A DNA stretch of 64,000 nucleotides from Coriobacteriia bacterium. Lineage in GTDB: Bacteria > Actinomycetota > Coriobacteriia > Coriobacteriales > UBA8131. A program made the position numbers and the translations under genes. The notes under the pieces were generated by a model, which was not told the DNA's origin, searched no databases, and saw only the letters and a list, made by a program, of their open reading frames with translations. Below, one piece after another: positions 1-64,000 of the stretch. Position 1 is the stretch's first letter. The number at the start of each line of letters is the position of its first letter. Where the stretch lies: positions 1,658-65,657 of the forward strand of contig WQXH01000006.1 in NCBI GenBank assembly GCA_009784945.1, read 5' to 3'.

Positions 1-2
1 GT

Positions 3-878
3 AATATCGTTCCTCTCGCGCTGTGCCTTAATGACAATCCTGCCGCCCTCGCCCGTTTCCTGAGCGCTGGAGCAAAGCTCGAGCTGACAAGCTCTGGTAT
101 GGTTAAGCTGACTTTGGCTGACGACATCAATAAGCTACCCCGAACAACTGCGATTGCCGTGAGCTTTGTGGCAACCATAGCAGTTTATAACGCAACGGTT
201 GATTACGCGGGTGGAACAGTCATGGTTGAAAATGGCAACATTCATACTCAGGCTGACGGAGTACCGAGCTATGGAGGCACTCCCTATCGCAATGTCAACA
301 CAGTATATGGGTGGCCAGCAGAAGGGTATCGCGTCGTTCACGAGAAGGTCGTGATACGCAACCTCAATGACCTGCTTGGAGATTCGATTCTGTTGGATAT
401 CTTCCAAACCAGCCCAGCAGCTCGCACCAGCCCATTGGCCGCAAACATGTACTTTATGGCAACGTTAAACACAACAGTCGCTGGTATTGCTACAACGGTT
501 CCTGTGAGCGGCACGATTGAGTACAACGAATCGGAGGTCAAGGTTACTTTGGATGCCATACCAGTACCCATGCAAATCGACATCATCTTTGAGATTCAGG
601 AGAACAGTCAAGTTACCCCTGTCATACCCAAACCTCCGGGCGGCAACCCTGAAACACCCACTAAACCTGAATCCCCAGACGGTGGCCCCGCGATAACCAC
701 GCCCCGACCCCCAGGTAGTAACCTGGTTATTTCCAACACACCCCGCCTGCCAGGCGTTCTACCGATAACTGGAGACAATGCCCTATGGCTGCCGGTCATT
801 CTCGTAGCTTGCGCACTGGCTCTCATCGCTGCCGGCTTGCTTGTCAGGCGCAGGCGCACCATTCGCAATAACTGCTAG
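3..878 (+). CDS. C-terminal part of a sortase-anchored (LPXTG-type) surface protein; the 5-prime end lies upstream of the window
   Basis: The frame of listed ORF 99..878 stays open back to nt 3 with no stop, so the Met at 99 is probably internal. Pro-rich stalk (PKPPGGNPETPTKPESPDGGP). LPITGD sorting motif followed by a hydrophobic helix and an RRRR tail. Confidence 0.75.
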   Translation, partial: NIVPLALCLNDNPAALARFLSAGAKLELTSSGMVKLTLADDINKLPRTTAIAVSFVATIAVYNATVDYAGGTVMVENGNIHTQADGVPSYGGTPYRNVNTVYGWPAEGYRVVHEKVVIRNLNDLLGDSILLDIFQTSPAARTSPLAANMYFMATLNTTVAGIATTVPVSGTIEYNESEVKVTLDAIPVPMQIDIIFEIQENSQVTPVIPKPPGGNPETPTKPESPDGGPAITTPRPPGSNLVISNTPRLPGVLPITGDNALWLPVILVACALALIAAGLLVRRRRTIRNNC

Positions 879-890
879 TTCCTTTGTTAG

Positions 891-924
891 CGAAGCAGTC
901 TGGTCTCCTGCCTAGACTGCTTCG
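891..924. terminator. Hairpin between convergent genes, a possible bidirectional terminator
   Basis: CGAAGCAGTCT (891-901) pairs perfectly with AGACTGCTTCG (914-924) around a 12-nt loop. It lies between the stop at 878 and the uvrA stop at 963. Confidence 0.5.
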
Positions 925-962
925 TCTGACAGTTAAGCGCATTTTGTACTCCAACAATAAAT

Positions 963-3779
963 CTATAGCACCTTGGCGAGAAATTGGCCGGTGTAGCTCT
1001 CTTTGACTTGGGCTACTTGCTCTGGGGTACCGTAGGCTATAATCTCGCCGCCTCGGTCTCCTCCGTCTGGGCCGAGGTCTAAGACGCGGTCGGCGCTTTT
1101 GATAACGTCAAGATTGTGCTCGATAACCAGCACGGTGTTGCCGCGCTCCACGAGGCGCTCTAAGACCTCCAGCAGCTGGCGTACGTCGTCAAAATGCAGG
1201 CCGGTAGTGGGCTCATCAAGTATATAGAAGGTATTGCCCGTTTGTTTGCGCTGAAGCTCACTGGAGAGCTTAACGCGCTGAGCCTCTCCGCCAGAGAGCG
1301 TGGTGGCAGGCTGTCCGAGCTTGATGTAGCCAAGCCCTACGTCGTGCAGGGTTTGCAGCTTGCGTGCTACCTGGGGAATGTTTTCAAAAAAGGAGAGTGC
1401 TTCAGCTACGCTCATCTTAAGCACGTCAGAGACGTTCTTGCCCCGGTAGGTAATCTGAAGAGTCTCACGATTGTAGCGTGCTCCGTGGCAGACTTCGCAG
1501 GGAACATAAACGTCGGGCAAAAAGTGCATCTCTATCTTGATTTGGCCGTCACCTTTGCAGGCCTCACAACGACCACCAGCCACATTAAAGGAAAAGCGCC
1601 CAGGGCTGTAGCCACGCGCACGACTCTCGGGAACCGAGGAAAAGAGCTGGCGTATGTCGTCCCAAAGCCCCACATAGGTGGCTGGATTGGAGCGCGGTGT
1701 GCGACCAATGGGAGACTGATCGATGTCGATGACCTTGTTAATCTGCTCAACGCCTTTCAGTCTGTCGTATGAACCCACACGCTTATGGGAGTGATGGATG
1801 CGATTGGTAAGCGCCGGAGCCAAGGTGTCGGTTATCAGGGAGGACTTGCCTGAGCCGCTTACGCCCGTTACTACGGTGAGGGTTCCGAGCTCAAGTTCTA
1901 CCGAAACATTTCTCAGATTATTTGTTGCAGCGCCCTCTATGGCAAGCACGCCCTTGTCTGGACTTCTGCGCTTGGCTGGCAATGCAATTGACTTGCGCCC
2001 TGACAGGTAGTCAGCGGTTAGCGAGCCCTTAACCTTGCATACCTCGGCAGGCGTACCTTGAGCAACAACCTCTCCGCCGTGTTCTCCAGCACGTGGGCCA
2101 AGGTCAAGTACATGGTCTGCTGAGGCAATGGTCTCTTCATCGTGCTCAACAACGATGACCGTATTGCCCAAATCGCGCAGGCGCACCAGGGTGGCAATGA
2201 GTCTTTGATTATCGCGTTGGTGCAGGCCTATGGAGGGCTCATCAAGAATGTAGAGCACTCCCATAAGTCCTGCGCCTATTTGCGTTGCCAGTCTGATGCG
2301 CTGCGCCTCGCCACCCGAGAGAGTGGCTGTGGCACGCTCGAGTGCCAGGTAGTCCAGGCCAACATCCACTAAAAAGCGCAGCCGCTCGACTATTTCTTTA
2401 ACGACGCGACCACCAATCTGCTGCTCGCGTTGGCTCAAGGTAAGCTGTTCAAAGAACTCCAGGCACTGCAAGGCCGAAAACTGGGTAACTTGAAAGATGT
2501 TAAGCTCCCCTACTGTTACTGCCAAAATCTCGGGCTTGAGTCGTGCGCCATTGCAGGCTTTGCAGGGGGTAATGGAGAGGAACTGCTCAAGCTTGGTCTT
2601 TTGCTGCTCGCTTTGGGTTTCGCGGTAGCGATCCATGACCAGCTTGATGAGTCCGTCCCATTTATAGGTCCAGTGCGTGTCTCGTCCGTCGCGGGTTACA
2701 TAGTCTACGCGGATCTTTTCTGGCACCCCTTCCAGGTATGCCTTCTTGACCTTGGCAGGATAGTCCTCCCAAGGCGTGGTGACGTCAACGTCCAAGTGCT
2801 TTGCTACGGCAGCCAACACCTGCGGAATGTAGTTTGAGTTGACCCCAAAGACCGTGAAGGCACCCTCATCTAAGGTCAAAGAGGGATTAGGGATGATGAG
2901 TGAGGGGTCAACCTCATTCTTATAACCTAGTCCGAGGCAGTCTGGACAAGCGCCATAGGGAGCGTTAAAGGAAAAGTCGCGCGGCTCAAGCTCTCCCAGG
3001 GAGTGTCCATGTATGGGACAAGCTAGTGCCAATGAGAAGGACTCCTCAACATCTGAGTCTATGAGCTGAATAATCACGTTACCCTCGGCTATGCGTGTGG
3101 CAGTCTCTACCGCCTCAGCTATGCGGCTCTTGCTCTTAGCCTTGAGCACAAGTCGGTCTACAACTACTTCAATATTATGGCGGTAGTTTTTGTCGAGCAC
3201 GATTTCTTCTGAAAGCTGACGCACCTCGCCATCCACCCGTACACGCATAAAGCCCTCTTTGGCCAGCGAGGTGAAGAGCTTGCCATATTCTCCCTTGCGG
3301 TCGCGCACTACGGGGGCAAGCACCAGTGCACGTTGCTCATTGCCCTGGTCGAGCTCCAGGATGCGGTCTACGACTTGGTCGGTCGTTTGGCGGTAGATTT
3401 CGCGCCCGCATTCCGGACAATGCGGAATACCAATGCGCGCAAAGAGCAGCCGCAGGTAGTCATAAATCTCGGTGACCGTGCCTACGGTAGAGCGGGGATT
3501 TTTTGAGGTGGTCTTTTGGTCGATAGAAACTGCTGGCGAGAGCCCTTCGATGGAGTCGAGGTCGGGCTTGTCCATCTGCCCGAGGAACTGACGTGCGTAA
3601 GCGCTCAAACTCTCAACGTAACGTCGCTGCCCCTCAGCATAGATGGTGTCAAAGGCAAGCGAGCTTTTGCCCGAACCCGAAAGTCCGGTAATAACCACAA
3701 GCTTATCTCGTGGAATCTTGATATCCAGATTCTTGAGGTTATGCTCTCTGGCACCCCGTATGACAATGTATTCCTGCAC
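963..3779 (-). CDS. uvrA: Excinuclease ABC subunit A
   Basis: 938 aa. N-terminus [17 protein letters not shown]. Two ABC modules ([24 protein letters not shown], two LSGGE signatures). Zinc-finger Cys pairs ([17 protein letters not shown]...CEVCHG). Confidence 0.97.
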
Positions 3780-4039
3780 GCCGTCTTCATCCCTTCGGTA
3801 TTATTCTTTCATAAAAAATCCAAATGTGCACAATCATTCATTGTATCGCAGCCAGCGCTCTGAAGCGACTAAAACTGCCCTGAGGGGGCGATGATTAATT
3901 TATTGCTTTTTTGACGTGGATAGAAAAGTAGGTTGATTAAGCTGGTGATCCTCACCTGGCAGGTTGTTGGTTATAATAAGACTGCTTTGTATAACAAGAT
4001 GCAGCTTAGATGAGCCGTACTACAGAAACGAGGAGACTT

Positions 4040-4198
4040 ATGAAGTACCAATGTACCATCTGCAGTTACGTTTACGATCCTGCAATTGGCGACAGTGATG
4101 GAGACGTTGAAGCTGGCACTCCGTGGGAGGCTGTTCCCGAGGACTGGTCGTGCCCGCTTTGCGGCGTGGACAAGAGTCTGTGCGAACCTCTTGACTAA
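4040..4198 (+). CDS. Rubredoxin
   Basis: MKYQCTICSYVYDP...WSCPLCG contains the two CxxC pairs and the aromatic core of rubredoxin. AGGAGA lies 6 nt upstream of the ATG at 4040; the listed start at 4010 is less likely. Confidence 0.85.
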   Translation: MKYQCTICSYVYDPAIGDSDGDVEAGTPWEAVPEDWSCPLCGVDKSLCEPLD

Positions 4199-4227
4199 GT
4201 GCCTGACTCTGTAGAGTTATTTGACTC

Positions 4228-5709
4228 TTGAACATTAAACGCAACGAGGTTTCCGTAGAAGTTCCAAACAGGCAAGGCGCAAGCCTGCTTGACCTCATTC
4301 GCTCATCTGGGCTGCCTTTTGCTGCGCCCTGCGCAGGCAAAGGCATCTGCGGCAAGTGCAAGGTGCTTGTCCAAGGTGAGGAGGACACCTGGACAGCTCA
4401 GGCATGTAAAACCCCGGCGGAAAGCATTGTGAGTGTTGAGCTTGAGGGCAGCGCTGCCACGCTTGACCTCAAACTTCTTCATGAACTCGTACCAGAAAAC
4501 CACTATGGCATAGCCATTGACCTGGGCACTTCTACCTTGGAAGCAGAGCTGGTAAACCTGGATACTGGGGTTACCATTGCCACTGCCGCAAGCATGAACC
4601 CTCAAGCCATCTACGGCTCTGATGTAATCAGCCGAATTGAGGCTGCGCAAGCAGGGCATTTGCTACAGCTGCAAAAGCTCGCTCTTGATGCTCTTTTCGA
4701 CATGGTCAGCCAGCTTTGCGCTCAAGCTTGCCTGCCGATTTCCAGCCTCAAGGATATCACCCTGGCCGGCAATACGGTCATGCAGCATCTCGCTTGCGGC
4801 TTGCAGCCTGCCACCATTGGAAGTTATCCTTATCAACCGATTAGCCGTTTTGGTGTATATCACAGACCGTGGCAGAATATGCCACCTGTTTGGTTGGCTC
4901 CCTGCATCTCGGGGTATGTGGGAGGAGATGTCGTAGCTGGCATGCTCAGCAATCAGAAGCACCCCTCTCTCCTGATTGACCTTGGCACCAACGGAGAGAT
5001 TGCGCTTCAAACTCACAAGGGATCTTGGGCGGCAGCTACTGCAGCAGGACCTGTATTTGAAGGCATGAACATCTCCAGTGGAATGGTAGCGTTACCCGGT
5101 GCAGTAAAGAGTGCTTGGTACAATGAGGAAACTGACATTCTCGATTTAGAGGTTGTTGGCGGTGGCGAGGCGCAGGGTATCTGCGGCAGCGGTCTTGTGG
5201 ATATTGTTGCCCTCATGCTGTCTCATGGCCTGGTAGACGAGAGCGGTAAGCTATTGAGAGCCAGCGAGAGCACCTCTCCCCTGGCAAGCAGGGTAGTGCT
5301 ACACAAAGGTGAGCCTGCCTTCAAGCTCTTGACGCATGCAGATGTTGTGCTCACGCAAGGAGACATACGTAATCTTCAGCTTGCCAAGGCAGCCATAGCT
5401 GCTGGCGTTGAAGCTGTTTTAGAGGCTGCTGGCTTGACACCTCAAGACCTCTCTAGCGTAGCTCTGGCTGGCAGTCTGGGTCTACACATCAACCCTCGCC
5501 ACGCCGCCATCCTTGGTTTAATACCCCCAGCCCTGCTTGGCATTACCACCTCGATTGGCAATAGCTCACTTGCAGGCGCTCGCCTGGCTCTGCTTGATCC
5601 TCAGGCTCGCGAGCACATGCAGATGCTGGCGCAGCAGACCCAATACATCGAGCTGAGCACCAATGAGCTCTTTACCGCCCGCTACCTCGAAAACATGGGC
5701 TTTGCCTAG
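4228..5709 (+). CDS. [2Fe-2S] ferredoxin domain fused to an ASKHA-fold ATPase (DUF4445 / corrinoid reductive-activase-like)
   Basis: N-terminal CAGKGICGKCKV Cys cluster. ASKHA phosphate motifs DLGTSTLEA and DLGTNGEI. GICGSGLVD motif. TTG start 29 nt after the rubredoxin stop. Confidence 0.7.
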   Translation: MNIKRNEVSVEVPNRQGASLLDLIRSSGLPFAAPCAGKGICGKCKVLVQGEEDTWTAQACKTPAESIVSVELEGSAATLDLKLLHELVPENHYGIAIDLGTSTLEAELVNLDTGVTIATAASMNPQAIYGSDVISRIEAAQAGHLLQLQKLALDALFDMVSQLCAQACLPISSLKDITLAGNTVMQHLACGLQPATIGSYPYQPISRFGVYHRPWQNMPPVWLAPCISGYVGGDVVAGMLSNQKHPSLLIDLGTNGEIALQTHKGSWAAATAAGPVFEGMNISSGMVALPGAVKSAWYNEETDILDLEVVGGGEAQGICGSGLVDIVALMLSHGLVDESGKLLRASESTSPLASRVVLHKGEPAFKLLTHADVVLTQGDIRNLQLAKAAIAAGVEAVLEAAGLTPQDLSSVALAGSLGLHINPRHAAILGLIPPALLGITTSIGNSSLAGARLALLDPQAREHMQMLAQQTQYIELSTNELFTARYLENMGFA

Positions 5710-5758
5710 TGTAGAGTCTTCTGTTTACGCAGACCAGAGGCAGTATTGCTCATCTATG

Positions 5759-6457
5759 CTATGCAGGCTTTTCTTCATAGAGCCGCCCGTCAGACATGGT
5801 CATTCTTGTATTGCAGTGTGCTGCTACCAAATGATCATGAGTGATGGTTATTATGGTCTTGCCCTTTTCGTTTAAGCTTTTTAAAACACCCATGATATCT
5901 TCTGTAGTACTAGTGTCTAAAGCGCCCGTTGGCTCATCAGCCAAGATGACACTTGGTTCGTTGATTAAAGCACGTGCAATAGCAACGCGTTGGCGCTGTC
6001 CGCCTGAAAGCTTTTGTACGGGCACATTGATTTTTTCAGATATGCCCAACTCTTCTAAAACCCCCTCAATCCTCCGGCGCTTTTCCTTAGAGCTCAGTTT
6101 GTATTGACGGTAAGCAAAGGGGATGGCTATGTTTTGCTTGACAGTGAGCTTTTCTACCAAGGCAAAATCTTGAACCACAAAGCCAAAGAATGCATTGCGG
6201 ATTTGTGCCTTTTTCTTTGTGCTCATTAGGCTCACCTGTTTGCCCCTGATGAGATATTCGCCCTTGGTGGCATCAGTTAGCAGGCCAATGATGTTAAGCA
6301 GGGTAGATTTGCCAGAGCCCGATACTCCTTTAATAGCAAGCATCTCACCTTGGCTCACGGCCAAGTCAACACCATTTAAGGCATGGAGCTTAGTATCACC
6401 CTTGCCAAAAGTCTTTGTTACTCCTGATAGCTCAAAAAGGTATGACACGTTACTCAC
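5759..6457 (-). CDS. ABC transporter ATP-binding protein (MacB/LolD-like; resembles bacteriocin-export ATPases)
   Basis: Walker [18 protein letters not shown], signature LSGGQRQRVAIARAL, Walker B ILADEPTGALD, H-loop ITHD. Confidence 0.9.
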   Translation of the reverse strand: MSNVSYLFELSGVTKTFGKGDTKLHALNGVDLAVSQGEMLAIKGVSGSGKSTLLNIIGLLTDATKGEYLIRGKQVSLMSTKKKAQIRNAFFGFVVQDFALVEKLTVKQNIAIPFAYRQYKLSSKEKRRRIEGVLEELGISEKINVPVQKLSGGQRQRVAIARALINEPSVILADEPTGALDTSTTEDIMGVLKSLNEKGKTIITITHDHLVAAHCNTRMTMSDGRLYEEKPA

Positions 6458-7619
6458 TTATCCTTATCATAGTAGGTATACTGGTTGAATTCAGCCGCCA
6501 AAGAGGTACTACTAGTACTAGTACGCAAAGTATCAAGGCGAGCAAAATCGTATAAGCATTTGCTAGAGAAAGCCCAAATACTATCAGGGTTGGCAGAAGA
6601 GCTAGCGCAAAGATTAGGGCAACCTGGATAGTAAGCCGCAGAGAAATATCTACCATCCTTGCTCCACAGAGGATGTGTATGGAATACTCCCTCATGTTCT
6701 TCTTTTGCGTAGCGAGTAGCGCGGCAACCATTCCCACAGCTCCAAATAACAAAATGATAGCTGAGGTAAGCAACTGGTACACAACGACTTTGGTGACAAT
6801 GTCTATAAAGTATTCAAGGTTTGACTCTACCGTTTCAAAGCGTATTGAGAATAGGTCTAGCTCCGCAGACTTTTCTTCGATAGAACGTAGAGTATCAAGG
6901 TCGCCGGTAAGAAATATTGTAGAGGAGAGAGCCATGTCTAAATCAGTTAGGCTCTCCAAAGATGATCCGCTAAACACATCAAAGGGTTTGAGGTAGGCAT
7001 TGTTAAGGCTGATAAGGTGCATGGGGTTTCTGATATCTGGGTACGATGCATTGTTCTCGAGTATACCCACTACCACACAGCTTGTCTCCTGACCTGTTCC
7101 ACCGTCCATAAAATCATAGGTGGAGCCCACCTCAAATTCATCTCTCAGGCTATAACCAATGAGTACTGGAGTTACCTCGCACTTCTCAAAGTCCTTGGCA
7201 TCAAACATTCTGCCTTCGATGACCCTGAGTTTGAAGAGGTCGAAGAACCCTTTGCTTGCAGTTCTCTGATTAATTGCGATGCCTCCAACAACATTAGGGT
7301 TTCCAAAACCATCATAGCCCCAGATTGCATACTGCTTAACCGAGGCAGAGGCAATATAGTCATAGAACTCTTGTAGCTTTGGAACCGTCTCTGGGTCTGA
7401 GAATAATTGGTTTTCTCTCTCAGGGGTTGTGCTATCTCTCATCATATACGCCTCTGCTCCTCTAAGAGACTCCAGGCTCCTAAGTCCATCAGAGAGGGCA
7501 AGGATGCTTCCTAATGAATACGAGAAAATTAAAAAGACTGCTATCATTTGCAAGAAGAAGAAAGTGTTAACCCGCAGGTTTCTCAGTATGTCAAAAAGGG
7601 CAAATCGAATTTGCTGCAT
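6450..7619 (-). CDS. FtsX/MacB-type ABC permease (membrane partner 2)
   Basis: N-terminal TM helix, an extracytoplasmic domain of about 230 aa, and 3 C-terminal TM helices. Overlaps the ATPase start by 8 nt. Confidence 0.75.
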   Translation of the reverse strand: MQQIRFALFDILRNLRVNTFFFLQMIAVFLIFSYSLGSILALSDGLRSLESLRGAEAYMMRDSTTPERENQLFSDPETVPKLQEFYDYIASASVKQYAIWGYDGFGNPNVVGGIAINQRTASKGFFDLFKLRVIEGRMFDAKDFEKCEVTPVLIGYSLRDEFEVGSTYDFMDGGTGQETSCVVVGILENNASYPDIRNPMHLISLNNAYLKPFDVFSGSSLESLTDLDMALSSTIFLTGDLDTLRSIEEKSAELDLFSIRFETVESNLEYFIDIVTKVVVYQLLTSAIILLFGAVGMVAALLATQKKNMREYSIHILCGARMVDISLRLTIQVALIFALALLPTLIVFGLSLANAYTILLALILCVLVLVVPLWRLNSTSIPTMIRISE

Positions 7620-7620
7620 A

Positions 7621-8688
7621 TTACCTGCCCCTCGTTTCTATCAAGCTTTTGCTTTGAGCAGAGAGTAGCATAAGTGCCGAAGAGAGTAGAGCCAGGGTGA
7701 GGGTTGTTGCATAGGTAATGAGAATGGCAATCAAAGAGAAATCAAAACCTGCAAACACTTCTGTGCTGACCTGCGAGATAAGATAGGCTAGAGCCAGGCC
7801 TAGAACAAACGAGATAGAGGTAAGAAGGATATAGTCTCTGAGGAGCATAAGGTTAATGCGCGCGTTGGTGGCTCCCGTAATTCTGCGCACAAAGAGCTCT
7901 TGTCTTCTGCCGTCTATCCAGTTAGTGGTAAAGTTGATGGTGTTAAGCATGAGCATCACTAAAACCAGCAGCAGGGAGGCTAGGGTAAAAGTCTGAGCAG
8001 AAATGACTTTGCGCAATACCTCAGAGGGATTATTGTCTGTTTGTGCTCTTAGAACAGAGGCAGAGTAAAGCCTGTCGATTTCATTCAGAAGCGTCCCACT
8101 TGCTGCACCTGCGTCAAGTGAGTAGTGCCCCAGTACAGTGTTGCTGCCTGAAATGATGTTTTCTGAGCCAAGATTGTAATAGGCATAAGCATCAACATTG
8201 ACCCGGTTGTTGCTGCGCTGATACACACCTATTACCTCATAGTAGCTGTTGTCAAACCAAAGCATTTCACTTCCATCAATAATGGTAATTTCTTCGATAA
8301 GTTCTGTGCTTACTAGCGCTGTGTTACTTTGGTCGGCAAAGTCATCTACGCCAAAGCTTCTTCCAGAGATTATGTCTGGGGCAAAGACTTCTCCTTGGGA
8401 GTAGACTCCACTTATCTGTTGGTAGGACTCCTTTAACAATACAAAACTCTTTTCGCTATTATCAAGCAGACCTAAAAGATCGGTAAGCTTTTTATCGTCT
8501 TCCAAAACCTGAGCAAGGTCTTCGCCTATATAAAAAGAGTAATAATCCTGAGAGAGGCTGTCTGCAGGCAGCTTCGTCATGTTGTATGCCTCAATAAAGC
8601 TGGTGAGTAGTAGAGAAACGATGACGGCAGTAAAAAACGTGCAGACCAAAACGCTGGCCGATCTTGAAAGCAGGTATGTTAGATGCAA
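7621..8688 (-). CDS. FtsX/MacB-type ABC permease (membrane partner 1)
   Basis: Same topology: one TM, a large loop, three TMs. Its stop lies 1 nt from the next start, indicating translational coupling. Confidence 0.75.
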   Translation of the reverse strand: MHLTYLLSRSASVLVCTFFTAVIVSLLLTSFIEAYNMTKLPADSLSQDYYSFYIGEDLAQVLEDDKKLTDLLGLLDNSEKSFVLLKESYQQISGVYSQGEVFAPDIISGRSFGVDDFADQSNTALVSTELIEEITIIDGSEMLWFDNSYYEVIGVYQRSNNRVNVDAYAYYNLGSENIISGSNTVLGHYSLDAGAASGTLLNEIDRLYSASVLRAQTDNNPSEVLRKVISAQTFTLASLLLVLVMLMLNTINFTTNWIDGRRQELFVRRITGATNARINLMLLRDYILLTSISFVLGLALAYLISQVSTEVFAGFDFSLIAILITYATTLTLALLSSALMLLSAQSKSLIETRGR

Positions 8689-8794
8689 GTTTTCTCCTGT
8701 TCTCAGTGCTGCACTTAAAAGCTAATGCTTTCTCCCAATAAGTAGAACACCAAGGTGTAGACTTAGTGTCCTACTGGCTGCCACCGCAAAAAAC

Positions 8795-8821
8795 ATTATA
8801 CAACAGCAGCGTTGCCGCCAA
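8795..8821 (-). promoter_or_regulatory. Possible internal sigma-70-like promoter between the peptide gene and the permease genes
   Basis: On the minus strand: TTGGCG, then 15 nt, then a perfect TATAAT. The spacer is shorter than optimal, so this is weak. Confidence 0.3.
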
Positions 8822-8828
8822 ACAACCC

Positions 8829-9206
8829 TTAGTACAGCCACCCATAGTACAGGTAGCAGGCATTCCATGGGTCATTGAATTTTGATAACTGGGGAGTATA
8901 CACATAGTACCCCCCTCCGTTTCTTATATAGAAACTGTAGTATCTCCCTGAGTCATAACGACCTTCTACCTGACGCACATAGGCCTGCTTTACAACGTAC
9001 CTTGGATCCGTTCCATACGCACCTGTTCCTTTCATTCCTGCAATGAAGCAGGTTTGTATCCAATTGACAGGGCCCCTGCCCCAAAGCACATTTTGAATGC
9101 CAAGTCCCATGGCTGGAGCCATTGAGGCAGACACAAGTACAATCGAAAGAAACACAGCACAAAAAGCTTTTCTCATCTTTAGCATTGATAACACACCTTT
9201 CGTCAT
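8829..9206 (-). CDS. Small secreted Gly/Tyr/Trp-rich protein (candidate bacteriocin precursor)
   Basis: Signal-peptide-like N-terminus (KAFCAVFLSIVLVSASMAPAMG) and an aromatic-rich mature region ending YLYYGWLY. The start may instead be the ATG at 9185, preceded by AAAGGTG. First gene of the ABC operon. Confidence 0.6.
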   Translation of the reverse strand: MTKGVLSMLKMRKAFCAVFLSIVLVSASMAPAMGLGIQNVLWGRGPVNWIQTCFIAGMKGTGAYGTDPRYVVKQAYVRQVEGRYDSGRYYSFYIRNGGGYYVYTPQLSKFNDPWNACYLYYGWLY

Positions 9207-9738
9207 GTTGATATTTCACCTAGTGCAGAGCCTGGCTTATCTGACTACCTGCACGTCTCTAGTCTCGTAACAACGCGCGTTGCTTGAGAGATGATTGCCC
9301 TGCCTTGCACTACAGTCTTTTAGGGCTCATTGCAGGAAGAATCCAATCCACTAAACAAGCGCTTCCATATTATTCTGTTATTTTTTATGTAAACTATCAA
9401 ACCCACTTTATCAGCAATATCGTGCACTATCTTCTTCAGTCCCACAAGGTGCTCCATGTCTATAGCTAGCATTGAAACCTGTATGTACCCTGCTACCCAG
9501 CAGTGACAACAGATTCTGACAATAGCAGCATTATACAAAAAAAATAAAAACTCTTTGTCAAGTACCAAATCGTCTCCGATGTGGTTTTTAAAATGTAAGG
9601 GAAGCACCCTGCTGCTACCCGAGTAAGTGCCAAGAGAAAAACCTCCTATTTGTTGTTTATTAGTAGATTTTTATTGTTTTTCGATAAATCTTGTGCTATC
9701 ATCCTTTCAGTAAGTGAACCGTTGCGCCTTTTGGTGCA

Positions 9739-10206
9739 TTGAATGAAAGGTTGATGGCTGTGTGGAATCGTGATAGGTCTGTGCTTCTTTCTTTGGTGTG
9801 CACACGCATTATTATGGCTCTCGCTATCCTGCTGGCTCTGATGTTAGTGATGACTACTTGGATAGCTCCCGGTTATTTCTTTTATGCCTATGACTCACTA
9901 CCGCTTACGGTGACCTATTTTGGCTTTTGCCTGCCGGCCTTTGGCGCGCTTTGGTCGCTCGACAGGTTGCTGTGCGCTGTGCGCAAAGAAGAAGTCTTTT
10001 CTTCTGACAACGTGCGGTATCTGCGCATCATCTCCTGGTGCTGCTTTGGCGCTGGAGCCATCCTGTTGACAGGAAGCATCTTGGTAAGCCTCAATCTCAT
10101 CATACTGGCAGTCTTGGCCGCCTTCTTTGGCATAGTGATACGAGTGGTCAAAAACCTCTTTGCTGCTGCCGTGGCGCTTAAAAACGAAAACGACTTTACC
10201 ATCTAG
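9739..10206 (+). CDS. Small 4-TM membrane protein (DUF2975-like)
   Basis: Four hydrophobic helices, immediately followed by a YozG-type HTH gene, which is the usual DUF2975 pairing. Alternative start: ATG at 9754. Confidence 0.65.
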   Translation: MNERLMAVWNRDRSVLLSLVCTRIIMALAILLALMLVMTTWIAPGYFFYAYDSLPLTVTYFGFCLPAFGALWSLDRLLCAVRKEEVFSSDNVRYLRIISWCCFGAGAILLTGSILVSLNLIILAVLAAFFGIVIRVVKNLFAAAVALKNENDFTI

Positions 10207-10213
10207 GCCAGCC

Positions 10214-10459
10214 ATGAAGATCAAGCTGCACATAGACGTGATGATGGCCAAGCGCAAAATGAGTGCTGGTGAGCTGGCAGAGCGCATTGGCATAACCCCC
10301 GCCAACCTCTCCATCCTTAAAAACAATAAGGCCAAGGCAGTGCGCTTCTCTACACTTGAGGCGCTTTGTCGAGTCTTAGAGTGCCAGCCGGGCGACCTGC
10401 TGGAATACGACACGAGCGAAGGGGCTTTAGAAGATTCTAATCTGCACAACACGGGCTGA
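10214..10459 (+). CDS. XRE/Cro-type HTH transcriptional regulator (YozG-like)
   Basis: MKIKLHIDVMMAKRKMSAGELAERIGITPANLSILKNNKAKAVRFSTLEALCRVLECQPGDLLEY. ATG at 10214 within listed ORF 10160..10459. Confidence 0.85.
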   Translation: MKIKLHIDVMMAKRKMSAGELAERIGITPANLSILKNNKAKAVRFSTLEALCRVLECQPGDLLEYDTSEGALEDSNLHNTG

Positions 10460-10501
10460 TTTACCCAGTTAACGCAAACACACAATAGAGAGGAACAAGC
10501 A

Positions 10502-12304
10502 ATGGACGCTACTCAGGGTCAGGGCGAAGCCTTGCCACAAGACGGAAATCAAGTTTTGCCACATAACAAAAACCAATGCCTACCACCAAACAGCTACGCT
10601 GCCCCCGTAGGAGAGCCGGTGTTGCCGGCAGCTGATACGGCACCAAGCCCCCAGCGTAAAACTTGGCAGCGCAGGGATTTCATCCTTGCTTTGGCGCTTC
10701 TAGCGCTGGGCTTTTGCCAATGGGAGTGGAACCTGCACCTCTTAGGCACCAGTGGCGCAGGTGACACAGTCTTTTTTCTAGCCTGCATCATTATTGCCCT
10801 GATCTACCTGCAATCGCGAGACATTCAGCAGGATATAAAGAGTTCGCTGGCGCTCGGCGTGGCGGTTGCTGGCGCTCTTCCCTTCATCTTGTACGGCAGC
10901 CGCGATTTTAATATACTCCTGTGGTTTTTTGAGATATTTGCCTGTCTTGTGTGGATTGCCTATTCCTGTAGGTCTATCATTGCTCCAAGGCTTTCGCTCT
11001 TCTTGGCAGCCGACCTCTTTAACCAAAGCATCATTGTGCCCTGGGGCAATTGTGGTGGCTTTTTTGGGAGCCTCTTCAAGTGGCATACGAGCGTTAAGAG
11101 CAGCGCTCTCAAGACCGCGGCAATCATTGTGGCAGGCATTGCTGTTTCTCTGCCCCTGTTGCTGCTTGTTGGCTCGCTACTTGAGACATCCGACGATGGC
11201 TTTGCCCAGCTGTTGGTTAGTATTCGCGAAAGCCTGAGTGCAGTGGACATGAAGACCTTGCGAGGCTGGGGGCTCAATCTCTTGCTGGGCATTCCCTTTG
11301 CAGCCTTCTTTTTTGGCAGCATAGTTGGAAACGCCTCCCATAGGCATGTTGCACATCTTAAGTATGACAGTATGATGCGCACCTTTACCAAGGCGCACCG
11401 CCTCAGCTTGCTGGCCTTTTATGCTCCACTGGGCATCTTGGTGGCCATGTATTTGATTTACTTTATTGCCATGGGCACATATCTTACGAGCGCCTTGGCT
11501 GGTGAGCTGCCCAACAGCTTTACCTATGCGCAGTATGCGCGCCAAGGCTTCTTTGAACTCTGTACGGTTGCTGCCATCAATTTGATGGTCATGGGAGTCG
11601 TCTACTTACTGGCCAAGCGCCAACCTCGCACCTCTCCCCTGCCGCTCAGAGTGCTGACTGCCGCGCTCTCTTTGCTTACCATTGCACTGGTGATAACAGC
11701 TGCAAGCAAGATGCTTCTCTACATCAACACCTACGGACTGAGTCCTCTGCGCCTCTACACCTCTGTGTTCATGTTACTACTGCTCATCGTCTTTGCCCTG
11801 CTCTTTGCTTGGCATCTCAAGCCCTTTAATGCAGCACGCCCCTGTATAGCGGCTGCTGTTGCGCTCTTTCTTGCCCTCTCGCTTGCCAATACCGATGGTT
11901 TGATTGCTCGCTATAACGTTGATCAGTATCTCAAAGGAAGCACCGAGCACATTGACACCAAGATGCTGAGAAACCTGAGCCCAGCTACTCTACCAGCCTT
12001 AAGTGACCTTGCACTGCTAGCCGATGATGCTGAGGTCAAGAAGGACGCCTGGGAAGCCATAGACAGACTTGCAAGATACGATCGCAGCTCTTTGACTCCA
12101 GAAGGCCAAAGAGAGTGGGATTACTGGTATCATTGGAATCTTGTGGGCTACTTAGGCTGGCAAGCATTAGATGGCAGAGAGTTGCCTCCAAATGCGCCAG
12201 CCGAGCTTGGAGCAAAAGAGGAGTGGTTCGATGCGCATAGGAGTGGTGAGCGATACTCACGGGTATATGCCCCTGAAAGCAGTAGAGGCTCTGGAAGGCT
12301 GTGA
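10502..12304 (+). CDS. Polytopic integral membrane protein of unknown function (possibly DUF4153/DUF4173-like)
   Basis: 600 aa with a Pro/Gln-rich cytoplasmic N-terminus, at least 10 predicted TM helices, and a soluble C-terminal part. Confidence 0.7.
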   Translation: MDATQGQGEALPQDGNQVLPHNKNQCLPPNSYAAPVGEPVLPAADTAPSPQRKTWQRRDFILALALLALGFCQWEWNLHLLGTSGAGDTVFFLACIIIALIYLQSRDIQQDIKSSLALGVAVAGALPFILYGSRDFNILLWFFEIFACLVWIAYSCRSIIAPRLSLFLAADLFNQSIIVPWGNCGGFFGSLFKWHTSVKSSALKTAAIIVAGIAVSLPLLLLVGSLLETSDDGFAQLLVSIRESLSAVDMKTLRGWGLNLLLGIPFAAFFFGSIVGNASHRHVAHLKYDSMMRTFTKAHRLSLLAFYAPLGILVAMYLIYFIAMGTYLTSALAGELPNSFTYAQYARQGFFELCTVAAINLMVMGVVYLLAKRQPRTSPLPLRVLTAALSLLTIALVITAASKMLLYINTYGLSPLRLYTSVFMLLLLIVFALLFAWHLKPFNAARPCIAAAVALFLALSLANTDGLIARYNVDQYLKGSTEHIDTKMLRNLSPATLPALSDLALLADDAEVKKDAWEAIDRLARYDRSSLTPEGQREWDYWYHWNLVGYLGWQALDGRELPPNAPAELGAKEEWFDAHRSGERYSRVYAPESSRGSGRL

Positions 12305-12704
12305 CCACATTCTTCATGCAGGCGATGTAGGCACTCTCTCGATTCTTAACGAGCTCGAGACTATAGCCCCGGTTACCGCGGTGCAGGGCAATAACGACTA
12401 CCCGCTTGCTCATATGCTCAAACAACATGAACTGGTGGAGCTGGAAGGCGTACGTTTTTTAATAACACACCGCTTAGAAGACATGGAGTATCTCTTAAGC
12501 CACTGGCAGGCGCATAAGCCTTTGCCCCACGTGGGCATCTACGGTCACACGCATGTACCCAGAGATTTCATCTTTAAGCTCGGCGGCCTGCGCATGATGA
12601 ACCCAGGCTCCCTTTACGGCCCCCGTGGAGGGAGCACAAAATCCCTGCTCTTGCTCGAAGTAACAAGAGGCGCCCTTCTTGAAGCTACTGCGGTCAGTCT
12701 GTAG
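12231..12704 (+). CDS. YfcE/MJ0936-family metallophosphoesterase
   Basis: MRIGVVSDTHGY, HAGD, GNND, and GHTHVP motifs. AAAGAGGAG lies 8 nt upstream of the ATG at 12231. Overlaps the upstream gene by 74 nt. Confidence 0.85.
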   Translation: MRIGVVSDTHGYMPLKAVEALEGCDHILHAGDVGTLSILNELETIAPVTAVQGNNDYPLAHMLKQHELVELEGVRFLITHRLEDMEYLLSHWQAHKPLPHVGIYGHTHVPRDFIFKLGGLRMMNPGSLYGPRGGSTKSLLLLEVTRGALLEATAVSL

Positions 12705-12846
12705 CTCATAAGTTAGCCTTGGCTAATCTATTACAAATTGGGAGATAATCGAGATTTCCTATCAAAACACTAGGAATTGAAGTTCAGGAGTCGTATACTG
12801 CCACAATGATTTAATTCCTACTGGTTTGCTATGAATTGAGACTGAC

Positions 12847-14049
12847 GTGACCATAAAAACAATATATCTAGATAACGCAGCCACCACAGCTGTTGCTCCA
12901 GAAGTAATTCAGGAGATGCTACCCTACTTTGAAACGCTTTGGGGTAACCCTTCTTCTCTGTATGCCTTTGGGCAACAGACGCGCAGTGCTCTAGCAGATG
13001 CGCGCAATCGCATTGCCACCCACCTGGGCACAAGCGATCAAAACATCTACTTTACCGCCAGTGGCACAGAGGCTAACAACTGGGCCATCAAAGAAACGAT
13101 GTTTGCCTACCAAAACAAAGGCAGGCACTTTGTTACCACCGCAATTGAACACCACGCAACTTCGCACTCTGCTGCCTGGCTACAAAAGCGCGGCTATGAA
13201 GTCACCTTCTTAAAAGTAGACAAGGATGGCCTGGTAGATCCTGAAGAGTTTAGAGCTGCCCTGCGCCCAGACACCGTGCTTGCCTCCATCATTTACGGCA
13301 ACAATGAAATAGGAACGGTACAGCCTATCAAAGAACTGGCTGCCATTGCGCGCGAGAACAAGGTGCTCCTTCATACCGATGCGGTACAAGTGGTGGGGCA
13401 TATGCCTGTTGACGTGGAGGATTTGGGCGTTGATTTCTTGAGCGCTTCTGGCCACAAGTTCAATGCGCCTAAGGGAGTAGGCTTTCTCTATATCCGCAAG
13501 GGTATTAAGACCAAGGGCCTTCTTGATGGTGGCGCGCAAGAGCGCAAGCGGCGCGCTGGCACCGAAAATGTGCCTTATATCATGGGCATGGCCAAGGCTC
13601 TCGATCTGAGCGTGGCGAATATGCACGAGCGCACTGCCCACGAAATGAAACTGCGCGACCGCCTTATCAACCGACTTCTAAGCGAAGTTGAGCATTGCTA
13701 CCTCAATGGGCACCGCACTCAGCGCCTGGCAAGCAATGTGAATATCTCCTTTGAGTTTGTTGAAGGCGAGTCTTTACTACTCATGCTTGAGCAGCGGGGC
13801 ATCCTGGCATCCAGTGGCTCCGCCTGTGCCTCGGGTTCTCTTGACCCCAGCCATGTTCTTTTGGCTATTGGCCTGCCCCATGAAATTGCTCATGGCAGTT
13901 TGCGCCTGACGCTCAGCCATGAAACCAGCATAGAAGACATAGATTACACTGTTCGGGCCATCAAGGAGGTTGTAGCGCAGCTCAGGAGAATGAGCCCGCT
14001 ATATGAAGACTTCATGGCCGGAAGGAAGGCTCTCAGCGCCGTTAAGTAA
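12847..14049 (+). CDS. nifS: Cysteine desulfurase (NifS/IscS class)
   Basis: IYLDNAATT, the PLP-lysine motif SASGHKFNAPKGVG, and the active-site loop SSGSACASG. GTG start. Confidence 0.93.
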   Translation: MTIKTIYLDNAATTAVAPEVIQEMLPYFETLWGNPSSLYAFGQQTRSALADARNRIATHLGTSDQNIYFTASGTEANNWAIKETMFAYQNKGRHFVTTAIEHHATSHSAAWLQKRGYEVTFLKVDKDGLVDPEEFRAALRPDTVLASIIYGNNEIGTVQPIKELAAIARENKVLLHTDAVQVVGHMPVDVEDLGVDFLSASGHKFNAPKGVGFLYIRKGIKTKGLLDGGAQERKRRAGTENVPYIMGMAKALDLSVANMHERTAHEMKLRDRLINRLLSEVEHCYLNGHRTQRLASNVNISFEFVEGESLLLMLEQRGILASSGSACASGSLDPSHVLLAIGLPHEIAHGSLRLTLSHETSIEDIDYTVRAIKEVVAQLRRMSPLYEDFMAGRKALSAVK

Positions 14050-14219
14050 TATATTGGACAGTTTAAGCAGAGGATGGTTAATTTGAGCGAGTAGATTGGC
14101 ATGAAAGTCAGGTTCGTGACCGAGGGAGTTTATACCTGATAAATGACCGAGGTTCGGTTCTGACTTGAATGCCAAGGTGCCCCTCAAATTAAGCACTGGC
14201 AAGCAAAGGAAACCAGTCA

Positions 14220-14660
14220 ATGAGTTATTCAGAAAAAGTAATGGAGCACTTTTCAAACCCTCGCAATATGGGTGAGATAGAAAACCCCAGTGGAGTTGGC
14301 ACCGTTGGCAACGCCCAGTGTGGCGACATCATGCGTGTCTACCTTGACATAAACGATGGCATCGTCAATGACGTCAAATTTAAAACCTTTGGCTGCGCAG
14401 CAGCTGTAGCCACCTCCAGCATGGCTACCGAGCTGGTCAAGGGCAAAACGATTGAAGAAGCGCTCAAGGTTACCAACGCCGCCGTATGCGACGCCCTTGA
14501 TGGCCTGCCGCAGGTCAAGGTGCACTGCTCACTTTTGGCAGAAGAAGCTATTCATGCAGCACTTTGGGATTACGCGCAAAAGGAGGGCATCGCCATTGAA
14601 GGCCTGGAGCCACCCAAGAGCGACATTCATGAAGAAGAAGAGGAAGAAGAGGCTTACTGA
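14220..14660 (+). CDS. nifU: Fe-S cluster scaffold NifU/IscU
   Basis: HFSNPRNMG, GNAQCGDIM, FKTFGCAAA, and HCSLLA (three conserved Cys), followed by an EEEEEE tail. Confidence 0.93.
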   Translation: MSYSEKVMEHFSNPRNMGEIENPSGVGTVGNAQCGDIMRVYLDINDGIVNDVKFKTFGCAAAVATSSMATELVKGKTIEEALKVTNAAVCDALDGLPQVKVHCSLLAEEAIHAALWDYAQKEGIAIEGLEPPKSDIHEEEEEEEAY

Positions 14661-15073
14661 TGCGCGCAAGCAGCAAGGTTCGCTATGCCCTCTATTTGAT
14701 GATCGACGTAGCCAAGCACCAAGAAGCTGGCCCTGTTCCCCTCAGGGAGGTTTCGGTAAGGCAAAACATATCACTCAAATATCTCGAGCAAATTGCTTCT
14801 CAATTAAGCAAATTTGGCTATTTGGAGAGTATACGTGGTGCACAGGGTGGCTACCGCCTGGCTCGCGAGGCCGCCAGCATTAGCGCCGGAGATATCATGC
14901 GGGCTGCCGAAGGAGAGTTTGTTTCTGTTGCGTGCCTTGACGAAGAGGCAGAAGCCTGCCCACGCCAGTCACACTGCTGTAGCATCGCTGCCTTTTGGCA
15001 GGGGCTCCACCAGACCATTGATAGCTATACTGACGACGTTTCTTTAGAGAGCCTGGCGCTCACTCAGCTTTGA
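14660..15073 (+). CDS. Rrf2-family transcriptional regulator (IscR/CymR-like)
   Basis: MRASSKVRYALYLMIDVAKH...ISLKYLEQIASQLSKFGYLESIRGAQGGYRLA winged helix, plus C-terminal Cys residues. The ATG overlaps the nifU stop by 1 nt. Confidence 0.88.
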   Translation: MRASSKVRYALYLMIDVAKHQEAGPVPLREVSVRQNISLKYLEQIASQLSKFGYLESIRGAQGGYRLAREAASISAGDIMRAAEGEFVSVACLDEEAEACPRQSHCCSIAAFWQGLHQTIDSYTDDVSLESLALTQL

Positions 15074-15275
15074 GCTCATTGACATAGGTCAAGGTAGCAG
15101 CATCTGCCGACTACTATACTCCCACATAGGATCAACAAAGGCTCTGCAAAGAGCACGCAAGGCAGTAGCGTATTTTCAAAAACTTCAGCCGTTAATCTGA
15201 TGTATACAAATCCTTGCGCGGTTATCGGTATAATACGACACTGACTTGATTCAAGAGCAATTTCTGCAAAGAGAA

Positions 15276-15351
15276 TGGTGCCCTCGATACGATTCGAACG
15301 TACGACACCAGCTTTAGGAGAGCTGTGCTCTATCCCCTGAGCTACGAGGGC
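15276..15351 (-). tRNA. tRNA-Arg (anticodon CCU)
   Basis: The reverse complement folds as a cloverleaf: acceptor GCCCTCG/CGAGGGC, D arm GCTC..GAGC, anticodon stem CAGCT/AGCTG with loop CTCCTAA, T loop TTCGAAT, encoded CCA. Confidence 0.9.
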
Positions 15352-15367
15352 ATATAAGTATTCTAGC

Positions 15368-16081
15368 ATGATGGGGAAATCGTTCAATGTTTGTTTGCGA
15401 AGTTTTGGAGGACTTTTGAATACTCAATTAAAAAAGCGACTCACCGTTGTAACAGGTATTTGCGTAGTGGTTCTGATAATAGTTCTGGCTGTGGTAAGCG
15501 GAGCAAGCGGCTATAAGACCATGAGTGTTGCCCAGGCACTGGAGCCAGACAATCGTGATGCTCGCGTACAGGTTTCTGGGCAAGTCGTGAGCGGGTCCTA
15601 CGCTTTTGACAGCGGAACGCTTACCTTTTCCATCTTTGATCCAGAAGGAAACCCAAAAGAGCACCTGGAGGTAATCTATCAAGGTGGTGTTTCTTCTACG
15701 TTTGGAAATCAAGTAACGGCCATCTGCACGGGTATCATAAACAATCAAGGAATTTTGGAATGTTCTGAGTTGGTAACCAAATGCCCCTCGAAATACGAGT
15801 CGGCTACCGACGCCCTCACCGTACCTCAGCTTTTGAGCTATGGCTCAACTGTGGTGGACAATCCCCTCAGAATTACCGGCGAGGTTAAACCGGGAAGCAT
15901 CAGGTCGGTACAAGAAAAAGAGCGGCTTGTGCTGCAAGACCAGGCTTCTGATGCGGAGATTTCCATAGTGTTTGCCGGAGCCTTACCCGACGAGATTAAA
16001 GACAATTCAGTTTTGGTTATCACGGGCTCTCTCAACAGCGCTGGTCAATTTGATGCAACCGACATTGCCCTTCGCGAGTAG
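15368..16081 (+). CDS. ccmE: Cytochrome c maturation heme chaperone CcmE, CxxxY variant, with a second tandem OB-like domain
   Basis: N-terminal TM anchor and an OB-fold-like region (VQVSGQVVSGS...FSIFD...VIYQG). The motif KCPSKY (Cys139, Tyr143; nt 15782-15796) sits where canonical CcmE has HxxxY. First gene of the ccm operon. Confidence 0.75.
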   Translation: MMGKSFNVCLRSFGGLLNTQLKKRLTVVTGICVVVLIIVLAVVSGASGYKTMSVAQALEPDNRDARVQVSGQVVSGSYAFDSGTLTFSIFDPEGNPKEHLEVIYQGGVSSTFGNQVTAICTGIINNQGILECSELVTKCPSKYESATDALTVPQLLSYGSTVVDNPLRITGEVKPGSIRSVQEKERLVLQDQASDAEISIVFAGALPDEIKDNSVLVITGSLNSAGQFDATDIALRE

Positions 16082-16195
16082 CAAGCACTCAATGAAGCTC
16101 GTCAGAGTCGCAAGCCTTTACAGTCATGACAACTACTCTTTTCATGACATATATAATAGAACCTTCAACAACACTATCATAGAGGAGTATAAAGT

Positions 16196-18790
16196 ATGGT
16201 AGCCCTTGGAACTCTTAGTCTTACGTTGGCATTTATAGCAACTGTCGCATCGGTTGTTTGCCTTTCAATAGCTGCATTTAATGCCAAAACGCTCAATGCG
16301 TCAGGTGCAAAAAAGCAGCAGGACACTCAATCAATAGACAAGCTTCAGTTTATTGGCTTTGTGGTTGTCTGGGTCAGCGCTGCTACCCTGACTGTCTGCT
16401 GCGCCATTATCGTCATTGCCCTTTTGGGTGGAGATAACACCATCAACTATGTTGTATTCAATAGAAGCAACTCTGCCTCCAACCTGGCTTTACTCTATAA
16501 GGTTTCTGGCTTGTGGGCTGGCCGCGCAGGATCATTGATGTTTTGGGCGTGGCTCATCTCGCTCTTTAATGCGGTAGTAGCGCTTAAGGCTTGGCGCTTT
16601 ACGCAAAACGTCAAGCAGGCACCAGAGAAGCTCTCTTCAGAAACATCCAAGGCTCATCCAGTGCTTGGCAGGGCAATGGACTCTGCTGCTCTCACTGTTG
16701 CGCAGTTGGTACTGCTCGTCTTCTTGTGCATATTGGTGTTTGACCCGGGCAATTATCCCTTTGAGGCCTTTCCCAAAGAATTCATTGATGAGACGGGTGC
16801 CCTGCTTGGCAATGCTGCCCTGCTGCGTATGAATGTTTTGCTTGAGCATTGGGCAATGTCAATTCATCCTCCTACGCTTTTCATTGGCTATGCGGGCTTG
16901 ACCATTCCCTTTGCCTACGCATTGGCAGCCCTCTATGTAAATGACTCCTCAAGGTTTTGGGTGGACAGATCTGGTCGCATCGCTTTGATATCGTGGCTCT
17001 TTCTTGGTGCGGGCATCGGCCTGGGCTCGGTTTGGGCATATATGGAGCTCACCTTTGGTGGCTACTGGGCTTGGGATGCGGTAGAAAATGCCAGTCTTTT
17101 GTCTTGGGGAGCAGCGGTAGCGCTCATACACACCATGACTATCTACCGTCAACGCGGCACCTTTAAGCGATGGGCTGTCATGCTTGCCTGTCTCACCTTT
17201 TCTTTTGTCATCGTGGGTACCTTTATCACCCGCACAGGCATTGTGTCGAGCGTGCATGCTTTTGACGCCAACCTGATTTCTCAGATACTCTTTGGTATCT
17301 TGATTATTATTCCGCTTATTGCAGGATTTGTGGGATTGATGGTTCGCCGCAGTAGCTTTGCTGACGCAACTGACGAAAGCACTGCCGCAGAAGGTTTCTT
17401 GAGCAGGGACGTTGCCTACTATCTCACCAATATCGTCATGGTGGTATGCATGCTTCTCCTTTTGTATATGACGATGGCTCCTGCAATACCGGCACTCGAT
17501 TTTCTGCCAAATTGGTCTCAGTGGCTCTATCTGGGTGGGCAGACTCTGCTTGCTCCATCATATGATGCCGTTGCGCGCCCCATAGGAATCCTCTTTTGCC
17601 TCATCATTGCTCTTTGCCCCCTACTGGCTTGGAGAAAAACCGGTCTCAAGAGTTTTGCAAAACAAGCCTGGCTGCCCGCAGTGGGCGCAGGGCTGGTCTT
17701 TGCAGGTCTTTGCGTGTTTTTTGTTGAAACCTTATTGCCCACCTACATGCTTATCATGACTTTGGATGGAGACAGCGCCCAAGCGCTCATGGAGGCCGGG
17801 CCCTTCTTTCTCTCGCCCATGGCGGTGTTTCTCTATTATGCCGCTATGACCCTCGTTGGCTTTTTTATAGCCAGTTTGCTCTTCTTTAACTCTCTGGTTT
17901 TATTGGTGCGCGCCATCGCAAAGCGCAATCTGCGCGTACAGACCATTGGAGGCTGTATAGCTCACCTGTCTATGGGCATTATTCTGGTTGGACTCATAGG
18001 TTCTTCTGTATACACCTTTAAGACTGAGGGCTACCTTGCCAATCCCAGCCCTAATCCTCATGCTGCAGAAGCCGGTAATCCTCATTCCATCATGGGCAGC
18101 GGAGCCAAGGAGACCTTCCTCATTAAGAACTATGCCCTTACTTTTGTATCCGAAGACGTGGAGCACTTAGACAACGGTGATGAGATTCGCCACACGCTGA
18201 CTCTCTCGGTTGAAAAAAATGGGGAGTTCTTGGGCTATGTACGCCCTCAGATTACCGAGGTTCTCTCTGCCAAACAGCTTTCCGGCAAGGAACAAAACCT
18301 CTTGCATCCCTCTGTATTAAGCCGACCCGGAGAGGATCTTTTTGTGGTTTTTGGTGGCATTGACCCCATGTCTGGCAACTTCTGGCTTGACGTACGCGTT
18401 ACCCCTCTCATCTGGTATGTCTGGCTGGGCTTTGGCCTTTTGATGCTGGGCACGGCAATAGCTGCCTTTGGTGTACGTAACGGCAAGAAGAAAAGGCTTA
18501 CGGATGGTTACGAGAGCTCAGCAGACGCTGAGGAAGCGGGTGACGCAGAGCTTGAGCTTGATGAAGAGGCTGGTGATACAGAGACTGGTGATTCAGAGGC
18601 TGATACAGAAGCTGACGATGATGATGCTGATGAGAAGGCTGATGTAGAAGCTGATGAGGCTGATATTGATGAGGAGGCTGATGCTGAAGTTGATGACACA
18701 GAAGCTGACGTTGATGCCGAGGCTGAAGAGGCCGCCGATACGGACGCTGATGAAAAATCTGATGACGACCTTCAAGAAAAACAGAGCTGA
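16196..18790 (+). CDS. ccmF: Cytochrome c heme lyase subunit CcmF with an acidic C-terminal tail
   Basis: Polytopic protein with the WWD motif GGYWAWDAVENASLLSW and conserved His-containing loops. 864 aa. Confidence 0.88.
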   Translation: MVALGTLSLTLAFIATVASVVCLSIAAFNAKTLNASGAKKQQDTQSIDKLQFIGFVVVWVSAATLTVCCAIIVIALLGGDNTINYVVFNRSNSASNLALLYKVSGLWAGRAGSLMFWAWLISLFNAVVALKAWRFTQNVKQAPEKLSSETSKAHPVLGRAMDSAALTVAQLVLLVFLCILVFDPGNYPFEAFPKEFIDETGALLGNAALLRMNVLLEHWAMSIHPPTLFIGYAGLTIPFAYALAALYVNDSSRFWVDRSGRIALISWLFLGAGIGLGSVWAYMELTFGGYWAWDAVENASLLSWGAAVALIHTMTIYRQRGTFKRWAVMLACLTFSFVIVGTFITRTGIVSSVHAFDANLISQILFGILIIIPLIAGFVGLMVRRSSFADATDESTAAEGFLSRDVAYYLTNIVMVVCMLLLLYMTMAPAIPALDFLPNWSQWLYLGGQTLLAPSYDAVARPIGILFCLIIALCPLLAWRKTGLKSFAKQAWLPAVGAGLVFAGLCVFFVETLLPTYMLIMTLDGDSAQALMEAGPFFLSPMAVFLYYAAMTLVGFFIASLLFFNSLVLLVRAIAKRNLRVQTIGGCIAHLSMGIILVGLIGSSVYTFKTEGYLANPSPNPHAAEAGNPHSIMGSGAKETFLIKNYALTFVSEDVEHLDNGDEIRHTLTLSVEKNGEFLGYVRPQITEVLSAKQLSGKEQNLLHPSVLSRPGEDLFVVFGGIDPMSGNFWLDVRVTPLIWYVWLGFGLLMLGTAIAAFGVRNGKKKRLTDGYESSADAEEAGDAELELDEEAGDTETGDSEADTEADDDDADEKADVEADEADIDEEADAEVDDTEADVDAEAEEAADTDADEKSDDDLQEKQS
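18510..18787 (+). other. Asp/Glu/Ala-rich low-complexity tail of CcmF
   Basis: About 90 residues of (E/D)A(D/E)-type repeats: EADTEADDDDADEKADVEADEADIDEEADAEVDDTEADVDAEAEEAADTDADE. Confidence 0.8.
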
Positions 18791-18801
18791 GCGCTGCGCA
18801 A

Positions 18802-19542
18802 GTGATGACGACCGCATCTGCCATAACAGTGCAAAAGATGAGCAAGGTCTTTGGCCAGCGCAAGGCCTTGGACAAGGTGAGCTTTGAGCTACCCCAGGGA
18901 GCCTTTCTCTCAATCTTTGGGCCAAATGGTGCGGGCAAAACCACGCTGCTTCGCATACTTTCTACCTTAATGAGGCCAAGCAGCGGAAGTGCAGAGGTCT
19001 TGGGCTTTGACCTCAAAGAAAAGCCCGGAGGTCTGCGCAATCATATTGGCTTCATTTCGCACAAACCGTTGCTGTACCTTGATTTGAGCGCAGAGGAAAA
19101 CCTGCTCTTTGCCGCCCGACTCTACGGCGTAGAAGAGCCAGAGCAACGTGTAAGCGAGCTTTTAGCTGTTGTGGAGCTCACGGCTAGACGCCACGACAGC
19201 GTACGCACGTTCTCACGTGGCATGACACAGCGCCTGTCCATTGCAAGAGCCTTGGTGCACGACCCGCAGCTGGTGTTCTTAGACGAGCCCTATTCTGGAC
19301 TGGATCCTCACGCCGTGCACATCTTTGACGAACTGCTGCAAAAGATTCGCGAGCAAGAGAGCCTCGAGCGGCAGCGCAGCTTCTGCATGGTGAGCCACGA
19401 CATGGACAAAGGTCTTGATTTGGCTACCCACCTCCTCATACTCGAAAAAGGCAAGGTGGTGCTCTTTGACCAAAAAGATGAGATTGATCGCAGCGACTTC
19501 GTGAGGCATTACCATCGTAGTGTGGGGATGGGAGTGGCCTGA
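18802..19542 (+). CDS. ccmA: Heme exporter ATP-binding protein CcmA
   Basis: Walker A GPNGAGKTTLLR, signature FSRGMTQRLSIARAL, Walker B VFLDEPYSGLD. Position in the ccm operon supports the call. Confidence 0.85.
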   Translation: MMTTASAITVQKMSKVFGQRKALDKVSFELPQGAFLSIFGPNGAGKTTLLRILSTLMRPSSGSAEVLGFDLKEKPGGLRNHIGFISHKPLLYLDLSAEENLLFAARLYGVEEPEQRVSELLAVVELTARRHDSVRTFSRGMTQRLSIARALVHDPQLVFLDEPYSGLDPHAVHIFDELLQKIREQESLERQRSFCMVSHDMDKGLDLATHLLILEKGKVVLFDQKDEIDRSDFVRHYHRSVGMGVA

Positions 19543-20255
19543 TGAGCACAAAGAAGCGCGTGTCCACCTTTGAGCACTATAAAATCCTCCTGGGCAAGGA
19601 TCTCAGACGAGAGTTCCGCACTCGCGAAATGCTTTCGACAATGGGCATCTACACTTTGTTGGTTCTGGTCATCTTTGGCATTGCTCTCATGCAGACCTCG
19701 GCAAAAATCGACATTGTGCAGATGAGCGGCGGCCTGTTTTGGGCGCTTATTGTCTTTACCTCTCTGCTTGGGCTCAATCGCTCCTTTGCCTACGAAAAGG
19801 AAGATGGGGCTTTGGAGGGCGTGCTTTTGGTGCCTCTGGATCGCTCGGTTATTTTTCTCTCAAAGCTAACGGCCAACTTCCTCTTACTCATCATAGTTGA
19901 AGCCATTGCCATTCCTCTCTTCTTCCTCTTTTTCTTAAGCGGTGTAGAGATGCAGCCTTCGCTGCCCTTGGCATTAGCGCCCTTGCTGGTGGGAACCATC
20001 GGCATTGCCGGCGTTGGTACGCTGCTGGCCACCATAACCATCAATACCCGCGGCAAAGACATGCTCTTGGCTCTGCTTTTCATTCCTCTGGTTTTTCCCC
20101 TTCTCTATGCCTGCGTCTCTGCCACTACGCTTGCCATAACGGGAGGCGACATGCTCACAGGTGCCTATACCGCTGGACTAACTTTGGCAATAGGCTATGA
20201 TGTAGTGATGATTCTGGTTTCTTGGCTGCTCTACGACTTTGTGGTGAGCGCCTAG
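19542..20255 (+). CDS. ccmB: Heme exporter membrane protein CcmB
   Basis: Six-TM protein. The start overlaps the ccmA stop. Motif FAYEKEDGALEGVLL. Operon context supports the call. Confidence 0.8.
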   Translation: MSTKKRVSTFEHYKILLGKDLRREFRTREMLSTMGIYTLLVLVIFGIALMQTSAKIDIVQMSGGLFWALIVFTSLLGLNRSFAYEKEDGALEGVLLVPLDRSVIFLSKLTANFLLLIIVEAIAIPLFFLFFLSGVEMQPSLPLALAPLLVGTIGIAGVGTLLATITINTRGKDMLLALLFIPLVFPLLYACVSATTLAITGGDMLTGAYTAGLTLAIGYDVVMILVSWLLYDFVVSA

Positions 20256-20290
20256 GCGCTGCAATAAGAAGGATTGGTGATTGTTGACCC

Positions 20291-21046
20291 ATGCAGTATA
20301 AAGCTACGATTTTTGACAAACTTGCCCTGCCGCTCTTGCTATTTGGTGGAGTGCTCATTGTTTTTGCGTTTGTATTTGCCTTTACCATAACGCCTCCTGC
20401 GCAAGGCGATGCAATGCTCGCGGTGCCTGCGCCTATAGGAGACTTTTTTCTCACCAATATTGTGCTGCTGTCGCAAAAGATTTTTTACTTTCATGTACCC
20501 GTAGCTATGGTGAGCTTTGGAGCGCTGGTATTTACTGCCATTTACGGCATCCTGTTTCTCAAGACACGCAATAGTAAGTATGACATGCGCGCGCGCCTCT
20601 CAACGGAGATTTCTCTGGTCTTTGTGCTGATGACCATGGTTTCTGGCCTAGCCTGGACGCGCTCTGACTGGGGGGTATGGTGGTCATGGGAGCCCCGTCT
20701 CACTACCTATTTCATTTTGATGCTCATGGTGTTTAGCTACTTTATCTTGCGCACTGCAGTAAGCGACCCCGAGCGTCGCGCGGTGTACAGCTCGGTCTTT
20801 GGCATCATTGTGTTTATCAATGCTCCCCTTTGCTTCATGATCACCCGCCTCATTCCTTCGAGCCTCCACCCAGTAGTTTTTAGAGCAGACTCTGGCTTGC
20901 CACCCCTTATGCTCATACCCTTTTTGGTAGCAATGCTTGGGTTTGTTTGCATTGCCTTTGCGCTGTATCGCATGCGCCTTCGTACCAGTCAATCACAAGA
21001 AAACATTGAGATGCTCAAAACACGTCTCGAAGAGTTGGAGGGATAA
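20291..21046 (+). CDS. ccmC: Heme exporter/handling protein CcmC
   Basis: Tryptophan-rich WWD-type motif WGVWWSWEPRLTT and conserved His-containing loops. Confidence 0.88.
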   Translation: MQYKATIFDKLALPLLLFGGVLIVFAFVFAFTITPPAQGDAMLAVPAPIGDFFLTNIVLLSQKIFYFHVPVAMVSFGALVFTAIYGILFLKTRNSKYDMRARLSTEISLVFVLMTMVSGLAWTRSDWGVWWSWEPRLTTYFILMLMVFSYFILRTAVSDPERRAVYSSVFGIIVFINAPLCFMITRLIPSSLHPVVFRADSGLPPLMLIPFLVAMLGFVCIAFALYRMRLRTSQSQENIEMLKTRLEELEG

Positions 21047-21049
21047 AAT

Positions 21050-21238
21050 ATGGATCCTGTATTAAACGAGCTCTACGCATCCGCGCTTTCCTTTGTACCT
21101 TACCTCATTGCAGCCTATGCCCTCATGTGGGTGGTGTTGTTTGCCTACATCATTTATTCGCATCGTGGTCTTGCCAAGACCGAAAAGCACATAACTGCCC
21201 TGGAAGAAGCCATCAATCAGCTACAGCGCAAGTCTTAG
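21050..21238 (+). CDS. ccmD: Small single-TM protein in the CcmD position
   Basis: 62 aa with one TM (YLIAAYALMWVVLFAYIIY), immediately after ccmC. Assigned from size, topology and position only. Confidence 0.55.
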   Translation: MDPVLNELYASALSFVPYLIAAYALMWVVLFAYIIYSHRGLAKTEKHITALEEAINQLQRKS

Positions 21239-21411
21239 CACACTGCTTACGCTAAAACTTAATAGTGGGTTCCAGATGGTCTTAGCCTTGGCACTTTCTA
21301 AGCCAGCGGGTTTGATAACTAAGGTATAATCGCTAAAAACCTTAGCAGCTTGTCGGCAAGCATTTTTGCCAGAGCACCAAGGGAAATTACATCAGGGGAA
21401 AGGTAATAAAA

Positions 21412-23991
21412 ATGAAGGAAGCTCGCATATCAATTCAGTCAAATCGCTCGAGGATCAAGGTCTCGCTAACCAGGAAGCTTGTCTGCTACTCTCTTGCTCT
21501 ACTCTTATCCCTGAGCCTTTTGCCGGCAATGCCTCTCATGGCTTTTGCAGATGAGGCTGAGTTGCATGAGATCGAGCTGGTAGGCAGCGAGCAAGAATTC
21601 AATGCGCAAGAAAGCCCCGATGGGACTTTTGAAGTTGATGAGGCAGAGGCTGAGGATGCCGCAGACGCGCCCGAGCACGAGGTGCCATCAAACGATGCAG
21701 CAGCGGAGCCCTCTGAGCCTGACAATAGTTATGCAGAGCTTCAAATGCTTAAAGAGCGTGAAGCTGCTGATGCCCTGGTGGCTAAAGAAGCAGATACTTT
21801 GGAGCTACAAAGTACAGGGGAGCTGGGGGTTGCAGAGCTCAATCTTGAAGTGTTGCCTCAAGCTAATGCTGCCCTGTTTGAGATTAAAGTTGGAGAAAGT
21901 GGACAGATTAATATTGCTAACCAGTGGAGTACTGCTATTGTGGTTTCTCGAAACAATGGCTCAGGCACGCAGGTTCAGCAAGCCCGTCATACCACTCTCA
22001 CCGTTACACGAGGTGACACAATAAAAGTAGTAGAATCCAGCCCAGGGGTTACTTTCAGAAGCTGGTCGGGCGGCAGCGGTGCCTTTGTTTCTGGAGTAAA
22101 GGCCGCTATCACTGCAATGCCTGCGATGCCTGCCTTCACTACTACCTCTGCGGGCACTGTTGCCGGGAGCTTGTTCTTTTCGGGCTTCAACAGCCCAGGC
22201 TCTCTCACTTCTCTTCCGGCTGGGTCGTTTGACACCTCAAAAATTACTACTGTCGGCGACAACTTCTTTTCGGGCTTCAACTGCGAAGGCGCTCTCACCT
22301 CCCTTCCGGCTGGATCGTTTAACACCTCTAAAATAACTACTATCGGGGAGTTTTTCTTTGAAAGCTTCAACGAAGATGGCTCTCTCACTTCTCTTCCAGC
22401 TGGGTCGTTTAACACCTCTAAAATAACTACTTTGCCCTTTTGTAGTTTCAATTCTTTTAACTTTCTGGGCTCCCTCACCTCCCTGCCAGCAGGATCGTTT
22501 AATCTCTCAAGCGTTACTACTGTTGGCGACTGGGTATTTTCCTGGTTTAATGAAAGCGGTGCTCTCACAACGCTACCCGCAGGGTCTTTTAACACCTCAA
22601 AAATTACCACAGTTGGCGACGGATTCTTTATTGATTTCAACACACAGGGTCGTATCACCTCTCTCCCAACCGAATCATTTAATCTCTCTAAAGTAACCAA
22701 GGCAGGACATTATTTTTTGAGCTGCTTTGCTGCCGATAGCCCTTTGGCTTCCCTGCCAACTTCTTTCAAGCTTCCTCAGTCGCTCAGCTCTGTAGGCAAT
22801 AATTATTGTTTTCATATGTTTGAGGATTCCTCACTAACTCGCGGAAACCAAACTATTCCGCTTTACTTTGCTGTAGCCTCTCATAACACCTTTAAGAACA
22901 CTAATATCACACCGGTAAGCCCTGCAGCTGGGATAACGGTACGGGTCAATGGCGCACCCCCAAGTTACACCATCTCCTATCGTGCCAATGGTGGCACGGG
23001 AAGTGTTGCGTCTCAAACCGTCACCACCGGTGCAAGCTTTACCACCAGAGCCAATGCCTTTAGCCGCCCAGGCTATACCTTTACAGGCTGGAATACAGCT
23101 GCCAACGGCAGTGGTAGCACTTGGGCTGCCAGTTCCAGTCGAACCTATCAAGCAAAAAGTAATACCACCCTCTATGCCCAGTGGAAGGTGGATCCCAACG
23201 CCAAAAAACCTACAATCACCACAACGGTGGCTTCAGTGCATGCAGGCATCACCGGCATCAACTACAAAAAGACACTCAAAGCCACAGGCACAGGCACCAT
23301 AACCTGGTCTCACACATCAGGCAGCCTGCCACCAGGGCTTAAGCTCTCAAGTGCAGGTGTCATAACAGGTAAGCCCACCAAGCCAGGCACTTACAACTTC
23401 AAAGTGAGAGCTACCAATAGCATTGGAAATACCACTAAGACCTTTACCATCAAGGTCAACAACCCAAGCATATCCATAAGCTATCAAACCCACGTACAAT
23501 CCGTAGGCTGGCAAGCTTTCAAAAAAGATGGTGCCATGAGTGGCACTTCAGGTAAAGCCTTAAGACTTGAAGGTATCAAGATTAACTTACAAAACAACAC
23601 TGGCATCTCTGGAGGCATCAGATACTCCACCCACGTACAGTCCATCGGCTGGCAAAAGAAGGTAAGCCTCAACACCAACGGCAAAAGCCTCAAAGACGTC
23701 AAAGGCCCCATGCGTGGCACCTCAGGTAAAGCACTCAGGCTTGAAGCCATTACCATAGAACTGACCGGAGACTTAAAGAAACACTACGACATCTACTACC
23801 GTGTACACGCACAAAGTGTAGGCTGGATGGGCTGGGCAAGAAATGGCCAAGAGGCAGGTACTGCTGGTCATGCCTATAGACTTGAAGGTATACAGATTGT
23901 GTTAGTGCCCAAGGTTGGCGGCAAGAAGCCGGGTAATACCTTCAAGGGCATTACCACGCCTGCAGGCACTCGCGCCTTTATTCAGAAGTAA
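21412..23991 (+). CDS. Secreted multi-domain surface protein: acidic N-region, BspA-like leucine-rich repeats, Listeria-Bacteroides (Flg_new) repeat, Ig-like domain, and three ChW repeats
   Basis: Signal peptide (LLLSLSLLPAMPLMAFA). About 7.5 copies of a 30-aa unit SLPAGSFNTSKITTVGDxFFxxFNxxGxLT. YTFTGWNT...LYAQW. LPPGLKLSSAGVITGKPTKPGTYNF. Three copies of Y(Q/S/R)xH(V/A)QSxGW...GTSGKALRLEGI. Confidence 0.85.
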   Translation: MKEARISIQSNRSRIKVSLTRKLVCYSLALLLSLSLLPAMPLMAFADEAELHEIELVGSEQEFNAQESPDGTFEVDEAEAEDAADAPEHEVPSNDAAAEPSEPDNSYAELQMLKEREAADALVAKEADTLELQSTGELGVAELNLEVLPQANAALFEIKVGESGQINIANQWSTAIVVSRNNGSGTQVQQARHTTLTVTRGDTIKVVESSPGVTFRSWSGGSGAFVSGVKAAITAMPAMPAFTTTSAGTVAGSLFFSGFNSPGSLTSLPAGSFDTSKITTVGDNFFSGFNCEGALTSLPAGSFNTSKITTIGEFFFESFNEDGSLTSLPAGSFNTSKITTLPFCSFNSFNFLGSLTSLPAGSFNLSSVTTVGDWVFSWFNESGALTTLPAGSFNTSKITTVGDGFFIDFNTQGRITSLPTESFNLSKVTKAGHYFLSCFAADSPLASLPTSFKLPQSLSSVGNNYCFHMFEDSSLTRGNQTIPLYFAVASHNTFKNTNITPVSPAAGITVRVNGAPPSYTISYRANGGTGSVASQTVTTGASFTTRANAFSRPGYTFTGWNTAANGSGSTWAASSSRTYQAKSNTTLYAQWKVDPNAKKPTITTTVASVHAGITGINYKKTLKATGTGTITWSHTSGSLPPGLKLSSAGVITGKPTKPGTYNFKVRATNSIGNTTKTFTIKVNNPSISISYQTHVQSVGWQAFKKDGAMSGTSGKALRLEGIKINLQNNTGISGGIRYSTHVQSIGWQKKVSLNTNGKSLKDVKGPMRGTSGKALRLEAITIELTGDLKKHYDIYYRVHAQSVGWMGWARNGQEAGTAGHAYRLEGIQIVLVPKVGGKKPGNTFKGITTPAGTRAFIQK
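22168..22860 (+). repeat. In-frame 90-nt tandem repeats encoding the LRR array
   Basis: The periodicity is visible at nucleotide level: tcncttccngctggntcgtttaacacctc recurs every 90 nt. Confidence 0.75.
23479..23907 (+). repeat. Three ChW (clostridial hydrophobic, conserved Trp) cell-wall-association repeats
   Basis: YQTHVQSVGWQ.., YSTHVQSIGWQ.., and YRVHAQSVGWMGW.., each ending with RLE(G/A)I. Confidence 0.7.
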
Positions 23992-24037
23992 GAAGGTGTG
24001 TGCTGCTAATTGGCGCTCACCTCTTTTTGGTGTGTCG

Positions 24038-25735
24038 TTAAGCCTTGGCATTTTGCTTTGCGATAAGCTCCGCGGCGGTCTCGCGCAGTTGGTATTTCTT
24101 GACCTTTTTTGACAAGGTCTCGGGGTACTCTGTTACAAAGAAGACGTACTTAGGCACCTTATAGCGAGCCATCTGCTTGATCATCGTTTCGCGAATGCCC
24201 TCATCAGAAAGAGTAAAGCCTTCGCGCTGCTTAACAAAGGCTACAACTATCTCGCCATATTTCTCGTCAGGCGCTCCTACAACCTGAGCATCCAAGACCC
24301 CAGGAATGGAGAGCATGAAGTTTTCTATCTCAAGCGGGTAGATATTCTCGCCACCTCGAATGATCATATCCTTGATGCGCCCGGTGATATTGTAGTAGCC
24401 GTCCTCGTCATAGGAACCCAGGTCTCCAGAATGCAAGAAACCATCCTCGTCTATCGCTTGCGCTGTGGCTTCGGGCATCTTGTAGTAGCCCTTCATGACG
24501 TTGTAGCCCTTGCAACAGATTTCGCCCTTCTCGCCTGGGCCGCAGATACTTCCATCCTCAGGATTAATGACACGCACCTCAACTGGCGCATGCTTGCGAC
24601 CTACAGTATGCTGCTTGTGCCAGTCTTCGTCATCTGCGTGGGTTTGAATAAAAACCGGGCTTGTCTCGGTAAGACCGTAGCAGTTGGTCATCTCCTTCAT
24701 ATGCATGCGCTCCATGGCTTCTTTGGTTACCTCGGGAGGCACCGCAGCACCAGCAATGATGCCCGTGCGCAGACTGGTAAGATCAAGCTCGGTAAAGCGA
24801 GGGTGATTGAGCACCGCAATATACATAGTAGGCACGCCATAAAACGCCGTAGCACGCTCCTTGCTTATTGCCTCCAGCACCAAGAGCGGGTCAAACTCCT
24901 CCACCACCACCATGGTTGAGCCATGCGTGAGAACAGCCATAACACCCAAAACACAGCCAAAGCAGTGGAAAAACGGTACGGGTAGGCATACGCGGTCAAC
25001 GTGGGTAAACTTTTGATTTTCGCCAATATAAAAGCCGTTGTTAAGGATGTTGCGGTGGGTAAGCATGACCCCCTTGGGAAAACCCGTTGTTCCACTGGTG
25101 TATTGCATGTTAACTACCGAGTTGTTGGTAAACTCCTTGGTGGCATCCTTGAGAGCCTCATCGTCTGAATGCGAGCCAAGGAGCAAGAGTTCCGGCACGG
25201 TAAAGAAGCCCCGATGCTTTTCTGGCCCCATGTAGATGAGGTTTTTGAGATGTGGGTATGTGGCGGTTGTCAGATGCCCACGCTCACAGTCGGCTGCCTC
25301 TGGAACGAGCTCGCGAATAATCTTGACATAGTCCACGTCGCGCCACGCATCAATGATGCAAAGCGTGTTCATATCGCTTTGATTGAGCACATAGTCGAGC
25401 TCATGGCTCTTATAGGCAGGGTTGAGTGTCACCAGTACAATGCCAAGTTTTGCGGTAGCAAACATAAAGGTGAGCCAGTCGGGAATGTTACGCGCCCATA
25501 CGCCCAGGTGGTCGCCAGGTTTCATGCCTATGGCAAGCAAGCCCTTGGCGAGGTTGTCGGTGCGGATATCAAAGTCTTGATAGCTCCAACGCAGCTGCCG
25601 GTCTGGGTACACAATAAAGTCTTGGTGGGGGCGAGCCTCGACCTGCCTCCTGAAATACTCACCAATGGTAAGCTCACTATGCAAAGGGTAGTCCAAACTC
25701 CCGGGTGTTGGATTTGGCACAATTGTGTCATTCAT
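24038..25735 (-). CDS. AMP-forming acyl-CoA synthetase (fatty-acid/medium-chain CoA ligase family)
   Basis: AMP-binding signature YTSGTTGFPKGVMLTHRN, plus GYGLTE-like CYGLTETS, GDLG..DEDGY and IIRGGENIYP. Confidence 0.9.
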   Translation of the reverse strand: MNDTIVPNPTPGSLDYPLHSELTIGEYFRRQVEARPHQDFIVYPDRQLRWSYQDFDIRTDNLAKGLLAIGMKPGDHLGVWARNIPDWLTFMFATAKLGIVLVTLNPAYKSHELDYVLNQSDMNTLCIIDAWRDVDYVKIIRELVPEAADCERGHLTTATYPHLKNLIYMGPEKHRGFFTVPELLLLGSHSDDEALKDATKEFTNNSVVNMQYTSGTTGFPKGVMLTHRNILNNGFYIGENQKFTHVDRVCLPVPFFHCFGCVLGVMAVLTHGSTMVVVEEFDPLLVLEAISKERATAFYGVPTMYIAVLNHPRFTELDLTSLRTGIIAGAAVPPEVTKEAMERMHMKEMTNCYGLTETSPVFIQTHADDEDWHKQHTVGRKHAPVEVRVINPEDGSICGPGEKGEICCKGYNVMKGYYKMPEATAQAIDEDGFLHSGDLGSYDEDGYYNITGRIKDMIIRGGENIYPLEIENFMLSIPGVLDAQVVGAPDEKYGEIVVAFVKQREGFTLSDEGIRETMIKQMARYKVPKYVFFVTEYPETLSKKVKKYQLRETAAELIAKQNAKA

Positions 25736-25913
25736 TAGTTCTCCTTACATGCCTTCTACTTAGCTGGTGCCTTAACAAAGGTGGGGTTTCTGTGAGCGAG
25801 CCGATTGCCTTGATCATCTGGCTTGAGCTAAAGGAAGTGCATTTCTCATGCTTGACCAAAGCCCCTGTCAGATGAGAGTGGCTGGATGCCGCTCACGAAA
25901 AGCCAGTGACTGA

Positions 25914-26534
25914 TTATAGTGGAGTATAAACGCAGGCTACAAACTTGGCGCATTGCCCCTTGTAGGAGCGCACCTGATGCGGCACGATTGAGTCGTAGTA
26001 TATGGAATCGCCCGGCTCAAGAACATACACCTCTTTGCCATAGGCAATCTCCAGTGACCCTTCAAGTGCATAGAGCCACTCCTCGCCCTCGTGGGCACTC
26101 AGCGTGTGCTCTACTTCCTCTGATGGCTCCAGGGTGATAAAGAAAGGTTCCATATGGCGCGAGACTTTTCCTTCAGCCAGGGCGGCAAAGCTGAGCTCGC
26201 CAGCATCAGACTGTGTCTCTAGGCCCTTTAGGCGTGTGCTATTTTGGTAGTCGCTTGCCTTGGTAAAGATAGGGCCGAGGTTTTCCTCATCGTCGAGCAG
26301 AGTGCCAAGGCGCACGCCGAGCGAACGCGTTATTTTGATAAGCGGTGCTAACGAGGGTGCCACCGCACCAGCTTCCAGATCCTTGATGACCTGAATATCG
26401 CAACCACAGCGTTGTGCAAGTTCTTCTGGCGACAAGAGCAAAGACTCCCTGAGTTCCGTTATTTTGGCACCAATGCCAGCCTTTGTTTCTGTTCCTGCAG
26501 CCTGGGCGTCCGCAGTATCTTCAATCTTGCTCAT
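25914..26534 (-). CDS. XRE-family HTH regulator with a C-terminal cupin domain
   Basis: HTH region (LRESLLLSPEELAQRCGCDIQVIKDLEAG). Cupin motifs (HEGEEWLYALEGSLEI...GDSIYYDSIVPH). ATG at 26534 preceded by AGGTGA. Confidence 0.85.
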   Translation of the reverse strand: MSKIEDTADAQAAGTETKAGIGAKITELRESLLLSPEELAQRCGCDIQVIKDLEAGAVAPSLAPLIKITRSLGVRLGTLLDDEENLGPIFTKASDYQNSTRLKGLETQSDAGELSFAALAEGKVSRHMEPFFITLEPSEEVEHTLSAHEGEEWLYALEGSLEIAYGKEVYVLEPGDSIYYDSIVPHQVRSYKGQCAKFVACVYTPL

Positions 26535-26701
26535 AACTATCACCTGCCTTAAGAGGTTTTGGGTTTGCCCATTCCTGGGCACTGGTTTTACTGCCCATTC
26601 CTGGGTACTGGTTTTGCGCAAGCTGCGCTAAGATAAGCCGATATTCTACAGCAGTGTATGCCCAATTGCACCGGGGGCTCGACAAGGTGCGCAAGAAGCT
26701 C

Positions 26702-27982
26702 CTACACGGCAGCGAGGGCTTGTTCCAGGTCTGCCAAAAGGTCTGCAGTGCCCTCAATGCCGCAGGAGAGGCGAATCATATCTGGGGCGATGCCGCAGGC
26801 TGCCAGCTCCTCATCATTCATCTGCCTGTGCGTGGCATTGGCGGGGTGCAGGACACAGGTACGTGCATCAGCAACATGGGTGGCAATCTGCCCAAGCCTG
26901 AGCGCACTCATGAAGGTCTCGGCTCCGGTTCTGCCGCCAGAAACACGAAAGCTCACCACACCGCAAGAGCCGTTGGGTAAGTATTTTTTACCCAGTTCAA
27001 AGTAGGGGTCATTTGGCAGGCCAGGATACTTGACTTCAACAATCTTAGAATGTGCTTGCAAAAACTCGGCTGCTGCCTGCCCATTGGCACAGTGTTGCTG
27101 CATGCGTACATGCAGACTCTCCAGACCTAAATTCAATAAAAAGGCATTCTGTGGAGCCTGAATGCTGCCTAGATCTCGCATGAGCTGCACGGTAGCCTTG
27201 GTGATATAGGCTCCTCCCAAACCAAACTTCTCTGCATATACCACACCACGATAGCTCTCGTCTGGCTCGGTAAGGCCTGGAAACTTGTCTGCATACGCCA
27301 GCCAGTCAAAACGTCCGGAGTCAACAATACAGCCTCCTACGGCAGCGCCGTGTCCGTCCATGTACTTGGTTGTTGAGTGCGTAACTATATCTGCCCCCCA
27401 CTCTATGGGGCGACAATTAACCGGAGTAGGAAAGGTGTTGTCAACTATCAAAGGAACACCATGTGCATGCGCGGCCTTGGCCCAGCGTTCAATGTCAAAG
27501 ACCGAGAGTACAGGATTTGCAAGTGTCTCGCCAAAGACAGCCTTCGTATTGGGTTTAAAGGCGGCCTCGAGCTCGTCATCGCTGCAGCTCAGAGGCAAAA
27601 AAGTAAACTCGATGCCCATCCGCTTCATCGTCACTGCAAAGAGATTGTAGGTTCCTCCATAAAGCTCAGAAGAAGCTACTATATGGTCGCCACACGAGGC
27701 AATATTGAACACCGCATAAAAACTTGCTGCCTGGCCGCTTGACGTGAGCATGGCAGCGGATCCGCCTTCAAGCGCGCATATCTTGGCTGCCACGTTGTCG
27801 TTGGTGGGGTTTTGCACACGTGTATAGAAATAGCCCGAGGCCTCCAGGTCAAAGAGTTTACCCATGAATTCGCTTGAGTCATATGTAAAGGTGGTGCTTT
27901 GGATGATGGGCACCTGCCGGGGCTCTCCGTTGCCGGGCTTGTACCCGCCTTGAACACAAATAGTATCAATTGATTTACTCAT
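26702..27982 (-). CDS. metY: O-acetylhomoserine sulfhydrylase / PLP-dependent Cys-Met metabolism enzyme
   Basis: MSKSIDTICVQGGY..., and HSTTKYMDGHG (PLP lysine). ATG at 27982 preceded by GAGGAAA. The listed longer ORF start at 28078 is unlikely. Confidence 0.9.
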   Translation of the reverse strand: MSKSIDTICVQGGYKPGNGEPRQVPIIQSTTFTYDSSEFMGKLFDLEASGYFYTRVQNPTNDNVAAKICALEGGSAAMLTSSGQAASFYAVFNIASCGDHIVASSELYGGTYNLFAVTMKRMGIEFTFLPLSCSDDELEAAFKPNTKAVFGETLANPVLSVFDIERWAKAAHAHGVPLIVDNTFPTPVNCRPIEWGADIVTHSTTKYMDGHGAAVGGCIVDSGRFDWLAYADKFPGLTEPDESYRGVVYAEKFGLGGAYITKATVQLMRDLGSIQAPQNAFLLNLGLESLHVRMQQHCANGQAAAEFLQAHSKIVEVKYPGLPNDPYFELGKKYLPNGSCGVVSFRVSGGRTGAETFMSALRLGQIATHVADARTCVLHPANATHRQMNDEELAACGIAPDMIRLSCGIEGTADLLADLEQALAAV

Positions 27983-28035
27983 GGGTTTCCTCACTTTGCA
28001 TATATTGAAAATAGTTATACTGATTAGACCTGTTA

Positions 28036-28194
28036 GTACCCTGTAGCACCTAAAAGTTTGCCAATATGCGCTGAGCATCTTTCGCAGGGCAAGGCGGACG
28101 ATTGAGCGCTACTGGGCGTAACGCGAATGAGAACAACGCAGCCATGCGGAAGATGAGCAAGCGGATTGGCAAACTTTTAGGTGTTACAGGGTAC
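28036..28194. repeat. 159-nt palindromic element: 30-nt arms matching 29/30, with an imperfect inner stem
   Basis: GTACCCTGTAGCACCTAAAAGTTTGCCAAT (28036-28065) against the reverse complement of ATTGGCAAACTTTTAGGTGTTACAGGGTAC (28165-28194). An inner CATCTT..AAGATG pairing extends the stem. Confidence 0.6.
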
Positions 28195-28378
28195 CAGTAT
28201 CGCATATTAGCCCTTGTATTCATAGGGGCACTCGACACCGCCAATTATTACCTGCTGGTATCAGATAGAGAATATGCTTTCCATTACGGCACTCTTGTGC
28301 CACAATGTTCAACTGTAGTTTTATTGTTAGTTGCTACGCTAAGCGATATGAGCGTATCAGAAAGGGAGCGTAAGGAAT

Positions 28379-29575
28379 ATGAAGAAGACCAAAGTACTAC
28401 TTGTTGCGGCTTTGAGCCTGTCTTTGGCGGCAGGACTTTTTGGGCTGACTGCATGCGTTGGCGCAGGGGGCGTTGCTGCAACTATTAATGGTGAGCCAAT
28501 AATGGAAAAAGACGTCACCGAATCTATCGAAAGCATGCGTGCACAAAACCCCGAGTATAGCGACCCAGCTGCTTGGGCTGAGGCAATGGCTGGCAGCGGC
28601 CTGACGCCAGAATCATTGCGCGAGAGGGTTATTAAAGGTATGGCTCAAGAGATTCTCTTAAAAAAGGAAGCCGCAGAGCAGGGATTTACCGTAGATGAGG
28701 ATGCCATAAGAGAGTCAATTGAAAATACCAAGGCAACCACTGGCGTTGAAGATGATGCGGCATGGCTCGAGATGCTTCAAGCCTATGGCTATAAAGATGA
28801 GCAGGCCTATTTCGATAGCCTGCATTTCAATGAGCTTCAAAATCAGCTTTACGATTCTTTTGAGATTGTTCCCAGTGATGAAGATCTTCGCACCTTTATC
28901 TCGCAGGCTCCAGATGCAGTGGACGGTTTTCAACTGCCTGGAACAGAAGATGCTGAAGAACCAGTGGCCATCTCTCCCGACGACATTGACTTGGGCAGCA
29001 TCCCCGAAGATGTTCTTGATCAGTACAAAGATCTTTGGCTGAACAACAGCAGGGGAATGGCCTTTCAAGAGTGGGTTGAAGAACTGTTAGAAAACGCCGA
29101 TCTGGTCATCAACCCCATGCCCGAAAATGTTTCGTACAACGTAGACATGGATTCTGCTGACGGAACCCCCGAAGATGAATTCTACCCTGAAGAAGATGAG
29201 TTCGATGACACAAGCGATTACAGCTCTTCCGAAGCAGTTGCTGATGCCTTGGCGCAAGGCCTTGAGATTAATGACGAAGTCGTTGGCACGGGAGCCATTG
29301 CCGAGTCTGGCTCGCTGATAAGCGTGCACTATGAGGGAACCCTTGAAGATGGAACTGTCTTTGATAGCAATATGGAAGGCGACGAGCCCTTCCAACTCAC
29401 GCTTGGTAGGGGTCAGGTCATACGTGGTTGGGATGCAGGCATTGCTGGCATGCAGGAAGGCGGAACACGCACCTTGGTTATTCCCGCACCGCTCGCCTAT
29501 GGCGATGCTGACCTTGGTACCATTCCACCAAACTCGACACTATACTTTACCGTTGAACTTGTTGCTGTAAACTAG
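28379..29575 (+). CDS. Lipoprotein with a SurA-N-like chaperone region, an acidic linker and a C-terminal FKBP-type peptidyl-prolyl isomerase
   Basis: Lipobox LFGLTAC. FKBP core VHYEGTLEDGTVFDS...RGQVIRGWDAGIAGMQEGGTRTLVIPAPLAYG. Confidence 0.85.
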   Translation: MKKTKVLLVAALSLSLAAGLFGLTACVGAGGVAATINGEPIMEKDVTESIESMRAQNPEYSDPAAWAEAMAGSGLTPESLRERVIKGMAQEILLKKEAAEQGFTVDEDAIRESIENTKATTGVEDDAAWLEMLQAYGYKDEQAYFDSLHFNELQNQLYDSFEIVPSDEDLRTFISQAPDAVDGFQLPGTEDAEEPVAISPDDIDLGSIPEDVLDQYKDLWLNNSRGMAFQEWVEELLENADLVINPMPENVSYNVDMDSADGTPEDEFYPEEDEFDDTSDYSSSEAVADALAQGLEINDEVVGTGAIAESGSLISVHYEGTLEDGTVFDSNMEGDEPFQLTLGRGQVIRGWDAGIAGMQEGGTRTLVIPAPLAYGDADLGTIPPNSTLYFTVELVAVN

Positions 29576-29597
29576 TGCCCTTACTACATAGTTGCCC

Positions 29598-29636
29598 AAG
29601 AGAGAGGAGCGCTTGCGCTTCTCTCTCTTTCTCTTG
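29598..29636 (+). terminator. Rho-independent terminator candidate after the PPIase gene
   Basis: AGAGAGAGGAGCGC-TT-GCGCTTCTCTCTCT stem with one mismatch, followed by TTCTCTT. Confidence 0.5.
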
Positions 29637-29713
29637 GCTGGCTCTCAAGCGGTTCTCAAGCGATTGCGACAAAGTGGAGCCCTGCGAGCCACCTGTTTTG
29701 CTACAATGGTGGT

Positions 29714-31648
29714 ATGACTAAGAAACTATTAATGGGAAACGCAGCGGCGGCGCACGGCGCGTTAGCTGCTGGAGTGAATCTAATTTCTGGCTACCCAGGT
29801 ACGCCTTCGAGCGAACTGTTGGAAGTGGCTTCTGCCTTTGTGCAAAATGCTGTTGCAGACGGAGTCCTGAGCGCCGAGCAGGCACCTCACGTAGAATGGT
29901 CGGTCAACGAAAAAGCTGCTTTGGAAGTTGCCTATGGAGCCTCAATTTCGGGGGCTCGCGCCCTGGTTACCATGAAACAAGTTGGGCTCAATGTAGCAGC
30001 TGACCCCTTCATGACCATTGCAACCCTGGGTGTCAAAGGCGGCCTTGTGCTCTACGTGGCAGACGACCCAGGACCAATTTCGTCTCAAAATGAGCAGGAT
30101 ACTCGCTTGTATGCGCAGTTTGCCAAAATCCCCCTCCTCGACTCGTCGTCTCCAGAAGAACTCTTTGCCCTGATGCCTCGTGCCTTTAGACTCTCAGAGC
30201 AACACGGTTGTGCGGTCATCGTACGGGCTACCACGCGTATCTGCCATGGTAGTGCGCCCGTGCCAGCGGTGAACCGCTATAAACCTCATCCAATTAGTGG
30301 TTTTGAGCGAAACCCCCGGTGGGTGATATTTCCCCCTTTGGCATACCAGGCGCACCTTGCAGTACCCGAGCGCCTGCAATCCATCCTTGCCAATCCAGAC
30401 TTTTCTGATTTGAATTATCAGATAAGGGCAGATGATACTCCTGCTGAACTTGGTATTGTCGCTGGAGGTATTTCTTGGTCTTATCTACAAGACGTGCTTT
30501 GTCAATATAACTTGTCAGCTTCCTTTGACCTTTTGAAGCTTGGCGCGCCATTTCCTTTTCCGGAAGAGCTGGTTACCGACTTTCTCATGAGGCATAGAAC
30601 GGTATTGGTGTTTGAAGAACTCGAGCCCACCATCGAACGAGAGTTGCACCGAGTTGCCGGCAGCGAACAAACTGGCAGCTTCATCTATGGAAAACTCACC
30701 GGTACCACCCGTTTTGCAGGAGAGAACAGTGTGGCGATCATAAGCGACGATCTGCTGCACTTTTTGCGTGTGGTAGGCTTGTTGCCTAAGGAGCTTTTGC
30801 CGGAGGAGTCTTTGCTGGAGGAGTCTTTGCTGGAGGAGCTTGCTACCCTCACTCCTGAGCCCAGCTTTGATGAGCTTCTCATACCGCGCCCTCCCGTGCT
30901 TTGTGCTGGCTGCCCACATCGAGCTTCTTTCTACGCTGTCAAAAAGGCGCTGCAGGGCAAGAAGGCTTTTTTCTCTGGCGACATTGGCTGTTACACGCTT
31001 GGCAACTCTCTGCCGCTTAACATGGTTGACACCTGTGTATGCATGGGAGCTGGTTTTACCGTGCCTCAGGGCATGCACTGGGCCCAGCCAGATGCACTGC
31101 ATCTTGGCTTTGTAGGAGACTCCACCTTTTATGCAAGCGGGCTTACCGGCGTGGTCAATGCTGTGTATAACCAATCAGCCATTACCTTTGTGGTGCTCGA
31201 CAATGAGCTTACCGCCATGACGGGCTCGCAGCCGCATCCTGGCACGGGCTTACGCATGAGCTATGATGCCAAGGCTGATGATGTTCTGCGAGCACCTTCT
31301 ATTGCCCGCGTAATCGAAGCACTGGGAGTACGTCAGGTCTATGAGATCGATCCCTTAAAACTGCCTCAGGCTATTGAAGCCGTCACACAGGCAACACAGC
31401 TAACCGAGGTAAGTGCCGTGGTATTTAGGGCTCCCTGTGTCAACGTAGGCAAGCGTCAGGCGCCTCCGCAATTGCTGAGTGATGACTGTACCGGTTGCTG
31501 GATTTGTATCGACAGCATTGGTTGCCCAGCACTCATCATGAACGACAAGGCAGGCTTGGTGCATATAGATGAAGAGCACTGCTTTGGCTGTGATCTCTGT
31601 ACGCAGATATGCCCCACCAATGCTCTGGAGAGTACCAATGGCTCTTGA
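29714..31648 (+). CDS. iorA: Indolepyruvate:ferredoxin oxidoreductase alpha subunit
   Basis: N-terminus LMGNAAAAHGALAAGVNLISGYPGTPSSE, TPP-binding GDIGCY...GDSTFYASG, and two C-terminal 4Fe-4S motifs (CTGCWICIDSIGCP, CFGCDLCTQICP). Confidence 0.9.
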   Translation: MTKKLLMGNAAAAHGALAAGVNLISGYPGTPSSELLEVASAFVQNAVADGVLSAEQAPHVEWSVNEKAALEVAYGASISGARALVTMKQVGLNVAADPFMTIATLGVKGGLVLYVADDPGPISSQNEQDTRLYAQFAKIPLLDSSSPEELFALMPRAFRLSEQHGCAVIVRATTRICHGSAPVPAVNRYKPHPISGFERNPRWVIFPPLAYQAHLAVPERLQSILANPDFSDLNYQIRADDTPAELGIVAGGISWSYLQDVLCQYNLSASFDLLKLGAPFPFPEELVTDFLMRHRTVLVFEELEPTIERELHRVAGSEQTGSFIYGKLTGTTRFAGENSVAIISDDLLHFLRVVGLLPKELLPEESLLEESLLEELATLTPEPSFDELLIPRPPVLCAGCPHRASFYAVKKALQGKKAFFSGDIGCYTLGNSLPLNMVDTCVCMGAGFTVPQGMHWAQPDALHLGFVGDSTFYASGLTGVVNAVYNQSAITFVVLDNELTAMTGSQPHPGTGLRMSYDAKADDVLRAPSIARVIEALGVRQVYEIDPLKLPQAIEAVTQATQLTEVSAVVFRAPCVNVGKRQAPPQLLSDDCTGCWICIDSIGCPALIMNDKAGLVHIDEEHCFGCDLCTQICPTNALESTNGS

Positions 31649-32291
31649 ATCTTTTAATATCATTGTCAGCGGAGTGGGTGGCCAAGGAACTGTGCTATCC
31701 ATAAAGCTGCTGGCAGAGTGTGCCCTGGCCAGTGGGGCAGCTGTGCGCAGCGCCGAGACCATAGGCATGGCGCAGCGAGGTGGTGGGGTTTTAGGTCATG
31801 TGAGGATATCGCCACAAGGCAATGACCCCGTTAGCCACTCCCCTCTCATACCACTGGGGCAGGCGCAGCTTTTGATAGGCTTTGAGCCGGTTGAAACTCT
31901 CAGAGCCTATAGGTATTGCAGGCAGGGAGCCTTTGTTGTCACTGCTACCGAGCCGCTCATGCCGCCCACTGCCTCGCTCCAAAGGCTCAGCTACGATGGC
32001 AAAGCGCAGCTGGAGGCTCTTGAGCAAGAGGCGGTCAATGGTGGTATTTCGCAGCTGGTTTGCGTTGAAAACAGTACTGTCATGTCCTCATTGGGATTTG
32101 ACAAGGCTCTCAACGTCGTTTTGCTTGGAGCAGCCCTTGAAGTACTCAACGAGAGTGGCTCGCCTTACGCTTCTTTGCTCAGTCATGAAACCATGTGCGA
32201 TGTTATCAAAGCTTTGGTTAAACAACGCTACGTTGAACCAAATCTTCGAGCTCTCGAAATGGGGAGGAAACTGAGGGAGCAGCGAGGATAG
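31638..32291 (+). CDS. iorB: Indolepyruvate:ferredoxin oxidoreductase beta subunit
   Basis: MALESFNIIVSGVGGQGTVLS (gamma-type OFOR domain). The ATG at 31638 overlaps the iorA stop by 11 nt. Confidence 0.85.
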   Translation: MALESFNIIVSGVGGQGTVLSIKLLAECALASGAAVRSAETIGMAQRGGGVLGHVRISPQGNDPVSHSPLIPLGQAQLLIGFEPVETLRAYRYCRQGAFVVTATEPLMPPTASLQRLSYDGKAQLEALEQEAVNGGISQLVCVENSTVMSSLGFDKALNVVLLGAALEVLNESGSPYASLLSHETMCDVIKALVKQRYVEPNLRALEMGRKLREQRG

Positions 32292-32384
32292 AGCCGAGGC
32301 TGACAGTGCAATGGGTTGTTAAGCGTAAGATGCGGCGTGGCGTATGGTAAAGAGTGCAGGTTTACAAGATAGGATACTGTTGAC

Positions 32385-33620
32385 ATGTTGATGAAGGACG
32401 AAACACTCACACAAATAAAGACCTTACTTGCCACGATTAAGGACAAGAGTCCTTTTTATCATCAAAAGTATGCCGGCATTGATCCGCGCGATGTGCAAAG
32501 CCAGGCAGATTTTGAGGCGCTACCCTTTACAACCAAGGAAGACTTGCGCAATGCCTATCCGCTGGGTCTTGCCGCAGTGCCGGCCGACTCAATCGTTCGT
32601 ATTCACTCCTCTTCTGGTACTACGGGCACTCCCGTTATCATCCCCTATACGGCAAAAGACGTAGAGGATTGGTCTATCATGTTTGCCCGTTGTTATGAGA
32701 TGAGTGGCATTACCAGTCAAGATCGCATTCATATTACGCCGGGATACGGGCTTTGGACCGCCGGCATTGGCTTTCAGCTGGGAGCCGAGAGAATGGGGGC
32801 TATGGCTATTCCCATGGGCCCTGGCAATACCGACAAACAGCTTCAGATGATGATCGACCTGGGCTCAACGGTGCTTGGTGCTACCTCCAGCTATGCCCTT
32901 TTACTTGCTGAAACCATAGCTGAGCGTGGCATTGGCAGCCAAATCAAACTGCAAAAGGGAGTCATTGGTTCGGAGCGATGGGGCGAGAAGATGCGTCGAC
33001 GTATTGCTGCTGAGCTGGGGGTTGACTTGCACGATATCTACGGCCTCACCGAGATTTATGGACCTGGCATTGGCATCAACTGCGAGGCAGACGATGCTAT
33101 CCACCTATGGGACGACTACCTGTATGTAGAGATTATCGATCCTGCTACCGGAGAGATTGTGCCCGATGGCGAAGAAGGCGAACTGGTCATCACCACGTTG
33201 GTTAAGGAGGGCGCTCCCCTCATTCGCTACCGCACGCATGACCTTACGTGCCTGGTTACCGCTGCCTGCCCCTGTGGTGCCCCCTACCCACGCATTGAGC
33301 GGCTCGTTGGTCGCAGCGACGACATGGTCAAGGTCAAGGGCGTCAACATTTTTCCTGCGCATATCGAAGAAGCGCTTGCTGCAACAACGCATGCTTCCAG
33401 CGAATATCAGGTCATGGTTGATCACCTGCAAGGCAAAGACATCATGACGGTCTTCTTTGAAACTGACGCAACCGGTGACATGCGCCAGCGTACAGAAAAG
33501 GAGCTGCACGGCATCATAAAAGCCAAGCTTTCGCTCTCCGTTGTAGCCAAGGCAGTTGACCTCGGAGACCTACCCCGTTCTGAGAAAAAAACCAAGCGTA
33601 TTTTTGATAACCGCTATTAG
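32385..33620 (+). CDS. paaK: Phenylacetate-CoA ligase family (aryl-acetate CoA ligase)
   Basis: FTTKEDLR, HSSSGTTGTPVIIPYT, GYGLWTAGIGF, YGLTE, and a C-terminal ACT-like region. Follows iorAB. Confidence 0.88.
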   Translation: MLMKDETLTQIKTLLATIKDKSPFYHQKYAGIDPRDVQSQADFEALPFTTKEDLRNAYPLGLAAVPADSIVRIHSSSGTTGTPVIIPYTAKDVEDWSIMFARCYEMSGITSQDRIHITPGYGLWTAGIGFQLGAERMGAMAIPMGPGNTDKQLQMMIDLGSTVLGATSSYALLLAETIAERGIGSQIKLQKGVIGSERWGEKMRRRIAAELGVDLHDIYGLTEIYGPGIGINCEADDAIHLWDDYLYVEIIDPATGEIVPDGEEGELVITTLVKEGAPLIRYRTHDLTCLVTAACPCGAPYPRIERLVGRSDDMVKVKGVNIFPAHIEEALAATTHASSEYQVMVDHLQGKDIMTVFFETDATGDMRQRTEKELHGIIKAKLSLSVVAKAVDLGDLPRSEKKTKRIFDNRY

Positions 33621-33659
33621 TGCTGCATTAGGAGCAAAGAGTTTAGCGGTAGGCGCACG

Positions 33660-34139
33660 CTATTTAAGAAGCGGGAGTCTCATGTTGCTCATGCGAGAAG
33701 GCTCAATTTCTTCAAATCCAAGTTTTTGATAGAGCGCTTTGCCCAGCTCAGAAGCCCGTAGCTCAAGGTATGAGAGGTCTTGTTGTTGCGCCTCCTCAAT
33801 GAGCTTGCCCATGGTCATGAGGGCGTAGCCTTTTCTTCGATGCTCTGGATAGGTAAGTACGTTAAGAATGGTTCCTGTCTTTCCTGTGGGAAACACCGGA
33901 CTGGCTGGCTTTTCTGCCACCACCAAGAAGGCCACTGAAACGATGTTGCCAGCATCAACTATAAGGGCAGCAAAAAAATCGTCTCCCAGGTGCTGGTTAA
34001 AATATGACTTCAAGCTGCCCTTAATTGCCGTCCGGCTCTCAGAATCCATATCAAAACCCTGATCATCAAAGAAGTCTAGCCTTGCTTGAATAAGCATTTC
34101 TATTTCGCTGTTTGCTGCCATTTTCAATTTTACCGTCAT
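33660..34139 (-). CDS. GNAT-family N-acetyltransferase
   Basis: Acetyl-CoA-binding motif HRRKGYALMTMGKLIEEA, with beta-strand patterning typical of GNAT. Confidence 0.85.
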   Translation of the reverse strand: MTVKLKMAANSEIEMLIQARLDFFDDQGFDMDSESRTAIKGSLKSYFNQHLGDDFFAALIVDAGNIVSVAFLVVAEKPASPVFPTGKTGTILNVLTYPEHRRKGYALMTMGKLIEEAQQQDLSYLELRASELGKALYQKLGFEEIEPSRMSNMRLPLLK

Positions 34140-34287
34140 TGTCTGTACTCCAACAGTCTCTATCTACTTTTATGCCCATTAAGCGCCTTGGTGGTAACGA
34201 TACCATACTTGTAACGTTACTAAATAGTGTCATCGTCAGATGTCTACTTGCACTGGAGGGAGACCTCATTTAAAATAGGTACTCGTT

Positions 34288-34363
34288 GCGGACATGGCTC
34301 AGCTGGTAGAGCATCACCTTGCCAAGGTGAGGGTCGCGGGTTCGAATCCCGTTGTCCGCTCCA
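34288..34363 (+). tRNA. tRNA-Gly (anticodon GCC)
   Basis: Acceptor GCGGACA/TGTCCGC, anticodon stem TCACC/GGTGA with loop TTGCCAA, T loop TTCGAAT, discriminator U, encoded CCA. Confidence 0.92.
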
Positions 34364-34419
34364 AGCAACTACGAGGCCGGTCGAGCTCTTCGGCCGGCTT
34401 CTTACGCAGTGCAGCACAA

Positions 34420-34493
34420 GGCGACGTGGCCAAGTGGTAAGGCAGAGGCCTGCAAAGCCTTTATCACCGGTTCGAATCCGGTCGTCGCCTCCA
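34420..34493 (+). tRNA. tRNA-Cys (anticodon GCA)
   Basis: Acceptor GGCGACG/CGTCGCC, anticodon loop CTGCAAA, T arm ACCGG-TTCGAAT-CCGGT, encoded CCA. Confidence 0.9.
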
Positions 34494-34588
34494 AGAGCTT
34501 TAGCCACTTGATGCTGTTGCATAGAAGGGTTTTGCTGCTGGCTACAATAAGGGTACTGTGTAAGTAACGAGAGGGGCACAGTCTGCAC

Positions 34589-35299
34589 GTGATCAAAGCA
34601 ATTTTTTTTGATGTTGGCGCTACGCTTCTTACCCCTGCAGATAATGAGGGAGTCACCTTTGCTCGTCTCGCAAAAGAACATGGTTTTTGGGTAGACCCTG
34701 TGGAGGTTGCCAAGAAGATTCCCCTTATGTATGAGCTCTACGAACAACGCTACGAACAAGATGACTCCTTTTGGAGCGATGATGCGCGTGCACGGGCTGT
34801 ATGGATTGAGATGTATGAGTACATGGCCTCCCTCTTGGGGCTTGACGAGCAATGCGGAAGCACATTGGCTCAAGCTGTCTATAGCTACTACTTCTCGCAT
34901 GAAGCATGGAAGCTCTTTGATGACGTACTGCCCACCCTTGAAACGCTTCGTAAGTGCTCGTATCGCATGGCGCTCATTTCTAACTGGGATGCTACGCTTA
35001 TTTCGATAATTGATGGCCTGGGCATAGCTCATTATTTTGAAGCCATCATATCGAGTGCTGATGTGCGCCTCCATAAACCCATGCCGCAAATATTTCAATT
35101 GGCGCTTGATGCTTTGGGTGTTAATGCCAGCGAGGCGCTCCATGTGGGCGATCACCCCTATGCAGATGTTGAAGGAGCTCGTGAGGTTGGCATTAGGCCC
35201 GTGCTGCTCGACAGACACAGCCTTTATGAAAACTTCAACGAACTGAGAATAAAAAGTCTGCTGGACATCAAAACTGTGCTTGAGACTTCTGATAATTAA
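34589..35299 (+). CDS. HAD-superfamily hydrolase (subfamily IA)
   Basis: Motif I FFDVGATLL, motif II ALISNW, motif III/IV K...VGDHPYADVEGA. GTG start. Confidence 0.85.
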   Translation: MIKAIFFDVGATLLTPADNEGVTFARLAKEHGFWVDPVEVAKKIPLMYELYEQRYEQDDSFWSDDARARAVWIEMYEYMASLLGLDEQCGSTLAQAVYSYYFSHEAWKLFDDVLPTLETLRKCSYRMALISNWDATLISIIDGLGIAHYFEAIISSADVRLHKPMPQIFQLALDALGVNASEALHVGDHPYADVEGAREVGIRPVLLDRHSLYENFNELRIKSLLDIKTVLETSDN

Positions 35300-35374
35300 A
35301 AAAGGGTCGTTAGGTAATGCTGTATAAGCGTACTCATATGCTATGATACAAAAAACGTAAGAGGAGGTGATACT

Positions 35375-35584
35375 GTGGCTTACACAAAAGAGACGCTGCT
35401 GGAAGTGCTGTTGGATGATCCAGAGGGAATGGAGATTGCTGAAACGATACTTCCTGGCAAGCTCAACAACCCCATGATTGGCATGGTAAAGAAAATGCCT
35501 CTAGAAAAAGTTGCGGCTTTTCCGCAGGCAGGGCTTTCTCCAGAAGATCTGGACAAGCTGATCGAGGCACTCAACAACCGATAG
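35375..35584 (+). CDS. Small acidic hypothetical protein (69 aa)
   Basis: Strong RBS AAGAGGAGGTGA 5 nt before the GTG. No recognisable motifs. Followed by a hairpin interrupted by a MITE. Confidence 0.5.
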   Translation: MAYTKETLLEVLLDDPEGMEIAETILPGKLNNPMIGMVKKMPLEKVAAFPQAGLSPEDLDKLIEALNNR

Positions 35585-35632
35585 TCACCTGAATTCAAGT
35601 CCATAAGAGCCCCTTGTTGCAAATAGACAAGG

Positions 35633-35743
35633 TTACTGATCAGACCCAATTAGTCATTGCGGGCTTGACCCGCAATCTGAGACGCATTTTGGTTAGATTG
35701 CGGCTCGGAGGCCGCAATGACGGACTACAGTCTGACTAGTAAC
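35633..35743 (+). mobile_element. MITE-like element, copy A (111 bp)
   Basis: Terminal inverted repeats TTACTGATCAGAC / GTCTGACTAGTAA. Two internal 8-bp-stem hairpins (ATTGCGGG..CCCGCAAT; ATTGCGGC..GCCGCAAT). Flanked by the perfect 9-bp direct repeat TAGACAAGG (35624-35632 and 35744-35752). About 95% identical to the copies at 55320 and 61398. Confidence 0.7.
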
Positions 35744-35846
35744 TAGACAAGGGGCTCTTATGCTGCGTCGATTAGATATTGCTATTGTTTTGACAGAATA
35801 TGCGCTATACTGAGAACTCTTATTATTGAAGGAACGGGGGCGGACT

Positions 35847-38800
35847 ATGTGTGGGATGAAAAGAGCACTGTCGCTTGCGCTATCAATGCTGATAGCACTC
35901 TCTTTAACGCCGCTTGGCGCAATTGCCTTTGCACTTGAAGAAAACTCTGGCTTGTCTGAAGTTGGGAGCACTTCTTTTGATACTGCCGAAGAAGCCTCCG
36001 CAGAGGTACCCGGTGATACGTCCGATGATACAACCGCGAAGGCGACCGAGGAAACAACCGAAGGCACACTCGAGACTAATCCAGTGGACTCACGCGAAAC
36101 TTCTCCTGAATACCCTGGAGAGAACTCCCTTGATAACGCCTTGGATGACCCTCTCAATGATTCACCTGAGCAGAGCATTGACGGCTTTGAGGCAGAAACT
36201 CCACAGCAGGAGGGTGGAGCACTGGTTGCGTCTCATGAAGAGGATGCAGAGGAGCCTGATGGCTCTTTGAGCGAGCTCGGGGCGGACGAGGCAGACCCCT
36301 CTCTCAGCACCTATGCAGAACTTGCGTGGACGGGCAGTGCGCCCCCCGTAGTTGAAGACGGTGACTCAGTAACGCTCGGTGGTATGCCTTCTGGCACCTT
36401 GACGGTTCCTGCAGGGGCAACCATAGCCATAGGCGGCACGGTATCGGGCACCACAGCAGGCATAAGCCTCAACATTGGCTCAGGTGCAACCATTCTTTGG
36501 AGCGCCTTTTTGCAAGGCACTCGAGCCCGTACTGCTGACGCACTTATCACCGTGGGAGGCGGAGGCATGTTGGCCCTTGAGTCGTGCACTATAGCTAACT
36601 CAGGAACAGGCTCTTCGCTCATTATCAACGGCGCAAACACATCTGTGGTGGTGGGTGGTGGCGCCATTATTGATTCGGGTGGTGCAAGTGGCAACTCAGT
36701 ACTGATTGCTGCTTCTCAGGCTGTGCTGACGGTTGAGGCCGGCGGTTTGATAGAGAGCCAAGATACCAATTCTCACGCTACTGTCCTCATTCAAAATGGC
36801 ATTCTTGGCACCACTGTCAACGTAAACGGAGGCACCATCCTTTCCATTGGCAGTGGCTACGCAATCAGCGATGGCTCCTCATTTGACACTGGAACCAGCA
36901 ATACCAGTCACATTGCCATACAGAGCGGCTCAATAATCTCAGGCTCTGCCTGTGCCATTCGTTCATCGGGCACAGGCTCTTCCGTTGTAGTGAGTGGTGG
37001 CCTCGTTACCAATGCCGCTGCCAACAATGTTAATCCAACAATCAACATGAATGGCGGAACAGGCACCAATGTCATCGTTGAGGGAGGCACCGTTCAAGCT
37101 ACTTTGGAAACAGGTAATGGCTTTGCTATTCAGACTACCGGCAATGTTTTGGTAAGTGACGGCCTGGTTTCTGCGGTAAATGGACGCGCCATTAACCTCA
37201 TAGGCGCTCTCTCAACTGCTACCGTTAACGGAGGCACTGTGCAGGTAACTGGAACCAGCGCCAGCTCAGCTGCCATCAGCACCGCTACTGATAATCCTGC
37301 AACCGTCATTAACGCCTCAATTCGAGTAAGTGGAAGCGGCAAGGTAGTGGCTGTCAATGGAAATGCCATCAACGCCACTGGCGCAAACAACTATGTGACT
37401 GTCGAAGGTGGCAGCGTCTTAACAACTGGTGGAGGTAACGCCATCAATGCCGGAGGTGCAAGCGCTACCATTAGTGTCATTGACGGCATCGTGCAAACAA
37501 CAGGCAGTGGAAACGGCATCAGTGCAAGCGGTGCCAATGCTCAAGTGCTTGCAGGCGGAGGCATGGTACAAAGCCTGGGCAGCGGCCATGCAATTTCTGC
37601 TACAGGTACAAACGCATACGTGGGCATAGACGGCGGCAAAGTGCGTGCCAGTGGCAGCGGTAACGCCATCAATACCACAGGTGCAAGCGCAACGGTAATC
37701 GTTAATAATACTGCTGACATCCCAAGCGGCAGTCAGGTTTCGGCCACTACAGGCTGGGCAATCAATGCCACCAGTACCGTGAGAGTTTTGGGCGGTTTTG
37801 TGTTTGCCTATGGCCAAACCGACAGCGAGGTTATCCGAAGCTCCTACTCTCTTAACAGTCCCAGCGGCAATGGCGTAGTGGTTGCTTGGAAAACGCCAAG
37901 CGTTTACACCTACGTAAAAGAAACCGCAGAAGGTCTGGCTGTTTACCCCACTTCAGTAGCCAGCGCAACGTGGATTTTTGGAGGTATAGACTACAGTCTG
38001 GGCACAGGTGCTGGCTTCTTTGAAATAGACGTGACGGTATTTGCAGACAACGGTCTAATTTTCAACGTTAACGATGGCAAATTCTACGTCAACATGGACG
38101 GAAGCGGAAATCCCTACAGTGCAGCTAACAGCGGCTTTGAATACACTCCTCCCCCGGGCACCACTACGTGGGACTCCTCAAGTAACACCCTGACGCTCGA
38201 CAACTTCAGTTGGAACGCTAACATGCTTGACGGTACAGACAGTGTGCAGGTTTCACTGATTCTTTATGGAGATACAAGCTCGCTCACTATTGACCTTGCA
38301 AGCGGCAGTACCAACAGCTTTGTCTCATCCTCAAAGGGGCAAACAGTAGCACAAAACGGCCTTGCAGGTATATACGCATTTCACAACGTAGGCACACTGA
38401 CCATAACCGGCAGCGGCACCTTACAGGCAGTAGGCGGAACTATGTCTGCAGCTGGAAGCATGAGTCATGGCATTATCTTTGAATGCAACGTGATTATTGC
38501 AGGCGGCACGGTCATAGCCAGCGGTGGTACGACTACCTATACCAGCACTGGGCTGTTTCGTGGTGTTAGCGGCTGCGACCTTACCATTGATGGCGGTAGT
38601 CTTGTTGCGAGCGGTGCGGCAGTTTCCAGCACTGGTACCAGTGCTATTAGCGCAGGCATCTGGCTGTATGGCACCACGGGCAACTGCACTATTAAAAGCG
38701 GCACAGTTGCCACGAGCGGAGGACTAACTACTGCCGCACAGCTTGCCATAAGCACAGGAATTATTGGCAGCTTTGGGGTCACTGGTGGCACAGTAACCGC

Positions 38801-40049
38801 AATAGGCAATGATGCTACTGGTGGCAACGTAGCTAACATCAATCGCGCTTTTTATGCCGCTCCCAACAGCCTTCCTGTTTCTTATGTTTGGTGGACTGAT
38901 GGGATGAGCGCAGATCCTGGTGGGCCGGGAACCCTCTGTGCGCTTGGCGCTCCTTATCCGTACAATGACTACTACGATCATTCGATAATCCCTGATAACC
39001 AATTTGTTAAGATGGTTGCTGGACCCTTTGCAATTGTCAATGATAAAGAACTCCGGGGTGTCGTAGGCGACACACTTGCAAAAGGCGAGACGGCAGAGCT
39101 CTGGATCTTTGGCGTGCACTTAGATCCTGCTTCTTTGATAGACACCATTGCGTCTGACTGGTTTGCCTTTTTGCCAGCTGGCCTCTCTGTCGAGGTCACA
39201 GAGCTTGTTTCCTTTGGCTCTTCTGTTTATTCCTGGGCTTTGACTTTGGAGTTTTCCGAAACGCCCCTGGAAAAATCAACAGATGTCTTTGATATTACGA
39301 TTCCTGAGAGTGCGGTGGGCGTTTTATCCATGCTCCCTCTTGGCGCTGTCAGCTCGCTTGCAGACGGCGCAGGACTGCCTGTGATACCTAACCCCAATGC
39401 AAGATTTAATATTGCTGCAGTTTTTGATTTCTTTGTAGGCGCTACCGCTGGGGGCATGGTTTCTGGCGCATCCACTGGTCGCTACCTTGCAGGCACATCC
39501 ATACTCGCCAATGCCGTGGCTCTTCCAGGTTATCACTTTACCGGTTGGACGGTTTTGGGTGCAACGATTTTGGGGGCCCTTGGTGCTCATTCTGCTGCCT
39601 TTGGCATGCCCGAAAACAGAGTTGTTCTCATAGCAAACTTTGAAAAAGACATACCTCCCGTAGAGCCTCCCGATGATGATACAGGCGGCAGCTCTAGCGG
39701 AGGTGGATCTGGAGCAGGTGGCGGTGGCTCCAGCGGTGGCGGCAGCTCGGGCGGAAGTGGCTCTAGCGGAGACGGAAGCTCTAGCGGAAGTGGAAGCAGT
39801 GGTGGAGGCTCTAGCGGCGGCAACGGTAGTTCTGGAGATGGTGGAGGTGGCTCCGGTAATGGCTCTGGGCAAGGCACCAGCAACTCCCCAGGTGCCAGCA
39901 CAAACACCTCTGGCTCAAACAATAATGCCCAAGATGCCAATACTGGCACTCCTAGAACAGGAGATGCAGCCTTAGTTAGCTGGCTCGCAATACTATCCTT
40001 AATTGCGCTGGGCGCTTTTTGCCTCATCAGAGCGCGCGTTAGAGACTAA
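35847..40049 (+). CDS. Giant cell-wall-anchored surface protein with beta-helix-type Gly/Ser/Thr/Ala repeats, a Flg_new-like repeat, a Gly/Ser linker and a sortase-type C-terminus
   Basis: Signal peptide MKRALSLALSMLIALSLTPLGAIAFA. About 24-aa repeats GGxVxxxGxGNAIxAxGAxAxVxV. LPGYHFTGW. About 65-aa G/S linker. C-terminus TPRTGDAAL plus a TM helix plus RARVRD. Start ambiguous among TTG 35826, ATG 35847 and ATG 35856. Confidence 0.85.
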   Translation: MCGMKRALSLALSMLIALSLTPLGAIAFALEENSGLSEVGSTSFDTAEEASAEVPGDTSDDTTAKATEETTEGTLETNPVDSRETSPEYPGENSLDNALDDPLNDSPEQSIDGFEAETPQQEGGALVASHEEDAEEPDGSLSELGADEADPSLSTYAELAWTGSAPPVVEDGDSVTLGGMPSGTLTVPAGATIAIGGTVSGTTAGISLNIGSGATILWSAFLQGTRARTADALITVGGGGMLALESCTIANSGTGSSLIINGANTSVVVGGGAIIDSGGASGNSVLIAASQAVLTVEAGGLIESQDTNSHATVLIQNGILGTTVNVNGGTILSIGSGYAISDGSSFDTGTSNTSHIAIQSGSIISGSACAIRSSGTGSSVVVSGGLVTNAAANNVNPTINMNGGTGTNVIVEGGTVQATLETGNGFAIQTTGNVLVSDGLVSAVNGRAINLIGALSTATVNGGTVQVTGTSASSAAISTATDNPATVINASIRVSGSGKVVAVNGNAINATGANNYVTVEGGSVLTTGGGNAINAGGASATISVIDGIVQTTGSGNGISASGANAQVLAGGGMVQSLGSGHAISATGTNAYVGIDGGKVRASGSGNAINTTGASATVIVNNTADIPSGSQVSATTGWAINATSTVRVLGGFVFAYGQTDSEVIRSSYSLNSPSGNGVVVAWKTPSVYTYVKETAEGLAVYPTSVASATWIFGGIDYSLGTGAGFFEIDVTVFADNGLIFNVNDGKFYVNMDGSGNPYSAANSGFEYTPPPGTTTWDSSSNTLTLDNFSWNANMLDGTDSVQVSLILYGDTSSLTIDLASGSTNSFVSSSKGQTVAQNGLAGIYAFHNVGTLTITGSGTLQAVGGTMSAAGSMSHGIIFECNVIIAGGTVIASGGTTTYTSTGLFRGVSGCDLTIDGGSLVASGAAVSSTGTSAISAGIWLYGTTGNCTIKSGTVATSGGLTTAAQLAISTGIIGSFGVTGGTVTAIGNDATGGNVANINRAFYAAPNSLPVSYVWWTDGMSADPGGPGTLCALGAPYPYNDYYDHSIIPDNQFVKMVAGPFAIVNDKELRGVVGDTLAKGETAELWIFGVHLDPASLIDTIASDWFAFLPAGLSVEVTELVSFGSSVYSWALTLEFSETPLEKSTDVFDITIPESAVGVLSMLPLGAVSSLADGAGLPVIPNPNARFNIAAVFDFFVGATAGGMVSGASTGRYLAGTSILANAVALPGYHFTGWTVLGATILGALGAHSAAFGMPENRVVLIANFEKDIPPVEPPDDDTGGSSSGGGSGAGGGGSSGGGSSGGSGSSGDGSSSGSGSSGGGSSGGNGSSGDGGGGSGNGSGQGTSNSPGASTNTSGSNNNAQDANTGTPRTGDAALVSWLAILSLIALGAFCLIRARVRD

Positions 40050-40056
40050 TCTGCCT

Positions 40057-40207
40057 GTAACTGGCCAGACACTCGCCTGGAGCATACCCTGTTTCAGAAC
40101 CCGGAGGCCTCCGCCAACTGCGGGGCTTAATTCGCTTTGCGAATTGCCCCGCACGCGCTCCAGAACCTGAAACAGAGTATGCTCCAGGCGAGTGTCTGAC
40201 CAGCAAC
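40057..40207. mobile_element. 151-bp palindromic MITE-like element related by its termini to the 110-bp family
   Basis: Termini GTAACTGGCCAGACAC / GTGTCTGACCAGCAAC. Arms of about 44 nt match at about 38/44. Central nested hairpin GCGGGGCTTAATTCGC..GCGAATTGCCCCGC. Flanked by the 8-bp direct repeat ATCTGCCT (40049-40056 and 40208-40215). Confidence 0.6.
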
Positions 40208-40333
40208 ATCTGCCTAGAAAAGCTCCGTCTCTCTGTCTTCTTCTCTTGTGGGAGCTATCGAAAACAGGTAGAGTTGTTGCAGAAACTGCTGACCCAAGAC
40301 AACAGGTATCACAAGTCGGAGAATGTAAACAAC

Positions 40334-41005
40334 ATGGAAAAGATCCTGATTGTGGAGGACGACGTCCACATCAATGAAATGCTATCCAATCTATTGAGTC
40401 AAAACTCATATGCCTTTGCCTCGGCTTATTCCGGCACGGAGGCCTTGCTTCTTTTATCGCAGGAGCACTTCTCTCTTGTACTGCTTGACCTGATGCTGCC
40501 AGGAAAAACTGGTGAGCGGGTTTTGGAAGAAATCCGCGAGAGATCTGCTATTCCAGTGATCGTGCTAACCGCACGTGCAGATAAGGAAACGACGATAGAC
40601 CTTTTGAAATCTGGTGCTGACGATTATCTGGCCAAGCCATTCGATAACAGTGAATTGTTAGCTCGCATTGAGGTTCAGCTTCGGCGTGCCGTGCCCACCG
40701 ACTCCTCAAAGCTGCGTTACAAAGACATCGTTTTAGACCTCGATGGGTATGACGCACTGATATATGACAAAAAAGCAGCACTATCCAAGCGCGAATTTGA
40801 AATCTTGCGCCTGCTGATGTCGCATCCGAATAAGGTGTTCACAAAAAACAACCTCTACGAGAGCGTGTGGGGCGGTGAGTTTTTGGGAGACGACAATACG
40901 TTAAACGTGCATATCTCGAAGCTTCGCGCAAAGCTTCTATCCATCTCGCCCGATACCGAGTATGTACAAACCGTATGGGGCATCGGTTATAAGATGAAAG
41001 AATAG
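40334..41005 (+). CDS. OmpR/PhoB-family response regulator
   Basis: MEKILIVEDD, the phospho-acceptor region LVLLDLMLPG, KPF, and a winged-helix C-terminus (VWG..LRAKL..TVWGIGYK). ATG at 40334. Confidence 0.92.
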   Translation: MEKILIVEDDVHINEMLSNLLSQNSYAFASAYSGTEALLLLSQEHFSLVLLDLMLPGKTGERVLEEIRERSAIPVIVLTARADKETTIDLLKSGADDYLAKPFDNSELLARIEVQLRRAVPTDSSKLRYKDIVLDLDGYDALIYDKKAALSKREFEILRLLMSHPNKVFTKNNLYESVWGGEFLGDDNTLNVHISKLRAKLLSISPDTEYVQTVWGIGYKMKE

Positions 41006-41089
41006 TTTAAGACTTTTTTAAGGTTTAACAGAGGGATAATAAAGACTTGGGGGTTATTCTAGGGGTATCTAAGAAAAGGAGATGCCATT

Positions 41090-42001
41090 ATGGATGTATT
41101 AAGAGCGCAGAGCCTGACAAAGCGCTACAAGAACATAGCTGCCGTAGACAACGTGAGCCTGACTGTTGAAAGGGGCGACATCTTTGGTCTGATTGGACAA
41201 AACGGCGCAGGCAAAACCACGCTGATGCGCTTGGTTGCCTCGCTGACCTTTCCTCATAGCGGGCAAATTGAGCTGTTTGGAGAAACAACCGAGCGCGGAC
41301 TGGCTCAAGCACGCTTGCGTATGGGGTGCATTATAGAAATGCCCGCACTCTATCCTAACTTAACCGCAGTGCAAAACCTGGAGTATTGTCGGATTCAGAG
41401 TGGAATACCCGACAAGACATCAGTACAAAAAGCATTGGAAAAGGTGAGCCTGACCGACACCGGCAAGAAAAAATTCAAGGATTTTTCATTGGGAATGAAA
41501 CAACGGCTGGGGCTGGGGCTGGCATTACTCAAAAATCCTGATTTCATCATCCTTGACGAACCGATTAACGGTCTTGATCCTACCGGTATTATCGAAATGC
41601 GTAACTTGATAAAGGATTTAAACGATCAAGGAATCACGCTCTTTGTATCAAGTCATATATTGACCGAACTCGCGCAGGTAGCCACAAAATACGCCATCAT
41701 ACACAAAGGCAAGCTGCTCAAGACAATGACGCAAGAAGTCCTGCGCGAAGACTGCAAGCGCGCCCTGTCTGTCATAGTTGATGATGTGGCAAGGACTTCT
41801 GTGATTTTAGAAAACGAAATGAACATTCACCTCTACAAGCAAATCAGTGCAAACGAAATCCGCGTATATGAACAGCTTGAGCATTCCGCAGAAGTAAACT
41901 ATAGGCTCAATCTGGCCGGCGTCCGCGTGTCCTCTCTCTATGAGGTTGGAGACAGCCTCGAGGATTACTATAAAAACATCATCGGAGGTGAATCAAGATG
42001 A
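41090..42001 (+). CDS. ABC transporter ATP-binding protein (ABC-2 / lantibiotic-bacitracin-resistance type)
   Basis: Walker A GQNGAGKTTLMR, signature FSLGMKQRLGLGLAL, Walker B IILDEPINGLD. Confidence 0.9.
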   Translation: MDVLRAQSLTKRYKNIAAVDNVSLTVERGDIFGLIGQNGAGKTTLMRLVASLTFPHSGQIELFGETTERGLAQARLRMGCIIEMPALYPNLTAVQNLEYCRIQSGIPDKTSVQKALEKVSLTDTGKKKFKDFSLGMKQRLGLGLALLKNPDFIILDEPINGLDPTGIIEMRNLIKDLNDQGITLFVSSHILTELAQVATKYAIIHKGKLLKTMTQEVLREDCKRALSVIVDDVARTSVILENEMNIHLYKQISANEIRVYEQLEHSAEVNYRLNLAGVRVSSLYEVGDSLEDYYKNIIGGESR

Positions 42002-42822
42002 TGAGATTATTTCGGGCGGATTTATACCGCATCTTAAAAGAAAAAGGCTTATTTATCGTAATGGGGGTTTTAGCGTTTTTTATTGTCCTGCAGATTGCGG
42101 TAACCGCAAGCGTGACTGGAGAAATAGTAATAACAGCAGGCGAGATAGAGCAGGTACAAAACGCGGCAAATGAAGAAATGCCTGCAGACGAAGTTTTCCT
42201 AACGCCCACAGGCGCGGAAGCTCCTTTTAGAGTGACTGGGTACACGCACATTTTGATGTTCATTCTGTTGCCACTTCTTATTTTTATCACCACTGCAGAC
42301 TTTACATCAGGCGCGGCAAAAAACACATTGGCAAGCGGAGTGTCACGATTGAAGTATTACTGTTCAAAGCTGATCATGTCATGCGCTACCTGCACGCTAC
42401 TGCTGCTTATCTATGTTGTGGCATCAACCCTTGCAGCAACGCTTATCAGTGGTTTTGGCGGGACGCTTGACGGGGCGTATATAACCGAGGTTTCAAAAGT
42501 CTTCTTTTCGCAGCTTTTGCTTTGCCTTGCAGTTACCTGTGTGGGCACATTCTTTGTGTTTGCTGTTCGCTCACTCGCTGTCATAGGAGCATTTATAGCC
42601 TTTATGCTCGTTCCGTCTCTCTTGTTATCTGTCTTGTCGGTATTCGATGAATGGTTTATAACATTGCTTAGCTACGATCTTTGCGCAAGTATGAGTATGA
42701 TGTCGCAGGTCGGCTCAATGCCTTCCGAAGACATTACAAAGATTATGTTAGTGGGAGCAGGATATTTGATTGTGGCCGCTGTAGCAGGCTTTGCTGTGTT
42801 TAGAAAAGCAGAGATACAATAA
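41998..42822 (+). CDS. ABC-2-type permease
   Basis: Six predicted TM helices. The start overlaps the ATPase stop by 4 nt. Confidence 0.75.
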   Translation: MMRLFRADLYRILKEKGLFIVMGVLAFFIVLQIAVTASVTGEIVITAGEIEQVQNAANEEMPADEVFLTPTGAEAPFRVTGYTHILMFILLPLLIFITTADFTSGAAKNTLASGVSRLKYYCSKLIMSCATCTLLLLIYVVASTLAATLISGFGGTLDGAYITEVSKVFFSQLLLCLAVTCVGTFFVFAVRSLAVIGAFIAFMLVPSLLLSVLSVFDEWFITLLSYDLCASMSMMSQVGSMPSEDITKIMLVGAGYLIVAAVAGFAVFRKAEIQ

Positions 42823-42844
42823 CAAAGAAAGGCAGTAGGCAGTC

Positions 42845-43732
42845 ATGTTAATTGCATGCATCATAATCAGCGCGGCGCTTGCCGCCGCTCTGATTTGGAT
42901 ACTTTTACTCAAGCGCGATATCCGTCAACTCGCAACAAAGCTCAAACAGATTGTCGGAGTCGATACAAATGCAAATGTAACTACAAGCACCTTCGATAAG
43001 GACATAGCCATGCTCGCGGAAAACGTAAATATCATGCTAGAGCGTAACCGGTGTGAGTCTGTCCTAAAAAATCGCGCTGAAGCCGATTTGAAAAGAGCAA
43101 TCACAAATATCTCACATGATCTTCGCACGCCGTTGACTTCTGCGCTCGGCAATCTGCAAATGCTGGAATCGGGAGACTTGGATGAAGACACGCGGTTACG
43201 ATACTTGAAAACTGCGAGCGGAAGATTGGAAGCGCTCTCAGGTTTAATGAACAACCTGTTTGAGTTTACGCAGATTATTGAAGGTAGGACGAACATAGTC
43301 CTCCAAAAGGTCAATATCTGCAACGCTCTGCGCGACACCCTTTCTGCTTACTATGCCGAATTGGGTGCAAAAGGTTTTATCGTGGATGTAGTTATACCGG
43401 ACACTCCCGCAATCTGTTATTGCGATGGAGATTTGTTGCGCCGTGTGCTACAAAGCTTGATGAAGAATGTCTGTGTGCATGGCAGGGACTTTCTGCACAT
43501 CTGCCTTTATGGCAACTCCATGGAAATAGCTAACAAAGCGGATAATCTTGACGAGTTGGATACCGAGCGTATCTTCGAGAGGTTTTACACCGCCGACGCA
43601 TCCCGAACAAGCAAGAATACAGGGCTGGGGCTTGCAATCTCAAAAGAATTGATTACGCAAATGAACGGGACAATCCATGCTGCCGTGGAAGGCGAGCTAC
43701 TGGTTATGAGGATATCTTTGATGAGTGAGTAG
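42845..43732 (+). CDS. Sensor histidine kinase with a minimal (single-TM) input region
   Basis: One N-terminal TM, H-box ISHDLRTPLTS, N-box LMKNVCVHG, G-box NTGLGLAISKE. Confidence 0.88.
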   Translation: MLIACIIISAALAAALIWILLLKRDIRQLATKLKQIVGVDTNANVTTSTFDKDIAMLAENVNIMLERNRCESVLKNRAEADLKRAITNISHDLRTPLTSALGNLQMLESGDLDEDTRLRYLKTASGRLEALSGLMNNLFEFTQIIEGRTNIVLQKVNICNALRDTLSAYYAELGAKGFIVDVVIPDTPAICYCDGDLLRRVLQSLMKNVCVHGRDFLHICLYGNSMEIANKADNLDELDTERIFERFYTADASRTSKNTGLGLAISKELITQMNGTIHAAVEGELLVMRISLMSE

Positions 43733-43772
43733 TAATTCATAATAGTTACTACTCATTAAACCAGGATGCGAG

Positions 43773-43834
43773 CTCGGGTTCAAATCCCTTCGATTAGTTT
43801 TTTTGGAAATTTTTGGTGTCGGCGGAGGGATTTG
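43773..43834 (-). repeat. Direct duplicate of the tRNA-Leu 3-prime end plus its about 40-nt downstream flank (an att-like scar)
   Basis: 43773-43834 matches 43938-43998 over 61-62 nt with 2 differences. The copy includes TGGTGTCGGCGGAGGGATTT, the last 20 nt of the tRNA-Leu gene. Confidence 0.6.
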
Positions 43835-43977
43835 TGTGTATTTGCTACGCAAATCCACACCCTGCTCACTTGCTCCGCAAGTTCGCGAGCTCGGGCTACG
43901 GCGCGCCACTGGCGCCCCGCTTAACGCCCTCGCCCCTCTCGGGCTCAAATCCCTTCGATTGTTTTTTTGGAAATTTT

Positions 43978-44062
43978 TGGTGTCGGCGGAGGGATTTGAA
44001 CCCTCACGTCCGTTGGACACTAGCCCCTCAAGCTAGCGCGTCTGCCGTTCCGCCACGCCGAC
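43978..44062 (-). tRNA. tRNA-Leu (anticodon GAG)
   Basis: Reverse complement: acceptor GTCGGCG/CGCCGAC, anticodon stem CTAGC/GCTAG with loop TTGAGGG, long variable arm, T arm GAGGG-TTCAAAT-CCCTC, encoded CCA. Confidence 0.88.
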
Positions 44063-44082
44063 ACTTTTAGGTACGCTTTGCC

Positions 44083-44337
44083 TTAGCTAACCATATGCCC
44101 CTGGGGGTAGATGATTACGAGCGCAAGTACACAGAGTATGAAGATGACAGCTGAGATAATGGTGATTCTGTCGAGATTCTTCTCGATAATGCTCGTTCCA
44201 GAGACATTTGAATACACCTGCCCGGCAATCATGTCAGAAAGGCCAGTGCCTTTGGATGAGTGCATGAGGATGGAGCCCACCATAACGAGGGCTGACACAA
44301 GCCAAAAGACAAGAACTATAACAAGTACCACAGACAC
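44083..44337 (-). CDS. secG: Preprotein translocase subunit SecG
   Basis: 84 aa with two TM helices and the central loop HSSKGTGLSDMIAG typical of SecG. Confidence 0.8.
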   Translation of the reverse strand: MSVVLVIVLVFWLVSALVMVGSILMHSSKGTGLSDMIAGQVYSNVSGTSIIEKNLDRITIISAVIFILCVLALVIIYPQGHMVS

Positions 44338-44438
44338 AATAACTCCTTAACATCTTTTCTCAAAGATAATCATACCGTATTTGGCACGGTATGACCAATC
44401 TCGCAAGCGCTTAACTCTTAGCAGCGCGGTTTCTGTAA

Positions 44439-44513
<75 letters not shown>

Positions 44514-44561
44514 AAACGCCAAGATAGTGTACCAGACTTCTCCCTGTGGTTAAAGAGAAAA

Positions 44562-46037
44562 CTATTTGAGCAGGTCTTCGAGATTCTTGAGCTGCGAGGG
44601 GCTCATTCCCTTTTTACTGAGGCCAAGCGAGCTGAGGTCGGGCATACCCCTGCCCATGCCCTTAGACAAGCCCTGCTGCCTTCCTGAGCCTTTTCTTTTG
44701 CTCTTTTTGCCCCCCTTGCGCGGGCGTGACTTTTTAACCACAGAGTCCGCACCGAGGTTCATCTGCTTAAGGATTTTGCGCATGGTCTCATATTGCTTGA
44801 TGAGCTGATTAACAGCAGCAACTTCCACGCCGGCTCCCCTGGCAATTCTGGCACGTCTTGAGCCATTTATTACCGAAGGTTTGGCTCGTTCTGCGGCAGT
44901 CATGGAATTGATGATGATAATCATTCTATCCAGAGCTCCCTCGTCTACCTGGCCATCTGCCAGGGCTTTTTCTCCTCCGGGCAAAGCCTTGAGGAGGGAT
45001 CCCATGCCACCGAGCTTCTTCATCTGCTTATTGATAGTGATAAAGTCGTCAAAGTTGAGCTCGGCTCGCGCAAGGCGTTCTTCTTCTTCTTCGGCTATCT
45101 CTAAGTCTGCTACCTCTTGCGCTTTTTCGATGAGTGACACAACGTCGCCCATGCCCAAGATGCGCTTGGCCATACGGTCGGGATAAAACTCCTCAAGCGA
45201 GGAGGGCTTTTCTCCCTCGGAGGAATAGAGGATCGGCTTGCCTGTAACCGATCTGATAGACAAAGCTCCGCCGCCACGGGCATCGCCGTCGAGCTTGGAC
45301 ATGATGACACCGTCAAAGTCCACGCGCTCGGCAAAGGCTTCAACCACGCCCACGATATCTTGTCCGGTCATGGCGTCAACCACCATCAGTATGCACTCAG
45401 GCTGTACGGCATCGCGAATGGCCTCCGCCTCTGCCATCATCTCTTCATCAACATGAAGGCGGCCGGCGGTATCTATGATGACAACATCGCGCAGATTGTC
45501 GATGGCATCTTGAGTGGCATCTTGAGCAATTTTGATAGGATCCTTACCGCACCCGCGAAACACACGGATGCCAATTTCCTTTCCGAGAGCCTCAAGCTGA
45601 TCTGCTGCCGCCGGACGATACACATCGGCTGCTGCCAGCAAGGGGTTGTGTCCCTGCTTCTTGAGGCGATAAGCGAGCTTGGCGGCAGCGGTAGTCTTTC
45701 CAGAGCCTTGCAAGCCCACCAGCATCCAAACGTTGGGTATGCGGGGCGAAAACTGTAGCTTGACAGCCTCGCTCCCCAACAGATTGGTGAGCTCTTCCAA
45801 AACAATGGCAATGACATTTTGTGCCGGGGTGAGGGATTCAAGCACCTCACTTGTGAGCGCTTTTTCCTTGGTAGAAGCTATAAAGTCTTTGACTACCTTA
45901 AAGTTGACATCTGCCTCCAGCAGGGCAAGGCGAATCTCGCGCATGGCTGCATCAATATCGGCCTCGGAAAGACGACCTTTTGAGCGGAGCCCAGAAAATA
46001 TCGACTGTAGGCGATTGGAAAGATTATCAAACACCAC
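44562..46037 (-). CDS. ffh: Signal recognition particle protein Ffh
   Basis: N domain, G domain GLQGSGKTTAAAKLA, DTAGR, KLDGDARGG, and a Met-rich M domain. Confidence 0.96.
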   Translation of the reverse strand: MVFDNLSNRLQSIFSGLRSKGRLSEADIDAAMREIRLALLEADVNFKVVKDFIASTKEKALTSEVLESLTPAQNVIAIVLEELTNLLGSEAVKLQFSPRIPNVWMLVGLQGSGKTTAAAKLAYRLKKQGHNPLLAAADVYRPAAADQLEALGKEIGIRVFRGCGKDPIKIAQDATQDAIDNLRDVVIIDTAGRLHVDEEMMAEAEAIRDAVQPECILMVVDAMTGQDIVGVVEAFAERVDFDGVIMSKLDGDARGGGALSIRSVTGKPILYSSEGEKPSSLEEFYPDRMAKRILGMGDVVSLIEKAQEVADLEIAEEEEERLARAELNFDDFITINKQMKKLGGMGSLLKALPGGEKALADGQVDEGALDRMIIIINSMTAAERAKPSVINGSRRARIARGAGVEVAAVNQLIKQYETMRKILKQMNLGADSVVKKSRPRKGGKKSKRKGSGRQQGLSKGMGRGMPDLSSLGLSKKGMSPSQLKNLEDLLK

Positions 46038-46164
46038 GTACTCCTTTTATCGTTTAGACACTTGTAGCCCGAGGTGATGGTTCTCGTGGCCATACCCAAG
46101 CACTGTACAAGGTGCTGCACCAGTGCCACAACCCTCAAACAAAACCGTCCCAGCTCCTGCTGAA

Positions 46165-47085
46165 TTATGCCATAAGAGCATTGACAAACTCTTGTGGGTC
46201 AAAGGGTCTCAGGTCGTCAATGTGCTCGCCCACGCCTATTCTCACGATGGGAAGCGCCAGCTCTTCAGAAATGGCCACCGCTATACCGCCTTTGGCAGTG
46301 CCATCGAGCTTGGTTACTATTACGCCGTCTAGCTCCAGGCTTGCATTAAAGGCACGTGCCTGCGCTAAACCGTTTTGGCCGGTAGTGGCATCTAAAACCA
46401 GGAGAGTCTTGACCTCAAAGGGAGTAGGCTCTACCGAGGCTGCACGCTTACGGGTAACATTGACCACCTTGGCAAGCTCACGCATCAGGTCATCAGAGGT
46501 ATGCAGGCGACCAGCTGTATCGATCAGCACCTGATTGGCACCGCTTTTCTCGGCTGCTTCTATCACCTCAAAGGCTACCGAGGCGGGGTCGGCTCCTCGC
46601 TCGCGCTTAATGACCGGCACCTGCGCTCGCTCAGCCCAAATATCAAGTTGTTCTATAGCCGCTGCCCTAAAGGTGTCAGCAGAGCCCACCAAAACCTTGC
46701 GACCATTTTGGCTGCCGTCCTTGGCAAGCTTTCCTACCGTCGTGGTTTTACCTGAGCCATTAATGCCCACAAAAAGTATACAAACAGGGTTAATGTCAAA
46801 GCAATCTTCTTTGGCGGTGGCAAAGAGCTTTGCCATCTTCTCATAAAAGAGCTTCATTACGGCGGCACCATCTGGTAAGGCCTTGCGCGTTGACTCATCT
46901 TGCAGCTCGCCTACGATGCGCGTGGTAGCCATGACGCCAAAGTCGGCAGCAATCAGAGTCTCTTCCAGGTTGTCCCAAAAATCCTCGTCTACTTCAGGAG
47001 AAAGCTCAAAGTAGACGTTGAGAGACTCAGACAGTTGTTTGCGCGTGCGCGAGAGCCCTTCGCTGAGTCTATTCAGCCACGACAT
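46165..47085 (-). CDS. ftsY: SRP receptor FtsY (short form without an A domain)
   Basis: GINGSGKTTTVGKLA, DTAGRLH, TKLDGTAKGG. Confidence 0.95.
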   Translation of the reverse strand: MSWLNRLSEGLSRTRKQLSESLNVYFELSPEVDEDFWDNLEETLIAADFGVMATTRIVGELQDESTRKALPDGAAVMKLFYEKMAKLFATAKEDCFDINPVCILFVGINGSGKTTTVGKLAKDGSQNGRKVLVGSADTFRAAAIEQLDIWAERAQVPVIKRERGADPASVAFEVIEAAEKSGANQVLIDTAGRLHTSDDLMRELAKVVNVTRKRAASVEPTPFEVKTLLVLDATTGQNGLAQARAFNASLELDGVIVTKLDGTAKGGIAVAISEELALPIVRIGVGEHIDDLRPFDPQEFVNALMA

Positions 47086-47087
47086 GA

Positions 47088-50000
47088 TCAGCTATCTCCG
47101 TCAGCTTGTTCTACAGGAGCTTCTGAGCTGCCACGCGAGGCATAGTTGATGGCCTGCTCCAAGCGCTGGCTCACCAGCTTTGACACACCGGCGGCCTGCA
47201 TGGTTACTCCGTAAAGCACATCGGCAGACTCCATGGTACGGCGTTGGTGGCTCACCATGATTATTTGTGTCTTGGAGCGCAGGTGATTGAGGTAGTCAAG
47301 GAGCCGCATTAAGTTGGAATCATCTAAGGCAGCCTCTACCTCGTCAAGTACATAAAAAGGCACCTTGCGCACACTGTACACCGCAAGTACCAGCGCCAGG
47401 GCAACGAGCGATTTTTCGCCGCCGCTCATCATGGAGAGCTTGAGAATCTTCTTGCCCGCAGGCTGAGCAGAGACCTCTATGCCTTGCTGGTCGGGATCAT
47501 CTCCTTGAATGAGAATGAGCTCTCCCTTTCCTTGAGGAAAGAGGATGGAGATTATCTCTTGATAGCTCTGATTAATTTTGGTAAAGGTCTCGAGAAATTG
47601 GTTGCGCATCTTACGGTCGAGAGCCTGGGATATCTTGGCAAGTGCCTTGCGCGCTTCAATAAGGTCGGCAATTTGCTCTTCCATGTAGTCGCGGCGAGCC
47701 TTGAGTGCAGTGTACTCTTCCATGGCAACCTGGTTAACTGCACCCAGATTGGCAATTTGCGAACGAAGACGATGGGCACGTTCTTCTGAAGAGACCCGGT
47801 CGACAATTGTGGGCAGCTCAAGTGCGGCCTCCAGGGAGGTCTCATGCTCAGCGGTAATACGCTGCATGGCATACTGCACGCTGCTTTCGAGTTTTCCTTG
47901 CTCAACGAGTATGGCAGTGCGGCGCTCGTTAATCTCTGCCAGCGCGTCGCGGGCATCTTGTGCCGCCTGCGAGGCTTCGTTGATAACCTCACGTAAATTG
48001 ACCGAGTCGGTCTGCTCAAGCAGAGCCTGGTCATGCAATCGTCGAGCCCAGGCATTGGCACCAGCGTGCATCTCTTGATACAGCTTGTAGAGCGGATCAA
48101 TGCGCAGGTGTATGAGACCGAGCGAGCTGGCGGTTTTTGAGGAAACCTCTACGGTCTGCTCCAATCCAACTATTTGAGAGTCAAGGGCTTTGATGCGGTT
48201 GGTAAGATGCATTTGCGAACTCTTATGAGCCTCCATCTCGTATTTACACTCAGTGAGCTTGCTTGAGTAGAGGTCGCGCTCTTCTGTAGCCAAGAGCAGT
48301 TGGCTTGAGGCTTCTTCTACCTCTTCTTTCAGGTTTGCAATATCTATCTGCAGGGCATCAATACGTGTGGTGTATTCTCCCTGAAGAGGTGCCGCGGTGT
48401 CTCTGCGACGCGCAACATCCTTAATCTTGCGCTTAGCCTCATTGCTTCTATGCTCCAGCTGCAGCAAGCTGTTTTTGAGGCGCTCCATTTCTTGCTCGGC
48501 CATCTCTCTTTCGGCAGAGATCTTTGCCTGCTGTTGAGCAATCTCCAAATTGGCTGCTTGGGCTTCCTTAAGCCTTTCTTCTGCAACAGAAACCTCTAGC
48601 TCGACATTGGTTACTTCTGCCGCGTAGAGTTCGATTTCATCATTGAGCTTGTCGATGTTGCGGCGGCGCTGCAACACTCCGTCTACATCGCCGAGCATGA
48701 ATCCAACGGTGAGCTTTCCGTTAGGCCACACTATCTGACCGTCAGGTGTAATGAATCGAGCTCCCGTGTTATCTTCGTGATGCGCTTTGAGAGCTTCATC
48801 AATACCTGCAACAAGATACACGTCTCCCAGTAAGGCAGACACTGCTCCATAGTGCTTGGGTGGATACTCCAGATAATCAATGAGACGAACTCCCTTGCTG
48901 GCTCTTTGCGTGCTGATGGCCATGCCGGTAAGCGGAAGGACGGCTAAAGCCGACTGGGCTAGACCCTCTTTGGCATTTGTCTTGGCCAGCTGAGACAAAT
49001 GTTCTATCAGCTCGCGGCCAGCGTCACTGTCTGCTACCAGCAGCGCAAAGAAATCTGTGCCTAAAAGACGTTCTACCAGGCTTTCCATTTGCTCGGTATT
49101 GATGCCTAACGGCAGAGTGTTTTCCTGCTTGACATGCAGTGAGTCAGACAGCGGTCCAATAATGCCTCTATGTCGTGCCTTATTTTCTACTGCCCACGTA
49201 AGTGCAGGTGTAGCAGCTTCCATGGCTCGATCCACCTCTTCAAGGCTGACACAGCGAGCCTTGGCATTGAGATGCTCAGCGTTCTTTTCGTCCAGGCGGC
49301 CTTTACGCTCGTCAAGAAGGCGTAGGTGTTTAGCTATTTCGCTATGAGAGAGGTCTGACTCTCGCTTAAGCTTATCTAAATCCTGCTTGGCAAGACTTAC
49401 GATCTGTTGACGCTCGCCTATAAGCTCTCGGCATGCGTTGATCTCTTCTGTCAGCTGTTGTACACGCTCGTCAAGAAGCCCTTGTTCCACGTCGAGGGAG
49501 GCAAGGGAGTCAGAGGTCTTGACCAGGTTGCCGCGAGTGGACTCAAGCGCACTTTCTTGTGCGCGCAGCTTTACGGCAGTGCGTTCGTAGCCTTCTTCTG
49601 CTGCCCTGCGCCCTTTGGTGGCAATTTCGGACTCGCGAGTAAGCGTATTGAAATTTGTGTACATGGCTGACTGGCGACCTTCGCCGGAAGAAAACTCCTT
49701 GGCAAGCTGTTCGCGCTCATTTCGCGCCTCGCTTAAACGAGACTCGCCATTGTAGATGGTGGCGCGCAAATCGCTCAGGCGGCTCACCATATTCTTTCCT
49801 TTTTCCTCTAACAGGAGCATGGTGGCGTCAAGACGTTGAATTATGGAAAGAACGCGTATGCGCTGCTCGTTGATGTCGCCAACAAAGAGTCCCTTTTCTT
49901 CTAAGATGTGCTGGCGTTTAGCCAACTCTGCCTCGCGCTCGGAAAGACGGAAGTTGGCCAGCTCGGCCTCAGCGTCTATTTCGTTGATTTTGCCCGAAAG

Positions 50001-50729
50001 TACACTCCACTCGGTTTGTAGGCTCCTGAGCTCGTCTACCGCAAGCGCCAGGTCTATACTGCGCAGTTCGTTTTTTGCCTCAGCGTATTTCTCGGCACGC
50101 TTTGCCTGACGCTCGAGGGGGCGAAGCTGTTGTTCTATGACGGAAATAATATCGCCGACACGCTCAAGTGTAGTGTCCATACGATCCAGCTTGCGCCCTG
50201 CAGCCTCTTTACGCTTCTTATGCTTAAGAACACCGGCAGCATCCTCTAAAAACGCATGACGATCCTCCGGGCGCGACTCCAATATTGCCGTGAGGTTTCC
50301 TTGACCTATGATGGAGTTGACCGTTCCACCAATGCCAGAGTCGTAGAGTATGTCGATGATGTCGCGGCGGCGACAGGGGGATTTATTAATGAAGTATTCG
50401 CTCTCACCGCTTCGATACATGCGCCGAGAGATAGACACCTGATCAAATTCAACTGGCAGGGTGTTGTCTGAGTTATCGAGGACCAAATCGACCTCGGCAA
50501 CACCCACCGCTTCACGGGCACTCGACCCAGAAAAGATAAGTTCCTCAAGCGACTGAACCCTGAGGCTGCGCGGATTTCTCTCTCCTAAAACCCAGAGTAT
50601 GGCTTCGGAGATATTGGATTTGCCTGCGCCGTTTGGCCCCACAATAACAGAAATACCGGGCTCAAAATTAACCGCGGTTCGGTCTGCAAACGACTTGAAG
50701 CCTTTTATTACGAGTGACTTTAAATACAT
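47088..50729 (-). CDS. smc: Chromosome segregation protein SMC
   Basis: 1213 aa. N-terminus MYLKSLVIKGFKSFADRT...GPNGAGKSNI, long coiled coils, a hinge, and a C-terminal LSGGEKSL...FYVLDEVEAALD. Confidence 0.96.
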   Translation of the reverse strand: MYLKSLVIKGFKSFADRTAVNFEPGISVIVGPNGAGKSNISEAILWVLGERNPRSLRVQSLEELIFSGSSAREAVGVAEVDLVLDNSDNTLPVEFDQVSISRRMYRSGESEYFINKSPCRRRDIIDILYDSGIGGTVNSIIGQGNLTAILESRPEDRHAFLEDAAGVLKHKKRKEAAGRKLDRMDTTLERVGDIISVIEQQLRPLERQAKRAEKYAEAKNELRSIDLALAVDELRSLQTEWSVLSGKINEIDAEAELANFRLSEREAELAKRQHILEEKGLFVGDINEQRIRVLSIIQRLDATMLLLEEKGKNMVSRLSDLRATIYNGESRLSEARNEREQLAKEFSSGEGRQSAMYTNFNTLTRESEIATKGRRAAEEGYERTAVKLRAQESALESTRGNLVKTSDSLASLDVEQGLLDERVQQLTEEINACRELIGERQQIVSLAKQDLDKLKRESDLSHSEIAKHLRLLDERKGRLDEKNAEHLNAKARCVSLEEVDRAMEAATPALTWAVENKARHRGIIGPLSDSLHVKQENTLPLGINTEQMESLVERLLGTDFFALLVADSDAGRELIEHLSQLAKTNAKEGLAQSALAVLPLTGMAISTQRASKGVRLIDYLEYPPKHYGAVSALLGDVYLVAGIDEALKAHHEDNTGARFITPDGQIVWPNGKLTVGFMLGDVDGVLQRRRNIDKLNDEIELYAAEVTNVELEVSVAEERLKEAQAANLEIAQQQAKISAEREMAEQEMERLKNSLLQLEHRSNEAKRKIKDVARRRDTAAPLQGEYTTRIDALQIDIANLKEEVEEASSQLLLATEERDLYSSKLTECKYEMEAHKSSQMHLTNRIKALDSQIVGLEQTVEVSSKTASSLGLIHLRIDPLYKLYQEMHAGANAWARRLHDQALLEQTDSVNLREVINEASQAAQDARDALAEINERRTAILVEQGKLESSVQYAMQRITAEHETSLEAALELPTIVDRVSSEERAHRLRSQIANLGAVNQVAMEEYTALKARRDYMEEQIADLIEARKALAKISQALDRKMRNQFLETFTKINQSYQEIISILFPQGKGELILIQGDDPDQQGIEVSAQPAGKKILKLSMMSGGEKSLVALALVLAVYSVRKVPFYVLDEVEAALDDSNLMRLLDYLNHLRSKTQIIMVSHQRRTMESADVLYGVTMQAAGVSKLVSQRLEQAINYASRGSSEAPVEQADGDS

Positions 50730-50738
50730 AGGATCATT

Positions 50739-51506
50739 TTAGCGTTTCTTGTCGTCATCGTGGTGCTCTTCTTGAGCCTTTAAATGCTCTAGAGCCTTTG
50801 CAGCTGCGTCCATCTCGGCGTCTTTCTTTGAATGCCCCGAGCCCTTGGCGAGCACGGTGCTTCCCGACAGCACCCGAGCCGTAAAGAGCCTGTCATGGGG
50901 AGGACCGAGGGTGTCAATTATCTCATAGGTGGGAGTGATATGATCTGTTTGCAGCAACTCTTGCAGCATCGATTTGGGGTTTTCTGGCTCGCTTGCCACG
51001 CTGGTGTTAATTAAAGGCGCAAGGGTGCGCAAGACAAAACTGCGCGCTACATCCATTCCACCGTCTATGGTAAGCGCACCGACGAGCGCTTCGTAAACGT
51101 TTTCGAGAGCCGAATGCAAGCCGCGCCTGCCGGTTCCTCTCTCCGAAGACCCAAAGATAATGAGCCTCTCGATTTTGAGCTCCTCTGCAAGCCTGGCAAG
51201 CGTATTTCCGGCCACTGCAGAGACCTTGAGTCGAGTTAAAGCGCCCTCATCAAGACGGGGAAATCTATCATATATCTCTTTGGCGATGATGGCACCCAGT
51301 ATGGAGTCGCCCAGGAATTCGAGTCGCTCATAAGACCCGGGAAAGTCGTTTCCGTCCGAGGCAGAAGGATGGGTCAGTGCCAAGAGCAGTGTCTGTCGGT
51401 CATTAAATCGATAATTGAGAAGCTCCTCAGCTTTGCTGAGCCTCTCGGCATGTTGTTCTACCTTGGGTATAGCATGCTCTTCTTTCTTATGCATTGCCTT
51501 GTCCAT
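50739..51506 (-). CDS. rnc: Ribonuclease III
   Basis: Signature ERLEFLGDSILG and a C-terminal dsRBD (AKGSGHSKKDAEMDAAAKAL). Confidence 0.93.
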   Translation of the reverse strand: MDKAMHKKEEHAIPKVEQHAERLSKAEELLNYRFNDRQTLLLALTHPSASDGNDFPGSYERLEFLGDSILGAIIAKEIYDRFPRLDEGALTRLKVSAVAGNTLARLAEELKIERLIIFGSSERGTGRRGLHSALENVYEALVGALTIDGGMDVARSFVLRTLAPLINTSVASEPENPKSMLQELLQTDHITPTYEIIDTLGPPHDRLFTARVLSGSTVLAKGSGHSKKDAEMDAAAKALEHLKAQEEHHDDDKKR

Positions 51507-51515
51507 GATACGACC

Positions 51516-52574
51516 CTAGGAAGTAACAGCTTTGGCGATAAGTTCTGGAACACGTCTGCGTGTTGCCGTTGCCGTTGCCCGTATTCCGTTGGCAATGGCT
51601 ACAGCGTTAGACGATCCATGCCCAATTCCTACCGGCGCTTGCAGACCAAGGAGCGGTGCCCCGCCGATGGCATCTATGTCCATGTGGTTTTTTAGCGCAG
51701 TAAGATCCTTCTTGATGACCGCAGCTGCGAGCTTATTTATTGTTGAGGCATAAAAAATGTCTTTGAGTTCTTTAAAGAGGCCAGAAACCAGACCCTCCAT
51801 GGTCTTGAGGACTATGTTTCCGGTAAAGCCATCAGTGGTAATGACATCAAAGGTGCCGGCAAAGAGATCATTGCCCTCGGCATTACCTGCAAATCCGTTG
51901 ATATTGTCCTTGAGGAGCACATAGGCATCCTGAGCAAGTTGGGAGCCCTTGGTGTCTTCTTCTCCCACATTAAGCAGGCCTACGCGTGGGTTTTTAACAC
52001 CCAAAACATCGCGGGCATATATCTCGCCCATGGCGGCAAATTGCAGGAGGTATTCTGCTTCTACATCCGCATTGGCACCAGCATCGATCAACACCACGTT
52101 GCCTTTGGGGGCTGGGATTACGGTGGCAATGGCGGGACGCTTGACGCCCCTCACCCTACCGATAATAAGAGTAGCCGCCGTCATGGCTCCGCCGGTAGAG
52201 CCCGCAGAAAAAAAGGCGTCTCCCCTGCCTTCCTTAACGAGGCGGCAGCCTACTACGATAGAAGAATCCTTCTTCTGCTTAACAGCTAGGGCTGGGTGCT
52301 CATTCATCTCTATAACCTCGGTACTTGCTACGAGTTCTACGCGATGCGGAAACTGTTCTTTGAGCAAGCTTGAGGCATCAACGTTACCAACCATGATGAA
52401 CTTGATGCCAAGATCCTCTGCCCGAGTGGACTCAAGTACTTGACGCGCGCCATCAACCACCACCTGGGGAGCACCATCGCCGCCCATAGCATCAACAACA
52501 ACGCACACCTCTTGGTGCTCGGCGTTGGCCGGTGGAGTGTGTGGATTTGATTGCGTGTTTACGAGGTCTTTCAT
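51516..52574 (-). CDS. plsX: Phosphate acyltransferase PlsX
   Basis: VVVDAMGGDGAP, GNVVLIDAGAN, GGAPLLG. ATG at 52574 within the longer listed ORF. Confidence 0.93.
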   Translation of the reverse strand: MKDLVNTQSNPHTPPANAEHQEVCVVVDAMGGDGAPQVVVDGARQVLESTRAEDLGIKFIMVGNVDASSLLKEQFPHRVELVASTEVIEMNEHPALAVKQKKDSSIVVGCRLVKEGRGDAFFSAGSTGGAMTAATLIIGRVRGVKRPAIATVIPAPKGNVVLIDAGANADVEAEYLLQFAAMGEIYARDVLGVKNPRVGLLNVGEEDTKGSQLAQDAYVLLKDNINGFAGNAEGNDLFAGTFDVITTDGFTGNIVLKTMEGLVSGLFKELKDIFYASTINKLAAAVIKKDLTALKNHMDIDAIGGAPLLGLQAPVGIGHGSSNAVAIANGIRATATATRRRVPELIAKAVTS

Positions 52575-52578
52575 AGAC

Positions 52579-52758
52579 CTACTCCGTGCTAAGAACCTCG
52601 CGACCGTTATACGTGCCGCAGTTGCCACAAACATAGTGTGGTAGCTTAACGACACCGCACTGCTCGCACAGGGAGCGAGGAGCTGGCTTGAGGACGTTAT
52701 TAGCACTACGACGAGCATGCGTTACCGCACGACCGGTTTTTCTCTTGGGTACAGCCAT
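52579..52758 (-). CDS. rpmF: 50S ribosomal protein L32
   Basis: MAVPKRKTGRAVTHARR...CEQCG...CGNCG zinc ribbon. ATG at 52758. Confidence 0.9.
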   Translation of the reverse strand: MAVPKRKTGRAVTHARRSANNVLKPAPRSLCEQCGVVKLPHYVCGNCGTYNGREVLSTE

Positions 52759-52910
52759 TTTGGTGATCCTCTCAAATGATTCTCTCAATGTGATGGTTTC
52801 GTTATTGCGGGCTTATTATTAGCCGGAATCGCACTGACGAAATCATCAGACCTTCACGTCAACAAACCGTGTTGACACAGCCGATTATTGTACCATAACA
52901 ATCATTTTTG

Positions 52911-53879
52911 TCACGCACGAGGGTGAGCCTGTTTAGTGACCTTTTGCAGGTGTTCTATAGAGAGATGGGTATAGATTTGAGTAGTCGTAAGTTGTTCGTG
53001 TCCCAGGAGCTCTTGCACGCTTCTCAGATCGGCGCCGCCACAGAGCATGGAGGTGGCAAAGCTATGGCGGATGTCGTGAGGTGTAATTGAGCTGTCTACT
53101 CCGACTCGCATGAGTCTTTTTTTAAAAGCTACTCTGATGCTATCGGCACTGAGCGGCCTTCCGCTCTTGCCAAGGAACACCCGGTTAAGCTCTTGCTCGT
53201 CAAGCTTTTTGCTCTGAATGAGTCTTGGCCTGGCCTCTTCGATGTATCGATTGAGCTTTTTAAGTGCCAGAGCATGCAAGGGCACCAGGCGTTCTTTCTT
53301 ACCCTTGCCCCAGTAGCGTATCAGCTGCTCTCTGGCATCTATGTCTTGCAAGCGCAAAAAAGCAAGTTCAGAAATGCGAGCGCCGGTGGCAAACATCAGC
53401 TCAAAAAGGGCATCATCTCGCAAGTCTACTGGCTCACCGGTGCTTGAAGCCTGCAAAAGCTTTTCCAGATCTGCGTCGCTTACCACGCGCGGGAGCTGGC
53501 GAGGGCTCTTTGGGCCCGAGATGGCCGTGGCGGTACTCCGTGCAATTCCTTGCTCGGCACACCAGCGCAAAAAAGAACGAGTAGATGAGAGGTGGCGGTT
53601 TATTGATGCCTTGGAAAGCTCCTTAAGAGAGAGCGCTGCCAGATAAGAGCGCATACTGCGGCTGTCCAGACTGTTAAGATCGTAGCCCTCCGAGCTGAGC
53701 CACTCCGCAAAGCCCTGCAGGTCTTTATCATAGGCTCTCAGGCTATGCTCTGAGAAGTTTCGCTCAGCTTTCAGGGAGCTGAGGTAACTCTCAATGAGAT
53801 TGTTGATGTGTTGGATCATCTCGGGGCTGGAGTTTTGATGGGTAACCTGGCTCGGATCATGGTGTAGCTCTTGGCTCAT
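52911..53879 (-). CDS. xerC: Tyrosine site-specific recombinase XerC/XerD
   Basis: N-terminal SAM-like domain. Catalytic residues in ATGARISE, HDIRHSFAT, LLGHEQLTTTQIYTH. Sits in the trmFO-xerC arrangement. Confidence 0.9.
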   Translation of the reverse strand: MSQELHHDPSQVTHQNSSPEMIQHINNLIESYLSSLKAERNFSEHSLRAYDKDLQGFAEWLSSEGYDLNSLDSRSMRSYLAALSLKELSKASINRHLSSTRSFLRWCAEQGIARSTATAISGPKSPRQLPRVVSDADLEKLLQASSTGEPVDLRDDALFELMFATGARISELAFLRLQDIDAREQLIRYWGKGKKERLVPLHALALKKLNRYIEEARPRLIQSKKLDEQELNRVFLGKSGRPLSADSIRVAFKKRLMRVGVDSSITPHDIRHSFATSMLCGGADLRSVQELLGHEQLTTTQIYTHLSIEHLQKVTKQAHPRA

Positions 53880-53884
53880 GCTCT

Positions 53885-55285
53885 TCAGTACTCCTGCCTG
53901 TCTTGCACAACAGTCGGCAACCCATAGGATGGCAAGAAGTTCAGCCGCTGATTGCCTTGCACAAAAGCCTTGATGGCATCCAAGGCTCTTGCAGAGTAGG
54001 CTGAATAGCGCTCTCGTTTGCTTTTTATTCGCTGCTCCAGCGGCTCCATGAGTCCGTAGTTAACATGAAGAGGCTGATAGTGCTTGGTATCTTTATTGGT
54101 AGCGTAGCTCACCAGAGCACCAAAGGTGCTGTGCTTTGGCAGCCCAGGTGCTACAAAACCTCGTAGTACTGCATACGTGTTGAGCGCAGCATAGAGCCCC
54201 GAGGCAATGGCCTCAGTGTAGCCTTCTGTGCCCGTGATTTGCCCTGCAAAGCGCAGCTTGGGCTGCGCAGGCAGCTCAAATCCAGACCCGAGCGTAGCGG
54301 GTGCGTTAATGAAGGTATTGCGGTGCATGACCCCATAGCGCACAAAGATTGCTTGTTCAAACCCAGGGATTTGCCTCAAGACCTGCTCTTGCGCGCCAAA
54401 AGTGAGATTAGTCTGAAATCCCACAAGATTCCAGGCTGTGCCCTCGTTATTTTCGGCTCTGAGCTGAATGGCTGCATAGGGCCTTTGTTCACTTCCAGGG
54501 TAGGTGAGTCCAAGGGGCTTGAGCGCTCCATAGCGCAGTGCATCTACGCCACTTCGTGCCACCTCTTCTACCGGTTGACAGGCGCTGAAAAGCTCGCGCT
54601 TTTCAAAGTCTCGCACAATAACTCGCTTGGCATTAACCAAGCTATCAATCAGAGACACATACTGTTCTTTATTGAGCATTGCGTTGAGGTACTCGCCCTC
54701 CCCCTTGTCGAAGCGCGACTGCCGCACCAGCTTTTGCCTGTTGAGACTTTCTGCCTCCACAATAGGCGCTGCAGCATCAAAAAAAGCGAGATAGTTGCTG
54801 CCAATGAGCTGGGCTATTTCTTCTGCCAAGGCGTCTGAGGTCAGTGGGCCAGAGGCAACGATGACTTGATCGACTTTGGGGTTATCGAGCAAGCTCGCAA
54901 GGCTTATCAGCTCTTTGCGTACCACTTCAATTAAGGGGTGTGCTTCGATTTTTTGTGTTATTGCCGCAGCAAATCTGCTGCGCTCAAGGGCAAGAGCCAT
55001 GCCAGCAACAACCCTGCTCTCCAGTGCCTGCTTGAGCACAAAAGATCCCATGGCTGCCAACTCATGCTTGAGCGTTGCCGCCGCCGAAGGAAGCGCCAGG
55101 CTTTTAAGCGAGTTAGAGCACACAAGTTCTGCCAGATGCCCACTGTGGTGAGCCGGTGTCATGCGCCCAGGGCGCATCTCATAGAGTTGCACCTGCACTC
55201 CACGCTCCGCCAGTTGCCAGGCAGCCTCACTTCCAGCCAGCCCTCCTCCAACCACGCACACTATCTGTTGTTTTCCGTTTATCAT
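53885..55285 (-). CDS. trmFO: Methylenetetrahydrofolate-tRNA-(uracil54-C5)-methyltransferase TrmFO
   Basis: FAD-binding VVGGGLAGSEAAWQLA and CSNSLK. The ATG at 55285 (MINGKQ) is preferred over the GTG at 55312, because the 55286-55312 stretch would have been the tail of the upstream ORF before the MITE insertion. Confidence 0.92.
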   Translation of the reverse strand: MINGKQQIVCVVGGGLAGSEAAWQLAERGVQVQLYEMRPGRMTPAHHSGHLAELVCSNSLKSLALPSAAATLKHELAAMGSFVLKQALESRVVAGMALALERSRFAAAITQKIEAHPLIEVVRKELISLASLLDNPKVDQVIVASGPLTSDALAEEIAQLIGSNYLAFFDAAAPIVEAESLNRQKLVRQSRFDKGEGEYLNAMLNKEQYVSLIDSLVNAKRVIVRDFEKRELFSACQPVEEVARSGVDALRYGALKPLGLTYPGSEQRPYAAIQLRAENNEGTAWNLVGFQTNLTFGAQEQVLRQIPGFEQAIFVRYGVMHRNTFINAPATLGSGFELPAQPKLRFAGQITGTEGYTEAIASGLYAALNTYAVLRGFVAPGLPKHSTFGALVSYATNKDTKHYQPLHVNYGLMEPLEQRIKSKRERYSAYSARALDAIKAFVQGNQRLNFLPSYGLPTVVQDRQEY

Positions 55286-55319
55286 GTTACAAGTCACACC
55301 ATAGTCCGCCACTCTGTTG

Positions 55320-55428
55320 GTTACTAGTCAGACTGTAGTCCGTCATTGCGGCCTCCGAGCCGCAATCTAACCATAATGCGTCTCAGATTGCGGGTCAAGC
55401 CCGCAATGGCATTGGGTCTGATCAGTAA
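55320..55428 (-). mobile_element. MITE-like element, copy B (reverse orientation)
   Basis: The reverse complement is about 95% identical to copy A. Flanked by CTCTGTTGG on both sides (55312-55320 and 55431-55439), with a 1-2 nt register ambiguity. Confidence 0.7.
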
Positions 55429-56144
55429 CCCTCTGTTGGGGCTCGATGTTGCTTGATAATTCAACCACTTGAGGTTGGTAGAAAACCATGCTACTATTAT
55501 TCTTGAATTGGCACTCGGTTGAACTTCGGATCATCGCGGGTGCCTCACTTTTTTTCTTATCGTCACCACTTCCAAGAATCAAAACTGGAACTGTAAGCTT
55601 TGGCCTTCTTGACATAAGCTCCATTTCTATATCATGATTACTCAGCTGCGAGTCGGTGTTATCGGTGTTATCAATTACCAGCAAATTGACACCTTCTTTC
55701 TTCTTTGTGTTACCAATAGCATTGCTCACAACTGATGCAGCACTGCACGCTTTTTGATGAAACCCATTTTAGCTCTTTACCAAACCCATCATCTGCAAGA
55801 CCAACAGTCTGCCAATAGCCCTTCTGTTTATCATAGTAGTGCCTGTAATCATATTGAAAATGGAAGGGATATCCTCTTTGTGTCAACCTCTGAGCAGTGA
55901 TGAGCTCGTGAGGACGCATCTTCATAATGATAGTCTTTAATTTTTCATCTGCAAAACTAACAGTGGGGGTTAATCCAGATAGAACCCAAAGGATATCTCT
56001 TCTTTTAAGCTCTTCTTCTACCTGGCTTAGCTCTGCCGCTGTCAAGCTTGCCCCAATTCTCATGCCGAGTACTTCTAATGCATCCTCGATAGCAGCTCTA
56101 ATAGCTAAAGGGGCAATTGTCAGCTTACTTGTATCCAAGTACAC
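55367..56144 (-). pseudogene. AT-rich hypothetical gene split by a +1 frameshift at an A5 run and C-terminally replaced by MITE sequence; possible PD-(D/E)xK-type nuclease fold
   Basis: ORFs 55710..56144 and 55367..55729 overlap by 20 nt in adjacent frames near TCAAAAAGC. The last 19 codons of the second ORF are MITE-derived. The motif spacing HE..(44 aa)..DD..(4 aa)..ELK is weakly suggestive only. Confidence 0.45.
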
Positions 56145-56149
56145 TCATT

Positions 56150-57232
56150 TTAAATGCTTCTTCTTGGTTTGGTCATATAGCGGGCGTCTCTGAGTTTGAT
56201 TATCTGGCCGTCAATCTCCAGTTTGGTGATGACGCGAATTACTTCAACTACATCCTTGCTCAGCGCGCTGGCCAGTGCATCTGCTGTCATGGGGTTGGCG
56301 CTCAGGTCTTTAAGAATGCGCGCCGTTAGCTGTCTGAGGACAATTTCCTGTGGCCCAAGTGCATGCTTGGGCGCGGCACCTGGCTGCAAGCTGCTGACAA
56401 CTTCTTCTTGAGAGCAGTGCTCCGCTTGTGCATACAGATCAACGCAAGCCAGAGAGGCATATTCCGAGCCAAAAATGTGCTCAAGTGCATCATCAAAACT
56501 TTCATCATCGACAATTGGTAGAGCGCCCTGCACGAGCAGTCTGTTAGAGCCCCTTGACTCTTTTGAGTAAATGGGCCCGGGCACAACAAGCACTTCATTG
56601 CCAAGCGCCAGGGTGTGATCGGCTGTCTGAAAGGTTCCACTGGGCAAGCCGGCTTCAACGATGAGTGTGGCCTTTGCCAAGGCAGCAATGATGCGGTTGC
56701 GTTTGCTAAAGGCCCATGCAAGCGGCGCTGAACCCCAAGGTGCTTCTGAGAGAAGTACTCCCCTGGCAGCCAACACCTCCTTAAAAAGGCTGCGTGCTCG
56801 TAGTGGGTATACCACATCTGCCCCAGAACCCAACACTACTATCGTTTGTCCACCAGCCTCAAGTGCACCTTGGTGGGCAGCCATATCGCAACCAATGGCA
56901 CCGCCAGAGACAATCGTGATGCCTTTTTCAGCCGCCTTACGAGCAAAGCGCTGGGCACATTCCAAACCATAACTGGTAGCCTTGCGTGCCCCTACGATGG
57001 CAACGGCTGGCGCATTAAGGGCTTTAACGTTACCAAGGGCGTAGAGCTTCTTGGGTCTGTCTTTGAGCTCAAGCAGCTGATGAGGAAAAAGCGGGGAGCC
57101 AGGTAACAACTCAGAGCGCTCTGGCAGCACGCAATGCTGCTTACCTTGCTGCAGGGTCAGCTGTCTCAAATCGGCACTCTCGGATAATTCATCGAAGAGC
57201 GCTCTCGATGCCAGCTGCTTAGTGGCTCCCAT
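56150..57232 (-). CDS. dprA: DNA-processing protein DprA (Smf)
   Basis: Rossmann-like core AVAIVGARKATSYG...ITIVSGGAIGCDMAAHQGAL..GSGADVVYP, with a C-terminal winged helix. Confidence 0.92.
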   Translation of the reverse strand: MGATKQLASRALFDELSESADLRQLTLQQGKQHCVLPERSELLPGSPLFPHQLLELKDRPKKLYALGNVKALNAPAVAIVGARKATSYGLECAQRFARKAAEKGITIVSGGAIGCDMAAHQGALEAGGQTIVVLGSGADVVYPLRARSLFKEVLAARGVLLSEAPWGSAPLAWAFSKRNRIIAALAKATLIVEAGLPSGTFQTADHTLALGNEVLVVPGPIYSKESRGSNRLLVQGALPIVDDESFDDALEHIFGSEYASLACVDLYAQAEHCSQEEVVSSLQPGAAPKHALGPQEIVLRQLTARILKDLSANPMTADALASALSKDVVEVIRVITKLEIDGQIIKLRDARYMTKPRRSI

Positions 57233-58790
57233 TGCCGCACCTCCCCTCCGCCCTAAAGGTCAGTGCCTCTAAGATGTGCTCGGACAAGACCTGTTCATGC
57301 TGCTCCAGGTCTCCTATGGTGCGCGCGACCGACAGAGCGCGCATGATACCTCGCCCGCTGAGGTTGAGGTGCTCTGCGGCTTCTTCCAGACAGCGACGCT
57401 CCTGCAAGCCAAGCTCGCAGGCCTCAAGTAAACGTACTCCTTCTCCAGCAAAGCCCTGGCTGCTTATACCTTCTAATATCTCGTTTGTGCTGCTCGCCTT
57501 GCTTCCTTTATTCCTCTGCCTGCTCTTGCGCTGGCGAGCAAAGTCTTGTGCCTCTAGTACCGTACTGCGCATATGGGCGGAACTCTTGCCGCTGCCGGTT
57601 GCCAAAACCTCTCCAGGCTTTGAGCGCCACACATCCAATACCATGTCGATGCGATCAAGCAGTGGGCCACCAATACGCAATTGATACTTACGAATCTCTG
57701 CCTCGTTACAAGAGCAGTTTCGGTCTGGGTCGCCATAATAGCCGCATGGGCAAGGATTGGATGCAGCCACAAGCATGAAGTCCGCTGGTAGAGTCGTTGT
57801 TCCTCGTGCTCGCGCCAAAGATACGGTACCGGTTTCTATTGGCTGTCTCAGCATCTGTAGCACCGCAGAGCCAAACTCAGGAATCTCGTCCAAAAAGAGA
57901 ATGCCATTGTGGGCAAGCGTTACTTCTCCCGGGGTAACCGGGGAGCCACCTCCAAGCAGCCCTGCCTTAGTAGCACTGTGATGCGGAGAGCGAAACGGCT
58001 TTTGCCCCTCAAGGATTGAGTCATAGGAGAGACCTGCAACCGAGTGAATCATGGCGGCTTCATAGCGCTCTTGATTGCTCAAAGATGCCATAATCGTTGG
58101 CAGCCTACTGGCAAGCATTGTCTTACCAGAACCAGGTGGCCCAATCATCATAAGAGCGTGCTCTCCTGCTGCGGCAATGATAAGTGCGCGTTTTGCCAGA
58201 TCGCTACCCGCTATGTCGCTGTAGTCGTGGGTTGCTTGATGGGGTGTCTTGCTTCTCTGTAAGGGGTCAGTAAAACTCCCTGTTTGCAGATCAATGAGAC
58301 TGTCAAGACAGTAATGCCTTCCAGGCATGTCAGAAAACACTCCCTGCTCGGCTACAGCACTCAACATGCCCACACCTTGCTCACGTGCCAGTTGTTCGTA
58401 TGCCAACATGCCTCTCACTGACCGTACACTGCCATCAAGCGAGAGTTCTCCTATACAAAGATGGTTAACGATGCCCTCACCACCGATTTGCCCAGTAGCC
58501 AGCAGGATTCCAAGCGCTATAGGCAGATCAAAGCCAGATCCACTCTTGGGAATATCGGAGGGAGCGAGATTGACCAGAATATGCACATGAGGCACGTTAA
58601 ATCCCGAGGCGCGCAGCGCCGCCCTTACCCTGAGACGTGCTTCATTAACTGCTGTGTCGGGCATGCCCACGATGCTGATACCAGGCAGCCCATTGCTAAA
58701 GGAAACCTCCACAGAAACAGGCTTGGCTTCCACGCCAATAATGGCCGCAGTCTGCACATACTTTGTTTTACCATCGTGACACTCAAGCAT
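57219..58790 (-). CDS. comM: YifB/ComM-family Mg-chelatase-like AAA+ ATPase
   Basis: Lon-protease-like N domain, Walker A MIGPPGSGKTMLA, Walker B ILFLDEIPEF, CPCGYYGD zinc motif. Confidence 0.92.
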   Translation of the reverse strand: MLECHDGKTKYVQTAAIIGVEAKPVSVEVSFSNGLPGISIVGMPDTAVNEARLRVRAALRASGFNVPHVHILVNLAPSDIPKSGSGFDLPIALGILLATGQIGGEGIVNHLCIGELSLDGSVRSVRGMLAYEQLAREQGVGMLSAVAEQGVFSDMPGRHYCLDSLIDLQTGSFTDPLQRSKTPHQATHDYSDIAGSDLAKRALIIAAAGEHALMMIGPPGSGKTMLASRLPTIMASLSNQERYEAAMIHSVAGLSYDSILEGQKPFRSPHHSATKAGLLGGGSPVTPGEVTLAHNGILFLDEIPEFGSAVLQMLRQPIETGTVSLARARGTTTLPADFMLVAASNPCPCGYYGDPDRNCSCNEAEIRKYQLRIGGPLLDRIDMVLDVWRSKPGEVLATGSGKSSAHMRSTVLEAQDFARQRKSRQRNKGSKASSTNEILEGISSQGFAGEGVRLLEACELGLQERRCLEEAAEHLNLSGRGIMRALSVARTIGDLEQHEQVLSEHILEALTFRAEGRCGNGSH

Positions 58791-59395
58791 TATTCACCTG
58801 CACCAAAGGCATCGCGATGATGACGAAGCAGGCATTGAGACTCCCCTGTCATCTTTATGGCAATGACATCAAATCTTACGCGCCCAGAGGGGCGCTGGTT
58901 TTGTTCCAGGTAGCACAGGGCAATTCTTTCGTATCTATCGCGGCGCTCGGCGGTTACCGCATACTCAGGAAGCCCCTTGTAGGATAAAGACCTGGTTTTT
59001 ATCTCTATAAAAACCAGGGTGTCGTCTTCGAGCGCAATAACGTCTGCCTCACCCGCAAAGCATTTCCAATTGCGCTTTAAGATATCAAAGCTGTTGTCTT
59101 TGAGATAAACGCATGCCAAATCCTCACCGAGCTTGCCAAGCCTTTGATTTTTGCCCGTGGCAGTAGTGGTTCTTTGACAAGAAGCTCCAGGCTCTTTGCC
59201 CTGCGCATTGGGGTTTTTCTTTCGTTTTGCCGACGTGCTTTTTGTGGCTGTGCCTTTGGTCTTGCCTTTTGCTGCTTTTGTTTTAGTTACTGTGTCGAGC
59301 TGAGTTTTTATTGCGAGCGTACCGTCCATAGTTCTCCAATCGTTATGTGTATTGATTAGAGTATGAACAGCTAAACCAAACTCCCCTACCACCAC
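58790..59395 (-). CDS. yraN: YraN-family (UPF0102) endonuclease-like protein with a Lys/Thr-rich N-terminal extension
   Basis: Core GEDLACVYLKDNSFDILKRNWKCFAGEADVIALEDDTLVFIEIKTR, preceded by about 85 aa rich in K/T/A. The true start is uncertain; an alternative ATG lies at 59329. Confidence 0.8.
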   Translation of the reverse strand: MVVGEFGLAVHTLINTHNDWRTMDGTLAIKTQLDTVTKTKAAKGKTKGTATKSTSAKRKKNPNAQGKEPGASCQRTTTATGKNQRLGKLGEDLACVYLKDNSFDILKRNWKCFAGEADVIALEDDTLVFIEIKTRSLSYKGLPEYAVTAERRDRYERIALCYLEQNQRPSGRVRFDVIAIKMTGESQCLLRHHRDAFGAGE

Positions 59396-59475
59396 GTCAA
59401 AACCACAACAAAAATATGGATTTGGATTCAGTTAAGAATTGGTTAAGTTTGTTGCCCTGTTAGAGACGCAGTGTA

Positions 59476-60162
59476 CTAAAAACTCTCCTGCAAGATACCA
59501 GCGCAGAAGCTTTTGCGGTGTAATTCTGACAGACCGTGTTTTTTGATAGCGGAAATGTGCTCGGCAGAACCATAGCCTTTATTAGACTGCCAACCGTAAC
59601 AAGTATAATCATTACTGTACACAGTCATCAGGGCATCTCTGTGCGTCTTTGCGAGGATTGAGGCAGCAGCTATGCAGGCAGCTCTACTATCTCCTTTGGT
59701 AATGGCTTGCTCTTTGGCATGTATACCCAGAGCAACGCCATCAATGAGTACGATGTCTGGCTCACCTGCCCCAGCTATTACTGCGCCCAAGGCTTGCTTC
59801 ATGCCTTGGCGTACGGCCTCTACAATGCCCATAAAATCGATAGAAGGAGCTTCAATGTCTATAATGCTAAAACTGCTAGCAGTTTTAATGATGTGCCTGG
59901 TGAGCTCCTCGCGTCTTTTGGCGCTTAGCTTCTTTGAGTCATTAAGGCCGCTGATGCGTTTCGTGAGCGGTAGCGAGGTTGCTGCAACAGTAAGAGGTCC
60001 AGCAAGTGATCCCCTGCCCACCTCGTCTATACCAATGATGTTGAGCCCTCTCCCGCAGTCCAACTCCTCAAGAAAGCCATAGAGAGCCTGATCAAGGGCA
60101 GCAGTTTTTTCTACCCTGCTGAGCTTTGGAGCAAAATGAGAATCGGTTATTGAGACAAGCAT
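59476..60162 (-). CDS. rnhB: Ribonuclease HII
   Basis: GIDEVGRGSLAGPL, DSKKLS, GDS..IAAASILAK. Confidence 0.93.
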   Translation of the reverse strand: MLVSITDSHFAPKLSRVEKTAALDQALYGFLEELDCGRGLNIIGIDEVGRGSLAGPLTVAATSLPLTKRISGLNDSKKLSAKRREELTRHIIKTASSFSIIDIEAPSIDFMGIVEAVRQGMKQALGAVIAGAGEPDIVLIDGVALGIHAKEQAITKGDSRAACIAAASILAKTHRDALMTVYSNDYTCYGWQSNKGYGSAEHISAIKKHGLSELHRKSFCAGILQESF

Positions 60163-60213
60163 GGAGAAGTTTGTTGAGTATACCTGGAAAAGCGATGACT
60201 AATGAGCCCTTCT

Positions 60214-60558
60214 TTAGAAGCCCTTCTCGCGGATGCGGGCAGCCTTGCCGACCTTCTTGCGCAGATAGTAAAGCTTGGAGCGACGTACGGCACCGTGGCG
60301 CACAACTTCGATCCTATCAATCTTGGGCGAGTGCACAGGAAAGGTGCGCTCAACTCCTACGCCAAAGCTGATCTTGCGTACGGTAAAGGTCTCGCGGCTC
60401 GAAGCGCCATGCTTACGAATGACATCGCCATGATAAACCTGAATGCGCTCTCGATTGCCCTCGGTAATGCGGTAGTGCACCTTGACATTATCGCCGACAA
60501 AGAACTCCGGAACATCTTGCTTTATTTGTTGCTGCTCAAGAGCACGAATGATATCCAT
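60214..60558 (-). CDS. rplS: 50S ribosomal protein L19
   Basis: [37 protein letters not shown]......S..TFTVRK. ATG at 60558. Confidence 0.93.
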
Positions 60559-60757
60559 GATAGTTAACTCCTGTTTTCTTCCAATCAATTGATTATCGTC
60601 TTCAAGGCGCAAAACCTCAAGCCCTCTTTCAGACGCAGAGAAGAATTATAACGCAACTGGCACTCTAAACAAGACTCTTTCAAAACATTTTGTAGCCCTT
60701 GCGCAACTCCTGCCGGGGCGACACGCAATCCTAAGAGGGCATTTTTGTCCGTAGCCA

Positions 60758-61042
60758 TCATGCTGTATCTGCTAAGTCCTTTTCAACAAGACTTCTCAAA
60801 TAATCCGACCTGCTCATGTTTAACGACTTAGCCCTGGCATCTATAGCTTGTATCCTTGATCTTGGCTCCTTAAAGGTTACTGGTTTAAGCTCCTCGCCAA
60901 AAAGCAGTGGGCGTCCAACGATAATCTCTTCAAAAGGAACGCCTGGGTACTCCCCACGCTCAGCAGCTTCAGACCACTCCTCGATTTGTTGAGCGGTTAC
61001 CCCATACTTCTTTTCGAGTTTCTTGGCGTCCATATTCATCAC
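60758..61042 (-). CDS. Ribbon-helix-helix (CopG/BrnA-like) antitoxin
   Basis: C-terminal RHH (RIQAIDARAKSLNMSRSDYLRSLVEKDL). Its start (GTG 61042, ATG 61039 or ATG 61033) overlaps or abuts the stop of the upstream small gene. Confidence 0.7.
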   Translation of the reverse strand: MMNMDAKKLEKKYGVTAQQIEEWSEAAERGEYPGVPFEEIIVGRPLLFGEELKPVTFKEPRSRIQAIDARAKSLNMSRSDYLRSLVEKDLADTA

Positions 61043-61299
61043 TTCCTTGCCATTCCCAGCTCTTTAAGTATCTTTTCAGTAGGCGGCACTTTTACATGGT
61101 AGATTAGCACGCCAAATGGCTTGTCAATTGCTATGAGCTCGATAAAATTGCCCTTTCTGTCAAAACCAATAGCCACCATCTGGTCAATGTTAGGCAATGC
61201 ACGTCGTTGCTTTCTGATGAAATTGCCCCATGCGTAAATCACATCTTCTTTGGTCAGTCCATGTTTTACAGCATTTGGATGCACTTCAATAGCAAACAA
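61039..61299 (-). CDS. Small toxin-like protein (tentatively BrnT/DUF497-like)
   Basis: 86 aa. The segment NAVKHGLTKEDVIYAW resembles the KHGVSFEE segment of BrnT-type toxins. Toxin-first order with an RHH antitoxin downstream. The family call is tentative. Confidence 0.55.
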   Translation of the reverse strand: MFAIEVHPNAVKHGLTKEDVIYAWGNFIRKQRRALPNIDQMVAIGFDRKGNFIELIAIDKPFGVLIYHVKVPPTEKILKELGMARK

Positions 61300-61311
61300 G
61301 CAAACAGCCTC

Positions 61312-61347
61312 TCTATTACGTACTACAACATTGTACTACGTAATAGA
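61312..61347. promoter_or_regulatory. Palindromic operator candidate upstream of the TA pair
   Basis: TCTATTACGTA (61312-61322) and TACGTAATAGA (61337-61347) are perfect inverted repeats, with an internal direct repeat GTACTAC. Located 13 nt upstream of the toxin start. Confidence 0.4.
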
Positions 61348-61397
61348 AGTGTTGGTCAAATTCAAAGAATTAGCTTTTTAGCCGCCTTGAATTATGG

Positions 61398-61504
61398 TTA
61401 CTGATCAGACCAATTCGTCATTGCGGGCTTGACCCGCAATCTGAGACGCATTTTGCTTAGATTGCGGCTCGGAGGCCGCAATGACGGACTACAGTCTGAC
61501 TAGT
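61398..61504 (+). mobile_element. MITE-like element, copy C
   Basis: About 95% identical to copy A. Flanked by the direct repeat GAATTATG (61390-61397 and 61505-61512), with a 1-nt register ambiguity at the left end. Confidence 0.7.
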
Positions 61505-61714
61505 GAATTATGTGCTACCGGTCACACATCTGTCGCCTTTGGCCAACCCATTATTGTTGTCCTTACTGTCAAGCTAAACATCGCTTCTTGAGATTGCCTA
61601 TGCTACAATAGCCCAGTGTCATTGAGGGTACGGTAGCAGTGCCCAAACAGTCTTTTTCATAGCGCAATGCATACACTTGTTTATCTAATGTCAAAGGAAG
61701 GTTAGGCAGATATC

Positions 61715-62323
61715 ATGGGTTTATTTGACAGAGTTTTTTCTCAGGAAAATCATAAGAATATAATTATTGTTAGCATCATATTGATTATTGCGGGCGCAGC
61801 AACTCTAGTAGTCAATGCAGTGACCTATGATAGATTAACCGAAGCAAGTCAAATGAAGAGTGATGTCACCTACTCAGTAAGTGCGACAAATGTCGAGCGG
61901 GTAGCAACCGAGATATCATCTGCTGAGCTCACCGGTCTTGTAATCCCGGAGTATGAATATGAAGGTGATTATGATTTGTATAGCTTTACGCTTGGCCAAG
62001 ACCACCTCTTGATTCTTTCAGCTGTAAGCACGGCGCAACCAACCAAGAACATACGCGGTCATGCTATTGCACTTGATAGAAATTCCTCGTCACTGCTTGA
62101 TAGCATGGTGTCTGCCCAGGAGCGCACGGACGGAACAACTTACGGAGCCTATGTTTTATGGCATGTGCCATCATCCTTTTTATACACTTATCTTGCTATA
62201 TGCGCCTTGATAATCGCAGGGCTGCTACTCCTGTGTTTGTTCGTGGCAAAAAGGAGCAACAATCAAAAAGACGTAATAAGGCTGCGCGGCATGGGCGGCG
62301 GCGGTTACAACGTGCGGAGATAA
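61715..62323 (+). CDS. Bitopic/2-TM membrane protein with an extracytoplasmic domain of about 130 aa; unknown function
   Basis: TM1 IIIVSIILIIAGAATLVVNAV and TM2 YLAICALIIAGLLLLCLFV, with a basic Gly-rich tail. Its stop lies 23 nt before the STAND gene start. Confidence 0.6.
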   Translation: MGLFDRVFSQENHKNIIIVSIILIIAGAATLVVNAVTYDRLTEASQMKSDVTYSVSATNVERVATEISSAELTGLVIPEYEYEGDYDLYSFTLGQDHLLILSAVSTAQPTKNIRGHAIALDRNSSSLLDSMVSAQERTDGTTYGAYVLWHVPSSFLYTYLAICALIIAGLLLLCLFVAKRSNNQKDVIRLRGMGGGGYNVRR

Positions 62324-62345
62324 TAGTCTTCAAAGGAGCAGGTCA

Positions 62346-64000
62346 ATGGACTGGAAGACTATCAAGATATTTATCAGCAGCACGTTTAATGACATGCATG
62401 CCGAGCGCGATTACCTCATTAAGTATGTGTTCCCCGAGCTGTCCGAATGGTGTGAGGAGCGTAGGATACGGCTCATTGACATTGATTTACGCTGGGGTGT
62501 GACTTCCGATGAATCGCAATCCAATAATGCCGTGCGAAAATGTCTTGAGAACATCGATGAATGTCGGCCGTTTTTCCTCTGCATGATAGGACAGAGACGA
62601 GGGTGGGTGCCTAACGACCCAGTGCGACTTGAGCATGATCGAAAAAAACGAGCACTGAGCGGCAGTGGCAACTGGCTTCAATATGAAATCAGCGATGAAA
62701 CAGCTGCTGAGTATCCGGAGCTCTTAAAAAGAAAGCGCATGCCAAGTGTGCAAGGGGTAGATGACTTAGATATGCCTGTACAGTACTGCTCTGTCACAGA
62801 AATGGAGATAGAGCATGCACTTCTTGAGCCAATGTACCGCATTTTGGACTGGGATGGTGAGCAGCAAGACAGGCAAAGCCCCCTGCCGTGCAATGCGTTG
62901 TTCTTGCAGCGACAGGACAGCTTTACCTCCCTGTTGTCTCCCGAACACCGTTTGATTTATACCAATGATGAGTTGCTTATATGGGGCGATGACCCCAAAA
63001 GAGCGGATAAAGCAGTTAATGAACTTGTGGAGACGGTCAAAAATGGTGGATATGAGCTGGTTTCCTATTCTGCTCGGTGGGATGAACACGTTCAGTCGCC
63101 CGAGCTTTCCGCAGAAACAAACGGTGGCATCATCAGCAAAGGGCGTTTGGTGCTGCCATGCGATTTTAAAGATATTCTTATCAGCAGGCTCCAGGCGCTC
63201 ATTTTAGGCACAGATGGTTTTCGAGACAGAGTAGAGCCTGTTGCACCACCTGTTGACCAATATGAAATCGATATGCAGCAGCAGGAGCAGTTTCTCAATG
63301 CTGTAACGGATAGTGTCGTCGGGCGAGAAGAGCTCATCAACGAGATGAATCAATACCTCGCAAATGATTCTCAACAAATAATGCTGCTCTCTGCACATGC
63401 AGGTTACGGAAAGACGACACTGTTGAAGAATGTTATCAAGCAAGCGAGCTCAAACCGGCTGCTCTACCGGTTTTGCGGGGTGTCGGATCTAACGACTGAC
63501 CCCTATGCGCTCTGGGATGCACTCTGCCATGAAGCTGGGGTGCACACACCTTCATCACTTGATGAACTGAGCAAAGAGTTGCCGAGGCTGCTGGCCGATA
63601 TTGCTCAGCTCGGTGTCAGCGCCATCGTGATTGATGCCGTAGACCAAATGCAAAATGGACTTGCTATGCTCAATTGGTTCAAGCGCCTGTTGCCTGACGG
63701 ATTGAAGTTGATAATAAGCATAAAAATGGATGATGCCAACAAACCGCTCATCGATAGCTTAAGTCAAGACACCGTAATCAATCATTGCACAGTAGGCTCT
63801 TTGAGTGAGCAAGCAGTTCAATTCAGTTTGATTGAGAACTTCCTGCTTCATTATATGAAGGCTTTGGACAATGAACAAAAGAAGGAGTTGTGTGCAAAAA
63901 ACAGTTCCGGCAACCCGCTGTACTTAAAAATTGTTCTCCATGAACTACGAAGGTTTGGGTCATTTAAGCAGCTGCCGCAAGAAATCGAAAGCTATGGGCG
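62346..64000 (+). CDS. DUF4062 (TIR-like) N-terminal domain fused to a STAND/NACHT-type P-loop NTPase; 3-prime end beyond the window
   Basis: Not in the supplied ORF track, because there is no stop in the window. AGGAG lies 7 nt before the ATG at 62346. I translated 551 codons by eye and found no stop. Motifs: KIFISSTFNDMHAERDYL, VFPEL..C, DLRWGV, CRPFFLCMIGQRRGWVP, SVTEMEIEHA, Walker A SAHAGYGKTTLL (nt 63402-63416), Walker B AIVIDAVDQ, and GNPLYLKIVLHELR. Confidence 0.8.
   Translation, partial: MDWKTIKIFISSTFNDMHAERDYLIKYVFPELSEWCEERRIRLIDIDLRWGVTSDESQSNNAVRKCLENIDECRPFFLCMIGQRRGWVPNDPVRLEHDRKKRALSGSGNWLQYEISDETAAEYPELLKRKRMPSVQGVDDLDMPVQYCSVTEMEIEHALLEPMYRILDWDGEQQDRQSPLPCNALFLQRQDSFTSLLSPEHRLIYTNDELLIWGDDPKRADKAVNELVETVKNGGYELVSYSARWDEHVQSPELSAETNGGIISKGRLVLPCDFKDILISRLQALILGTDGFRDRVEPVAPPVDQYEIDMQQQEQFLNAVTDSVVGREELINEMNQYLANDSQQIMLLSAHAGYGKTTLLKNVIKQASSNRLLYRFCGVSDLTTDPYALWDALCHEAGVHTPSSLDELSKELPRLLADIAQLGVSAIVIDAVDQMQNGLAMLNWFKRLLPDGLKLIISIKMDDANKPLIDSLSQDTVINHCTVGSLSEQAVQFSLIENFLLHYMKALDNEQKKELCAKNSSGNPLYLKIVLHELRRFGSFKQLPQEIESYG

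Follow-up and report, generated by a model that had tools for sequence, protein, structure and literature searches.

Near its right-hand end, a 64,000-nt stretch of a Coriobacteriia bacterium genome (assembly GCA_009784945.1, contig WQXH01000006.1; the whole stretch is hereafter termed the window) runs out within a long open reading frame. This raises the question of what kind of protein the frame encodes, whether the gene is intact, and whether it may serve in the defence against phages. An initial annotation had proposed a DUF4062 (TIR-like) effector coupled to a NACHT-type STAND NTPase and, hence, a candidate NLR-like antiphage gene; this core assignment is supported by profile hits, by homology to human TEP1 and by the full-length gene. 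As judged from its sequence, the ORF represents the 5′ portion of a gene for a bacterial NLR-like protein combining a NIR/DUF4062 domain, a STAND ATPase and a β-propeller sensor.

The reading frame and the integrity of the gene

Frame +3 is free of stop codons from the ATG at 62346 to the end of the window (551 codons in the translation of 62346–64000), the motifs quoted in the initial annotation are all found in this translation, and the AGGAG was likewise correctly located 7 nt before the ATG. The features of the gene within the window are as follows:

62334–62338, forward strand: Shine–Dalgarno-like AGGAG, 7 nt upstream of the start codon, read off the sequence
62346–64000, forward strand: NLR-like gene, first 551 codons of 1433 aa, based on the open frame, identical contigs and full-length orthologues
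62346–63215, forward strand: NIR/DUF4062 TIR-like domain, residues 1 to ~290, based on Pfam, TEP1 homology, AlphaFold and conservation
62616–62789, forward strand: variable insert, residues 91–148, between strand C (GWVP) and the catalytic helix, based on alignment and the AlphaFold model
63306–64000, forward strand: STAND NTPase module and start of the winged-helix/helical region, continuing past the window, based on Pfam and motifs

Over 12,286 bases, the window is identical to the ENA contig ERZ27264051:k141_3073908 (L001), in which the ORF (10632–14933) runs on to a stop at the window-equivalent position 66647 and encodes 1433 aa; an identical NLR gene is present in Logan SRR10512954 (L002). 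Full-length orthologues, which were reached only via the partner gene p338 described below, comprise 1409–1433 aa and share 43–64% identity. A decaying remnant or assembly artefact without function, as might be suspected from related metagenome contigs in which the gene appears split in two (L056, ORFs of 586 and 773 aa; the ENA contig L061, 343 and 1096 aa with the break at Walker A), is extremely improbable, being already contradicted by the single unbroken 1433-codon frame in two independent assemblies, the full-length orthologues, the retained functional motifs and the JGI copy of the L061 locus (L068), in which the gene is intact.

The NIR domain and its predicted catalytic residue

The Pfam model DUF4062 (PF13271) matches residues 7–91 with 47.5 bits, its cutoff being 24.7 (45.3 bits for the full-length protein); its last 12 positions are unaligned in the match because of an insert. 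The NIR domain of human TEP1, which has been crystallised (PDB 11gz), can be aligned with residues 2–91 at an E-value of 4e-19, the first 90 residues being ~42% identical, and upon removal of the insert the alignment extends through SVTEME (E 3e-20). Since the crystal construct covers TEP1 residues 895–1113 and the reported R908 falls on chain position 15, the TEP1 numbering is fixed, and E1008, at chain position 115, corresponds to the second Glu of TEME, that is, to E154 in SVTEMEIEHA.

In NIR domains studied so far, the catalytic Glu lies where helix C begins (TEP1 E1008, KpSwz E97, PsAvs2 E108). Its mutation abolishes the NADase activity of TEP1, and E-to-Q or E-to-A exchanges at the equivalent position lead to the loss of both defence and NAD+ depletion in KpSwz, PsAvs2, Vulcan and Vesta. 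E154 is, thus, the predicted catalytic residue, and the domain is predicted to hydrolyse NAD+. Across 85 relatives, S149 and T151 do not vary, at least 90% retain E154 and R84, and SVTE[MI]EIEHALL is kept in every full-length orthologue. The Glu of HAERD (E20), formerly proposed as the target for mutagenesis, is indeed invariant; the residue with demonstrated catalytic function is, however, a different one and maps to E154. The codons concerned are 62805–62807 (E154), 62595–62597 (R84) and 62403–62405 (E20); the motifs occupy residues 18–22 (HAERD), 86–89 (GWVP), 149–158 (SVTEMEIEHA) and 184–191 (ALFLQRQD). The position of TEP1 R908, a residue whose mutation lowers activity, is taken by Asn (N15) throughout the NLR clade.

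GWVP and SVTEME are separated by 59 residues here versus ~20 in TEP1, and orthologues have 21–58 residues aligned to residues 91–148. An extra insert is, therefore, present as had been noted, but its net size is variable, at ~15–40 aa, rather than ~45 aa. It is partly helical by prediction, with the pLDDT falling towards its end. The subsequent ~150 aa, previously taken for a linker, mostly belong to the NIR domain, the fold of which reaches approximately residue 290 in a confident AlphaFold model (pLDDT 87.9) with five parallel β-α units, the last helix at 274–288, and a β-hairpin before helix E, as described for TEP1. A Foldseek search of the PDB with this model gave no significant match, to TIR or any other fold (best E 9e-3, TM ~0.3), and the TEP1 entry was not returned; the TIR-likeness, hence, rests on the sequence homology to TEP1 together with published structures.

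The STAND NTPase and the propeller sensor

The NTPase module carries Walker A (AHAGYGKTT, residues 350–358, 63393–63419, with GYGKTT at 353–358), Walker B (IVIDAVDQ, residues 427–434, 63624–63647, with VIDAVDQ at 428–434) and SGNPLYL at residues 521–527. Every orthologue retains Walker B; the same holds for Walker A, with the split ENA copy L061 as the sole exception. NACHT (PF05729) scores 24.1–25.7 bits, just under its cutoff of 26.7, and the PADLOC hits to Avs proteins are confined to the P-loop. AAA_22 passes its Pfam cutoff, as does NPHP3_N (26.5–29.5 bits versus 24.8), and a weak APAF1_C match is seen in the full-length protein. Searching PDB sequences with a profile of the NTPase region returned weak hits only, the best being a plant NB-ARC NLR (E 0.008); by sequence, the NTPase appears too divergent to be placed as either NACHT or NB-ARC.

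The sensor, which had been placed beyond the window, is encoded there: in the full gene of L001, the C-terminus is a divergent WD40-like β-propeller region of ~640 residues. Matches to WD40 or β-propeller families occur at ~820–1103 in five of six orthologues, all of them under the family cutoffs, and the region matches WD40 proteins of the PDB at E-values of 1e-5 to 2e-9; hhalign self-comparison found no internal repeats, and a search with the region yielded one marginal hit. The propeller is, accordingly, barely recognisable by sequence. The domain order of the 1433-aa protein is NIR/DUF4062, divergent NACHT-like STAND NTPase, helical region and WD40-like β-propeller, so that the repeat sensor is contained in the same polypeptide as effector and NTPase. 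No DNA-binding or other output domain was found by profile search of the full-length protein.

Genomic setting and distribution

Upstream of the NLR gene, the window contains the following features:

60758–61042, reverse strand: putative antitoxin, 94 aa, with a C-terminal ribbon-helix-helix-like region (weak)
61039–61299, reverse strand: putative toxin of a TA-like pair, 86 aa, named from its position only; overlaps the start of the next gene
61312–61347, no strand: candidate operator in the form of a perfect-spaced palindrome with arms of 17 nt, lying shortly upstream of the toxin gene
61416–61486, no strand: nested hairpin repeat of ~70 nt, REP/MITE-like (inverted repeats I2 and I3)
61715–62323, forward strand: accessory 202-aa protein with two transmembrane segments (2-TM); 22 nt separate its end from the NLR start

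Synteny of the plsX-to-rplS block extends to related Coriobacteriia metagenome-assembled genomes, whose corresponding locus lacks the TA pair, 2-TM gene, NLR gene, p338 and downstream genes. The cassette, thus, occupies a variable region adjoining a housekeeping block that is conserved; the G+C content of this island is 43–49% compared with 51–55% for the housekeeping genes. The putative antitoxin matches an NCBIfam VapB-family model under its cutoff (E 4.8e-6), along with weak BrnA and repressor hits, and the putative toxin, a gene likewise missing from related genomes, has no profile hit. The hairpin repeat is found in three copies in the window (35652, 55382 on the reverse strand, and 61416; zero expected by chance).

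A defence-type neighbourhood is not apparent: the surroundings consist of TA-like modules and a transposase, and no recognised defence system was detected within the 20 kb read around the NLR gene in the source genome. PADLOC (2023) gave short P-loop matches only on the locus, and Rfam gave nothing in 11.8 kb around the cassette. In related loci, a second gene of NIR-STAND-TPR type lies beside the cassette. No copy was found on phage records and viral contigs, and plasmid records gave only two weak, distant DUF4062 hits; hence, no known mobile element carries the cassette. It recurs in contigs with names suggestive of termite-gut metagenomes. A genome-contig scan with the 551-aa fragment revealed no relative, and a word-indexed protein search, which also missed the query protein itself, none closer than 45% identity. 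The variable locus, the patchy distribution and the NIR-STAND-TPR neighbour in related loci provide circumstantial evidence for the antiphage role, for which the gene is a candidate.

The partner protein p338

The initial annotation had regarded the upstream 2-TM gene as the partner of the NLR gene. This protein, with hydrophobic segments near residues 13–31 and from 151–169 onward, has no family hit in PHROGs, PADLOC, Pfam or NCBIfam, and its homologue (34% identity, E 2e-29) occurs in a single other distinct locus (L061/L068), so that it was rejected as a core partner. The conserved partner is located downstream, just past the window, where p338 encodes a 338-aa tail-anchored, TPR-like protein and is followed by a strong terminator-like hairpin. 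Upstream DNA was readable in 12 distinct loci, and in each of them the p338 homologue starts at most ~40 nt from the NLR stop. This constant pairing of the NLR with a small membrane-anchored helical protein is new. That distant p338 relatives are always NLR-paired, too, was considered and rejected, one case (L066) being readable. The p338 homologues bear both Coriobacteriia and Oscillospiraceae names.

No family was assigned to p338 in PHROGs, PADLOC, Pfam or NCBIfam, nor to a further accessory protein of 176 aa in the same collections. In the partner model, which was built on the orthologue P0122 (65% identical to p338), a Foldseek search of the PDB and of viral structures matched generic TPR, 14-3-3 and SNAP-like solenoids only.

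Proposed mechanism and alternative readings

Homology and the 2026 literature suggest NADase activity, phage sensing and oligomerisation of the NLR, as well as a role for p338. The most probable reading is that of a single-chain NLR-like immune receptor in which sensing by the propeller would lead to STAND oligomerisation, NIR activation and abortive infection. The 2-TM gene, the NLR gene and the 338-aa tail-anchored gene would form a short operon. At rest, the receptor would be a monomer with the WD40-like propeller folded back onto the STAND NTPase. A phage protein, as the most likely trigger, would bind the propeller and release the NTPase, which may then bind ATP and oligomerise via its NACHT-like module; this would gather the N-terminal NIR domains and open their active sites, and the infected cell would stop growth before the phage cycle is completed. 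In this process, p338 probably associates with the receptor on the inner membrane face, serving as a tether or adaptor or else holding it in check.

On this background, NLR and p338 might constitute an obligate two-component membrane immune receptor, in which p338 restrains the NLR or presents a signal to it—for example, an inner-membrane event in phage entry or assembly. We regard this as possible, albeit tentative.

Unlikely is a two-step signalling system, in which the NIR domain converts NAD+ into a nucleotide signal, similar to the TIR protein of Thoeris, and p338 serves as a membrane-damaging effector, possibly together with the nearby small membrane proteins. Its appeal lies in the pairing of p338 and NLR without exception, in the fact that all accessory genes surrounding the cassette code for membrane proteins, and in the many invariant polar residues of p338, which evolves no faster than the NLR. 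However, p338, made up of one tail-anchor helix and a TPR-like solenoid, contains no domain recognisable as nucleotide-binding or pore-forming; moreover, ADP-ribose and nicotinamide were the sole products of the TEP1 NIR domain, cyclic or other derivatives being absent, and NAD+ is depleted by each of the four bacterial NIR systems that have been tested.

Rather improbable, too, is a STAND-type signalling or housekeeping regulator outside defence with the NIR domain as a catalytically silent interaction module. While such a silent NIR has been suspected for NWD1, NWD2 and NPHP3—human proteins that share this architecture and, unlike TEP1, showed no NADase activity in vitro when tested at full length—the catalytic Glu motif is kept across the clade. 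The location next to a housekeeping block with no recognised defence genes adjoining in the source genome is compatible with a regulator, as is N15 in place of the Arg equivalent to TEP1 R908; yet related genomes lack the gene at this locus and its occurrence across phyla is patchy, as is typical of defence genes. The lack of a DNA-binding or other output domain, the statistical enrichment of NIR genes near defence genes, and the phage protection conferred by all bacterial NIR systems tested also speak against this regulator.

Relation to known systems

Three 2026 preprints describe NIR as the NAD+-depleting effector of the antiphage systems Swarozyc, Evangelion, Vulcan, Vesta and the NLR-like Avs2, and they note its presence in other prokaryotic NLR-like proteins. 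The closing statement of the initial annotation, according to which the system is uncharacterised, does not hold in the light of these reports: the gene is of a kind described in 2026.

PsAvs2 (Le Mouellic et al., bioRxiv 2026, 10.64898/2026.09.04.749371) likewise combines a NIR domain (an NADase in PsAvs2), a STAND NTPase and a C-terminal repeat sensor in a single chain, and the proposed logic is common to both, leading from sensing via oligomerisation and NAD+ depletion to abortive infection. In contrast to the divergent WD40-like propeller found here, the sensor of Avs2 is TPR-like helical and recognises terminase, and Avs2 acts as a single gene, whereas the present NLR is always accompanied by its tail-anchored partner. 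An Avs2 orthologue was ruled out because the PADLOC/NCBIfam Avs2 and Avs4 models match only ~50–90 residues at the P-loop (E 0.001–0.04), far under their cutoffs. Swarozyc, Evangelion and Vulcan, single-gene systems from the 2026 preprints, share the NIR domain, which degrades NAD+ in those systems, with its conserved catalytic Glu; there, however, NIR is coupled directly to an auxiliary or HEAT sensor without a STAND NTPase, and Swarozyc is activated by assembly with the phage portal.

The bNACHT proteins (Kibby et al. 2023) are bacterial phage-protective receptors of the NACHT/STAND type, as is proposed for the NLR described here, and WD40 propeller sensors are documented in bacteria for Apaf-1-like STANDs (10.64898/2026.01.04.697583); both groups employ other effectors (nucleases, proteases and others). 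With eukaryotic NWD1, NWD2 and TEP1 (NIR-NACHT-helical-WD40), the domain order is shared. The present NLR differs from these in being bacterial, in lacking a TROVE domain, in its much more divergent propeller, in the additional variable insert before the catalytic helix, and in the Asn at the position of TEP1 R908.

Significance of the NLR clade

It was only in 2026 that NIR/DUF4062 was recognised as an NAD+-degrading immune effector common to bacteria and the human vault/telomerase protein TEP1, and the bacterial NIR systems tested so far are either fusions to helical sensors or the TPR-type Avs2. The clade described here has, up to now, been seen only in contigs that appear to be of termite-gut microbial origin. 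Should it represent a plain single-gene abortive-infection system, it would add one further member to a known class. If, instead, p338 is required, a membrane-linked regulatory step new for bacterial NLR-like proteins would be implied, and the two-component reading, if true, would mean that the NWD1/TEP1 architecture has a counterpart in bacteria that is regulated in a new way. The NLR clade has the domain order of animal NWD1, NWD2 and TEP1 and could become an experimentally accessible bacterial model of the way in which a NACHT protein with a propeller sensor switches on its NIR domain.

Gene integrity and sensor architecture

Translation confirms the reading frame of the NLR gene described in the initial annotation, which starts at the ATG at 62346, in frame +3, and is open for all 551 codons to the window edge. 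An AGGAG motif is located at 62334–62338, 7 nt 5′ of the ATG, the largest other ORF within 62346–64000 comprises at most 114 aa, and all quoted protein motifs are found in the order and spacing described. The full gene was reached by exact-sequence look-up of the upstream 202-aa protein (2-TM protein), which retrieved two contigs: L001, an ENA metagenome contig of 137 kb that is identical to the window over 12,286 overlapping bases, and L002, a Logan contig of 7 kb (SRR10512954). In L001, the ORF spans 1433 codons up to its stop, and the very same 1433-aa protein is encoded by L002; hence, the gene is intact and not a remnant. A word-indexed protein search missed this protein and its full-length orthologues (43–64% identity), despite called genes in the same collection; absence there is, thus, no sign of rarity.

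In the window part of the NLR, the claimed DUF4062 domain is recovered (Pfam, 47.5 bits vs a cutoff of 24.7), AAA_22 and NPHP3_N exceed their Pfam cutoffs, and NACHT scores about 1 bit under its cutoff. The full-length protein shows a weak helical APAF1_C match (residues 664–742) and WD40/β-propeller matches at about 820–1103, every one under its family-specific cutoff; the propeller matches recur in five of six orthologues, and the C-terminal part matches WD40 proteins of the PDB. Since these matches are weak, residues 1110–1433 showed no similarity to anything recognisable, and profile self-comparison of the propeller region revealed no repeats, the sensor is read from sequence as a very divergent propeller region. 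PADLOC (2023) recognised only the P-loop, and neither the Avs2 nor the Avs4 model matched the NLR.

DUF4062, renamed NIR, is established as a TIR-like NADase (three 2026 preprints), depleting NAD+ in the antiphage systems Swarozyc, Evangelion, Vulcan and Vesta and also in NLR-like Avs2 (2026 preprints), and WD40 sensors are on record for bacterial STANDs (10.64898/2026.01.04.697583). The earlier view of an NLR-like antiphage defence gene was, therefore, right in kind, but the type of system is no longer uncharacterised.

The NIR domain and its predicted catalytic residue

NLR residues 2–91 align with human TEP1 over its crystallised NIR domain (PDB 11gz; E 4e-19), and upon deletion of residues 92–135 the alignment extends through SVTEME (E 3e-20). 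An AlphaFold2 model of residues 1–320, built on 85 relatives (pLDDT 87.9, pTM 0.86), comprises the following elements.

Predicted elements in the AlphaFold2 model of NLR residues 1–320
4–12/18–37, strand-helix unit
41–47/62–73, strand-helix unit
76–81, listed with the strand-helix units
between 76–81 and the catalytic helix, inserted segment, partly helical
150–160, catalytic helix
183–189, strand, and 217–233, helix
238–250, β-hairpin
265–269, strand, and 274–288, helix
305–319, connecting helix

According to these elements, the NIR fold extends to about residue 290, and most of the stretch of about 150 aa that had been regarded as a linker makes up the domain's second half. The hairpin preceding helix E is described for TEP1, too. 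A Foldseek comparison of the N-domain model with the PDB yielded no significant match (best E 9e-3, TM about 0.3); the putative TIR-likeness of this domain rests on the published structures of TEP1 and the Swarozyc protein KpSwz.

Published catalytic glutamates are KpSwz E97, PsAvs2 E108, Vulcan E98, VstA (Vesta) E103, and TEP1 E1008. For the TEP1 construct (895–1113; PDB chain of 220 residues), the chain position equals the residue number minus 893; under this numbering, R908 and R976 fall on Arg (positions 15 and 83) and E1008 on position 115, the second Glu of T-E-M-E. NLR E154 aligns with E1008 and R84 with R976; none of the 85 relatives departs from S149 or T151, and at least 90% of them keep E154 and R84. 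The residue initially proposed for mutagenesis, E20 of HAERD, is invariant, yet differs from the Glu shown to be catalytic, which corresponds to E154. Given that the R908 position is Asn across the whole NLR clade (STFNDMH) and that full-length NWD1, NWD2 and NPHP3 are inactive in vitro, activity of the NLR is not to be presumed.

The partner protein p338

The gene of p338, a 338-aa tail-anchored TPR-like protein without a detectable family match, is located at L001 14951–15967, about 2.7 kb past the window end and 17 nt 3′ of the NLR stop. Loci were gathered via p338 homologues (n = 17, 44–65% identity; an NCBI Coriobacteriia MAG supplies an identical one, an Oscillospiraceae MAG another) and a metagenome scan. 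Twelve distinct loci have readable DNA upstream of the p338 homologue, and in each of them this homologue starts at most about 40 nt from the stop of a NIR-NACHT-propeller gene, and p338 orthologues (54–65% identity) follow the same rank order as their NLRs. Family members share the strongly conserved motifs MEDMY, GQLAISYDEY, HPANPDNYRFI and DDMET, and their C-terminus carries a hydrophobic anchor. A 65%-identical orthologue is modelled (pLDDT 87.1) as an all-α solenoid with a terminal transmembrane helix, resembling only generic TPR or 14-3-3-like repeats. The family is rare (71 clusters at E ≤ 0.001 among 1.84 billion representatives); one distant relative lacks an upstream NLR, so that the pairing is established for the closer clade only. 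One locus (L063/L073) carries two tandem p338 copies.

Putative operon and accessory genes

The proposed 2-TM partner has a homologue in just one other distinct locus (L061/L068; 34% identity) and, thus, is not a general companion. A different protein of 176–185 aa, which has a transmembrane helix at its N-terminus and matches no family, is found beside the NLR-p338 pair in seven loci, either 5′ of the NLR or 3′ of p338 (among L061/L068, L062/L071, L063/L073, L070, L069 and L077). The accessory genes around the cassette all code for small membrane proteins. In two loci, the cassette is flanked by RyR-domain proteins.

In this genome, gaps of 22 and 17 nt and a strong terminator-like hairpin 3′ of p338 (L001 16091–16114) suggest a three-gene operon of 2-TM gene, NLR and p338. 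That hairpin apart, L001 15968–17305 (about 1.3 kb after p338) contains no ORF above 81 aa and no Rfam match. About 5–6 kb past the window end, two overlapping ORFs of 59 and 201 aa occupy L001 17306–18080; the longer one weakly matches GNAT acetyltransferases (E 0.027), and the pair could constitute another TA-like module, with a GNAT-type toxin. Next come an Ldh_2 gene and a DDE transposase.

Genomic setting

Judged by RNase HII (68–74% identity), MAGs of Coriobacteriales/Coriobacteriia are the nearest genomes; one of them bears a name, Lab288P1bin85, that fits a termite-gut MAG study, and we infer a termite-gut habitat for the other contigs. The plsX-to-rplS block is syntenic in related Coriobacteriia MAGs, which lack at this place the TA-like pair, 2-TM gene, NLR, p338, two small genes, Ldh_2 gene and transposase; the NLR cassette is, thus, no part of conserved housekeeping synteny. 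The G+C content of this island is below that of its surroundings. No recognised defence system was found within the 20 kb covered around the NLR in this genome, and phage and viral records yielded no cassette copy; a second NIR-STAND-TPR gene adjoins the cassette in one related locus.

Further features of the window
55367–56144 (−) (L001 3653–4424), two small genes (120 and 142–144 aa) between dprA and trmFO
60758–61299 (−), overlapping 86-aa and 94-aa genes
61312–61347, palindrome with 17-nt arms, just 5′ of the 86-aa gene
35652–35681, 55382–55411 (−) and 61416–61486, three copies of a nested-hairpin element of about 70 nt (CGTCATTGCGGGCTTGACCCGCAATCTGAG...)

The genes between dprA and trmFO are without family matches and absent in otherwise syntenic relatives; they form another small insertion within the housekeeping block. 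The TA assignment of the 86-aa/94-aa pair, absent in relatives, is plausible, if unproven; the 94-aa protein gives weak VapB/BrnA-type antitoxin matches under cutoff, and the palindrome may serve as an operator. The nested-hairpin element is always intergenic (chance expectation in the 64-kb window, 0 matches); it resembles a REP-like or miniature dispersed repeat, and no evidence of recent mobility was seen.

Proposed mechanism and significance

The NLR is best supported as an NLR-like abortive-infection receptor. Its propeller would sense a phage-derived trigger, upon which the STAND NTPase would oligomerise and the clustered NIR domains would hydrolyse NAD+, with the tail-anchored p338 probably tethering or restraining the receptor at the membrane. 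The analysis demonstrates the domain architecture, the conservation of motifs, an intact gene, its pairing with p338 and the variability of the locus; NADase activity, the trigger, oligomerisation and the part played by p338 are inferred. The interest of this system derives mainly from its obligatory p338 partner and from a domain order like that of NWD1/TEP1 in a bacterium.
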